From an uncultured Pirellulaceae bacterium (GTDB lineage: Bacteria; Planctomycetota; Planctomycetia; Pirellulales; Pirellulaceae), in assembly GCA_964408465.1 (NCBI GenBank), contig CAYOZV010000009.1, positions 1 to 45,752 of the forward strand: DNA of 45,752 bases, read 5' to 3'. The position numbers were made by a program, and so were the translations under genes. This document shows positions 1 to 45,752 of this stretch, piece after piece. Below the pieces are notes generated by a model. It searched no databases and was not told where the DNA came from. It was given only the letters and a program-made list of their open reading frames with translations. Position 1 is the first letter of the stretch. Each line of letters begins with the position of its first letter.

Positions 1-15
1 AGAGCGATTGTTGTG

Positions 16-38
16 GGTGGGCTGAGAGCCCACCCTAC
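16..38 (-). repeat. GTAG-type REP-like palindrome
   Basis: Minus strand reads GTAG-GGTGGGCT-CTC-AGCCCACC: a GTAG tetranucleotide followed by a perfect 8-bp hairpin. Intergenic; any partner copy would lie outside the window. Confidence 0.6.
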
Positions 39-67
39 GGGCGCGTGTTGCAAAGGTGCACGCGCAG

Positions 68-104
68 AAAAAAAGCAGGCTATGTAAAGATAGCCTGCTT
101 TTTT
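68..104. terminator. Bidirectional intrinsic terminator downstream of rpsT
   Basis: AAAAAAGCAGGCTAT-gtaaag-ATAGCCTGCTTTTTT, a perfect inverted repeat with A/T tails, about 30 bp past the rpsT stop. Confidence 0.85.
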
Positions 105-132
105 GTTTGACAAATTGTGCGGCGTCGAAAAC

Positions 133-405
133 CTAAGCGTCGGCTTTGGCTTTCTTGATTGCGGCTTGCAAACGCGACTTGCCGCGGCCCGCTTTGTTCT
201 TGTGGATGATGCCCTTGGCACCGGCGCGGTCAAGCTTGCGAGACGCGTCGCGGTATTCGAGTTCAGCCTTTTCAATATCGCCGGCCGCAACTGCAGCAAG
301 GACGGATTTGATCTGCGTCTTCATGGCCGATTTGGTGGCCTTGTTTCGCTGTTGAAGCTTTTCGTTTTGGCGGAGTCGCTTGGCGGCACTACGTGTATTT
401 GGCAT
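133..405 (-). CDS. rpsT: 30S ribosomal protein S20
   Basis: MPNTRSAAKRLRQNEK...RNKATKSAMKT...LDRAGAKGIIHKNKAGRGKSRL; 90 aa, basic. Confidence 0.98.
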   Translation of the reverse strand: MPNTRSAAKRLRQNEKLQQRNKATKSAMKTQIKSVLAAVAAGDIEKAELEYRDASRKLDRAGAKGIIHKNKAGRGKSRLQAAIKKAKADA

Positions 406-604
406 AATTCTTCAGAAATATATGTGGTTGGTTCTTTTGGTTATTTTTGGACCGGATAATATCTCAATAACCCTTGATCTTGTCCACTGGTATTTTCGGC
501 ATTTTATGGGGTATATGTTGTCCAAATCGGCCCGAAATGCCAAACAGCCGCTTTGAAGACGCCTTCGGCCCCCGTTATTCGCAAATTCACCGACAATTCT
601 TAAC

Positions 605-1402
605 ATGAATCAGCCCGATGAAGCGACAACCCGACCCTCTCCGCTGGCGGGGCAAACGGTGCTGATTACACGGGCCGCCCATCAAAGTGCGGCCTTTGCG
701 AAGCTGTTGACCCATCGCGAAGCAACCGCCGTGTTTCAACCGGCTATCGAAATCGTCGGCCCGGATAGCTGGGAGATGGCTGATAGCCTGATCAAAAATC
801 TGGCCGAGTACGCGCGGCTGGTGTTTGTTAGCGGCAACGCGGTGAAGTTCTTTCTCGATCGCGTCATCCACCAGCAGCAAATGGAGGCCCTGAAGGCATT
901 GGCTCCTGAGATTGTCGCGATCGGTTCTGGTACTGGGGCCGTGATCGAATCGTATGGTTTGGCTGTTTCGGGCGTTCCGGAGAACTCCAACAGTCAATCC
1001 TTAGCCAAAATGTTGGTCGAGAATCGGGTATCTACCAACACCGCGATCTTTCGCGCCGATCGAGGCAGCGCCGTATTGGGGGATCGTTTGGCCGAAGAAG
1101 GAATTGATTTCGAAGAAGTGGTGATCTACCGCAGCCAAGATGTGCTGCAACCGGATCCTGCGGTGTTTGATGAAATGGCGAATTCGAAAATTCACTGGAC
1201 GACGATTACCAGTTCGGCGATTGGAGAATCGATTGTCAATCAATTTGGGGATGCCTTGCGGCAAACGAAGATCGCAACGATCAGCCCGACAACGACCGCC
1301 GCGATGGAACGATTGGGGTTCACCGTGGCCGCCGAAGCGGCGCGATACGATCTCGATGGAATGATCTCCGCGATGGAATCCTACCAAGGGGATCGTCGAT
1401 GA
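605..1402 (+). CDS. hemD: Uroporphyrinogen-III synthase
   Basis: LAGQTVLITR, LVFVSGNAV, AIGSGT, VIYRS, TITSS and ISPTT motifs of HemD. Confidence 0.92.
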   Translation: MNQPDEATTRPSPLAGQTVLITRAAHQSAAFAKLLTHREATAVFQPAIEIVGPDSWEMADSLIKNLAEYARLVFVSGNAVKFFLDRVIHQQQMEALKALAPEIVAIGSGTGAVIESYGLAVSGVPENSNSQSLAKMLVENRVSTNTAIFRADRGSAVLGDRLAEEGIDFEEVVIYRSQDVLQPDPAVFDEMANSKIHWTTITSSAIGESIVNQFGDALRQTKIATISPTTTAAMERLGFTVAAEAARYDLDGMISAMESYQGDRR

Positions 1403-1424
1403 ACGAAGGAAGTGAAAGTCAATT

Positions 1425-2480
1425 GTGAACGCGCCACCGTTTTTTGATCGCAGTGATTTTCTGGCGCGTATCAAAGCCTCAGGCCACCCTGCCCTGCTTC
1501 CATGGGCGGATCGTTTGGAAGGAATCTGTGAAGAGCGTTTTTTTTCTAACCGTGATGCTTTATGGGCGTCATGCAAAGAAGTGCTCGATCGTCTACCGCC
1601 GCCGGCAGGGTGTTCGTTGGACGCCAGTGGTGATGTGATCAGAGTCATCGGGCCATGCGCGGCAACCGATGACCGTCGCCTTTGGTCCCAAGGTGCCAAC
1701 GGCGGAGTGAAAAATGACGATAACGCAGAGGAAGACGACCGTCGTGACGATCTTCTGCGTCTGAATCCTTGGCGAATCGGCCCCTACCATTTGGACGGCG
1801 TCGATATTGATTCCGAATGGCGTTCCTACAAAAAATGGAACAGGATCGCCTCCAAGGTGTATTTCGACGGTGCGAAAGTTTTGGATGTTGGCTGCAATAA
1901 TGGCTACTTCGGTTTCAAGGCGTTGGCTGCGGGAGCCCAATGGGTGATGGGCGTCGAGCCGTTTTTGCTTTACATCGTCCAGCACGAAATTTTCCGCCGC
2001 TATTGTGGCGATCCTGCTGCGATTGGGGTGATGCCCATCAAAGCCGAAGAGATTCCTGCGGACCTAAAAGTGTTTGACGTCGCGCTTTCGATGGGCGTGT
2101 TGTACCATCGGAAAAACCCGATCGGTCATCTGGAGACGCTCCGCGATTGCTTGAGAAAGCGCGGCCAATTGATTCTCGAAACGATGGCGATTGATTCTGA
2201 GGACGCCAACGTGATCGTGCCTAAGGATAAGTTTGCAAAGATGCGCGGTGTTTGGTTCATGCCGACCGTTGGCATGTTAAAACGATGGCTGCAGCGGACG
2301 GGTTTCGCGGAGATTGAGGTCATCGATGTTTCGGTGACCGATGCTAGTGAACAGCGTAAAACCCCGTTCATGCCGTTTGAGTCGCTGAGCGATTTCCTTG
2401 ACCCGCAAAACTCAGCGCTGACGATTGAGGGTTATCCAGCACCGGTGCGGGTGGCGATCTCAGCGGTGCGCGGGCGTTGA
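1425..2480 (+). CDS. cmoB: CmoB-family tRNA U34 (carboxy)methyltransferase
   Basis: PWRxGP, IDSEWRS, VLDVGCNNGY, SMGVLYHR, LILET and IEGYPAPxR motifs; GTG start. Confidence 0.9.
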   Translation: MNAPPFFDRSDFLARIKASGHPALLPWADRLEGICEERFFSNRDALWASCKEVLDRLPPPAGCSLDASGDVIRVIGPCAATDDRRLWSQGANGGVKNDDNAEEDDRRDDLLRLNPWRIGPYHLDGVDIDSEWRSYKKWNRIASKVYFDGAKVLDVGCNNGYFGFKALAAGAQWVMGVEPFLLYIVQHEIFRRYCGDPAAIGVMPIKAEEIPADLKVFDVALSMGVLYHRKNPIGHLETLRDCLRKRGQLILETMAIDSEDANVIVPKDKFAKMRGVWFMPTVGMLKRWLQRTGFAEIEVIDVSVTDASEQRKTPFMPFESLSDFLDPQNSALTIEGYPAPVRVAISAVRGR

Positions 2481-2688
2481 AATCGGAACTTTCGCCCGCT
2501 ATGGCAGTTTAAATCGTCTCTGAATTAGCGGTTTTCATGTTAACTGTCACCGGAAGTTCCGTTTTGCGTGAATAGGTGAACAATGTGACTACTATTAAAG
2601 GCGGCTGAAGACGATGGACGATTTTAACAGTGGCATCAGTCGTCTTGGAAATCTAAACCGAGCGACTTCACATATAAAGAAGCTGAAC

Positions 2689-4590
2689 ATGCGACAACCA
2701 TCTGACCGTCTATCCAAATCAGCCATTGTCCCCATCGGAGTTGCTGGCCACACCTCTAACCGAGCTGGTGTTTCCGCGGTCGCTACGATTGTGACGTTGA
2801 TCATTTTTCTGATCGTTGGGATCGGAATCTATTCATGGTTGAACTCCGGCGATGAAGGCCCTTCTTTTGCTCCCATCACCAGTGAAGTGACGCGCGGTGA
2901 TTTCGTATCCAAGGTGCTTGATCAGGGAGAGATCGAAAGTAGCGCCAACATTGAAATTCGGTGTGAGGTCAAGGCTCGCAATGGCGAGGTCAGCGTGCTC
3001 AAGGCGGCCGACGAGGGTATCGAAGTGAAACCGGGCGACTTTCTGGTGCAGCTGGATTCGGCTTCCTTCGACAAAGAACTTGAAGCGCAAAACATTGCGA
3101 TCGCAACGGCCCAAACAAAAGTTATCAAAGCCGAAACGGTTTTAGAAACGGCCAAGGCGTCCAAACGTGAGTACGAGGAGGGTGTTTTTGTCGAAGCTCT
3201 GCAGACGTTTGAGAACGATATCTTTGACGCGCAATCTCAGATATCGACCGCCAATCAGGAGCTTGAGCAGTCCATCGCCGTGATGGAGCACAGCGAAAAA
3301 CTTCACAGCCGAGGCTTCATCACTCAGCGGCAACTAAACGCAGACCAGTTCGCGGTCGAAAAAGCCAAGATCGCAATTAAGAAAGCAGAAAATCTCCTTT
3401 CACTGGCCAAACAAAAGAAGAAGGTGCTGGTCGAGGTCACCCAAGAAAAAGAATTGACTCAACTGGACGCGGAGATCCGCGCGGCGAAGGTCGATTTAAA
3501 CAGTCAACAACAATCCTTCGAAGTTGAAAAGCAAAAGTTGGCGGATATCAACGAGGCGATCGCCAAATGTCGTATCGTCGCCCCACCGGGCGTTGAAGGG
3601 CAATTGGTTTACGCCAAGGAGTCGCGCGGACGTGGTGACGAATGGGTGTTGGAAGAGGGGGCGAGCGTACGTGAGAATCAGGTTTTGGTGCGTGTGCCTG
3701 ACCCGAAAAAAATGCAGGTCAAAGCGCTAATTAATGAACAGAGCATCACGCAAATCGAACCCAACATGCCGGCGACAGTACAGGTCGATGCGCTTAATAG
3801 TGTTTCGCTCAAAGGGATCGTTGTGAAGGTGAACCAGTATGCTGAATCCAAAGGCTGGTTCGGTTCTAACGTCCGTAAGTACGCGGTCTTCATTCGCATT
3901 ATTGATCCGCCGCTAAGTCTCAAACCCGGCATGAACGCGTCGGTTTCGATTCAGTCGCGATTCGAAAAGGATACGTTGCTGGCACCGCTGCAGACCGTTT
4001 ACAGCGTGCAGGGGCGGAGCTTTTGCTTGGTGAAAAACGGCGATCGTTACGACACCAAAGAGGTCGCCATCGGCGGTGACAATTCCAAAATGGTGATGTT
4101 CAAAGATGGCGTCAATGTTGGTGACGAATTGGTGATGAATCCTGGATCCTTCAAGGAGCGAATGGAGCTTCCTGAAGTTTTGGCGGATGAGAGTATTGAT
4201 TTACCCGACAATGTAACGCTGGTCAAAACAGAGGGTAAAGCAGGGACTAAAGCAAAAGGCGGCGGCAAGCCATCGGGGCGACCCGTGGGCGGCGGTCGGC
4301 CGGCGGGAGACGGTGGAAGGACCAGCGGTATGGTCAATGGCATGATGTCTAAATACGATACCAACAGTGACGGGAAGATCGACGCGGGCGAGATGGCCAG
4401 TCTGGATAGCCGCGCGAAGAACTTCATCGGAGGCGCCGATAGTGACTCCGATGGAACGGTCACCAAAGCTGAAATGACCAAAGCGGCAGAAAAAATGATG
4501 TCACAGCGGAGTGGTGGCGGAGGTGGCCCCGGCGGTGGCGGAGCGCGGCCTGCCACTTCGACCGAAGGATCTTCTGGGGGGCAGCCTTGA
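2689..4590 (+). CDS. HlyD/MacA-like periplasmic adaptor subunit with C-terminal EF-hand pair
   Basis: N-terminal TM anchor, lipoyl half-motif (EGIEVKPGDFLVQLD), long coiled coil, LKPGMNASV, then a Gly-rich tail with two EF-hand loops. The ORF is open from 2614; ATG 2689 is the preferred start. Confidence 0.88.
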   Translation: MRQPSDRLSKSAIVPIGVAGHTSNRAGVSAVATIVTLIIFLIVGIGIYSWLNSGDEGPSFAPITSEVTRGDFVSKVLDQGEIESSANIEIRCEVKARNGEVSVLKAADEGIEVKPGDFLVQLDSASFDKELEAQNIAIATAQTKVIKAETVLETAKASKREYEEGVFVEALQTFENDIFDAQSQISTANQELEQSIAVMEHSEKLHSRGFITQRQLNADQFAVEKAKIAIKKAENLLSLAKQKKKVLVEVTQEKELTQLDAEIRAAKVDLNSQQQSFEVEKQKLADINEAIAKCRIVAPPGVEGQLVYAKESRGRGDEWVLEEGASVRENQVLVRVPDPKKMQVKALINEQSITQIEPNMPATVQVDALNSVSLKGIVVKVNQYAESKGWFGSNVRKYAVFIRIIDPPLSLKPGMNASVSIQSRFEKDTLLAPLQTVYSVQGRSFCLVKNGDRYDTKEVAIGGDNSKMVMFKDGVNVGDELVMNPGSFKERMELPEVLADESIDLPDNVTLVKTEGKAGTKAKGGGKPSGRPVGGGRPAGDGGRTSGMVNGMMSKYDTNSDGKIDAGEMASLDSRAKNFIGGADSDSDGTVTKAEMTKAAEKMMSQRSGGGGGPGGGGARPATSTEGSSGGQP

Positions 4591-5348
4591 ACGAGCCAAT
4601 CAAAATGGCGGCCAGTCTCCGCGATTTGCAAAAACATTACGTGCTCAAAAGCGAAACCGTGAAAGCGCTGCGCGGGATTTCTTTCGACATTCCCGAAGGC
4701 GACTACGTTGCGATTATGGGGCCTTCGGGGTCGGGTAAAAGTACGTTACTAAATTTATTGGGATGTCTCGATCGACCAACGCATGGGAAGTACTATTTAG
4801 GTGACGATGACGTCGCGCAAATGACGGACGATCAACTTTCTGAAGTCCGTGCGTCTAGATTAGGTTTTGTGTTTCAGTCCTATAATTTGATCGCGCAACT
4901 GAGCGTTGTCGAAAACATCGAGGTGCCGCTGTACTACATGGGGCAACTGAATTCCCAGTCGCGTGCCCGCAGTACCCAGTTGGCGACAATGGTGGGGCTT
5001 GGCGAACGTCTGGGACATCGTCCGACGCAGTTATCTGGTGGTCAACAACAACGGGTCGCGATCGCGCGGTCTTTGGTGAACGATCCTTATTTCATTTTGG
5101 CCGATGAAGCGACAGGAAATTTGGATTCGGTTACCACCGAAGAAATCTTGGCCCTGTTTCAACGGCTCAATGACGAAGGCCGCACGATCATCATGGTCAC
5201 CCACGAAGACGAAGTCAGCCAACACGCCAAACGCGTCATCTGGTTGAAGGACGGTGAAGTTCAATCCGACGAACCTGTCGAAAATAGGGCCGTGTTTACT
5301 GCCCAACGCATCCAAGAGATTTCACAGAACGCGGAGGTAAGGACGTAG
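4587..5348 (+). CDS. ABC transporter ATP-binding protein (MacB/LolD-like)
   Basis: Walker A GPSGSGKS, signature LSGGQQQRVAIAR, Walker B ILADEATGNLD, H-loop MVTH. The TTG start overlaps the upstream stop; alternative ATG at 4605. Confidence 0.95.
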   Translation: MNEPIKMAASLRDLQKHYVLKSETVKALRGISFDIPEGDYVAIMGPSGSGKSTLLNLLGCLDRPTHGKYYLGDDDVAQMTDDQLSEVRASRLGFVFQSYNLIAQLSVVENIEVPLYYMGQLNSQSRARSTQLATMVGLGERLGHRPTQLSGGQQQRVAIARSLVNDPYFILADEATGNLDSVTTEEILALFQRLNDEGRTIIMVTHEDEVSQHAKRVIWLKDGEVQSDEPVENRAVFTAQRIQEISQNAEVRT

Positions 5349-5457
5349 GGTGTAGAGGAACAGGCAACCAATCCCTGAGAAGGAGCAAACGCGAGCGGTT
5401 GTTGTCTTTTGCACCACAAACAAACGGATTAAAAATTCGTGCTACAGTTCAAACCCA

Positions 5458-6798
5458 ATGCGATTATTTCGAACGTTTAAGTTAGGGCTCAAAAGCCTCC
5501 TGCTGCACCCGATGCGATCCGCATTGACGGTGCTGGGGATCTTTATTGGTGTCGCGAGTGTGATTTGGTTGCTGGCCATTGGCGAAGGCATCAGCCGAGA
5601 GGCTCAACGGCAAATCGAGGATTTAGGTGCTGAGAATATCATCGTCAGGTCGGTGAAACCGCCATCGACATCCTCTGGGGCCAGTCGGACGATCGCCGAT
5701 TTTGGCGTCAAGCGATCCGAGGCGGAAATGCTGATGACGACCGTGCCGACTATTGATCGCGTCGTGCCTATCCGCGAACTGCAACAGAATTTTATCTATA
5801 ACGGAAACCCTAACGCGAAACCGGTTGACGGTCGTTTGGTGGGGTGCACCCCAGAGTACGCGGTGATCAACCGCTTAGAGGTCGCCCGCGGACACTTTAT
5901 CACGCATCGGGAAGTCGAATCCAAGCGCGGCGTGTGTGTTATTTCGGCGGTGCTGGCGGATCGTTTGTTTCCCTCAGAAGATCCCATCAACAAGCAAATG
6001 TATTTGCCGGAGAAGCAAGAATATTTCAGCATCGTTGGCGTGTTGGAAAAGCGTAACGCGACCGCCGCGATCGGCGGTTCATTGTCGGCTCAGGATTTTT
6101 CGCTGGATGTGTATATTCCGATCAGCACCATGTATCAGCGCATGGGCGATCGTGAGGTTAAACGCGCGGGCGCCTCGTTTTCGATCACCGACTTCGAACT
6201 TTCGCAGATCACCGTCCAGGTTGGCGATCTTGATGACGTGCCGCGCACGGCGGAACTGATTGAAGCGACGTTGATGGCCGATGATGCCAACCGCCAAGAC
6301 ATCGCCGTCGTGGTGCCCTACGAATTGTTGGAGCAAGCCAAGACGACGCGGTTGATGTTTATGATGTTCATGGGATTGATTGCCGCGATCTCATTGATTG
6401 TCGGTGGTATCGGTATCATGAACATTATGTTGGCAACGGTTACCGAAAGGACGCGCGAGATCGGCATTCGCCGCGCGTTGGGGGGGAAGCGTTCGGATAT
6501 CACTCAGCAGTTCTTGGTCGAAACCATTTCGCTGTCGGTCGTTGGCGGATTGACGGGCGTGTTGGGCGGTTTGTTATGCCCGCTGGTTGTCGCCTATACA
6601 CGGCAGGGCATTCAGCAATTCGCACCTGACTTCTACGCGAATCTGCCTGAAGTGGCGAAAGTGATGAGCCCCGAGATCGTGCCGGCGTCGATTCCGATCG
6701 CGTTTTTCATTTCAGTGATTGTGGGTGTGATCTTTGGGATTTATCCGGCGATCCGAGCCGCGCAGATGGATCCAATTGAGGCGCTGCGGCACGAGTAA
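5458..6798 (+). CDS. ABC transporter permease (MacB periplasmic core + FtsX)
   Basis: RSALTVLGIFIGVASV, GGIGIMNIMLATVTERTREIGIRRALG, YPAIRAAQMDPIEALRHE. Confidence 0.95.
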   Translation: MRLFRTFKLGLKSLLLHPMRSALTVLGIFIGVASVIWLLAIGEGISREAQRQIEDLGAENIIVRSVKPPSTSSGASRTIADFGVKRSEAEMLMTTVPTIDRVVPIRELQQNFIYNGNPNAKPVDGRLVGCTPEYAVINRLEVARGHFITHREVESKRGVCVISAVLADRLFPSEDPINKQMYLPEKQEYFSIVGVLEKRNATAAIGGSLSAQDFSLDVYIPISTMYQRMGDREVKRAGASFSITDFELSQITVQVGDLDDVPRTAELIEATLMADDANRQDIAVVVPYELLEQAKTTRLMFMMFMGLIAAISLIVGGIGIMNIMLATVTERTREIGIRRALGGKRSDITQQFLVETISLSVVGGLTGVLGGLLCPLVVAYTRQGIQQFAPDFYANLPEVAKVMSPEIVPASIPIAFFISVIVGVIFGIYPAIRAAQMDPIEALRHE

Positions 6799-6958
6799 CG
6801 CGGTTTGAATGGTCCCGATCGGCGAGTTGTTTGCGCGGAATGTTGGATGGGGATTTCAAACTTGCCCCGCGCGTTCCCAAAACTCCAACGCATTGACCGG
6901 GAGTGCATTTTCGCTGTGCGAAAGGCTGCTATGCGTCAATTTCGATTTGAGGCCTACG

Positions 6959-6989
6959 AAAAAAGCGGCTGACCGAAGCCAACCGCTTA
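6959..6989 (-). terminator. Intrinsic terminator with UUCG loop
   Basis: Minus strand AAGCGGTTGGC-TTCG-GTCAGCCGCTT followed by a T run; lies between convergent genes. Confidence 0.8.
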
Positions 6990-7035
6990 ATTTAAGTTTG
7001 TCGTTGTGAATGAACTGCGTGCACGCGCCGCTTGC

Positions 7036-7323
7036 TTAAGTGGCCTTCTTAATGAGTCCAATCACGAACAGCAGAATCACCGCACCGATTGTGCCTGAGA
7101 TGATCTCATTGACGTAAGGTACTGGGATTAGATTGAGAGAAGAAAAGATTGATGAAAACACAAACGCGCCTAGGACGCCAACGATGATGTTTGGCACCAG
7201 GCCCATGCTGCTGCCTTTCATGATTTGACCGGCTAAAAAACCAGCAATCGCTCCAATGATGACGGCGACTAAAACTCCCCACAGATTAAAACCTGTGACG
7301 TCGGCAAGAAACATAAGTTCCAT
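7036..7323 (-). CDS. GlsB/YeaQ/YmgE (transglycosylase-associated) small membrane protein
   Basis: IIGAIAGFLAGQIMKG...GLVPNIIVGVLGA...IGAVILLF; AGGAG RBS. Confidence 0.9.
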   Translation of the reverse strand: MELMFLADVTGFNLWGVLVAVIIGAIAGFLAGQIMKGSSMGLVPNIIVGVLGAFVFSSIFSSLNLIPVPYVNEIISGTIGAVILLFVIGLIKKAT

Positions 7324-7666
7324 TTTAAACTCCTGTGTGTGTGGAAAGATTCGGGCTGAACGTTCTCGATCGCCGAATCAAGAGAGAGTGTAATAACAAA
7401 AGGAAAGGTCCAATGTTCCAAACGACTTTTTCGAAATCATCCGGACACTGGTTGCATTCTTAAAAGATTGCTGGGCGAGAAAAGATCTATGCCGTGAGAA
7501 TGCGAAGCGGAAATCGTGTTTCGCGTGAAAACGTCGTTTTTTCCGGCGTTATATATTATCTTTGGGATTCAGGTTGCGGGCAGATTTTTAACTCGACACT
7601 CGTCCTGCGATCTTTGAAGATTGTTGTTTTTGAGATGACCTTATTGATCCTGTGGCGTTTTTTTTG

Positions 7667-9619
7667 TTAGTTTCCGCTTTGTCTGAAAATGGATTCTGCG
7701 GAAACCCCCATTTTATTTAGCAGAGGCAGTATTTGCATCCTCAGGAAATCGCCGTGCTGTTTCTGCAGACGTTTGACCGATGTGGACGACAGCGATGTCT
7801 GTTTTTGCTGGAAGACATGATGAAGTTGGACTTGGCCGTCTTTGTCGGACCGAAGATTTAATATGGTTTCGCCATCCTTCCAAAAAACGAAAATTGAGAA
7901 ACCAATTTTTGGATGTTCGCTGAGCAGATAAAACAGATCTTCTGCCTCGTCCTCGAAAAGGAATTTGAAGAAGGTGCGTTTTCCCCGCACGTCTCTCCAA
8001 CGGTTTTGCTCGGGGTGGACCATCAGTGTCATGCGCAGGTCCGATTTGTACATCGTTCGATTCAGCGACTTCGTTTTATTGTTGTTCAATTCAGCGGCGT
8101 GGTCAGAAACCTCGGACCGGACTTTTACATTGTCGGCGATGCGTTGGAATAAAATTTGCTCGTATCCAAGTCCCGCGACGTTGTGTTCGCCGCCCATCTT
8201 CAGCCAAGATTTTGGCAAGCCGGAGGCTTCGAAAGATTGCCTGACCTCCTTCATCAGTTGTGTGGGAGTTTTGCCGTCGAATGTTTTGCTCCAGTGGCTG
8301 CGGTCGATCGCTAGGTTACCTCGATCGTCCAGTTTCAGCTTCAGTAAATCTTTCAGTGGTTGTTCAACCTGTTCCCGTCCGGTCTTTCTCAGGCGGCGGC
8401 GAGTCTTGGGCGCCGGTGGATTCGTTAGGTTGGCGTTTGCATTTGCGTTTGGTTCTTCCTTGACCGTTTTTGTTGGCTGGGACTTGGTGGCTTCGGTTTG
8501 CCATTGTGATACCCAATTGGACCACGCATCGACATCGTCGCCGAAGTTTTGGTCGGTAACTGTTTCGAGTTGCTGGATCGTATTTCGGATGGACTGTTTG
8601 GATGTCTTGGTTGCAACTTGATGACTCAATAACTTCGCTAGAATCTCCGGCGACTTTAAAAGTTTCCCGTCGACGACGGTGTTGATCATTAAAACGGTGG
8701 ATTCATCGTCGCTGGCCTGGAGCGCCTCGATGAAGCGCGCTCTTGTTTCCAACGGTAGATTGTTGGACGCCAGCATCGCGGCAACGGCGACAATATGTTG
8801 GTCTAGGTGTTTCGACAGATTTTGCGATTCTTGTTTTCGCAGCTTGAATTTTTTAGAGGCTAGATTTGGAAACGTTGCTTCAAATGTTTTTCGATCTTCG
8901 TCAGAAAAATTAAGAATGGATTCGAGCAATTCTTCAATGTTTGAACGCGCAGCAACCTTGGGTACTCCCAGTCCTGCGGCGCGAAAGCGATCGAGCGTCG
9001 TGGCGAATTCTGATTGCGCGATCAGTTCGTTGATCGTTTCATCAGACATGTGGGTAAAAGAATCACCTTCGATGGCAACCAGAGTTAGGCGGTGGTGCGT
9101 CTGACGCACGATGTGGATATGTTCTTGTGCCAGATTCACCGAAATCATGGAGAGGCGTTGTTCGGCATCGTCCAGTTCAATTTCGACACGGTTGGTGGCA
9201 TCGGTAAGGTCTGTCAGCCTGATGATCTTTTGATTCTCTTTTTTCTGTCCCCACCGATCGGTGCCGGAGTTGATCATGAACTGTGCGACGTCAGATTCGC
9301 TCTGGCAAAAGAATTTGCCACCACCGGATGAACGCGAGCTTGAGTAGGCGTTTTTGACGATAGATTTGCTGAGTTCTTCGACCTCGTCATGCTTGGGGAA
9401 CTCTAGGACAAAACGCCCGTCCTTGGCTTCGATTGCGATTTTTTCGGCCAACGCCGCACGGGCGTCGATCATGGCTTGGGTGGATTTGGGGTCCGAGTTC
9501 CGCTTCCCAAACCCAAACAATTGGGCGTGGGATGCTGAGATCAATGCCGTCGAGAAAATAAACGCAGCCATCGCCGCGACCAAAGCGCGGTTGATGGAGG
9601 TAGGTTGGGTGTGATTCAT
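7667..9619 (-). CDS. Exported hypothetical protein (~650 aa) with a HEAT-like central region
   Basis: Long ORF; signal peptide after ATG 9619 (RALVAAMAAFIFSTALISASHA); helical motifs LASKKFKLR and LETVTDQNFGDDVDAWSNW. The ORF track extends it to 9790. Confidence 0.75.
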   Translation of the reverse strand: MNHTQPTSINRALVAAMAAFIFSTALISASHAQLFGFGKRNSDPKSTQAMIDARAALAEKIAIEAKDGRFVLEFPKHDEVEELSKSIVKNAYSSSRSSGGGKFFCQSESDVAQFMINSGTDRWGQKKENQKIIRLTDLTDATNRVEIELDDAEQRLSMISVNLAQEHIHIVRQTHHRLTLVAIEGDSFTHMSDETINELIAQSEFATTLDRFRAAGLGVPKVAARSNIEELLESILNFSDEDRKTFEATFPNLASKKFKLRKQESQNLSKHLDQHIVAVAAMLASNNLPLETRARFIEALQASDDESTVLMINTVVDGKLLKSPEILAKLLSHQVATKTSKQSIRNTIQQLETVTDQNFGDDVDAWSNWVSQWQTEATKSQPTKTVKEEPNANANANLTNPPAPKTRRRLRKTGREQVEQPLKDLLKLKLDDRGNLAIDRSHWSKTFDGKTPTQLMKEVRQSFEASGLPKSWLKMGGEHNVAGLGYEQILFQRIADNVKVRSEVSDHAAELNNNKTKSLNRTMYKSDLRMTLMVHPEQNRWRDVRGKRTFFKFLFEDEAEDLFYLLSEHPKIGFSIFVFWKDGETILNLRSDKDGQVQLHHVFQQKQTSLSSTSVKRLQKQHGDFLRMQILPLLNKMGVSAESIFRQSGN

Positions 9620-9831
9620 CAGATTTCCAGATCGTGCAACGGTAACCGATTGTGGTTGGTTCTCATTGTATGAGGTTTTCGCCACCACCGCAGGCCATTG
9701 TGAGGGTGGCACACTCGGACAAGATTTCGTGTTACGATTGTCGCGCGAGATTGACTGCCGATGCGTTTCAGCAATCTTGCGTTCCAGCAATCTTGCACAC
9801 CAGCCATCTTTCTTCAGCCGCGATCTATCAC

Positions 9832-11106
9832 TTGTTTTTTTCCCGCGATTCGAAATCGACTAAATCTACGGAACATCGTCGGACGCAGCGGGCTAATTTT
9901 ATTCGTTTATCCGCGTATCAAGTGTTAATGCGGATCGGGTGGATGTTCAAAACAGAGAGCATCATCATGCCGGCCTTCATGGATTTGATTGGCGGTGCGA
10001 GTTGGCAGCGCGGCTGTTTGCCGATGCTAAATCGTTTGGGCCAGTCGATTCCACCGTTGTTGTTTTCGGATCGGATTCGTAATGTCCAATTGAAAAAGAA
10101 CGCGCTGTGCCTGTGGACGACGATGGCCGGAAGTTGCTTTGTCTTTTTGGCTTTCTGCTGGTGGGGCACCGGGGGGCAGAACCGAGTTTGGTGGCCTTGG
10201 TTGTTTTTAACGGTGTACGCGATTTTCTTTGTCGTTTCCGGCGTCAATCAATTGTTGTTTAATACGCTGATGGGAAAACTGATCGTCGCTCAGCAGCGCG
10301 GGAGACTGGCTGCCGCGGGGAGCTTGATCAGTGGCGTCGCGTTCACGGGGCTCGCCTTCGCGCTGCTGCAGCCTTGGTTGGAGTCAACGCCGCCTCGGTT
10401 CGGTTTGATTTTCGGGACCGCAGGTTTGGCGATGATTGGTTCCGTCGGGATTGCCCGGTGGTTCATCGAAGCCCCGGACGTCGAGCAAAGCAATTTGCGG
10501 ACGGGCATCGAGATCATTGCCAACGCGCGGAGAATTGTCATTCAGGATCGAAACTTCTGTTTGCTTGCGATTGCGGGTGCGATGTTTGGGATGTCGATTA
10601 CTTTGTCACCGCACTACCAGGCCATCGCGCGCGAAAAATTGGCCACCGGTTATCAAACGTTGCTGTATTGGATTGTGGCCCAGCAGGCGGGAGCGGCGTT
10701 GCTGAGCGTGCCGGCGGGGTGGTACGCAGATCGCTTTGGTAATCGAAGCATCTTGCGAGTTTTGATGGGGCTTTTGTGTGTCGCGCCGACGATGTTGATC
10801 GTGTTGCAATGGTTTGATTCGCCGTGGCAGATCTTCTATTTGGTGATTTTCTTTTTGCTGGGGCTGATGCCATTGGTGTTTCGGTTTTTCAATAACTATG
10901 CGCTCGAAATTACTTCACCTGAAAACCACCCCGCTTATCTTAGTACGATCAGCTGTTGCATTTCGTTACCCGTGATCGTGTCGTCACTGTTGGTGGGGTG
11001 GCTGATCGACGCAATGGGTCTGACTGTCGTGTTCGGGGGCGTGTTGGCATTGTTACTGATAGGCTGGGCCGCGACGTTTTTATTGGCGGAGCCACGCGAT
11101 GTTTAG
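9832..11106 (+). CDS. MFS transporter
   Basis: About 12 hydrophobic segments and motif GWYADRFGNR. Start uncertain: ORF open from 9652, TTG 9832 chosen. Confidence 0.82.
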   Translation: MFFSRDSKSTKSTEHRRTQRANFIRLSAYQVLMRIGWMFKTESIIMPAFMDLIGGASWQRGCLPMLNRLGQSIPPLLFSDRIRNVQLKKNALCLWTTMAGSCFVFLAFCWWGTGGQNRVWWPWLFLTVYAIFFVVSGVNQLLFNTLMGKLIVAQQRGRLAAAGSLISGVAFTGLAFALLQPWLESTPPRFGLIFGTAGLAMIGSVGIARWFIEAPDVEQSNLRTGIEIIANARRIVIQDRNFCLLAIAGAMFGMSITLSPHYQAIAREKLATGYQTLLYWIVAQQAGAALLSVPAGWYADRFGNRSILRVLMGLLCVAPTMLIVLQWFDSPWQIFYLVIFFLLGLMPLVFRFFNNYALEITSPENHPAYLSTISCCISLPVIVSSLLVGWLIDAMGLTVVFGGVLALLLIGWAATFLLAEPRDV

Positions 11107-11322
11107 GGGGGATTTAGGCCGCCGGAAAATGCTACCTGGTATTTCCAAGGGCCTAATTTCAGTTGGTTTTGTGAAGAGGAGCCGTGATGGCCGGTGGGAA
11201 TCGCATGACTGTGTGAAAGGATGGCCTGGGGGAGCATCTTGCGCTCCCAGATGATCTGGTTACTGGGTCAGTGATTGGATAGACTTTTATTGTCTTTGTG
11301 AATCATTTATCTGGAGCTTGAT

Positions 11323-12204
11323 ATGTACCGATTATCCGTGGTGGTTGTGGGCGTCGTGATGTTTTTGAACGTGTTGTCTGCACCAGCTGCGTCGCAGGAA
11401 ATCGCTGGAGTGAAATGCGTCGTTGAAGGCGATCGCAATGCACGGGAGCAGTTCAAAGCCGCACATGCCGATGGCGAAGTTTATTTTTGCTGCCGGGGAT
11501 GCGCGGCGGCGTTCATGGCTGATAGTTCCGATTATCAAACCCGCGCCAATCATCAACTGGTGGTGACTCAGCAATACACGCAGACGGCCTGTCCAATCGG
11601 GGGCGAAGCGTTCGATGTTCAGCAAACGGCAAACGTTGGTGGCGTCGAGGTCGCGTTTTGCTGTGAGAAATGTAGAGCTCAAGTCGAATCGGCGGCCGAA
11701 TTACCAACAAAGGCCGCTTTGGTTTTTGGACCTGCGGCCTTCAAACGGGGCTTTGCCGAATCTAAATCAGCTTCAGCGGCGATGGATCTAAGCAAAGTGA
11801 AATGCTTGGTGGACCCGAAGCGTTTGGTGAAGGAGAAATTTGCTGCGGATCATCGTGACGGAAGAATCTTTTTCTGTTGCCAAGGATGTTTGCAGGCATT
11901 TCAAGCTGAGCCAAGTAAATTTTCGGTCCAGGCGAACATGCAATTGGTTTCGACAAAGCAGTACCAGCAGACGGGGTGTCCTCTGACCGACGGAGACGCC
12001 GACGCTTCAAAAACGATATCCATCCAAGGACACGAAGTCGCGTTCTGCTGCGGTGGTTGCCAAGCAAAGGTGGAATCGGCCGACGAAAAAGATCGAGCCG
12101 CGATGGTCTTTGAAGGCGACGCATTTGAGAGGGCGTTTTCCAAAGTCGGGAAAACCGAATCAAAAGAGGATATGGTCGCGCCTGAAGAATTGGCTGCGCC
12201 TTGA
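11323..12204 (+). CDS. Exported protein with four YHS/TRASH-like Cys motifs in two tandem repeats
   Basis: Signal peptide; C...FCCxxC four times; two ~120-aa repeats; GGAG RBS. Confidence 0.82.
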   Translation: MYRLSVVVVGVVMFLNVLSAPAASQEIAGVKCVVEGDRNAREQFKAAHADGEVYFCCRGCAAAFMADSSDYQTRANHQLVVTQQYTQTACPIGGEAFDVQQTANVGGVEVAFCCEKCRAQVESAAELPTKAALVFGPAAFKRGFAESKSASAAMDLSKVKCLVDPKRLVKEKFAADHRDGRIFFCCQGCLQAFQAEPSKFSVQANMQLVSTKQYQQTGCPLTDGDADASKTISIQGHEVAFCCGGCQAKVESADEKDRAAMVFEGDAFERAFSKVGKTESKEDMVAPEELAAP

Positions 12205-12312
12205 TGCCTTTGATGCCCTTGAGAGTTGGAACGCTAATTTGATGTTCCGCAGCTGGCCGAGAAACGTCATACTGCCAACGAAATTGATGAAGCGTTTCCC
12301 ATGGACGGTAAA

Positions 12313-13542
12313 ATGAGAATTTTCTTTTCGGTTGGCGAACCCAGCGGCGACCTGCACGGCGCTAACTTAATCAGGCGTATGAAGACCGAGCATCCCGACG
12401 CCCACTACGTTGGCTATGGCGGACCGAAGATGGCGGAGGCCGGTTGCGACGTGCATTACGACCTGACCCAGCATGCCATCATGTTTATCTGGGACGCGAT
12501 CAAGCAATTACGATTTTTTTTCGGGCTGGTTGATCGCGCGGATGAGTATTTTGCTCGGGAGCAAGTCGATGCGGTCGTGTTGATTGACTATCCAGGGTTC
12601 AATTGGTGGATCGCCAAAAAAGCGAAACGGCGCGGCATTCCTGTTTTCTATTATGGCGTGCCCCAGATGTGGGCTTGGGCTCCGTGGCGGGTTCGGAAGA
12701 TCCGAAAATACGTCGATCATGTTCTGTGTAAGCTGCCGTTTGAAGTCCAGTGGTTTAAACAGCGTAATTGTCATGCGACTTATGTGGGCCATCCGTACTT
12801 CGATCAATTGGAGCGTCAAAAATACGACGAATCATTTCTGGAGACGGTGAAATCCGAAGCGCTAGTGACGTTATTGCCTGGATCACGCGACCGAGAAGTC
12901 AAAAACAATTTCCCGACGCTCATCGCAGCTGCGGGACTGGTGGCACAAGAGTGTCCGCAGGCTGAATTTGCGGTCGCTTGCTTTAATCAACGCCAAAAAG
13001 AAATGGCCGAAGTCCTCTTGGAAGAGGAACGTCAAACGCGCACCGCAGGAGGCCTGCCACTACCGGAAATACGATTACATGTGGGGCGCACGCCCGAATT
13101 GATGGTCGCCGCCCGCGCGTGCGTGGCGTGCAGTGGTTCTGTATCGATGGAACTTTTGCATCACCGCAAACCCACGGTGATTGTCTATAAGGTGAAACGC
13201 TGGATCATGGCAGCGCAGGGGATTCTGATGCGTACCAAATTCATCACGTTGGTGAATTTGATCGCGGCCACTGATATTCGCAAGAAGACGTGGGCGCCGT
13301 TTGATCCCGAGCGTTATCCTGACGATGCGATCATGCCGGAGTACATGACCACCGGCGACGCTTCGCAAAAAGTTGCCAACCATGTTGTGGGCTGGTTGAA
13401 AGACGAAGACCGTTTCAATGCAAAAGTCGCGCAGTTGGATGCGGTGGCAAATCAATATGCGATTTCTGGCGCTACCTCTCGGGCGGCGGACTACATCCTC
13501 AGTAAGCTACCCCAACATTCTGGGGTGTCCAAAGCGGCTTAG
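12313..13542 (+). CDS. lpxB: Lipid-A-disaccharide synthase
   Basis: GEPSGDLHGA, LIDYPGFN, PQMWAW, LPFE, YVGHP, LLPGSR and CSGSVSMEL motifs. Confidence 0.96.
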   Translation: MRIFFSVGEPSGDLHGANLIRRMKTEHPDAHYVGYGGPKMAEAGCDVHYDLTQHAIMFIWDAIKQLRFFFGLVDRADEYFAREQVDAVVLIDYPGFNWWIAKKAKRRGIPVFYYGVPQMWAWAPWRVRKIRKYVDHVLCKLPFEVQWFKQRNCHATYVGHPYFDQLERQKYDESFLETVKSEALVTLLPGSRDREVKNNFPTLIAAAGLVAQECPQAEFAVACFNQRQKEMAEVLLEEERQTRTAGGLPLPEIRLHVGRTPELMVAARACVACSGSVSMELLHHRKPTVIVYKVKRWIMAAQGILMRTKFITLVNLIAATDIRKKTWAPFDPERYPDDAIMPEYMTTGDASQKVANHVVGWLKDEDRFNAKVAQLDAVANQYAISGATSRAADYILSKLPQHSGVSKAA

Positions 13543-13685
13543 GAAATGACGACGCCCTGATCACAATCGGGGCGATGGTCATTGTGGCGCACGGTAGTGG
13601 GAAGCCCCCGCTACGAACGGTTGAGCATTGGCGTTAAGATTGTGGTTCGCAAAATAGTGAATCGACAATCTTTTAGGGGCCAATT

Positions 13686-14441
13686 GTGTTACTTGGTGAA
13701 CCGGGCACAACAGAATTCGACTTTAGTTTTAGCATCCTTGGATTTGATGTCCGAGTGCATCCTGGTTTCTTTCTCATCAGCGTCTTGTTTGGAAACGGAT
13801 TAGTAAGCGGACCTGAAATCAACACGGGAGTCGGTGTGTTGATGGGAATCGGAATCTTCTTTGTTTCGATTCTGGTGCATGAGCTTGGCCATTCGTTGGC
13901 GTTTCGTCGTTTTGGTATCCATTCAAGGATCGTGTTGCACTGGATGGGCGGGTTAGCGATTCCCGATCAGGGAATCGGGCGGCGGCAGGGAAGGCTCAAT
14001 AACTATCAAGCCATCATTGTCTCCCTGGCGGGGCCGGTCGCGGGTTTGTTGTTGGGGGGCCTGTTGATTCTGGTCGCCGGCCAAATTCAACCGGAAATTC
14101 CTCGAAGCTATATCTTTGGAGTGGTGCCTTATGTTGAAGCTGCGTTTTGTTCGCTTCCATTGGCGGTGCTTTACGGAGGAGTACTGGTAAACATCTTTCT
14201 TAATATCATTAACTTGGTTCCCATCTTTCCGCTGGACGGCGGGCAGGTCAGTCGTAACCTCCTTGAGATAGTTGATCCCAGAGATGGCACACGTAAGGCC
14301 TTAATTCTTTCGATGGGAGTTGCGATTTTGTGTGGCGCGCTAGGTTATCAAAATCACCAAATTTACATCGCCATTTTCTGTTTCTATATGGCGTATCAAA
14401 ACTACCAGATGCTTAATTTTAGCGGCGGACGTCGTTGGTGA
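13686..14441 (+). CDS. Site-2 protease (peptidase M50) family protein
   Basis: HELGH zinc motif, SLAGP and NLVPIFPLDGG; multiple TM helices. Confidence 0.92.
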   Translation: MLLGEPGTTEFDFSFSILGFDVRVHPGFFLISVLFGNGLVSGPEINTGVGVLMGIGIFFVSILVHELGHSLAFRRFGIHSRIVLHWMGGLAIPDQGIGRRQGRLNNYQAIIVSLAGPVAGLLLGGLLILVAGQIQPEIPRSYIFGVVPYVEAAFCSLPLAVLYGGVLVNIFLNIINLVPIFPLDGGQVSRNLLEIVDPRDGTRKALILSMGVAILCGALGYQNHQIYIAIFCFYMAYQNYQMLNFSGGRRW

Positions 14442-15222
14442 TGCGAGTTGAAGGTTGGCGTTATAGGAATCGTTAGTCGTTGTCGTTTTCTAAACCGTGT
14501 TGTGTGCGATGCAAACAAAATAGGTTTCGTTGGACTGCAAACGGTTTGAAACGGTTTGCAGGGTTTGCAACGAAAACAAAAATAGAAGTTTCGTCCTGTC
14601 TTAAAAAGTGTAAAGCATGGTGAAAGCGCGTGTTTTGGTTGTTGTTTAAGAAAAAAAAACGAAAAAATATTGAGCACCAAATTCTTATCTAGTTTGCGAT
14701 CGCCAAATACAAAACTTAAACGATAAGGGATTCCATTCTTATTGCAGCGCGCTCACAAAACGTTTCTAAACGTTCGATGTTGCCTCTTCGCGCGGGCAAA
14801 TCTCGGTTGCCCGACATGCGCGACAGGCGTTATTACTTTTGATGGTTCAATTTCGTTTCGCAATGTGCATCAAAGGTACCCATGGGGCGAAAAGATAGCT
14901 TTTTGCCGCCATATGTCGAGTTTTTGATAGACACTGGCGTTAATCTGCGGCCATCAATTTGAGCTTTGTTTTAACGACCTGCGTATCCGCGGCAACCTTG
15001 GACGCACTTTTCGCATGACGTAAGGAGCTTCATGGAAACCTCCAAAATAATTTACTGTTCGTTGCAGTTGAAGTTGGCGGTTCGATTTACACTTGCCTGT
15101 CGTTTTTGCAACCGTGAGTTAGGTAAGCGAAATTAAATCAGAGCGCAGAAGAAAAAAATTTACAAAAGGTGCAAAACAATATTGAAAAGTTCTGGCGGTT
15201 CTCTAAAACTTAAATCGTTGTC

Positions 15223-15396
15223 AACCTGTCGGTGGAAGCATTGTGCTTACATCATCACCAATGAAGGTGTGTTGAACAGGTTTTTCATTCGAATCACAAA
15301 CTGTGATTTATTTTCGAATGGCGAGTGAGTCATCAAGGCTTTGACGTAAAGCCAGACCGGACTCCCTCTCCACGGTCTAATAACGGAGGACGTCCT
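15223..15396 (+). promoter_or_regulatory. Candidate structured 5' leader of the Lys-rich protein gene
   Basis: Contiguous stems: AACCTGT/ACAGGTT, AAGCA/TGCTT, CACC/GGTG, CATTCGAA/TTCGAATG, TCACA/TGTGA, GGCTTT/AAAGCC, AGACCG/CGGTCT. Possible TTGAAA -35 at 15182. Confidence 0.45.
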
Positions 15397-15558
15397 GTGG
15401 CCAAGAAGAAAGCTAAGAAGAAAGTTACTAAAAAGAAAAAGGCGAAAAAGAAAGTAGCCAAGAAAAAAGTAGCTAAGAAGAAGGCTAAGAAAAAAGTAGC
15501 CAAGAAGAAGGCTGCTAAGAAGAAGACCAAGAAGAAAGTAGCCAAGAAGAAAAAGTAA
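15397..15558 (+). CDS. Small lysine-rich histone-H1-like basic protein (53 aa)
   Basis: GGAGG RBS before GTG 15397; MAKKKAKKKVTKKKK...; 35 of 53 residues Lys; own terminator. Confidence 0.8.
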   Translation: MAKKKAKKKVTKKKKAKKKVAKKKVAKKKAKKKVAKKKAAKKKTKKKVAKKKK

Positions 15559-15595
15559 GTTCCGACTTACTAATCTTTCATTGAAACAACGAGAA

Positions 15596-15631
15596 AGGGC
15601 CGCCAGTCAAAACTGGCGGCCCTAATTTTTT
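15596..15631 (+). terminator. Intrinsic terminator
   Basis: AGGGCCGCCAGT-caaa-ACTGGCGGCCCT, a perfect 12-bp stem followed by AATTTTTT. Confidence 0.88.
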
Positions 15632-15736
15632 GCACCTCGAGAAGCGCCGATTCTCACCGGACGCCCCGTGACGAATAACGACCGGTAGCAGCGGCTTATG
15701 TGCTCCAGCCACGACCACTTTCAAAAATGGGAAAAC

Positions 15737-16810
15737 CTACAGCACAGGTAATTGCGGTTGAACGGGTTCCTTGGCCACCTTTTCAGCCAAGCACTTTGTC
15801 AGCTCAAACGCGATCTTCTCTAAATAGGGCGCTATTTCGGCGTCTTCGAAGTTGTCGGACATTTTGCCCGCATCGCCACGCTCACGAAGCTGAATGTTGA
15901 TGGGGATCTCTCCAAGGAATGGAATTTTATCTTGGGCCGCGTATTCCTTGGCGCCACCTTTGCCAAAAATGTCGTAGCTCTTTCCATTGTCGGGGCAGAT
16001 GAAGCTGCTCATGTTTTCAATCAAGCCCAGCACAGGAATTTTAACTTTGCGAAACATCCCGACCGCTTTGATCGCGTCAATCAAGGCGACCTCTTGCGGC
16101 GTGCAAACAATCACGGCACCGGTCAACGGCAACATCTGAGAAAGACTCAGGGCAATGTCACCGGTGCCAGGCGGCATGTCGATGATCAAGTAATCCAGTT
16201 CACCCCAATCGGTGTCACGCACAAAAGTTGTGACCGCTGAGTGTAGCATTGGCCCGCGCCAGATAACGGCTTCTCCCGGCGGTATCATAAATCCGATGCT
16301 CATCACGGGAATACCAGCGGCATTCAACGGAACGATTTTATTGCCCTCTTTGGTAACCTGTCCGCGCGTGCCGGTCAGATGGGGAAGACTTGGCCCGTAG
16401 ACGTCTGCGTCCAATAGACCGACCGAGCAACCGGCCTTCTTGAGCCCCATCGCCAGACTGACCGCAGCGGTGCTCTTGCCCACGCCGCCCTTTCCGGCGG
16501 CGATTGCGATGACGGCCTTGGCCTTAAGGCCGACCTGTCCCAGTGGCGTCGCCGCGCGATGATAGTCGGAGATTTCGACCGCTATTTTATGATCCGAAAA
16601 TGCAGAAGTTAAATGGTCGGTAACCTGCTGTTGAAAATGATCTTTGATCGGCAATGCAAACGTCGTGATACCAACATTGGCTTTAATAGTGTCTCCGTCG
16701 ACTTCCACCGATTTGATTTGTTTCGACAGCGGTCGTCCTGATTCTGGGTCTGGAATTTGACGCAGGGATTCGTGGACAGATTTAATAAGTTCGTCTGACA
16801 TAGTTTTCAT
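15737..16810 (-). CDS. mrp: Mrp/NBP35 (ApbC) Fe-S cluster carrier ATPase
   Basis: N-terminal DPE domain, GKGGVGKST, DADVYGPS, WRGPM, DMPPGTGD and ENMS-F-CP motifs. Alternative start at 16801. Confidence 0.95.
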   Translation of the reverse strand: MKTMSDELIKSVHESLRQIPDPESGRPLSKQIKSVEVDGDTIKANVGITTFALPIKDHFQQQVTDHLTSAFSDHKIAVEISDYHRAATPLGQVGLKAKAVIAIAAGKGGVGKSTAAVSLAMGLKKAGCSVGLLDADVYGPSLPHLTGTRGQVTKEGNKIVPLNAAGIPVMSIGFMIPPGEAVIWRGPMLHSAVTTFVRDTDWGELDYLIIDMPPGTGDIALSLSQMLPLTGAVIVCTPQEVALIDAIKAVGMFRKVKIPVLGLIENMSSFICPDNGKSYDIFGKGGAKEYAAQDKIPFLGEIPINIQLRERGDAGKMSDNFEDAEIAPYLEKIAFELTKCLAEKVAKEPVQPQLPVL

Positions 16811-16828
16811 TCTTAAATGGGAAACTTC

Positions 16829-17278
16829 TTAGGCCCAAGGCAGCTTTCGCTTGATTTCGCTTTCGAGGCTTTCTTGAGGGCCTTGGTAGATTTGGTTGTG
16901 CCGCTTGATCATATTGGCCAGCCTTTTCAGGTCTGCCGGTGCATAGAACACCTCCGCAATCCCCAAACTCCGCAGGCTGTTTTCAGCTGACCGGATCTGC
17001 GTGTCACCGACAACGAAAATTCGTCTGACTGGCCACAAGAGAGGCTGTAGTTTGCTGAAATGGGTTGATCGCGAGGCTGGTAATTCGATCACAATCGCCG
17101 CCTGCGGAGACTCGATAGCTTCGGCGACTAGATCCTTCTCGTCCAGTGCCCAAACGGTGGGGCAATCAAAATTGGCTCGTTTTAGCGCCGATTGCCATGC
17201 CCAAGAGTGGGCCAGAATTAGCACTGGCGATGACGAAGGGCCGTTCGTTGGCCCCGAACCTTTTTGGTGACTACTCAT
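16829..17278 (-). CDS. Hypothetical protein, possible degenerate receiver-like fold
   Basis: The ATG at 17278 overlaps the upstream stop; alternating beta/alpha pattern (VLIL, AIVIE, IFVVG, GIAEVF-xP). Confidence 0.65.
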   Translation of the reverse strand: MSSHQKGSGPTNGPSSSPVLILAHSWAWQSALKRANFDCPTVWALDEKDLVAEAIESPQAAIVIELPASRSTHFSKLQPLLWPVRRIFVVGDTQIRSAENSLRSLGIAEVFYAPADLKRLANMIKRHNQIYQGPQESLESEIKRKLPWA

Positions 17279-18839
17279 CGGCTTCTTCAAATAGGGGTTC
17301 GTCCAGTGGACGGAAGTCGTCAGCCGAAAGACCGGCGTCAGGTTGGTCCTCAGCGGCGGAGACGACGGGTTGTTCGAGTTCAAAATGCTGAATTCGCCGC
17401 AGAAGTTTCGCCCGGCTCACTCCTAGCAATTTAGCCGCTTTGGTTTTATTGCCTTTTGCCATTTGCAACGCTCGATCGACCAATTGCCGTTCGATGTCTG
17501 AAAGATAGTTTTCTAACTTGATTTCGATGATTTCATTGGGCGGCGATTTGAGGGCTGCGATTGCAAAGCGAAATTTCTCCGGAAGGTCTTTGGCGTCAAT
17601 TTCATTCCCTTGGCAATTGTTTGATGCCGCTTGCATAACTGACGTAAGTTCGGCCAAATCGCCCGGCCAATAATACTGAGTCATCATCTGCATCGCCGCC
17701 GCGGTCAGTCCGCTTAGTTGAATATGGCGATCCACGTTACAGCGTTCGATTTCGTATTGGATCAGCAACGGCAGGTCGCCAAGGTGTTGCTCGAGGGCGA
17801 TGGTGTGCATCGTTTGCGTCGTCAGCAGGTGTGCGAGACCTGGATGGTAGCTGGCGGTTTGGACGCATTCGATCAAATCACGTTCGGCGGTGGCCAAAAT
17901 TCGCAGACGCGTATCTGGCGATTGCAGAATCGACCACAGTTCGGCCTGCGTCGGGGCGTCGAGCTGATCAGCGTCAAGGATCAGCAACGCGGCGAGCGTT
18001 TTGTCGGTGCGGCTGTCATTCTCCAGTGCTCGTTGAGTCGCAAGATCGTTGGCTTGGGCAACGCACGACTGGACAAGTTCGCAGTCTGCGACATAACCAT
18101 GAAGCGTGACGAGGTCACCTTCTTCGACGACTGCTGCAGTCGATCCGCGGCGTTGGTGGGCTATCATCCGCGCCAGTTGTTCGCGACCGGAACCCGCCGG
18201 ACCGACAATCGTGAATTCGAAAGCGTGCTGAGAGGCGGCTTGGACTTGTTTTTGTAATCTCAGGACGTACTGGCTGTTGCCGATCAGAGCGTTGCACCGA
18301 TGCCAATCTTTATTCACGGCCGCCAGTTGCCTCAAGATGGCGTGCAGCTTGGTCACTTGATCGCGGCTCTGGGCGGCGGTGGCCGATTCTGTATGCGGTG
18401 CTGCTGCAACGACGGCTAAGATGTATCGTTGATCCTGACCTGCGTTGATGAACGAAAAATTAGCGTAGGTCGTTTGCGTCGTTGGGTTCAGGCCATCATT
18501 TGAAGCGCTGGGATCACTTGGATCGCTTTGCAGCGCCCCAGCAGTCGATACCGCGGCGGTGAACGCTCGGTCGCCGGCGGCCAGCTTCGGCGGCGGCGAC
18601 AATCCGCTCAGTTGCCGTTGTTCCGGGGATAGGTCGAGGCTATTTGAGTAAACCAGTCGGGTGCCGATCAAAGCCTGGGCCGTTTCGCCGGCGGAGATGT
18701 TCTCTGACGTTACTCCGATCCATTGAAAGAAAGCAGGGTTGCCGTAAGCCAAGCACTGGTGGCTATCGATGAGGTAAACAGGGCTGTCCGATTTTTCAAG
18801 GACTTTGGTCAGCGCCGTTTTGAATCGTGTTTTGGCCAT
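17271..18839 (-). CDS. PAS-like + degenerate sigma54-activator AAA+ + Fis-type HTH regulator
   Basis: LIGNS, GPAGSGRE, RILAT and WPGD motifs; C-terminal ALQMAKGNKTKAAKLLGVSRAKLLRRI. No GAFTGA. Confidence 0.88.
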   Translation of the reverse strand: MAKTRFKTALTKVLEKSDSPVYLIDSHQCLAYGNPAFFQWIGVTSENISAGETAQALIGTRLVYSNSLDLSPEQRQLSGLSPPPKLAAGDRAFTAAVSTAGALQSDPSDPSASNDGLNPTTQTTYANFSFINAGQDQRYILAVVAAAPHTESATAAQSRDQVTKLHAILRQLAAVNKDWHRCNALIGNSQYVLRLQKQVQAASQHAFEFTIVGPAGSGREQLARMIAHQRRGSTAAVVEEGDLVTLHGYVADCELVQSCVAQANDLATQRALENDSRTDKTLAALLILDADQLDAPTQAELWSILQSPDTRLRILATAERDLIECVQTASYHPGLAHLLTTQTMHTIALEQHLGDLPLLIQYEIERCNVDRHIQLSGLTAAAMQMMTQYYWPGDLAELTSVMQAASNNCQGNEIDAKDLPEKFRFAIAALKSPPNEIIEIKLENYLSDIERQLVDRALQMAKGNKTKAAKLLGVSRAKLLRRIQHFELEQPVVSAAEDQPDAGLSADDFRPLDEPLFEEADE

Positions 18840-18842
18840 TGA

Positions 18843-19823
18843 TCAGTTACTGTTTCCGGCAACCGCCCCATTGGGGGTTTCGGTGAACACGCCGATCTTT
18901 CTAAATTTTTCGTATCGCTGGTCCAGTAGTTGATCAATCGGTGACTCCGACAACGACTTCAGCGTTTTCTTAAAGTAACCGCGTAAGGTTGCGGCCATTG
19001 AGTGGTGATCGCGATGGGCGCCTCCCAGTGGTTCTTTAATCACGTCATCAACGATCCCCATTCTCAAAAGATCCTTCGAAGTGAATTTAAGGGCGGTGGC
19101 GGCTTTTTCGGCATGTTGGGCTCCCTTCCAAAGGATCCCCGCACAGCCTTCTGGGCTGATGACGGAGTAGTAGGCGTTTTGCAACACCGCGACCCGGTCG
19201 CCAACACCGATACCCAACGCGCCGCCGCTGCCTCCTTCGCCGATCACGCAACAGATGATCGGCGTCTTCAGTCGTGACATCTCGTACATGTTCTCGGCGA
19301 TCACCTGAGCCTGGCCCCGTTCTTCGGCGCCGATACCTGGATACGCGCCGGGCGTGTCAATCAAACAGATCACCGGCAGGCCGTATTTTGCTGCCATCCG
19401 CATCTTGGCCATCGCTTTTCGGTATCCCTCGGGGTGAGCACAACCGAAATGTGTTTTCTGACGGTCCTTAAACGTGCGCCCCTTTTGATGGCCCAGCACC
19501 ATGACTTTTGTATTGTCCAACCGAGCGAATCCCACGCGAATCGCGGGATCATCGCCAAACAATTTGTCACCATGCAATTCGATGAATTCGTCAAAGATCA
19601 ACGACAAGTAATCGACCGTGTGCGGGCGGTCTTTGTGGCGAGCGATCTGCACCGTTTGCCATGGCGTCAAGTTCTCGTAAACGGACTTGGTCCGTTCGAT
19701 CAGTTCTTTATTCAAGTTCCGTAGATACTCGTCGGCGCCCGCAGCACCGCTGGAATTTTTTTGAAATGATTCGATCTCAGTAGCGATATCGGCGATGGGT
19801 TGTTCAAAGTCAAGATAGTCCAT
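18843..19823 (-). CDS. accA: Acetyl-CoA carboxylase carboxyltransferase alpha subunit
   Basis: LDFEQPI, ELHGD, PEGYRKA, IDTPGAYPGIGAEERGQ, GEGGSGGALG and YSVISPEGCA motifs. Confidence 0.98.
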   Translation of the reverse strand: MDYLDFEQPIADIATEIESFQKNSSGAAGADEYLRNLNKELIERTKSVYENLTPWQTVQIARHKDRPHTVDYLSLIFDEFIELHGDKLFGDDPAIRVGFARLDNTKVMVLGHQKGRTFKDRQKTHFGCAHPEGYRKAMAKMRMAAKYGLPVICLIDTPGAYPGIGAEERGQAQVIAENMYEMSRLKTPIICCVIGEGGSGGALGIGVGDRVAVLQNAYYSVISPEGCAGILWKGAQHAEKAATALKFTSKDLLRMGIVDDVIKEPLGGAHRDHHSMAATLRGYFKKTLKSLSESPIDQLLDQRYEKFRKIGVFTETPNGAVAGNSN

Positions 19824-19939
19824 GGTCGGCTGAGCTTTTTCAGTGCAAAGGTAAATGTTGGTGCAAACGCACTAGTAAATTAAAGTGAAGTTGTTTTTGG
19901 ATCTTTTCCGTTGGATGTTTGTTCCGTCGGAAGTGTCTT

Positions 19940-20806
19940 TTACCGTCGGAAGTTTTTGGGACGCATGCTATGGCGATAAATTTGAATCTTATCCAGCTCG
20001 TTGATGAACTCTCTCATCGTTTGAATTCGTTTGTCAGGATCTTTCGCCAGCATGATCCTAACCAATGCCGCGAAGTCCTTCGACGCGCCGCTGACGGCCT
20101 GCAGGTTGGGGATCGGCGCACTCAGATGTTTACTGAGCAGTTGTTCGGGGGAGGCTGCGTTGTAAGGAGTTTTGCCCGACATCATCTCAAAGAGCATGCA
20201 CCCAAACCCGTAAACGTCGGCCCTGACATCAAGGTGTTTGCGTCGAATTTGCTCAGGCGAGATATAGCTGCGTGTCCCCATGATAGTCTTGGCTTTATTG
20301 GAACCAAGTCCTAAGAAACCCTTTTTCTTATCCTTCACAGCGATCGAAAAGTCAATCAGCTTCACATTGGCTTGTTCGTCCACCAGGTAGTTGTCCGGCT
20401 TGATGTCGCAGTGAATCCACCCCACGTCGTGAAGGTGCGCGAGTCCTTCGGCGGCCGCTCGCATGACGACGCCCATGTTCTCCGCGAGTACCTCGGGGCG
20501 TTCGCGGATTTCAATCTTAAGGTTGCGAGCCTGATAAAGTTGCATCGATACCAAGGGGAAACCTTGGTCTTCGTGATAGCCAAAGATCTTAATCACGTTG
20601 GGATGGTTGACGAAATTACCGACCATTGCCTCGTGTTTGAGTTGGCCAATTTCGTCTTTGTCGGTGCGGAAATCAGACAGCAAGATTTTCAATGCGACGC
20701 GTTCTTTTTCATCGATACGTTTCGCCTCCCAAACCGCGGTGGTCGTGCCGCTTCGAATCAATCGCAACAATTGAAAAGGACCAATAAAGCTTCTTCCGAC
20801 TGACAC
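19940..20806 (-). CDS. Soluble Hanks-type Ser/Thr kinase (non-RD)
   Basis: VALK, HCDIKPDN, DFS, GTRSYISPEQ and DVYGFG; no TM segment. GTG 20806 preferred; ORF open to 20905. Confidence 0.9.
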   Translation of the reverse strand: MSVGRSFIGPFQLLRLIRSGTTTAVWEAKRIDEKERVALKILLSDFRTDKDEIGQLKHEAMVGNFVNHPNVIKIFGYHEDQGFPLVSMQLYQARNLKIEIRERPEVLAENMGVVMRAAAEGLAHLHDVGWIHCDIKPDNYLVDEQANVKLIDFSIAVKDKKKGFLGLGSNKAKTIMGTRSYISPEQIRRKHLDVRADVYGFGCMLFEMMSGKTPYNAASPEQLLSKHLSAPIPNLQAVSGASKDFAALVRIMLAKDPDKRIQTMREFINELDKIQIYRHSMRPKNFRR

Positions 20807-20876
20807 TTGAACAATCCGTTGGGTTGGTTTCGTGGGCTTAATACGTGGGAGTGACGACAAGGCGACCGCCGGTATT

Positions 20877-21641
20877 TTACCCCAAATTTTCATCGCGATA
20901 AACAACGTGATCCATAAACAACCCGTGGGCGGGAGCCGTTTGTCCGGCCAATTTTCGATCTTTTTGATCTAAAAGCCAAGTAATCCACTCGGGGGGGTGG
21001 AGTCCGCGGCCTACCAAGACGAGCGTCCCGACGATATTTCGAACCATGTTGTATAAAAATCCGTTCGCGGTGACCGTAATGGTCACGTCCTCAAACGGCC
21101 CGCGGCGGCTGAGTTCAACGCTGCAGTGGATGACCGTGCGGACGGTGCTCTGACGAACTGAACCGGTGGCCTGGAAGCTGGCAAAATCATGCGCGCCCAC
21201 AAACAGTGCCGCCGCTTGGTCCATCGCATCGGCGTCTAAATGATAAGGAACAAACCAAGCGTACCGTTGACGCAACGGATCTAAAATTCTGCCGGACTGA
21301 ATATAGTACTGATAAGTTTTCTCAACCGCATGCGTGATGGCGTTGAAATCGTCGCCAACCTCTATCGCGGACACGATCGAGATATCTGTCGGCATGTTGG
21401 CATTGACCGCGCGGAGCAGCCGATTGCAATCAAGCGCTGATTGAGTCTCTAGTGAACAGACTTGTCGACGTGCGTGCACGCCTGAGTCGGTACGTCCACT
21501 GCCGGTGATGGTGATTTCTTCACCCGTTATTTTCTTCCACGACTCTTCCAACGTCTGTTGAATCGTGGGGGCATTTTTCTGTCGCTGCCACCCGGCGTAG
21601 TTCGTTCCATCGTAGGTGATGGTGAGTTTCAAAGTTCGCAT
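20877..21641 (-). CDS. truA: tRNA pseudouridine(38-40) synthase
   Basis: YDGTNYAGWQ, GSGRTDSGVHA, GAHDFASF, FLYNMVRNIVG and APAHGL motifs. Confidence 0.98.
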   Translation of the reverse strand: MRTLKLTITYDGTNYAGWQRQKNAPTIQQTLEESWKKITGEEITITGSGRTDSGVHARRQVCSLETQSALDCNRLLRAVNANMPTDISIVSAIEVGDDFNAITHAVEKTYQYYIQSGRILDPLRQRYAWFVPYHLDADAMDQAAALFVGAHDFASFQATGSVRQSTVRTVIHCSVELSRRGPFEDVTITVTANGFLYNMVRNIVGTLVLVGRGLHPPEWITWLLDQKDRKLAGQTAPAHGLFMDHVVYRDENLG

Positions 21642-21870
21642 GGCGGGATTCTAACGAGCGACCGTCAGTGGTTCTAGCGGTTGTTTCGCTGGGTGATTCG
21701 CTTATCGCCACTTCAACGATATCAATTTGAGCGACTACGTATCAAACTGAAACATTTACAAACACCTCCTCAGTGGGTCCCGCTAGCGTGTGGACAGTGT
21801 CAATGGGCGCTAGCGAAATATAAGGCGGTCAAAATTGGGGCTTCGTGGAAATTTGTTTTTTGAAGGATGA

Positions 21871-21887
21871 TTGGCACACCGGTTGCG
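21871..21887 (+). promoter_or_regulatory. Sigma54 (-24/-12) promoter
   Basis: TTGGCACACCGGTTGCG matches TGGCAC-N5-TTGC with exact GG-N10-GC spacing; intergenic, about 120 bp upstream of ORF 22008. Confidence 0.8.
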
Positions 21888-22007
21888 TCTAAGTCAATGC
21901 GTCAAAGTCAATGCGTCGTCACTAGATGTGCTTCAGCACGAACAAGTGTGACTCGATCGCTCAACGCGACGTGCGTTGTTGATTCTAAACATAAAAAGGG
22001 AATTAAA

Positions 22008-22247
22008 ATGGTTGCTACATTACAAAAAATAGACGTCGTCGCTTCGGAAACAAAGCATCAAACAGCTGATGCATTCTTGAAGGTTTCGCGATTGGGAGAC
22101 CTGCACGATGACGCAACGATGGACGCACTTCGCCGCGCGGCTGAAATTCGCCGCACGTGGAACGACAAAGAAGTTGCTCGCCGGAAAAGCGTTGGGCAAC
22201 AACGTCGTAACGAATTGGCGGAACTATTGGCCAACGCCTGCAATTAA
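22008..22247 (+). CDS. Small hypothetical protein (79 aa)
   Basis: AAAGGGAA RBS-like element before ATG 22008; helical charged C-terminus (AAEIRRTWNDKEVARRK); lies downstream of a sigma54 promoter. Confidence 0.7.
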   Translation: MVATLQKIDVVASETKHQTADAFLKVSRLGDLHDDATMDALRRAAEIRRTWNDKEVARRKSVGQQRRNELAELLANACN

Positions 22248-22276
22248 ACCGGAGGTGCAGGTGTTAGCTGGGATTG

Positions 22277-23251
22277 CTAGTCTGTTGACCTGCGGTGCAG
22301 CGTCTCAGGTCCGTGAGTCGACCGTCGAAACCAGCCTGGTGAAACGAACGATAGGTTTGCGATCAGCATGACCAACCCGAACGTCATCATTCCCATGCAA
22401 ATTCCGATCCCCAAGTGCATCGGAATTGCCAGCGTGAGCATGATTGGACGGGTGAGCTTTGGCCAGATCAAAGCCGCGTAGCCAACCTCCCAGAACAACG
22501 TCAGCAAAGTCAGCGCTGCCACGACAGTCATCTGATCCGCCATGAAAGTCATGTCGACGGTTTGGTATTCGTAGCTGGCGAGGGCACCCCAGAGTGCTTC
22601 ACCGTTCCACCATGTATCGCCCTGACATTTCCCCAAGCCTGCAAACAGATAGACCACGCACAGGTGGATCTGAATAAGCCGCGTGGCAATCGAATTCCAT
22701 GAACTCGGTTGCACTTCAACGAGATTTGGATGCTTGCGAGACTTCCACCAGCGGTCCACCGAGAACGTGTCTCCGCAGTTGCCCACGGCCAAATACAGCG
22801 TCAAGAAGGCGAGTATCTGATCCAACCCAAATAACGCACCGGTGGCGCGGTTGGCGTAGGAGATCACTAGAGCCGCGGTGATCCAAGAAAAAAACTTTGT
22901 CTGCCAACCGACAACGAAGCAAGCAACCGCCAGCAGCCCCAAAACGTGCGCCGGCATCCACAGCGCCTGTGGCAGCCAATCAAAATGGCTCCAATCGCAC
23001 GTCGATTCAAATCCATTCTGAAAAAGGTTGGCTCGATAATCTGCCGATAGCAGTTTTTCGCCGATGAACCCGTCAAATTCCAGCGTCCAGACCGCGTGCG
23101 AATACAGCACCATCAAACCCGTGAGGATTCTGATGACGGCCAACGCCTGAGGCGCGCTGGGCCGAAACCAAAACTGGTTCCAGGCCGCTGCCCATTGCAG
23201 AAGAAAGGGTTCCTCCGACGGATAGTTTTCATTGCCAGTGGAATCGCTCAT
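22277..23251 (-). CDS. HTTM-domain membrane protein (vitamin K-dependent carboxylase/SdpB-like)
   Basis: WNQFWF, LAVIRILTG, FSVDRW, RLIQIHLCVVYLFAGLGK, WWNGEA and MHLGIG..MG...FG motifs. Confidence 0.9.
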   Translation of the reverse strand: MSDSTGNENYPSEEPFLLQWAAAWNQFWFRPSAPQALAVIRILTGLMVLYSHAVWTLEFDGFIGEKLLSADYRANLFQNGFESTCDWSHFDWLPQALWMPAHVLGLLAVACFVVGWQTKFFSWITAALVISYANRATGALFGLDQILAFLTLYLAVGNCGDTFSVDRWWKSRKHPNLVEVQPSSWNSIATRLIQIHLCVVYLFAGLGKCQGDTWWNGEALWGALASYEYQTVDMTFMADQMTVVAALTLLTLFWEVGYAALIWPKLTRPIMLTLAIPMHLGIGICMGMMTFGLVMLIANLSFVSPGWFRRSTHGPETLHRRSTD

Positions 23252-24105
23252 GGTGCTGACTCCTGGGCACGGGGTGATTCTGCGAAGTCAGATCTCTTGA
23301 AGCGCCCAATCACTCGATTGGCCGGGTAGCGCAAAAACACTTCGTCGTCCAGATCAGCACCTTGGCGAACCTCAACGGGAAACGGAATGGTGCGGGTGCC
23401 AACGGACAGCTCGATTTCCTGCCCGTCATGGCGCTCCAGTAAAAATTTGCCTGTCGAACGAACCAAGGCCTTGATGCGCTTGATGGTTCTTTCGTATTCG
23501 GCTTCTTCTTGAGAGCGTTGCTTTTCTAATTCGTTGCCAAGCTCTATTTTTGCGTTTTGCAGAAGCAGCTTCACGCGTTCACTTTTTTCAAGGTTCAGTT
23601 TCTTGAATTCGCTGGGGCTGGGCGTTTGCGCGTGTTCGGCAAAGATGGTCTCGCTGAGCATGAACCAACGGTGATACAGCAGTCGCGGCCAAGCGGTATC
23701 ACGATCGGGAAACTGCCCTTCGACTTGTGTGCCGTCACTGTTGGTGATTTTGTACTGGACGAGATGACTGTCGCCGGGGTTGGGCGCGAAGAAGCGATAG
23801 CCGTGGCCCATGAACAGACCGCGATGCAGTGGCCCCAATGTTTTCGCAATCGGCGCGGTGAGGTGCTGGGAAGAAATGGGGTTGGACAAGGGGCCCAGCA
23901 CCAGCAAGAACAAATAGGCCGCAATCATTACCGACGCCAGAGTACGCTGCCAAGCTGACCAAGGTATCCGCCGCGCGACAGGCGGTGCATCCCCACTCCC
24001 GCTGTCGTCGGCCGTTGCAGATTTGCGATTGGTTGGCGTTACCGGCGGATTTGACCGCGCGGGCACCTTTGGTTTCGGTTTTCTTTTCTTGGGACTCATG
24101 ACCAT
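23248..24105 (-). CDS. DUF5819/SdpA-like membrane-anchored partner of the HTTM protein
   Basis: Single N-proximal TM helix then GYRFFAPNP; stop overlaps the HTTM start (ATGA). Confidence 0.72.
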   Translation of the reverse strand: MVMSPKKRKPKPKVPARSNPPVTPTNRKSATADDSGSGDAPPVARRIPWSAWQRTLASVMIAAYLFLLVLGPLSNPISSQHLTAPIAKTLGPLHRGLFMGHGYRFFAPNPGDSHLVQYKITNSDGTQVEGQFPDRDTAWPRLLYHRWFMLSETIFAEHAQTPSPSEFKKLNLEKSERVKLLLQNAKIELGNELEKQRSQEEAEYERTIKRIKALVRSTGKFLLERHDGQEIELSVGTRTIPFPVEVRQGADLDDEVFLRYPANRVIGRFKRSDFAESPRAQESAP

Positions 24106-24131
24106 CTAATTTTAGTTGTCGACAGCCCATG

Positions 24132-24167
24132 AAAAGAACCCGTTTCCACCGAGACGGTAAAAACGGG
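24132..24167 (-). terminator. Intrinsic terminator/attenuator after the TIGR03000 gene
   Basis: Minus strand CCCGTTTTTACCG-tct-CGGTGGAAACGGG (13 bp including two G-U pairs) followed by TTCTTTT. Confidence 0.7.
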
Positions 24168-24291
24168 CTGATAAGAATTGTTACCATCGGCACAACCGAT
24201 CATCCACTGAGGATGATTCGGTGTTGACTGGCCGCCGGAAACGAAAACTAAGTTGGGATGCAATACTCGTTTGTGGGTGCGTCTCCCAGGC

Positions 24292-25833
24292 TTAATTTTG
24301 CGCGACCGAAGTTCCGATTGAGTCGCGTGGGGATGCCCCCATTGCGATCATCTCTTTAGCTCCCGCGACCAAATTCAGCGTCTTCGTTTGGACGACTTGC
24401 TTGCCGTCCTTCACGTAGCGGACTTCGATCTTGTAATCGTTCCAGGACTGCTCGTTGGTCAGTTTACGCGTAGAAAACGTTCGGATCTTGCCTTTGGCGT
24501 TCGTCTTTTGACCGTCCAGCAGAACTTCAGCGTCAACGGGAACCTTTAAAACCAAAGTGGTAACTTGCGGTTGGTCGAATTTGAACTGCACCAAACGATC
24601 GTGACCAGGACGCATGCTGACCAATCGGGTCCGCACGATCTCGCGGCCATCTTTTTCGACGACGGCTTTGACGCGGTAGCGATAGTTTTTGTCTTTTGTC
24701 AGGTTACGCGATACGTACTGCCGCAGCGCTCCTTGTGTCTTGGTTAGTTTACCGTTGATATAAACTCTTGCTTCGCGCGGAAGTTTGAGTGATAGGATCG
24801 CTTTGTAATTGTTCTGCTTAAATTCGGTTGAACCGGCATCAGCATCTGGAATCGGGGCGTCAGGGAGGCCGTCGCCGAAACCTGATTCAGATCCCGGAGC
24901 CATGCCCGGATCGACCGGGCCGTAGATCGTACCCGGTTGTGGTTGAGCAGAATTGTCAAAAGACGGATCAAACGTCTCCGAAGCACCGTAGTCTAAAACG
25001 GGGGCGTCGTAGCTGGTTTCAACCGCTCCGGGCACACCGTAGTTTTCTAGCGTGGTGCCGATCGTTGATTCACTGCCGTAGACCGGAACTTCCATGCTGC
25101 TGATGGGGCTGGCGTAGGCGTCTTCGATGCTGCCGTAGACAAGCCCGCTGTCAAAGTTGTCGTACGATAACCCGCTGTCGTAGCTGGCAACGGGATAGGA
25201 GGAATCGAACGAGCTGATCGGATAACTGAGATCCGAAGTTCCGCTGAGATAACCTGCTCCCCAATCGCCGTAATAGTTTTCAGTAGCCGCACCCGAGTAG
25301 AGTCCGCCGGTAAGTCCGCCGGTCGATCCGTAACTGTTGCCCCCATCGTAGGACAATCCCGAACTCCAACTTGAATACCCGGGCTGTCCACCAAGGCCGC
25401 CGGTTGATCCGCCGCCTGCAATCGCGAAAGATCCCCTTGATCCCCATCCGCCGGTTGAGCCACCATCTAATAATCCGCCACCGAACAAACGATTCCTCAA
25501 CGCGCCTCCGCCCAACAACCCGCCGCGACTGCCAGCGAAGCCCATGCTTCCGCCGTATCCGTTTCCGCCAATATCAGAGATGCGATCGCCGATGCGGCCA
25601 AGACCGTCGCCGACGATTCCAACACTGGTGCCCACGATACCCAGTAGGTTTCGTAGGGGGCGTCTTCCGGCCAGCAAACCGCCGCCGCCCCAACTGCCAC
25701 CACCGGAACCAAATCCGCCGCGCGAACTTCCCCAGCTTCCGCCATAGGCGTGGGCCGATTCAGAAAGTCCTAACGACAACACGATCATCAAAGCGAGGAT
25801 CGCTCCGAGTTTGCCTGTCCATTGCCTGATCAT
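24292..25833 (-). CDS. Exported protein: Gly/Ser/Tyr low-complexity region + two TIGR03000-type domains
   Basis: AGGAG RBS and ATG 25833; signal peptide ending AHA; two copies of L-x-L/V-P-x-x-A-x-V-x-x-x-G-x-x-T...G-x-x-R-x-Y/F. Confidence 0.85.
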   Translation of the reverse strand: MIRQWTGKLGAILALMIVLSLGLSESAHAYGGSWGSSRGGFGSGGGSWGGGGLLAGRRPLRNLLGIVGTSVGIVGDGLGRIGDRISDIGGNGYGGSMGFAGSRGGLLGGGALRNRLFGGGLLDGGSTGGWGSRGSFAIAGGGSTGGLGGQPGYSSWSSGLSYDGGNSYGSTGGLTGGLYSGAATENYYGDWGAGYLSGTSDLSYPISSFDSSYPVASYDSGLSYDNFDSGLVYGSIEDAYASPISSMEVPVYGSESTIGTTLENYGVPGAVETSYDAPVLDYGASETFDPSFDNSAQPQPGTIYGPVDPGMAPGSESGFGDGLPDAPIPDADAGSTEFKQNNYKAILSLKLPREARVYINGKLTKTQGALRQYVSRNLTKDKNYRYRVKAVVEKDGREIVRTRLVSMRPGHDRLVQFKFDQPQVTTLVLKVPVDAEVLLDGQKTNAKGKIRTFSTRKLTNEQSWNDYKIEVRYVKDGKQVVQTKTLNLVAGAKEMIAMGASPRDSIGTSVAQN

Positions 25834-26183
25834 CAATATCTCCTAGTTCGTCGGTTGCAAAATCATGGTTGTCAGTCTCTAAGAGCCGAACAATTCAAAC
25901 GCCGATCCTAAACGGACGGCGCGGGTTTGTTATTGTCCCACGAAGCACTGGCAATTCAATGTCGGCACTGGCCGACATTGGAAGAAAAAGCGGAGATATT
26001 TTCCGGCAATCCAAGAATCGCCTGAATCCCGTCACGAAACCCTTTTTGAAACCGGTAACCCATTCTCAATCCCATGAACAATACTCAATTCCCTCACTAA
26101 TTCTCCGCTGATTCCTTCGTGGGTGGCGGCCAATTGGAAATGGCTACTGGAAAAAAAGCCGAAAATTTGCTCAATTGCAGCCT

Positions 26184-27290
26184 ATGAAAGGCACGATTCA
26201 TGTTTTCGATTTCCTCGCGCAGTCCGCCGCTGCGGCTGATTCTGCGGCCGCGGCCGACTCTCTGCCGACGGGGTTATGCCCGATCTTTGGAACCGACCGT
26301 TTTTTAAAACGGCTTTCGATCGCGTCTTTGACCGCTCAATTTGGGGCCGGCGAAGAAGATTTTTCGGCCACCAACTACGACGGCGGCCAAGCGACTTGGC
26401 CCGATATTAAAGACGAATTATTTACGCGGTCGCTGTTTGGCGGAGACGGTCCCAAGCTGATCGTCGTGGATGACGCCGAACCGTTTGTCAAAAATCACCG
26501 TGAGCGATTAGAGGATCTGACCAAACAAGATTTTGACGGTTTGTTGGTAATCGTGGTCGATAAGTGGGCCAGCAATACGCGGCTGTTTAAGGCGGCCGCC
26601 AAAAATGGGCTGCAGATTAAATGTTCGCCGCCACTCAAAGGCAGAAGCAAAAGCGTTGATCAAAAACAGGTGCAGCAATGGTTGGTCGCGCGGGCGGCCG
26701 ATGAATACGAGTACAAACTGCCCACCAGCGGCGCCCAAACGATCATTGAATTGACCGAATGTAATTTTGGCCGGATGGATCAAGAGCTCCAAAAAATCGC
26801 ACTGTACGTCGATAAAAAAGGCAACGTCACCAACGAGACGATCAAACAGGCCGTTGGCGGTTGGCGCGCAGAAACGATGTGGGCGGCACTGGACGCGGCG
26901 GTCGAAGGCGACGCGGGTAAAGCGCTAACGTTGTTGGATCAAATGCTGCGTGGCGGGGAATATCCTCTGGCGTTGTTTGGACAAATGGCTTGGTCGCTTC
27001 GTCGGTACGGGCAGGCCACCGAGATCGTTTATCAACAAATGCGTGCAGGTAAAAAACCAAGGATTGGTGACGCGGTTCGAGAGGCGGGATTCAACGCCTG
27101 GGGGGGCGAGATTGAAGCGGCCGAACAAAGGTTGAAAAAGATGGGCAGTGCGCGAGCAGGTAAGTTGCTCGATTGGCTATTGGAGGCGGACATGGCGCTC
27201 AAGCGATCTCATTCCCATGAATCGCGTGGCCGGTTGGTGTTGGAAACTTTGCTGGTGCGATTGGCAGATGAGTTAGCGCCAGCGGCTTGA
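26184..27290 (+). CDS. holA: DNA polymerase III delta subunit
   Basis: IFGTDRFL, ELFTRSLFG, LIVVDDA, DQELQKIALY and LLEADMALK motifs. Confidence 0.9.
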   Translation: MKGTIHVFDFLAQSAAAADSAAAADSLPTGLCPIFGTDRFLKRLSIASLTAQFGAGEEDFSATNYDGGQATWPDIKDELFTRSLFGGDGPKLIVVDDAEPFVKNHRERLEDLTKQDFDGLLVIVVDKWASNTRLFKAAAKNGLQIKCSPPLKGRSKSVDQKQVQQWLVARAADEYEYKLPTSGAQTIIELTECNFGRMDQELQKIALYVDKKGNVTNETIKQAVGGWRAETMWAALDAAVEGDAGKALTLLDQMLRGGEYPLALFGQMAWSLRRYGQATEIVYQQMRAGKKPRIGDAVREAGFNAWGGEIEAAEQRLKKMGSARAGKLLDWLLEADMALKRSHSHESRGRLVLETLLVRLADELAPAA

Positions 27291-27302
27291 TTTGCGCGAC
27301 GG

Positions 27303-27890
27303 TCACTCTCCCAGTTCGAAATCTTCGATGCCGAGGTCTTCCATCGTTTTGGAAAGTGCGTCATCTGGTTTTTCAACGCCGGATTCTTTGGCGTCGCCAC
27401 TGCCGGTGTGCTTTTGAACCTGCAAGCGGTTGGCCTCGACCGAAACGACTTTCACTGATTCCCCCGCTTCGATAGGAAAGCCCTTGGTCAACGCGTCGAA
27501 CTTTTGATCGTCGATGATGACAATACCACTGGGGTACATTTTGGTGTGGGCGACGCCAATTTTTCCAATCTGATCAGCCACACGCAGGTAGTGACTGTCC
27601 TTGGGCATGACGTTCTCTTTTTTTATATCGCCGATCAGGATCATCCGCCCAATCGGTGTGTGGGGCCAGATCTTGACCGCTGCGGCAAATAGGAACGGGA
27701 TTGCGACGACAATCAGCAGCAGGAAAATGGATCCGTACATCACGCTGTGTAAGAACGCCGCCGCCACGGATGCAATTGCAATCAGCAGCGCCAAAATGCC
27801 AACGGTCCCCGCGGTCGGCAGAAAGACCTCGACCGACAGCAGCAACAGCGCGACCAGAATGCCAATGATGGACAGAAGTAAATAGGACAT
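27303..27890 (-). CDS. Short NfeD-family protein (TM + OB-fold)
   Basis: EVFLPTAG TM motif; IGKIGVAHTKMYPSG...DA.T.G..IEAGE.VKVV OB-fold. Confidence 0.88.
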   Translation of the reverse strand: MSYLLLSIIGILVALLLLSVEVFLPTAGTVGILALLIAIASVAAAFLHSVMYGSIFLLLIVVAIPFLFAAAVKIWPHTPIGRMILIGDIKKENVMPKDSHYLRVADQIGKIGVAHTKMYPSGIVIIDDQKFDALTKGFPIEAGESVKVVSVEANRLQVQKHTGSGDAKESGVEKPDDALSKTMEDLGIEDFELGE

Positions 27891-27952
27891 GGGAGTATCG
27901 GTCGGACGAAGTATCGGTTGGCCGGTTGAGTCGGCAGGGTTGCGATTTTAGT

Positions 27953-30268
27953 TTACGCCGAAACCTTTTTGACGACCACTCTATTAGCGACCGCCTCGAT
28001 GACTTCGATCGCTTCTCCCTTTTCGACGACTTGTCCTCGTGTGATGACGTCGCAAATTTGATCGCCAAACTGAGCGCGGCCTGAGGGCATCAGTTTTGTG
28101 GCGGCGACTCCCTTTTGCCCCATCAGGTAATCGAGGTTCGCCGTTGCTTCGGAGTCCTGCGCGTTTGCTAGATCGAGTTCCGGTTTTTTGGGCGGTGCTA
28201 AAATTACGTTTTTCAAAAATGGTGTGTCGGGGATTAGACGCGGCAGTACCAGCACGGCAATCAAAATCCCAAACCCGGCACCTGCCAACGGGAAAAGTGA
28301 ATTGGGCAGTTTTTCGACGTCTCTGGCATTGAGCGGGACCAAAAATGACTGGGCTGCCAACACAATAGCGGCACACACCATTAAAATTCCGCCGATGCCA
28401 AAAATTCCGAAACCAGGAATGACAAAGACTTCCATCAGGATGAAAGCGATTCCAATCCCAAACAGAAGTATCTCAAACCACTCGGCATTGCCATCAAAAT
28501 ACTGGGCCCAAAAGAATGCTACTAAACACAGCGTCCCCAAAAATCCTGGCACGCCTAAACCAGGGGCCGACATCTCCGTCGATATAAAGAAAAAAGCGCC
28601 CATAATCAGCAAGGATGAAATGGTCGGTGAGGTCAAAAATGAAGCCAGCGATTGAATCCAACGGTCTGACGAAGTTGGGGCTAACACTTTGGGGGGGGCG
28701 CTTAATTGAAAGATGGATTCGATATCCGACGGGTTTTGGATCACGTTCGAAGCGATCGCCAACTGTTTCAATGGATTGGCCTTGATTCCAACGGTGGTGT
28801 CCACCAACCCCGAAAGCTCCCATTGCTGGCTGTCCTCCAGTGACTCCCATTCTTGGACCGAAAGTAAACGAGCGTCTCCGGTGGCTGGGTTGCGATACCG
28901 CGCGATCTCGATTTCTGCGTCGATCATTGCCGCCAAAACCGACCAGTCGCGTTCTTTTTCCGCCGCGATCGACTTGGCGTCGCTGAGGTAGCTGCTGCGG
29001 TGATTGGAACTGACGGAATTAGGCCGTGAATCGCCTGGTTGGGCGGCCGGTTCAAACCCACCCAACGTCGCCGATTGTTGGATCACAATTTGATCGCAGG
29101 CCAACGCCGCAAACGCTGATCCAGATCTGGCCGAATCATTGATGACCGCAACCGTGCGCACGTCGGCCGAATCGAACTCCGCGATCATGCGAGCCAGATC
29201 GACGCCGGCCTCTAAGTCGCCGACCGAATCATCCATTTCCAGCAACAATAAATTGGCTTTATGGTATGCGACCGCTGGTTTGACCGAGCGGATGATCCAA
29301 CGCGCGGTGCGTCGATCCAAAAACTCTGGCACTTTGATCGAAATCGCTTTCCACTGCCCACCGTCGGAGGCATCGATGTTGAGTTGGTCGGCGGCCAGAT
29401 TGAGTTTCCGGGCCAGATCAGATTTAGATTTCACTCGATGGCTGATCAAGCGGAACTCTGCAAGTTTTTCGCTGGTCAAAAGGGCGCGCTGATTGGCAGG
29501 GGCCAGTGTGATGGTTTCGGTTTTGGCGTTTTCGATCTCCCCCAGTTGTTGAGCGCTGGCGAAAATGATTTTCTCTGGCGTCGTGACTCGAAACAGCCCA
29601 CGATCATTCTCCAGCATGCTCAGGACCACTTCGACCGGCAATGCGTAACGTCGGGACGCAATGTCTTTGTAGATGTTTGCGACGATCGCATCGACAGGTT
29701 CTTCGCCGGCACCCGCGTTGCCGATGGCAGTACCGTATTCCATCACAATCTCCGAGCAGGCGATGGCAACCAAGACGGCGTGGCCGTTGAGCTGACCGTT
29801 GATTTTTTCTGGGCTGCCCAGAGCACCTCGGTCACTCGGATCTCCCCGCCCCGCCCGATTGGCGGATATGTAGGCAATCGTTTGAATGCGGGCCATTGCG
29901 GGCGACGTTAGCAACCGGGCGAGTCCGAAGCAGGCGGTGAGATCGCTGCTGGCTCCGGTGTTGATTTCTGTGGTTTCGAATTCCAACATCACCACAGGAC
30001 GAGTAGCGATCGTGTGCCTCGCGGCGGCCTCCGCAGCGGCGGTCTGCAGAGCACGCTCGATTTTCTGTCTCGTTGAGGGCGTGATCGGCAGCGGAACGCG
30101 GATCACGACGCTGCTGCGCGGCAGTGTTGCCACCTCCGCTGGAGAATCAGCAGATTTAGCCGTGGCGTCTTTGACTTGCGAAAGTGCGTACGTCGAAAAC
30201 ATCAATGTCGCAACCACCGGAAGCACAAACAGTCTGGTGATCGCTGCAGGTTTGTTTTGAAGTTGCAT
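27953..30268 (-). CDS. nfeD: Long NfeD-family membrane protein with two ClpP/crotonase-like domains
   Basis: Signal peptide; TIAYI..GHAVLVAIACSEIVM and RTVAVI..ARSGSAFAALACDQIVI; EMSAPGLG and EVFVIPGFG TM motifs; C-terminal OB-fold. ORF open to 30334. Confidence 0.88.
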   Translation of the reverse strand: MQLQNKPAAITRLFVLPVVATLMFSTYALSQVKDATAKSADSPAEVATLPRSSVVIRVPLPITPSTRQKIERALQTAAAEAAARHTIATRPVVMLEFETTEINTGASSDLTACFGLARLLTSPAMARIQTIAYISANRAGRGDPSDRGALGSPEKINGQLNGHAVLVAIACSEIVMEYGTAIGNAGAGEEPVDAIVANIYKDIASRRYALPVEVVLSMLENDRGLFRVTTPEKIIFASAQQLGEIENAKTETITLAPANQRALLTSEKLAEFRLISHRVKSKSDLARKLNLAADQLNIDASDGGQWKAISIKVPEFLDRRTARWIIRSVKPAVAYHKANLLLLEMDDSVGDLEAGVDLARMIAEFDSADVRTVAVINDSARSGSAFAALACDQIVIQQSATLGGFEPAAQPGDSRPNSVSSNHRSSYLSDAKSIAAEKERDWSVLAAMIDAEIEIARYRNPATGDARLLSVQEWESLEDSQQWELSGLVDTTVGIKANPLKQLAIASNVIQNPSDIESIFQLSAPPKVLAPTSSDRWIQSLASFLTSPTISSLLIMGAFFFISTEMSAPGLGVPGFLGTLCLVAFFWAQYFDGNAEWFEILLFGIGIAFILMEVFVIPGFGIFGIGGILMVCAAIVLAAQSFLVPLNARDVEKLPNSLFPLAGAGFGILIAVLVLPRLIPDTPFLKNVILAPPKKPELDLANAQDSEATANLDYLMGQKGVAATKLMPSGRAQFGDQICDVITRGQVVEKGEAIEVIEAVANRVVVKKVSA

Positions 30269-30624
30269 GAGCGATAGTAAAAAGTGAATTTTGGTGTGGC
30301 AAAGGCTCCAGCCGGTATTTTGCCAATCTGACAATCTGCCAATTGAATTGGGTCCCGATGTTTTGATTATAAAGTATCGCTGCCAGCCTCAAATTCAAAC
30401 CAGCCAGTAATTTTGTCTTAGTGCTGACTTGGCTGATGGATTTCTGGGGGGCCTCAACGCTGACCCCAGGTTTAAAACGTGTTGGCTATACAGCTTATGA
30501 GGTTGATGGAAGCTTTTCGCAGGTGTTGAGAGTTGGCGGAGACAAGTTTGCTTATTCCTTTCAATGGGCAATTTTGATAGCTTGCGTTTTCAATATTCTT
30601 ACAGTTTTCACTGAGTATCGCGTG

Positions 30625-32715
30625 ATGGAAAATCAGATTCGAAAGTTTGTGGCGTTAGTTCTGCTGAGCGTGTCGCTGTCGACATTGGTCGTCACCGACG
30701 CCGTTGCAGGTGGCGGCCCCGAAAACGTATTTCTGGTGGTCAACGGTGAATCTCGATCGTCGAAAGTGATTGCGAATCACTACATCGCCCTGCGGAATAT
30801 TCCTGCCAGCCATGTGCTTTATCTGTCGGGCGTGACGACTCGCGAAATTATCAAATTGACTGATTTTCGCGAACAGATCCTCGAACCGATTCTGACCGAA
30901 ATGGTCGCTCGCAAGCTCATCGAGAACATTGACTATATCGTGTACTCATCTGACTTTCCGACGCGCGTCAATATCTCCGAACATCAGGATTTACTAAAGG
31001 AGGCATTTGGTAAGCGCTTTCAATCAAAGATCTATGCACCGATCGCGTCGCTTACCTCTATGACTTATTTTGCGGCTCATGTAATGTCCAATGATCCCAA
31101 CTATATGGCGCTAAACTCGAATCACTATTACCGAATCCCTTTTCGGTCGAGCCTGAATAAACCATTCGAAGGTACGGTTCAACAGGAGTATCGCCAGTCT
31201 GTTGCCGCGCTGAACAAATCGGGCGACGAGTTCAACACTGCGAAAATAAAGTTGCTTGAGTTGTCAAAAAAGTATCCAGGGCAATCGGCCGTTCATTATC
31301 AATTGGCTAAATTTTTCGCCAAAGGTGACGAAAACGTGCTGGCGATGCAGTCTTTAAAACGCGCGACGGCCATGGGATGGAGAGACGTTGCTCAAATGCA
31401 ACGAGAGAAGGTTTTTGACGGCCTCGAAGACGATCCGCAATTCAAAGCCTTGGTGGAGCGATACGGTAAAATTGAATCGCCCTTCATTCCCACCCACGGG
31501 TTTCGCAACGCTTACGCTTGGGGTCCCAATGGGATGATCAACCGAACGGGGCAAGGCAGACGATATTTCCTGTGCGCGATGCTGTCGGTGACACGCGACT
31601 TCGGGCTCAGCGACCGGGATTCGATCGACTACCTCAGTCGCTCTGTCGCCGCCGACGATTCTCATCCAGAGGGAACGATTTACTTTACGCACACCAAAGA
31701 CGTGCGCACGACGACTCGGCTGGGTAATTTCAATCCCGTCATTCAAATTTTAAAACAGATGGGCCAAACCGCACGGGTCGAAACAACAAAACTGCCAAGC
31801 AATCGCGATGACATCATTGGGCTGTCTTGCGGTACCGCTGGGTTTGACTTTGAAGCTTCTGGCAGCAGTTTTATTCCAGGTGCGATCGCCGATAATTTGA
31901 CCAGTAGCGGAGGCTATTTTATCGGGGCGCAGCAGACAAAAGTAACGGAGTTTTTGCGATTCGGCGCCGCCGGAGTCAGCGGCACCGTGGTCGAACCTTA
32001 CGCGCTGCAGGCTAAATTCCCTCACCCTATGATTCATGTCCATTACTTGGCAGGTTGTTCGCTGGCAGAGGCGTTCTACCAGTCGGTTCACGGGCCCTAT
32101 CAGATTATTTTGGTCGCTGATCCATTGTGCCAACCGTTTGTCAAACGGCCGAAAATCGTCATCACTTCCCCTGCCCCGATGGCGGAGGTTTCTGGCCAGG
32201 TGAAAATCGAATTGTCGCGCGAAGGGTCTGAAGTGCCGGCAGCGGGAGTAGAGATTTTTCTTGACGGCGCGATGATTCATCGTGCGTCGAATATTAAATC
32301 TATCAATTTAGACACGAGTGATTTGAAAGACGGATTTCACGAACTACGAATCGTGTCGGTCTCAAGAGACGGCATTGAGTCGCGCGGCAGCGCCGTGTTA
32401 CCCGTAATGATCAATAACAAAGATCTCTTCACGACACTCTCGATTGAGAAAACGACCTGCGATTTTCCAATGCCAATCGAAGTTAGCGCCGAAACAAATT
32501 TTGGCCAAAGAATCATCATCCGCCAAAACTTCAAAACGGTGGGCGTCATCACATCCGAAAAAGGATCGACCGAAATTCCTACCGGTTCCTTAGGCGTCGG
32601 AGAGATCAAGCTGCAAGCGGTCTCCTTTCGTGATGGTGAAAATGCGGGTGTTGCCTCGGCGCCGATCACCGTCACGGTGAAAGGGACGATAGCGACGATT
32701 CCAGATAAAAAGTAA
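30625..32715 (+). CDS. TIGR03790-type exported protein with TPR insert and C-terminal Ig-like domains
   Basis: Signal peptide; GPENVFLVVN..S..IANHY...RNIP, PGAIADNLTS.GG, GAAGVSGTVVEP and ADPLCQPF motifs. ORF open from 30421. Confidence 0.8.
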   Translation: MENQIRKFVALVLLSVSLSTLVVTDAVAGGGPENVFLVVNGESRSSKVIANHYIALRNIPASHVLYLSGVTTREIIKLTDFREQILEPILTEMVARKLIENIDYIVYSSDFPTRVNISEHQDLLKEAFGKRFQSKIYAPIASLTSMTYFAAHVMSNDPNYMALNSNHYYRIPFRSSLNKPFEGTVQQEYRQSVAALNKSGDEFNTAKIKLLELSKKYPGQSAVHYQLAKFFAKGDENVLAMQSLKRATAMGWRDVAQMQREKVFDGLEDDPQFKALVERYGKIESPFIPTHGFRNAYAWGPNGMINRTGQGRRYFLCAMLSVTRDFGLSDRDSIDYLSRSVAADDSHPEGTIYFTHTKDVRTTTRLGNFNPVIQILKQMGQTARVETTKLPSNRDDIIGLSCGTAGFDFEASGSSFIPGAIADNLTSSGGYFIGAQQTKVTEFLRFGAAGVSGTVVEPYALQAKFPHPMIHVHYLAGCSLAEAFYQSVHGPYQIILVADPLCQPFVKRPKIVITSPAPMAEVSGQVKIELSREGSEVPAAGVEIFLDGAMIHRASNIKSINLDTSDLKDGFHELRIVSVSRDGIESRGSAVLPVMINNKDLFTTLSIEKTTCDFPMPIEVSAETNFGQRIIIRQNFKTVGVITSEKGSTEIPTGSLGVGEIKLQAVSFRDGENAGVASAPITVTVKGTIATIPDKK

Positions 32716-33215
32716 TTGGCACAAGCGAAGCGTAGCTTTCACACGCGGCGATCAGATGTCTTGGAAATGCTCTGCAGCGCGAATGTCGTTCGTTGCAGGA
32801 TCGCACTGGAGGATCGCGTTGCTTGAATCATTCAAACGTCAGCCGATCGACGCACGCGCATTTAAAACCGCCGGCACGCACACCTTGCGCGCGCGATTGA
32901 TCGTTTTTAAAAAAGCGATTGAGAATTAATCTTTTGTTAACATCGGTCTTTGGCGTGCGGGCTTTCGACTGGGAAAGCTGGCAAGGGAGTTCTCGCGTCC
33001 CTTGAGTGTTGTTTATTGGTGCTGAAAGCGGTTTGATATTTCGGGTTCGTTGGCCTGGTAGCGCACGTTTTTCGTACGGATAAGTTTGGTCAATACATGT
33101 CTGCAACCAACTTTCGATGTCTGCTATTATCTTCTGACTGTCCTGAGCGACCACCTGATGGACACACTAGGAATAGAGAATTTTGTCCTTCCTTCAGTTG
33201 CGCGCTCTTCAAGAT

Positions 33216-33917
33216 ATGTCAAAAACCAAGATTCTGGTCGTCGAAGCCGACCTCTCTCTCGCGAACGTTCTAGAGTTCAACCTCTCCAATTCAGGGTACG
33301 AGGTTCATACCTCGCACGATGGGCAAGACGGCCTTGATCAGGCTCGAACGAAGAAGCCTGACCTTGTTATCTTGGCCGATGTGCTGCCGGTGGTAAATGG
33401 AATCGAGGCCTGCCATCAATTGCGGGCAGCGCCGTCGACGCGCGAGATGCCGATCATGATGCTGACCGCGAAGACAGATGAGACGGATCAGTTGAATGCG
33501 TTCTCTGTCGGGGCCGATGATTATGTCATTAAGCCTTTCAGCGTCAGAGTGTTAATGGAGCGTGTGAAGTCGTTGCTTAGGCGCCGAGAACTTGAACTCG
33601 GTGGTGCTGACATCGTGACGGTCGGTCGTGTCTCCGTCGATCGAATCAAGCACCGCGCTTCGGTGGACGACGGACCGTTGGATCTGACGCCCAGTGAATT
33701 TCGGTTGCTGGACACGATGATTCGACAGGCAGGACGGGCGTTCGACCGAACTGAGTTGATTGATCTGGCTTTGGGCGCTGACACGATGGTGCTCGAACGG
33801 ACCATCGACGTGCACATTCGTTCGCTGCGAAAGAAAATGGGCGACGCCGCTGCGGCGGTCGAAACGGTCCGAGGTATTGGTTACCGTTTTGGTGATTCTA
33901 AAACGGATCAGCCGTAG
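33216..33917 (+). CDS. OmpR/PhoB-family response regulator with atypical receiver
   Basis: REC domain (MLTA, GADDYVIKPF) plus winged helix (LTPSEFRLL, RTIDVHIRSLRKK, ETVRGIGY). Confidence 0.93.
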   Translation: MSKTKILVVEADLSLANVLEFNLSNSGYEVHTSHDGQDGLDQARTKKPDLVILADVLPVVNGIEACHQLRAAPSTREMPIMMLTAKTDETDQLNAFSVGADDYVIKPFSVRVLMERVKSLLRRRELELGGADIVTVGRVSVDRIKHRASVDDGPLDLTPSEFRLLDTMIRQAGRAFDRTELIDLALGADTMVLERTIDVHIRSLRKKMGDAAAAVETVRGIGYRFGDSKTDQP

Positions 33918-34044
33918 CGCCTTCGTTGATTTTTCCAATTGCTAAGTCGTTTTTGCCGCATCCGGCTATCGTTTGATGGGCTGTAGTCCGGCGGACTCTG
34001 GAGCTATAATCTGGTTTTTGCCATGCTATTCTTTGAAGCCAAAA

Positions 34045-34680
34045 ATGAACCTGATAGAAGCCCTAAACTGGCGATATGCGACCAAGCAATTTGACCCATC
34101 AAAGCAAGTCAGCGACACAGATTTAGAAACGATCCTCGTCGCTGGGAACCTGGCCGCAACCTCTTACGGTTTGCAGCCCTTCAAATTTGTCGTTGTCTCT
34201 GACCAGCAAACGCAAGACGAACTGGTCCCTTTTTCATACAACCAACCGCAGGTCGCACAGGCTTCTCACGTGATTGTGCTGGCCGCCCGCACCGATGTCG
34301 ATGAAGCGTTTATTCGCAACATGGCGCGGCTGACAGAGAAGGTGCGTGATCTGCCACAGGGCGAACTGGACGGCTATGCGAAGCAGATGATCGGTGCGGT
34401 GATGTCGATGTCAGAGGAACAGCGGATCCACTGGGCTCAAAAACAAATCTACATCGCACTGGCCAACATGATGGTCGCCTGCGCAGCGGTCGGGGTTGAT
34501 AGCTGTCCGATGGAAGGTTTCGTGCCGGCTCAATATGATCGTTTGCTGAATCTGAGCGAGCAAAACTTAACCGCGACCGTTGCGCTTCCGGTCGGTTATC
34601 GCGCGGAGGAAGATCAGCAGCAGAATTTTGCGAAGGTAAGAAATCCGATCGACAAAATGGTAATTCATCACAACGGATGA
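34045..34680 (+). CDS. NfsB-like NAD(P)H nitroreductase
   Basis: ALNWRYATKQFD, ATSYGLQP, GVDSCPMEGF and KVR motifs. Confidence 0.93.
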   Translation: MNLIEALNWRYATKQFDPSKQVSDTDLETILVAGNLAATSYGLQPFKFVVVSDQQTQDELVPFSYNQPQVAQASHVIVLAARTDVDEAFIRNMARLTEKVRDLPQGELDGYAKQMIGAVMSMSEEQRIHWAQKQIYIALANMMVACAAVGVDSCPMEGFVPAQYDRLLNLSEQNLTATVALPVGYRAEEDQQQNFAKVRNPIDKMVIHHNG

Positions 34681-34699
34681 GCTCTGACCGTTGGCGCGT

Positions 34700-35509
34700 T
34701 CACCGCTGACATTTCGTGCACGCGTACATCGTTCTTGCACCCAGCGTCCATTTTTTCACCGCGCCGCCGCAGCACGAACACGTTTGTTTCTTGTAGATCA
34801 TCACGCGCTGATCCTTGGTTAAACGGCTGACCGGTTTGTTGATCGCGCTAAGATCGACGGTGATGATTTTGTTGTGTTTGACGCCAATTCGAAAAAGATC
34901 GACGGTCAATTGCCACAGTTCGTCAAACTGGCCGCGCGAAAGTTGGCAACTGGGCTTCTCCGGATCAATTTTCAATTTGTGTAAGATCTCCGCCCGGTAG
35001 ATGTTACCGATGCCAGCGATCAATGATTGATCAAGCAAAGCTGAACCGATGGGTTTTTTTGTTTTGCTGATCCGAGCAAAGGCAAGCTCCGGTTCGGCGT
35101 CACGATCAAGCGGATCCACGCCCAATCGGTTCTTTAGTTTTTGAAACTGCGGGGCGGTCATGATCTCACATTTGGTCGGGCCGTTGAGATCTATCGCCCG
35201 CGAGTCACCGATCATCCTTACACGTACTGCCCCACGTGGCGGCGGCGGAGGGTTTTTGTGAACGCGAAATTTTCCGTAAAGACCCAGGTGAACGTGCATG
35301 ACCGTTTCGCGATTGGTGCTCGTCTTGGGGTTCGACCAGCGATAAAATAGATGCTTGCCATGTGCCGTCACCGAACTCAAACGTTTGCGGTCAAGCCGTT
35401 TCGCTTCGGTGGCGAATCTTCCTTGGGGGGAACAGAGGCGAATCGTCTGGCCGGCGAGATGCTTCGAGTGATCTCGCGCCATGCGGTGAACAGTATGGCC
35501 TTCTGGCAT
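34700..35509 (-). CDS. nei: Fpg/Nei-family DNA glycosylase (Nei-like)
   Basis: N-terminal PEGH, GKHLF, HLGLYG, H2TH motif LLDQSLIAGIGNIYRAE, C-terminal zinc finger. Confidence 0.9.
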   Translation of the reverse strand: MPEGHTVHRMARDHSKHLAGQTIRLCSPQGRFATEAKRLDRKRLSSVTAHGKHLFYRWSNPKTSTNRETVMHVHLGLYGKFRVHKNPPPPPRGAVRVRMIGDSRAIDLNGPTKCEIMTAPQFQKLKNRLGVDPLDRDAEPELAFARISKTKKPIGSALLDQSLIAGIGNIYRAEILHKLKIDPEKPSCQLSRGQFDELWQLTVDLFRIGVKHNKIITVDLSAINKPVSRLTKDQRVMIYKKQTCSCCGGAVKKWTLGARTMYACTKCQR

Positions 35510-35631
35510 GCACTTCTCAGGGGTGAAGATTTTATTGAATCTAAATTAGAAAGTGGGGCGACCGCCGATAACCCCCTTCGGCCGGCGGGGCGATAGAAGC
35601 GGGGCAATAGCGGCAGGTCAAAAACGGCGGG

Positions 35632-36309
35632 TCAAAATAGTTTCCACGCAATCACGATCCAAACCGCAATGATCAGCGGGATTAAACAAGAGATGATCGC
35701 CACGGTCTGCAAACGGCGAGAATAGAAATGGCGGGTCGCGTTGTCCAAACGCAGATAGCCGTACGCCGCCGCCATCCAACATAGCGCTATAATGCCTGCC
35801 AACCCCGTCCATTGAAGTCGGCGTGCTTTAAAGTTCAGCTGATATTGACGATCGACAAGTGCATCAAAATCTTCATCGAATCGGAGCCGCGCATAGCCAA
35901 CATGTCGCCGAATTTCCTTCTGCGATTCAGGGTCGGTGATCGTTTTTTGGATCACAATTTCTTCGTCGACGATTGAGCGCTGTAAGAAATGGGCATCGAG
36001 ATCAACAAAACGATATCCGCCGGCCCCCACGATTTTATCAATCTGAGCATTGATCGTTTCTCTGATCTGGCTCATCAAAACCATCGAAGCTTCCGACCGC
36101 AAATAAAATTCCTCGGTTTCGATCAACAAAAATCGGGTCTCACCATCGACAAAATTACCCTGCTGGGTCCACTTCGGTTGTTCGGGTTGATCCTGAGCAA
36201 GAACGGATCTCGTTTGTCCGGCGGCGCTGATCAAAACCATCATCGCCAACAAACTGAAATATTGCACAGCGCGAATACGCGGCGACCGTGCTTGGTAAGC
36301 TAGTTTCAT
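35632..36309 (-). CDS. Hypothetical envelope protein (signal peptide + two C-terminal TM helices)
   Basis: Hydrophobic N-terminal segment; C-terminal YGYLRLDNATRHFYSRRL between two TM helices. Confidence 0.72.
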   Translation of the reverse strand: MKLAYQARSPRIRAVQYFSLLAMMVLISAAGQTRSVLAQDQPEQPKWTQQGNFVDGETRFLLIETEEFYLRSEASMVLMSQIRETINAQIDKIVGAGGYRFVDLDAHFLQRSIVDEEIVIQKTITDPESQKEIRRHVGYARLRFDEDFDALVDRQYQLNFKARRLQWTGLAGIIALCWMAAAYGYLRLDNATRHFYSRRLQTVAIISCLIPLIIAVWIVIAWKLF

Positions 36310-36463
36310 GGACAAACGGAATTTGGAATGGTGGCTGATCACCGGTAGAGCATAACAGAGCTGGTTTGTAATTTCCGCCCGCGATGGGAATTTGGTGGTC
36401 GCTTATCCACGATGCCCCCGCGAAAAAATAAGCGAAAAAAGTGATCTAGGTTAACGCTTCTAA

Positions 36464-38731
<2,268 letters not shown>

Positions 38732-39029
38732 GCAGTTGTCCCGCCGACAGAAGCAGATTTTCGAAAGTGGCTGGTGGGGATCCGGCCCAACGTGTCCCCT
38801 GATTATAGCTTAAATTTGGACGCCCTGAGCATCCTTTGGCGTGGGCGTTCAGGGTAACGGCAAAGTCAAAAATTTTGTGTGATGTGCAATTGGGGAGGTC
38901 GAGGCTCCGACCGAGACCTATTTGATTTCGTAGGTTTTAGGCTCAGCCTTAACCTCCCGGTTCACGCGAAAATCGACTTTGCAGTTCTTCTGCGCGGGTG
39001 GCCAGTTTACCGGTTGAGTTTGGGGCGGC

Positions 39030-39686
39030 TCAAACGGCCTCGATGGAAAACGAAAAGTCCTCGCCGTGGACGCGACTCTTGTCTTGTAACGGCACGTCAC
39101 TGGTGAAGGCGTTTCCATTGAAAAACGCAGCGGCCTTCGTTTTGCAAAACCATTCGTTTTGCCGACGATAGAGAATCAGTTCGTGTTTCCACCGCGGGCA
39201 GACGATGTGATTGCGCGATTGGTTGCCCAGCAAGATTGAGTCACCGGCAATGATCACCGCGTCTGACCAAGGGAACGTTCGGTGCCGAGAAACAAAATCC
39301 AGCACGGCCGTCGCGCTTAAGGGGTGTGGTTTGCGATAGCCGATCGCAACGGTTTCGCCAAGTTGAATCGTTTGGCCATGAATTAACACCGCCGGTTCGC
39401 GCAGCCTGCATCCATCAACCGAGACGGTGCCGATGGGATGCAATAAATGCCGATCTTCGACCGTTTCGATTCTTGCATGTTCTCGATCAAGATCGCCCCG
39501 TAGCGGCACGGTGACTTCGGAATCGGGGATGGCCTGGCCGATTTTGTTTTGTAGACCGCAGCAAACGAGAAAGCCACCAACGCCGTCCACCCAGATGATG
39601 AAGTTAGACAATCGCGTTGGCACTGCGTCCGCAGCGTTGTCGGCATCGCCGGAATCTTTGGAATCGTCGGTGAAGTCTGAGTTCAT
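39030..39686 (-). CDS. FHA-like domain protein
   Basis: IWVDGVGGFL, IGQ, DLDREHARI, LIHGQTIQLG; second FHA-like half (ILLG...HIVC). Confidence 0.72.
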   Translation of the reverse strand: MNSDFTDDSKDSGDADNAADAVPTRLSNFIIWVDGVGGFLVCCGLQNKIGQAIPDSEVTVPLRGDLDREHARIETVEDRHLLHPIGTVSVDGCRLREPAVLIHGQTIQLGETVAIGYRKPHPLSATAVLDFVSRHRTFPWSDAVIIAGDSILLGNQSRNHIVCPRWKHELILYRRQNEWFCKTKAAAFFNGNAFTSDVPLQDKSRVHGEDFSFSIEAV

Positions 39687-39787
39687 GGATTCAGTTTGTC
39701 GCTACGCAGTCGCGGCTTCCAGACAACAAGAACCGTCGACTGGCGGGCCTTAAAGATGCGCATCTTTGACGGCAGTTTTCTAGCGGG

Positions 39788-41170
39788 CTAAACATTATCG
39801 GCCGTCGGATGAACCCACGGCTGGCGATAGTCTCGCGCCAATAATTTTGTGGCGTCATCATCATTGATCGGTCGGCCCGTTTCTTGATCGAGGGTCAGAG
39901 TACGGCCAAGTTCCATCGCATTGTTGGCCAGCACGCACGCCGAGGAGGAGATATGCCCTTCCAAAATATCAGCGACCGGTTTCTCACGAGTTTTTACCGC
40001 GTCAAAAAAGTTCTTTAGGTGGCGACGTGTGGCGCCGAGCGTTGCCAAGTCGTATCGCTGTTCGGCCTTCTCCAACTCAGATACCTCTTCGACCAGAAAC
40101 TTACCACGTTCGGGTTTTTCGTCGCTCCACTGTGATGGGATGAAATCGTATTTTTGCAAATTCATTTTCAGCGTTCCTTGAGAACCAAAAATCGACATCG
40201 CCCAAGGATAGTCTTTCTCCACAGGATTGCCCCAAGCGCGATTGGTCCAAACCACATCCATGCCCGGATACTTAAACAGCGCGTCTTGTGTGTCAGGAAT
40301 GTTGGAAATGTTTTCGGTGTCCACAAATTCGCCGCCGGTGCAAGCGACTTGCTCTGGCCAACCCAGATCTAAAAAATACCTCGCCAAATCGAAAAAGTGA
40401 ACGCATAAATCTCCGATCGCCCCATTGCCGTATTCCTGGAAAGCTCGCCAACGCACCGGCGTCATTTTTTCATAGTAGGGACGCATCGGGGCAGGACCTG
40501 TCCACGCCTCATAGTCCAAGTGTTCCGGCGGTTGGACAACTTTATCTTTCAAGTTATGTCTGCCACCGAAGTAGCTGTGAATCTCGACGCGTCCGATCTT
40601 TCCAATGCGGCCAGTGGTGAGATACTTGTCGCGCGCTTCAAGCAAATGCGGCGTGCTACGGCGCTGCGTGCCGACCTGTACCACGCGGTCATACTTTCGT
40701 GCGGCGGCCACCATCGCTTCGCCCTCGATGAAATCAACGCCGATCGGTTTTTGCACGTAGACATCACATCCCGCTTTGCAGGCTTCGATCATCGGCAAGG
40801 CGTGCCAATGGTCCGGCGTTCCCACGATCGCAATGTCAAGATTTTGGTCCGCCAAAAGTTTTTGGTAATCGGCGTATAACGCCGGTTCCTTGCCAGACCG
40901 TTGACGCTCGGCGGTGAGTTTTGCCGCTTGGGAAAGCATCTTTTTATCGACATCGCACAATCCAACAACGTCCACTTCGTCTCGGGCCACGGCCAACAAA
41001 CGAAAAAGGTCGACTTTGCCATACCAGCCCGTTCCGATCAGACCCACTCGGTATTTTTTCGCTTCGTCGAAAGTGTGGACGGCTCTGGCTGCTTTGGGCA
41101 AAGCTAGAAGTCCGGCGGTCACACCTGCAGTTGTCGCCGCTGAGGTTGAGAGAAATTTTCGGCGTTGCAT
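39788..41170 (-). CDS. Tat-exported Gfo/Idh/MocA oxidoreductase
   Basis: RRKFL Tat motif; GLIGTGWYG, GTPDHWH, DVYVQKP, QVGTQRRS and GDLCVH motifs. Confidence 0.93.
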   Translation of the reverse strand: MQRRKFLSTSAATTAGVTAGLLALPKAARAVHTFDEAKKYRVGLIGTGWYGKVDLFRLLAVARDEVDVVGLCDVDKKMLSQAAKLTAERQRSGKEPALYADYQKLLADQNLDIAIVGTPDHWHALPMIEACKAGCDVYVQKPIGVDFIEGEAMVAAARKYDRVVQVGTQRRSTPHLLEARDKYLTTGRIGKIGRVEIHSYFGGRHNLKDKVVQPPEHLDYEAWTGPAPMRPYYEKMTPVRWRAFQEYGNGAIGDLCVHFFDLARYFLDLGWPEQVACTGGEFVDTENISNIPDTQDALFKYPGMDVVWTNRAWGNPVEKDYPWAMSIFGSQGTLKMNLQKYDFIPSQWSDEKPERGKFLVEEVSELEKAEQRYDLATLGATRRHLKNFFDAVKTREKPVADILEGHISSSACVLANNAMELGRTLTLDQETGRPINDDDATKLLARDYRQPWVHPTADNV

Positions 41171-41390
41171 GATTGCTTTCTTAAGGGGTTGCATGAAGGT
41201 GGAGGTGAACCAAGTCTATTTGTCGCCTGCTACGCCGCCCAATGCAAGCGATTTCGATTAAGTTATTGGCGGTTGGATGCTTTTTGTTTTACGATGAATC
41301 CTCACTCGCGGCGTATTTTAGTCGCGCATTGGAGGCGTTTCAACTTGGTTTAACTTTGGCCCATCCTAGATTAAGTATTGAAAAAACGTC

Positions 41391-44147
41391 ATGAAAAAAT
41401 CAGAAGATTTTTCGGTCAGGGAGTCGCTTGACCGACGAAAGTTTTTGGCGGCATCGGCGGCATCGGCGGCAGTCGTCGCGATGAACGGGCGATCGGTCCG
41501 AGCCGATGCTGTTTCAGGTAAATCCCTTTTGCCAACCGAGAAAGCCCTGCAGTCCTGCGGCGAAGATGGGCTGTACCTTGGCCATCAGTGGCAAAGCCTA
41601 AATCCTGGCTACTGGCAGATCAAAGACGCCGTGCTCCGGCGCCGACTTGAAAACTACGGAGACCGTGCGCGGCGGATAGGGTTTCCTTTTCACGGTCAAA
41701 CGCATGGCTTCGACTACCAGACGGAGTACGATCCTTCATTGCCGTTGGGCATCGCGTACCGGCCGCAATGGTTTTTAGAAGGACGATACGAAGTGGAGGC
41801 TGAGTTTACGTTTCACGCCCCGCGGATAGGGCCAAAAACCGGCGATGATCAAACATGGAATATGTATCAAGACGGTCACGGTGTCATGGGCGTGGCGCTC
41901 GGTGGGCAGAACCTGTTGGAGAGCTTTCATTCAATCAGAAATGCCATCGTTGTCGGGTGGACTGACGCGGACCGTTTGGAAATCATCCTTCCGTCGCACA
42001 AAGGTGGCTACGTCCGCCAACGTATTAAACTGCCCGAACAAAATTCAATTGGCGTCGATTCGTTAAAGCTGAAGCCAGGCGATCAGTGCAAGCTTTCTAT
42101 CATTGTCACCCCCGATGGAGAGAAGGGCGCGCAGATCAAGGCGACACTTTCCGCCAATGGTGCATCGACGGCGCTGACTCATGTCGTCGATCGCAAACAC
42201 ACAATTGGCTATTTGGGTGCGGCCGGACGCGGGCTGATTGATTTTAGCGTCAATCAGTTGAGCGTAAAATCGACCGAATCAAAGCCGCGCAATGTAGGTG
42301 TGGCGGATTGCTATTCTTGCTACCCGTTGGGCGATACGCTGAGGCTGGAGGACGGGCATTGGCAAGTCAAATTCGTCGGGTTGTTTGCTTCCAATGGCAA
42401 CCTTGCCCAATTGCGTGTCGCTGATTCTCCGTCGCCGGCCGGTGGCTGGGAGAGCGTGCCGGTCGCGGGTTCAGCCACCATCGTCGATAATCAGTGGCGG
42501 CGGAATACGGCCGTTTTGAATGTGCAGTTGCCGATAAATCCCAGTGAAAAGACGCTTTATTACACCGTGTGGAAAGACGGCGTTAATGTCACGGCCGACA
42601 ACCGCGTGGGCACCGATGCGTGCGGAAGGCACACCGGCCTGGTTGGCGAAGTGCCCGGGGGTGGAGATTACGTCGGCCGCCTCCCGCGATTGACGGCGCC
42701 CTATAAAATCTGTGGGTTGAGTTGTCACGCGATCAGCCGAGGCCTGCAAAAGCGCATCGAGGGCGGCTGGAAGATGGACCAGAAGGGCTGGGCGATCCGC
42801 GACCAGCCGACGGTCGAGGCCTATAAGCATTTGGATGACTACAATTTCCAAGTCATGCTGTGGGAGGACGACGTCTGGTACATGGAACTGGAATTGTATC
42901 CGCCCAGCACTGACGATGCGTACAAGATTATCACTCAGTCGATCTGCGGGCCGACCAGCCGTTGGCAGATGATGCGTCACTGGAATGTAATTAACCCCGG
43001 CGACCATGACTTTGGTATGGACGACGTGAAAGGGCCCGAGCAAATCGCGCTGCGCAATGTTGAGGGGCTGGGCCAAGACCGCGATTACATGCGTCGTAAT
43101 TTTCAAATCGTACATCATCTGGTGACCGGCGCCGAAGAGGTAGACCCGACAGCGAATTTAAAGACTTGGCGGTCATGGAAAATGCCGCAGCAGGATTTCA
43201 CGTTGGTTGTTTGTGATTCGCGTTCGTGGCGCAGCAGCCAAGACGTCGACATGTGGGACGATGCGGGGTGGGAGAAATTCAAAAGCCTTTACGATCGAAC
43301 GGATCCAACGCGCAGCCTCTTGGGAGAGAAACAGTTCGCTTGGTTGCAAGAGTTATTGGCAACGGACACGTCTTCATTGATCTGCCTGACGGGGATCAGT
43401 GGCATGCATACGATTTGGGGTGGCGATAAACGAACGCGCAGCGGCAACCATCCCAAGTACTTCGATCAGCGCGATCGCGTGGTCGCCGATTACGCCGGCT
43501 GGGTGAAGGCCGGTGCGGATCGTGTGCTGGAATTGATGGGATCGCGCGATGGAATCGTTTCGGTGTACGGCGATGTCCACAATGGTTGCCTGATGAAAAA
43601 TAAGGATCAGCGCGTCATCGAGTGCAGTTTTGGACCGATCGGACGCAGCGGCGGACGCATTGTTGTGCCTGGTTTTGGGCCACAGATGCAGGATGTCGAC
43701 GGACGCGACTTAGAAATTATCGGGCTTTACCATCAAGATTACGGCGATCCCAAATTGACGCCTCGGCCTGAGGGTGATCCTTTTTACTGGAACTTTTTGG
43801 AGATGGAATTTGATAGCCGTCCGTTAGTTTCTCAGATTGGATTACGGATACGAAACCTAGTGGATGCGCCGTCGGATGTTCCGCGTGGTGGTGGGGCGAT
43901 CGAAACGGATGTGTCAAAAACGGGGCGCCCTTTGCTGTCAAAGTTGCCAGAGTTCACAACACTGCCGTCGGCGGACGTCCGTTTTATGACCATCACGGGG
44001 CATCCCCTGCGCGGAGCGCGAACAAACAGTCGGGGTGTGCCGAAGGTAGAAGGGTTGGTAGGAGTCGAGCCGGGAACAAAAATCCTCGTGACGGCTTTCG
44101 ATGGTCAGAAAACAGATTCTCAGGTGCTGAGGACCACTTCGATTTAG
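41391..44147 (+). CDS. Tat-exported PhoD-like metallophosphoesterase with large N-terminal extension
   Basis: DRRKFL Tat motif; EDDVWY, PGDHD, DSRSWRS, LLGEKQFAWL and GDVH motifs. Confidence 0.8.
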   Translation: MKKSEDFSVRESLDRRKFLAASAASAAVVAMNGRSVRADAVSGKSLLPTEKALQSCGEDGLYLGHQWQSLNPGYWQIKDAVLRRRLENYGDRARRIGFPFHGQTHGFDYQTEYDPSLPLGIAYRPQWFLEGRYEVEAEFTFHAPRIGPKTGDDQTWNMYQDGHGVMGVALGGQNLLESFHSIRNAIVVGWTDADRLEIILPSHKGGYVRQRIKLPEQNSIGVDSLKLKPGDQCKLSIIVTPDGEKGAQIKATLSANGASTALTHVVDRKHTIGYLGAAGRGLIDFSVNQLSVKSTESKPRNVGVADCYSCYPLGDTLRLEDGHWQVKFVGLFASNGNLAQLRVADSPSPAGGWESVPVAGSATIVDNQWRRNTAVLNVQLPINPSEKTLYYTVWKDGVNVTADNRVGTDACGRHTGLVGEVPGGGDYVGRLPRLTAPYKICGLSCHAISRGLQKRIEGGWKMDQKGWAIRDQPTVEAYKHLDDYNFQVMLWEDDVWYMELELYPPSTDDAYKIITQSICGPTSRWQMMRHWNVINPGDHDFGMDDVKGPEQIALRNVEGLGQDRDYMRRNFQIVHHLVTGAEEVDPTANLKTWRSWKMPQQDFTLVVCDSRSWRSSQDVDMWDDAGWEKFKSLYDRTDPTRSLLGEKQFAWLQELLATDTSSLICLTGISGMHTIWGGDKRTRSGNHPKYFDQRDRVVADYAGWVKAGADRVLELMGSRDGIVSVYGDVHNGCLMKNKDQRVIECSFGPIGRSGGRIVVPGFGPQMQDVDGRDLEIIGLYHQDYGDPKLTPRPEGDPFYWNFLEMEFDSRPLVSQIGLRIRNLVDAPSDVPRGGGAIETDVSKTGRPLLSKLPEFTTLPSADVRFMTITGHPLRGARTNSRGVPKVEGLVGVEPGTKILVTAFDGQKTDSQVLRTTSI

Positions 44148-44160
44148 GATCGCATCACAA

Positions 44161-44247
44161 GTTTAACGATTCGCCGGCAGGCGTCGGTGTTAAACGTCGG
44201 TGTTTAAGCCGGGCCAAACGCGGTCGCCTGCCGGCATGTCGTTAAAC
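44161..44247. repeat. Palindromic REP/MITE-like element
   Basis: GTTTAACGAttcGCCGGCAGGCG is inverted to CGCCTGCCGGCatgTCGTTAAAC; located between convergent genes. Confidence 0.65.
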
Positions 44248-44327
44248 GAAAATGGCCTTCATTGAACGGTATTGCGGTTAAACACCTTGGAAATCGCCCT
44301 CGCACAGAGCCGAACGAAACCCGCACG

Positions 44328-44723
44328 CTATGCCTCTGTAAAACGCACCTTCGCCCGAGCAACGGCGACCGCTTTTTGCTTGATCTCGTTCAGTTCCGGT
44401 TTGTCGGCCGGTAACGCCAGTGCCTCATCGAGTGCCGTTTTTGCATCTTCGGCGACAATGTCCGCTTCGGCCACGCTGCTGCCGGGAAGCACCGAAACGA
44501 CGCCACCTTCAATCTGAGCAAAACCACCGTCAACGAAATACCGCTCCGTTTTGCCTTCGTTGCGGATGCGCACCGCACCGGGGCCAAGTCGACCGATCAT
44601 CGGAGCGTGACCCGGTAGGATACCTGCCTCGCCATCGATCATCGGCAGAGCAACAAATTCGGCTTGTTGATCAAGCGTCGTTTTTTCGGGCGTCACGATG
44701 ACGATTTGTAATTTGTCGGCCAT
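44328..44723 (-). CDS. atpC: F1F0 ATP synthase epsilon subunit
   Basis: IVTPE, GEAGILPGHAP and VDGGFA motifs; follows atpD. Confidence 0.97.
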   Translation of the reverse strand: MADKLQIVIVTPEKTTLDQQAEFVALPMIDGEAGILPGHAPMIGRLGPGAVRIRNEGKTERYFVDGGFAQIEGGVVSVLPGSSVAEADIVAEDAKTALDEALALPADKPELNEIKQKAVAVARAKVRFTEA

Positions 44724-44735
44724 GGGATTTACTTT

Positions 44736-44814
44736 GTAGCACGGATTTTCAATCCGTTCGGTGCATTTGGTTTTCCGCTTCAGTCATCGCAAACGGATTG
44801 AAAATCCGTGCTAC
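44736..44814. repeat. REPIN-like inverted REP doublet
   Basis: Perfect 23-bp inverted repeat GTAGCACGGATTTTCAATCCGTT ... AACGGATTGAAAATCCGTGCTAC with a 33-bp spacer; each arm is GTAG plus an internal hairpin. Confidence 0.85.
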
Positions 44815-44858
44815 GTCGCGCTACGTTAAAAGTTCAATGGGAGTGGTTGGAGAGTGAG

Positions 44859-45752
<894 letters not shown>

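What the first reader, a model, noticed from the sequence alone, without database searches (positions are those of the whole stretch)
22277..25833. Candidate extracytoplasmic protein-modification system: low-complexity exported substrate + SdpAB-like maturase pair
Seen: three co-oriented genes - an exported TIGR03000 protein, a membrane-anchored FFAPNP protein and an HTTM protein. The last two are coupled by an ATGA overlap, and the HTTM keeps the YxxAGxxK lysine. A terminator-like hairpin sits only ~27 bp before the pair, leaving little room for a separate promoter. Established: HTTM is the membrane core of vitamin K-dependent gamma-carboxylase, where this Lys is the catalytic base; Bacillus SdpA/SdpB mature the exported SdpC; MloH is a bacterial homologue acting in malonomycin biosynthesis. 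Inference: a quinone-dependent system that modifies (carboxylates, epimerises or processes) the Asp/Glu/Ser/Tyr-rich region of the upstream protein, with read-through giving much substrate and little enzyme as in RiPP clusters.
Basis: partly seen in the sequence, partly recalled or inferred. Interest (0 to 1): 0.7.

Follow-up and report, generated by a model that had tools for sequence, protein, structure and literature searches.

The report
Planctomycete serine-repeat protein modification system
Most Pirellulales bacteria examined keep a gene for a protein with a predicted export signal and many glycine-serine repeats beside two membrane-protein genes, one a relative of the human vitamin K carboxylase, and where that pair is missing the repeats are usually cysteine-rich instead, so the pair is likely an uncharacterised enzyme that chemically alters those serines outside the cytoplasm.

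Summary
Observation confirmed: gene A (signal peptide, low-complexity region, two TIGR03000 domains), a terminator-like hairpin, then B and C (HTTM) joined by ATGA. The unit is conserved: C follows B in 80 of 80 family loci and A precedes them in 71 of 80. The conserved candidate substrate is not the acidic stretch but G-S-x-G repeats. All 105 precursors from genomes with the orthologous pair carry five or more. 31 of 32 from genomes without it carry at most one, and most are Cys-rich, often at the same locus with B-C deleted. Repeat-only precursors lacking TIGR03000 also accompany the pair. C keeps the GGCX quinol-site residues (K218, W223, F299) but not the glutamate pocket (N159/H160), which argues against Glu carboxylation. 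Best reading: a periplasm-facing two-subunit enzyme that modifies the serines (about 0.85), likely by dehydration or epimerisation as in linaridins (about 0.5). The chemistry and read-through are untested, and only 2 well-supported independent losses were shown. It works like SdpAB or DUF5819-HTTM pairs but fails their cut-offs. This scan noted the same system before in another genome (e1-9984753).

The parts
24292..25833 (-). Gene A, 513-aa predicted exported precursor: signal peptide, G-S-x-G repeat region with a basic segment, acidic/Pro linker, two TIGR03000 beta-sandwich domains
   Evidence: only TIGR03000 gene found in the genome
25747..25833 (-). Predicted Sec signal peptide of A (residues 1-29, ending AHA)
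   Evidence: read from the sequence; same architecture in relatives; no dedicated predictor was run
25234..25743 (-). Gly/Ser repeat region of A (residues 31-200; 9 G-S-x-G motifs) with the RRPLRNLL basic segment: candidate substrate
24814..25233 (-). Acidic/Pro-rich linker of A (residues 201-340, 17% Asp+Glu); variable in relatives
24346..24804 (-). Tandem TIGR03000 domains (all-beta model, mean pLDDT 90.8); absent from some repeat precursors of the pair
25840..25844 (-). AGGAG ribosome-binding site of A
24190..24225 (-). Second intergenic hairpin upstream of the terminator (approximate limits); no other copy in the genome
24132..24169 (-). Intrinsic-terminator-like hairpin and U-run between A and B
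23248..24105 (-). Gene B, 285 aa: basic N-terminal tail, one predicted transmembrane helix, conserved HGYRFFAPNPG and PRLLYHR motifs; SdpA/DUF5819-like partner by resemblance
   Evidence: families not matched
22277..23251 (-). Gene C, 324-aa HTTM membrane protein, GGCX-related; K208, W214, E255, H279 and F291 invariant in 82 family members
   Evidence: only HTTM gene found in the genome
23248..23251 (-). ATGA stop/start overlap coupling B and C
   Evidence: ATGA/GTGA at B's stop in 68 of 80 relatives

Best explanation
Genes B and C likely form one membrane enzyme, a split relative of the vitamin K-dependent carboxylase predicted to face the periplasm, which would modify the serines in the G-S-x-G repeats of protein A after its predicted export, most likely by removing the alpha-proton to give dehydroalanine or D-serine. 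Shown: the gene order and its conservation; C's homology to GGCX, with the quinol-site residues kept and the glutamate pocket not kept; the co-occurrence of Ser repeats with the orthologous pair; Cys-rich regions at the same locus where the pair is gone. Inferred: that B and C bind each other and menaquinol; periplasmic topology (B's basic N-terminal tail before one helix, and the lumenal site of GGCX); that Ser is the modified residue; the chemistry (by analogy to linaridin HTTM proteins); read-through past the hairpin giving much A and little enzyme; and that the modified repeats cross-link or stiffen an envelope protein, a role that disulfides would take over in the Cys-rich versions. Odds: pair modifies A's repeats about 0.85; dehydration or epimerisation as the chemistry about 0.5 overall.
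For: Synteny: C after B in 80 of 80 and A within 500 bp upstream in 71 of 80 family loci; also in other families of the class. A, B and C are usually single-copy in these 4-10 Mb genomes, so adjacency is not chance. Repeat type follows the enzyme rather than adjacency: in 5 of 5 genomes where A had moved away from an intact pair it keeps Ser repeats. 105 of 105 precursors with the pair have at least 5 G-S-x-G motifs (median 17); 31 of 32 without have at most 1, and 27 of 32 have at least 5% Cys against 2 of 105. In 14 of 31 such loci A runs straight into asd or truA, genes found in the pair-bearing loci, so the pair was deleted there; one keeps a fragment of C and a mixed Ser/Cys repeat (L119); one with a frameshifted C has G-C-x-G repeats (L084). 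Repeat-only precursors without TIGR03000 lie directly before the pair in L255 and L257 and unlinked in G157. A profile of C relatives matches human GGCX at E 1e-25; K218, W223, D263 (as Glu), H287 and F299 equivalents are invariant in 82 of 82, and N159/H160 are Gly (82) and Leu (80) (roles from passages of 10.1101/2025.02.09.637231 and PMC12647623). A DUF5819+HTTM pair was modelled as a split GGCX, and MloH acts at an alpha-carbon (passages of 10.64898/2026.08.19.745780). Linaridin LinG is an HTTM protein suspected in Thr dehydration (passages of PMC9927463). Two PF02621 menaquinone-pathway genes are over the cut-off.
Against: No biochemical or expression data. On a FastTree of 109 tandem-domain precursors, enzyme absence and repeat type each need 6 changes, but only 2 independent pairs rest on well-supported branches (sign test p 0.5), so the correlation is not statistically shown beyond kinship. 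Cys-type precursors also sit beside Lys-bearing pairs: a divergent pair in L133/L134, and a paralogous clade with small Cys-rich exported neighbours in 12 of 16 loci, 8 of 16 of which lack the Lys. So 'Cys means no enzyme' is not universal and the family may act on Ser or Cys. Three pair-bearing genomes have mixed Ser/Cys repeats (G555, G520, G334). F299, the CO2-pocket residue, is kept, which also fits carboxylation. No alpha/beta hydrolase (linaridin LinE) was seen among the window's scanned ORFs. The window's own A is atypical, with only 9 motifs and a long acidic linker. The epimerase and dehydratase activity of the cypemycin membrane proteins is recalled; I saw only that paper's title in reference lists.
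Confidence: 0.5

Rival explanations
1. Same enzyme and same repeats, but the carbanion is carboxylated at the alpha-carbon of Ser or Gly, as MloH does for Asp, making a polyanionic metal-binding region; the Cys-rich versions would bind metal through thiolates instead.
For: [quoted passage not shown]
Against: I know no alpha-carboxylated Ser in proteins (recall); the carboxylate-anchoring residues are not kept; F299 may be kept for quinone binding alone.
Confidence: 0.15
2. The pair processes or releases A, or chaperones its export, as SdpA/SdpB are needed to process SdpC, without changing side chains; the G/S repeats are flexible cleavage or recognition sites.
For: SdpA and SdpB are required to process secreted SdpC (passages of PMC6818787); C has a weak TIGR04033 match.
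Against: It does not explain the in-register Ser-to-Cys swap (G-S-Y-G to G-C-Y-G, G-S-H-G to G-C-H-G) after loss of the pair. A has no hydrophobic C-terminal toxin segment.
Confidence: 0.12
3. Another side-chain chemistry on Ser: quinone-dependent oxidation to formylglycine followed by cross-linking, or transfer of a group to the hydroxyl.
For: Ser and Cys are alternative precursors of formylglycine (recall); one DUF5819-linked HTTM protein carries a DCC1-like domain; a quinone site is predicted.
Against: I know no HTTM protein that does this; the characterised relatives do carbanion chemistry.
Confidence: 0.1
4. One reading: the pair carboxylates Glu/Asp in A's acidic region as GGCX does.
For: GGCX homology and the catalytic Lys; the window's linker is 17% Asp+Glu.
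Against: N159/H160 are not kept. The acidic linker is variable, small in 79 of 105 pair-bearing precursors, and persists where the pair is lost. Repeat-only precursors beside the pair have almost no acidic residues.
Confidence: 0.07
5. The genes are neighbours in a conserved chromosomal block (pcm - A - B - C - asd - truA) and the pair has another substrate.
For: Housekeeping genes share the block; a terminator-like hairpin separates A from B; in other families the B/C homologues have no repeat gene beside them (L290-L302).
Against: Repeat type follows presence of the pair even when unlinked; domain-less repeat genes sit beside extra or moved copies of the pair; A-B-C stays together when the flanking genes change, as in this window.
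Confidence: 0.06

Closest known systems
Bacillus SdpA/SdpB with SdpC (TIGR04034, TIGR04033) and YitP/YitO with YitM
   Same: A small partner gene and an HTTM-type gene act with a secreted precursor (PMC6818787 passages); C matches TIGR04033 weakly.
   Different: Neither cut-off is met. The precursor is a Gly/Ser repeat protein with beta-sandwich domains, not a hydrophobic toxin; no immunity gene was recognised beside it; the unit is found in most genomes of the family.
DUF5819 + HTTM pair modelled as a split GGCX (bioRxiv 10.64898/2026.08.19.745780)
   Same: Adjacent single-helix partner plus HTTM subunit, aromatic-x-hydrophobic-F-A-P motif in the partner.
   Different: B does not score as DUF5819 (1 of 82 members at E 0.016); C has no DCC1 domain; the passages read name no substrate and no planctomycete system.
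[quoted passage not shown]
   Same: Homologous membrane core (E 1e-25); K218, W223, D263 (as Glu), H287 and F299 kept.
   Different: N159/H160 and K217 are not kept; C ends at 324 aa, without the propeptide-binding domains; the candidate substrate is Ser-rich, not Glu-rich.
Linaridin maturases LinG/LinH with LinL (cypemycin, corynaridin)
   Same: An HTTM protein acting with a second protein on hydroxy-amino-acid-rich ribosomal precursors; epimerisation is recalled.
   Different: No LinE hydrolase among the window's scanned ORFs; the precursor is a 513-aa signal-peptide protein with Ser repeats, not a short Thr-rich peptide; nearly all linaridin clusters are actinobacterial.
TIGR03000 domain proteins
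   Same: A carries two copies.
   Different: The family has no assigned function; no paper holding the term was found.

Membership tests
HTTM domain (PF05090) | Score above the gathering cut-off | tested here: met
   C 42.9 bits against 27.7
TIGR03000 domain proteins | Score above the cut-off | tested here: met
   A 123.4 bits against 43.1, two stretches
SdpABC system | SdpB family (TIGR04033) above the cut-off | tested here: not met
   52.5 bits against 178.4
SdpABC system | SdpA family (TIGR04034) above the cut-off | tested here: not met
   no hit for B; 1 of 82 members at E 0.085
SdpABC system | Secreted precursor encoded with the pair | tested here: met
   A has a signal-peptide-like N-terminus and precedes the pair in 71 of 80 loci; export itself is not shown
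SdpABC system | C-terminal hydrophobic toxin peptide | tested here: not met
   the C-terminus is two soluble beta-sandwich domains
DUF5819 + HTTM pairs | Partner is a DUF5819 (PF19136) protein | tested here: inconclusive
   no hit for B; 1 of 82 members at E 0.016; profile match, probability 93%, E 2.9e-7, to four HTTM-partner proteins, one of which hits DUF5819 below the cut-off
DUF5819 + HTTM pairs | The two proteins form a GGCX-like complex | not tested
   the single complex job scored A's domains as partner, not B against C
Vitamin K-dependent carboxylase (GGCX/MloH) | Quinol-site residues K218, W223, F299 | tested here: met
   K208, W214 and F291 invariant in 82 of 82; mapping is by profile alignment
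Vitamin K-dependent carboxylase (GGCX/MloH) | Glutamate-binding N159/H160 | tested here: not met
   Gly in 82 of 82 and Leu in 80 of 82
Vitamin K-dependent carboxylase (GGCX/MloH) | Quinol-, O2- and CO2-dependent carboxylation | not testable with these tools
   needs an assay
Linaridins | LinG-type HTTM protein | tested here: met
   HTTM domain in C; LinG described as HTTM; no LinG-specific model is available
Linaridins | LinE alpha/beta hydrolase in the cluster | tested here: not met
   none among 31 window ORFs scanned; the rest of the genome was not searched
Linaridins | LinL homologue | not testable with these tools
   LinL is defined by a custom model that was not available to me
Linaridins | Short Thr-rich leader-core precursor | tested here: not met
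   A is 513 aa; its repeat region has 14% Ser and 4% Thr

The most novel reading that the evidence does not exclude
A near-core planctomycete pathway in which a split vitamin K carboxylase relative works in the periplasm as a processive serine dehydratase or epimerase on a large envelope protein, turning up to several dozen G-S-x-G repeats into a covalently cross-linked or D-amino-acid-patterned structural polymer. Lineages that lost the enzyme rebuilt the same function with cysteines. This would be RiPP-type chemistry used for cell-envelope construction and a natural substrate for the GGCX fold outside carboxylation.
Probability: 0.3. Interest if true: 0.9.

Novelty: new variant of a known kind. 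Interest (0 to 1): 0.7.

Why it matters
Bacterial HTTM/GGCX relatives are widespread, but few have a known substrate and their chemistry is unsettled. This unit supplies a simple, repetitive candidate substrate and natural loss-of-enzyme variants. Relatives are named Pirellulaceae in the fetched record titles, a family with cultured members (recall), so the question of what the GGCX fold does without a glutamate pocket becomes directly testable. It also gives the first functional lead for TIGR03000 proteins and points to an unrecognised modification of planctomycete envelope proteins. The three-gene unit was not found in the papers searched; subscription journals and the preprint's supplement were not visible.

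Tried and rejected
Fold searches gave nothing clear. The TIGR03000 tandem model had no Foldseek match at E 0.001 or better, only Ig-like and other beta-sandwich rows. B had none in Foldseek and only helical-hairpin matches up to Z 8.0 in the wide search; GGCX was not listed, which is no evidence against the relationship. A PDB sequence search with the narrow C profile missed GGCX (the broader profile found it), and B's profile found nothing significant. Complex prediction of C + B + A's domains returned no verdict. No RNA holder was listed for the locus. The protein Atlas gave no answer. The idea that the pair is lost in anaerobes was not supported: COX1 was found in 69 of 71 genomes, including 30 of the 32 lacking an intact orthologous pair. 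The nearby Ser/Thr kinase as partner for phospho-elimination was set aside: it has no signal-peptide-like start, lies beyond truA, and was seen in 9 of 80 loci, with a short downstream flank fetched. menB was below its cut-off; the futalosine-route genes were found instead. The intergenic hairpins are not genome-wide repeats. The cypemycin reconstitution paper was not held; four reviews and papers checked for it gave only its title or unrelated passages.
Full report
Observation. The window holds three minus-strand genes: A (25833-24292, 513 aa), B (24105-23248, 285 aa) and C (23251-22277, 324 aa), with ATGA shared between B's stop and C's start. A has two TIGR03000 domains. C is an HTTM protein with a sub-threshold SdpB match. 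B matches no family. A hairpin with a U-run at 24169-24132 ends 26 bases before B. Each of A and C was found once in the 4.9-Mb genome.

Conservation. A profile of B matched 167 of 201 genomes of the window's family, the window's own included; related records are titled Pirellulaceae and Planctomycetaceae. I fetched 80 of the 150 places listed, one per genome, chosen across the E-value range and for room on the contig, not at random. C follows B in 80 of 80. A lies within 500 bp upstream on the same strand in 71 of 80, and B's stop overlaps ATGA or GTGA in 68 of 80. Of the other 9, one is cut by a contig end, two have A 1.8 and 3.8 kb upstream, and six have none within about 5 kb; five of those six were searched and all have A elsewhere. 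The triple also occurs in other families of the order and in two other families of the class. In family f99, A was found in 6 of 36 genomes; those 6 have C orthologues at E 1e-114 or better, while 7 A-less genomes tested reach only 1e-66 to 1e-86. A hairpin plus U-run follows A in 51 of 73 loci against 17 of 73 shuffled segments. In this window a B-C transcript must read through the hairpin or start within about 30 bases of B; a TAAAAT at 24114-24109 (my reading, not flagged by the scan) leaves a weak separate promoter possible.

What is conserved in A. Relatives share a signal-peptide-like start, then G-S-x-G repeats (x mostly Ser, Tyr, Trp, His) around a basic Arg/His segment, then a variable Pro/acidic linker and the domains. 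I scored 138 precursors. Left out were three without a detectable signal peptide, those with under 110 residues before the domain, G295 (C not checked), second copies, and the multi-copy families f100 and f104. With the orthologous pair (adjacent, or found elsewhere in the genome at E about 1e-100 or better): 105 of 105 have at least 5 motifs, median 17; median Ser is 29%, Cys 0% and Asp+Glu 0% in the first 90 mature residues. Without it: 31 of 32 have at most 1 motif, and 27 of 32 have at least 5% Cys (2 of 105 with the pair). The exception sits beside a 65-codon remnant of C (L119). One further genome has a frameshifted C and G-C-x-G repeats (L084); the frameshift could be an assembly error. 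Some Cys versions keep the register exactly (G-C-Y-G, G-C-W-G, G-C-H-G in L117 and L120). Absence of the pair is not only an assembly gap: 12 of these precursors lie behind the same PCMT gene found in 52 of 80 pair-bearing loci, and 14 of 31 run directly into asd or truA, genes found in 33 and 40 of the 80 pair-bearing stretches. Precursors made only of signal peptide and repeats lie directly before the pair in L255 and L257 and unlinked in G157, which has the pair but no TIGR03000 match. The repeats, not the TIGR03000 domain or the acidic linker, travel with the enzyme.

Limits of that correlation. On a FastTree of the 109 tandem-domain precursors, both traits need 6 changes; 6 independent pairs exist on the best tree but only 2 on well-supported branches, sign test p 0.5. 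Cys-type precursors also occur beside other pairs: L133/L134 (divergent, Lys kept) and a paralogous clade with small exported Cys-rich neighbours in 12 of 16 loci, with the Lys lost in 8 of 16. In f100 and f104, B/C homologues have no repeat gene beside them in the stretches fetched, and TIGR03000 genes with mixed Ser/Cys repeats lie elsewhere. The wider family may therefore act on Ser or Cys.

The enzyme. A profile of 39 C relatives matches human GGCX at E 1e-25 over the membrane core. By that alignment K218, W223, D263, H287 and F299 correspond to K208, W214, E255, H279 and F291, invariant in 82 of 82 family members; N159/H160 are Gly/Leu and K217 is mostly Gly, Ser or Ala. In GGCX, K218 deprotonates the quinol, W223 holds K218, F299 stacks on CO2 and N159/H160 bind the Glu carboxylate (passages of 10.1101/2025.02.09.637231 and PMC12647623). 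So the base and quinone site are kept and the Glu pocket is not. B models confidently (pLDDT 89.4) as one N-terminal helix, a small alpha/beta domain and a helical hairpin. Its profile matches partners of distant HTTM genes (probability 93%), one of which has a sub-threshold DUF5819 hit. The B family is large: 1,562 representatives at 50% identity with E up to 0.001. A preprint models a DUF5819+HTTM pair as a split GGCX with menaquinol and notes that MloH fuses both parts and alpha-carboxylates Asp (passages). The genome has two PF02621 menaquinone-pathway genes.

Mechanism. Inferred: A is exported by Sec; B and C assemble in the inner membrane with the site facing the periplasm; K208, probably with menaquinol, generates a base that removes the alpha-proton of Ser in G-S-x-G; the carbanion loses water (dehydroalanine, then cross-links to His, Lys or Cys) or is reprotonated from the other face (D-Ser). 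The analogy is the linaridin HTTM protein LinG, suspected in Thr dehydration (passages of PMC9927463 and 10.1101/2020.07.09.196543); the reported epimerase activity of the cypemycin membrane proteins is recalled, and I saw only the title. The switch to Cys after loss suggests a cross-linking or metal-binding role. I put 0.85 on the pair modifying the repeats and 0.5 on this chemistry; alpha-carboxylation, processing, oxidation or transfer, Glu carboxylation and mere neighbourhood share the rest.

Comparison and novelty. It works like SdpAB (passages of PMC6818787), the DUF5819-HTTM pairs and LinG, but it is not a member of SdpABC, the linaridins or the Glu carboxylases by the features tested. 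Ten literature searches returned no description of this unit; TIGR03000 was in no paper searched. Papers were seen as search listings and passages only; supplements were not read, and the preprint's supplement could list related pairs. Verdict: a real, widely conserved candidate modification system, a new variant of a known enzyme kind with a new substrate class; interest 0.7.

Noticed in passing
L048:822-2513 and 51 other family loci; own genome C60:20058-20702: A roughly 415-aa protein-L-isoaspartate O-methyltransferase (PF01135) with a signal-peptide-like N-terminus and an extra C-terminal domain lies in 52 of 80 loci, upstream of A on the same strand in nearly all, and before 12 Cys-type precursors; in this genome it is elsewhere. 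An exported SAM-dependent repair enzyme is odd and might belong to the system.
   Followed up: partly
L136:3507-5957, L147:4660-6970, L137, L138, L141-L145, L303, L306, L307: A paralogous B/C pair with its own small exported Cys-rich precursor (G-H-G-C-x-G-C start, often FRR end, no TIGR03000); the catalytic Lys is lost in 8 of 16 copies.
   Followed up: partly
own genome contig C109: A 140-aa ORF with a signal-peptide-like start and 8 G-[S/C]-x-G motifs, a possible second substrate in trans.
   Followed up: no
L290-L297: In family f100 the HTTM subunit lies in open frames of 600-1060 aa with a large insertion after the first helix, B is also longer, and no repeat gene was flagged beside them.
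   Followed up: no
L263, L264: Second tandem-TIGR03000 genes in two genomes with a short Gly/Tyr/Trp/Pro-rich region instead of Ser repeats.
   Followed up: no
window 27303-30334 (-): Two NfeD-like genes in tandem (195 aa and 793 aa).
   Followed up: no
window 30421-32715 (+): 764-aa protein with a sub-threshold-length TIGR03790 match above the cut-off score, a TPR end-of-group domain and an Ig domain.
   Followed up: no
window 11323-12204 (+): 293-aa protein with repeated YHS/TRASH-like metal-binding motifs next to lpxB.
   Followed up: no
window 7667-11106: A 707-aa minus-strand ORF without Pfam match overlaps a 484-aa plus-strand ORF whose MFS match covers only its last 140 residues; gene calls here need a check.
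   Followed up: no
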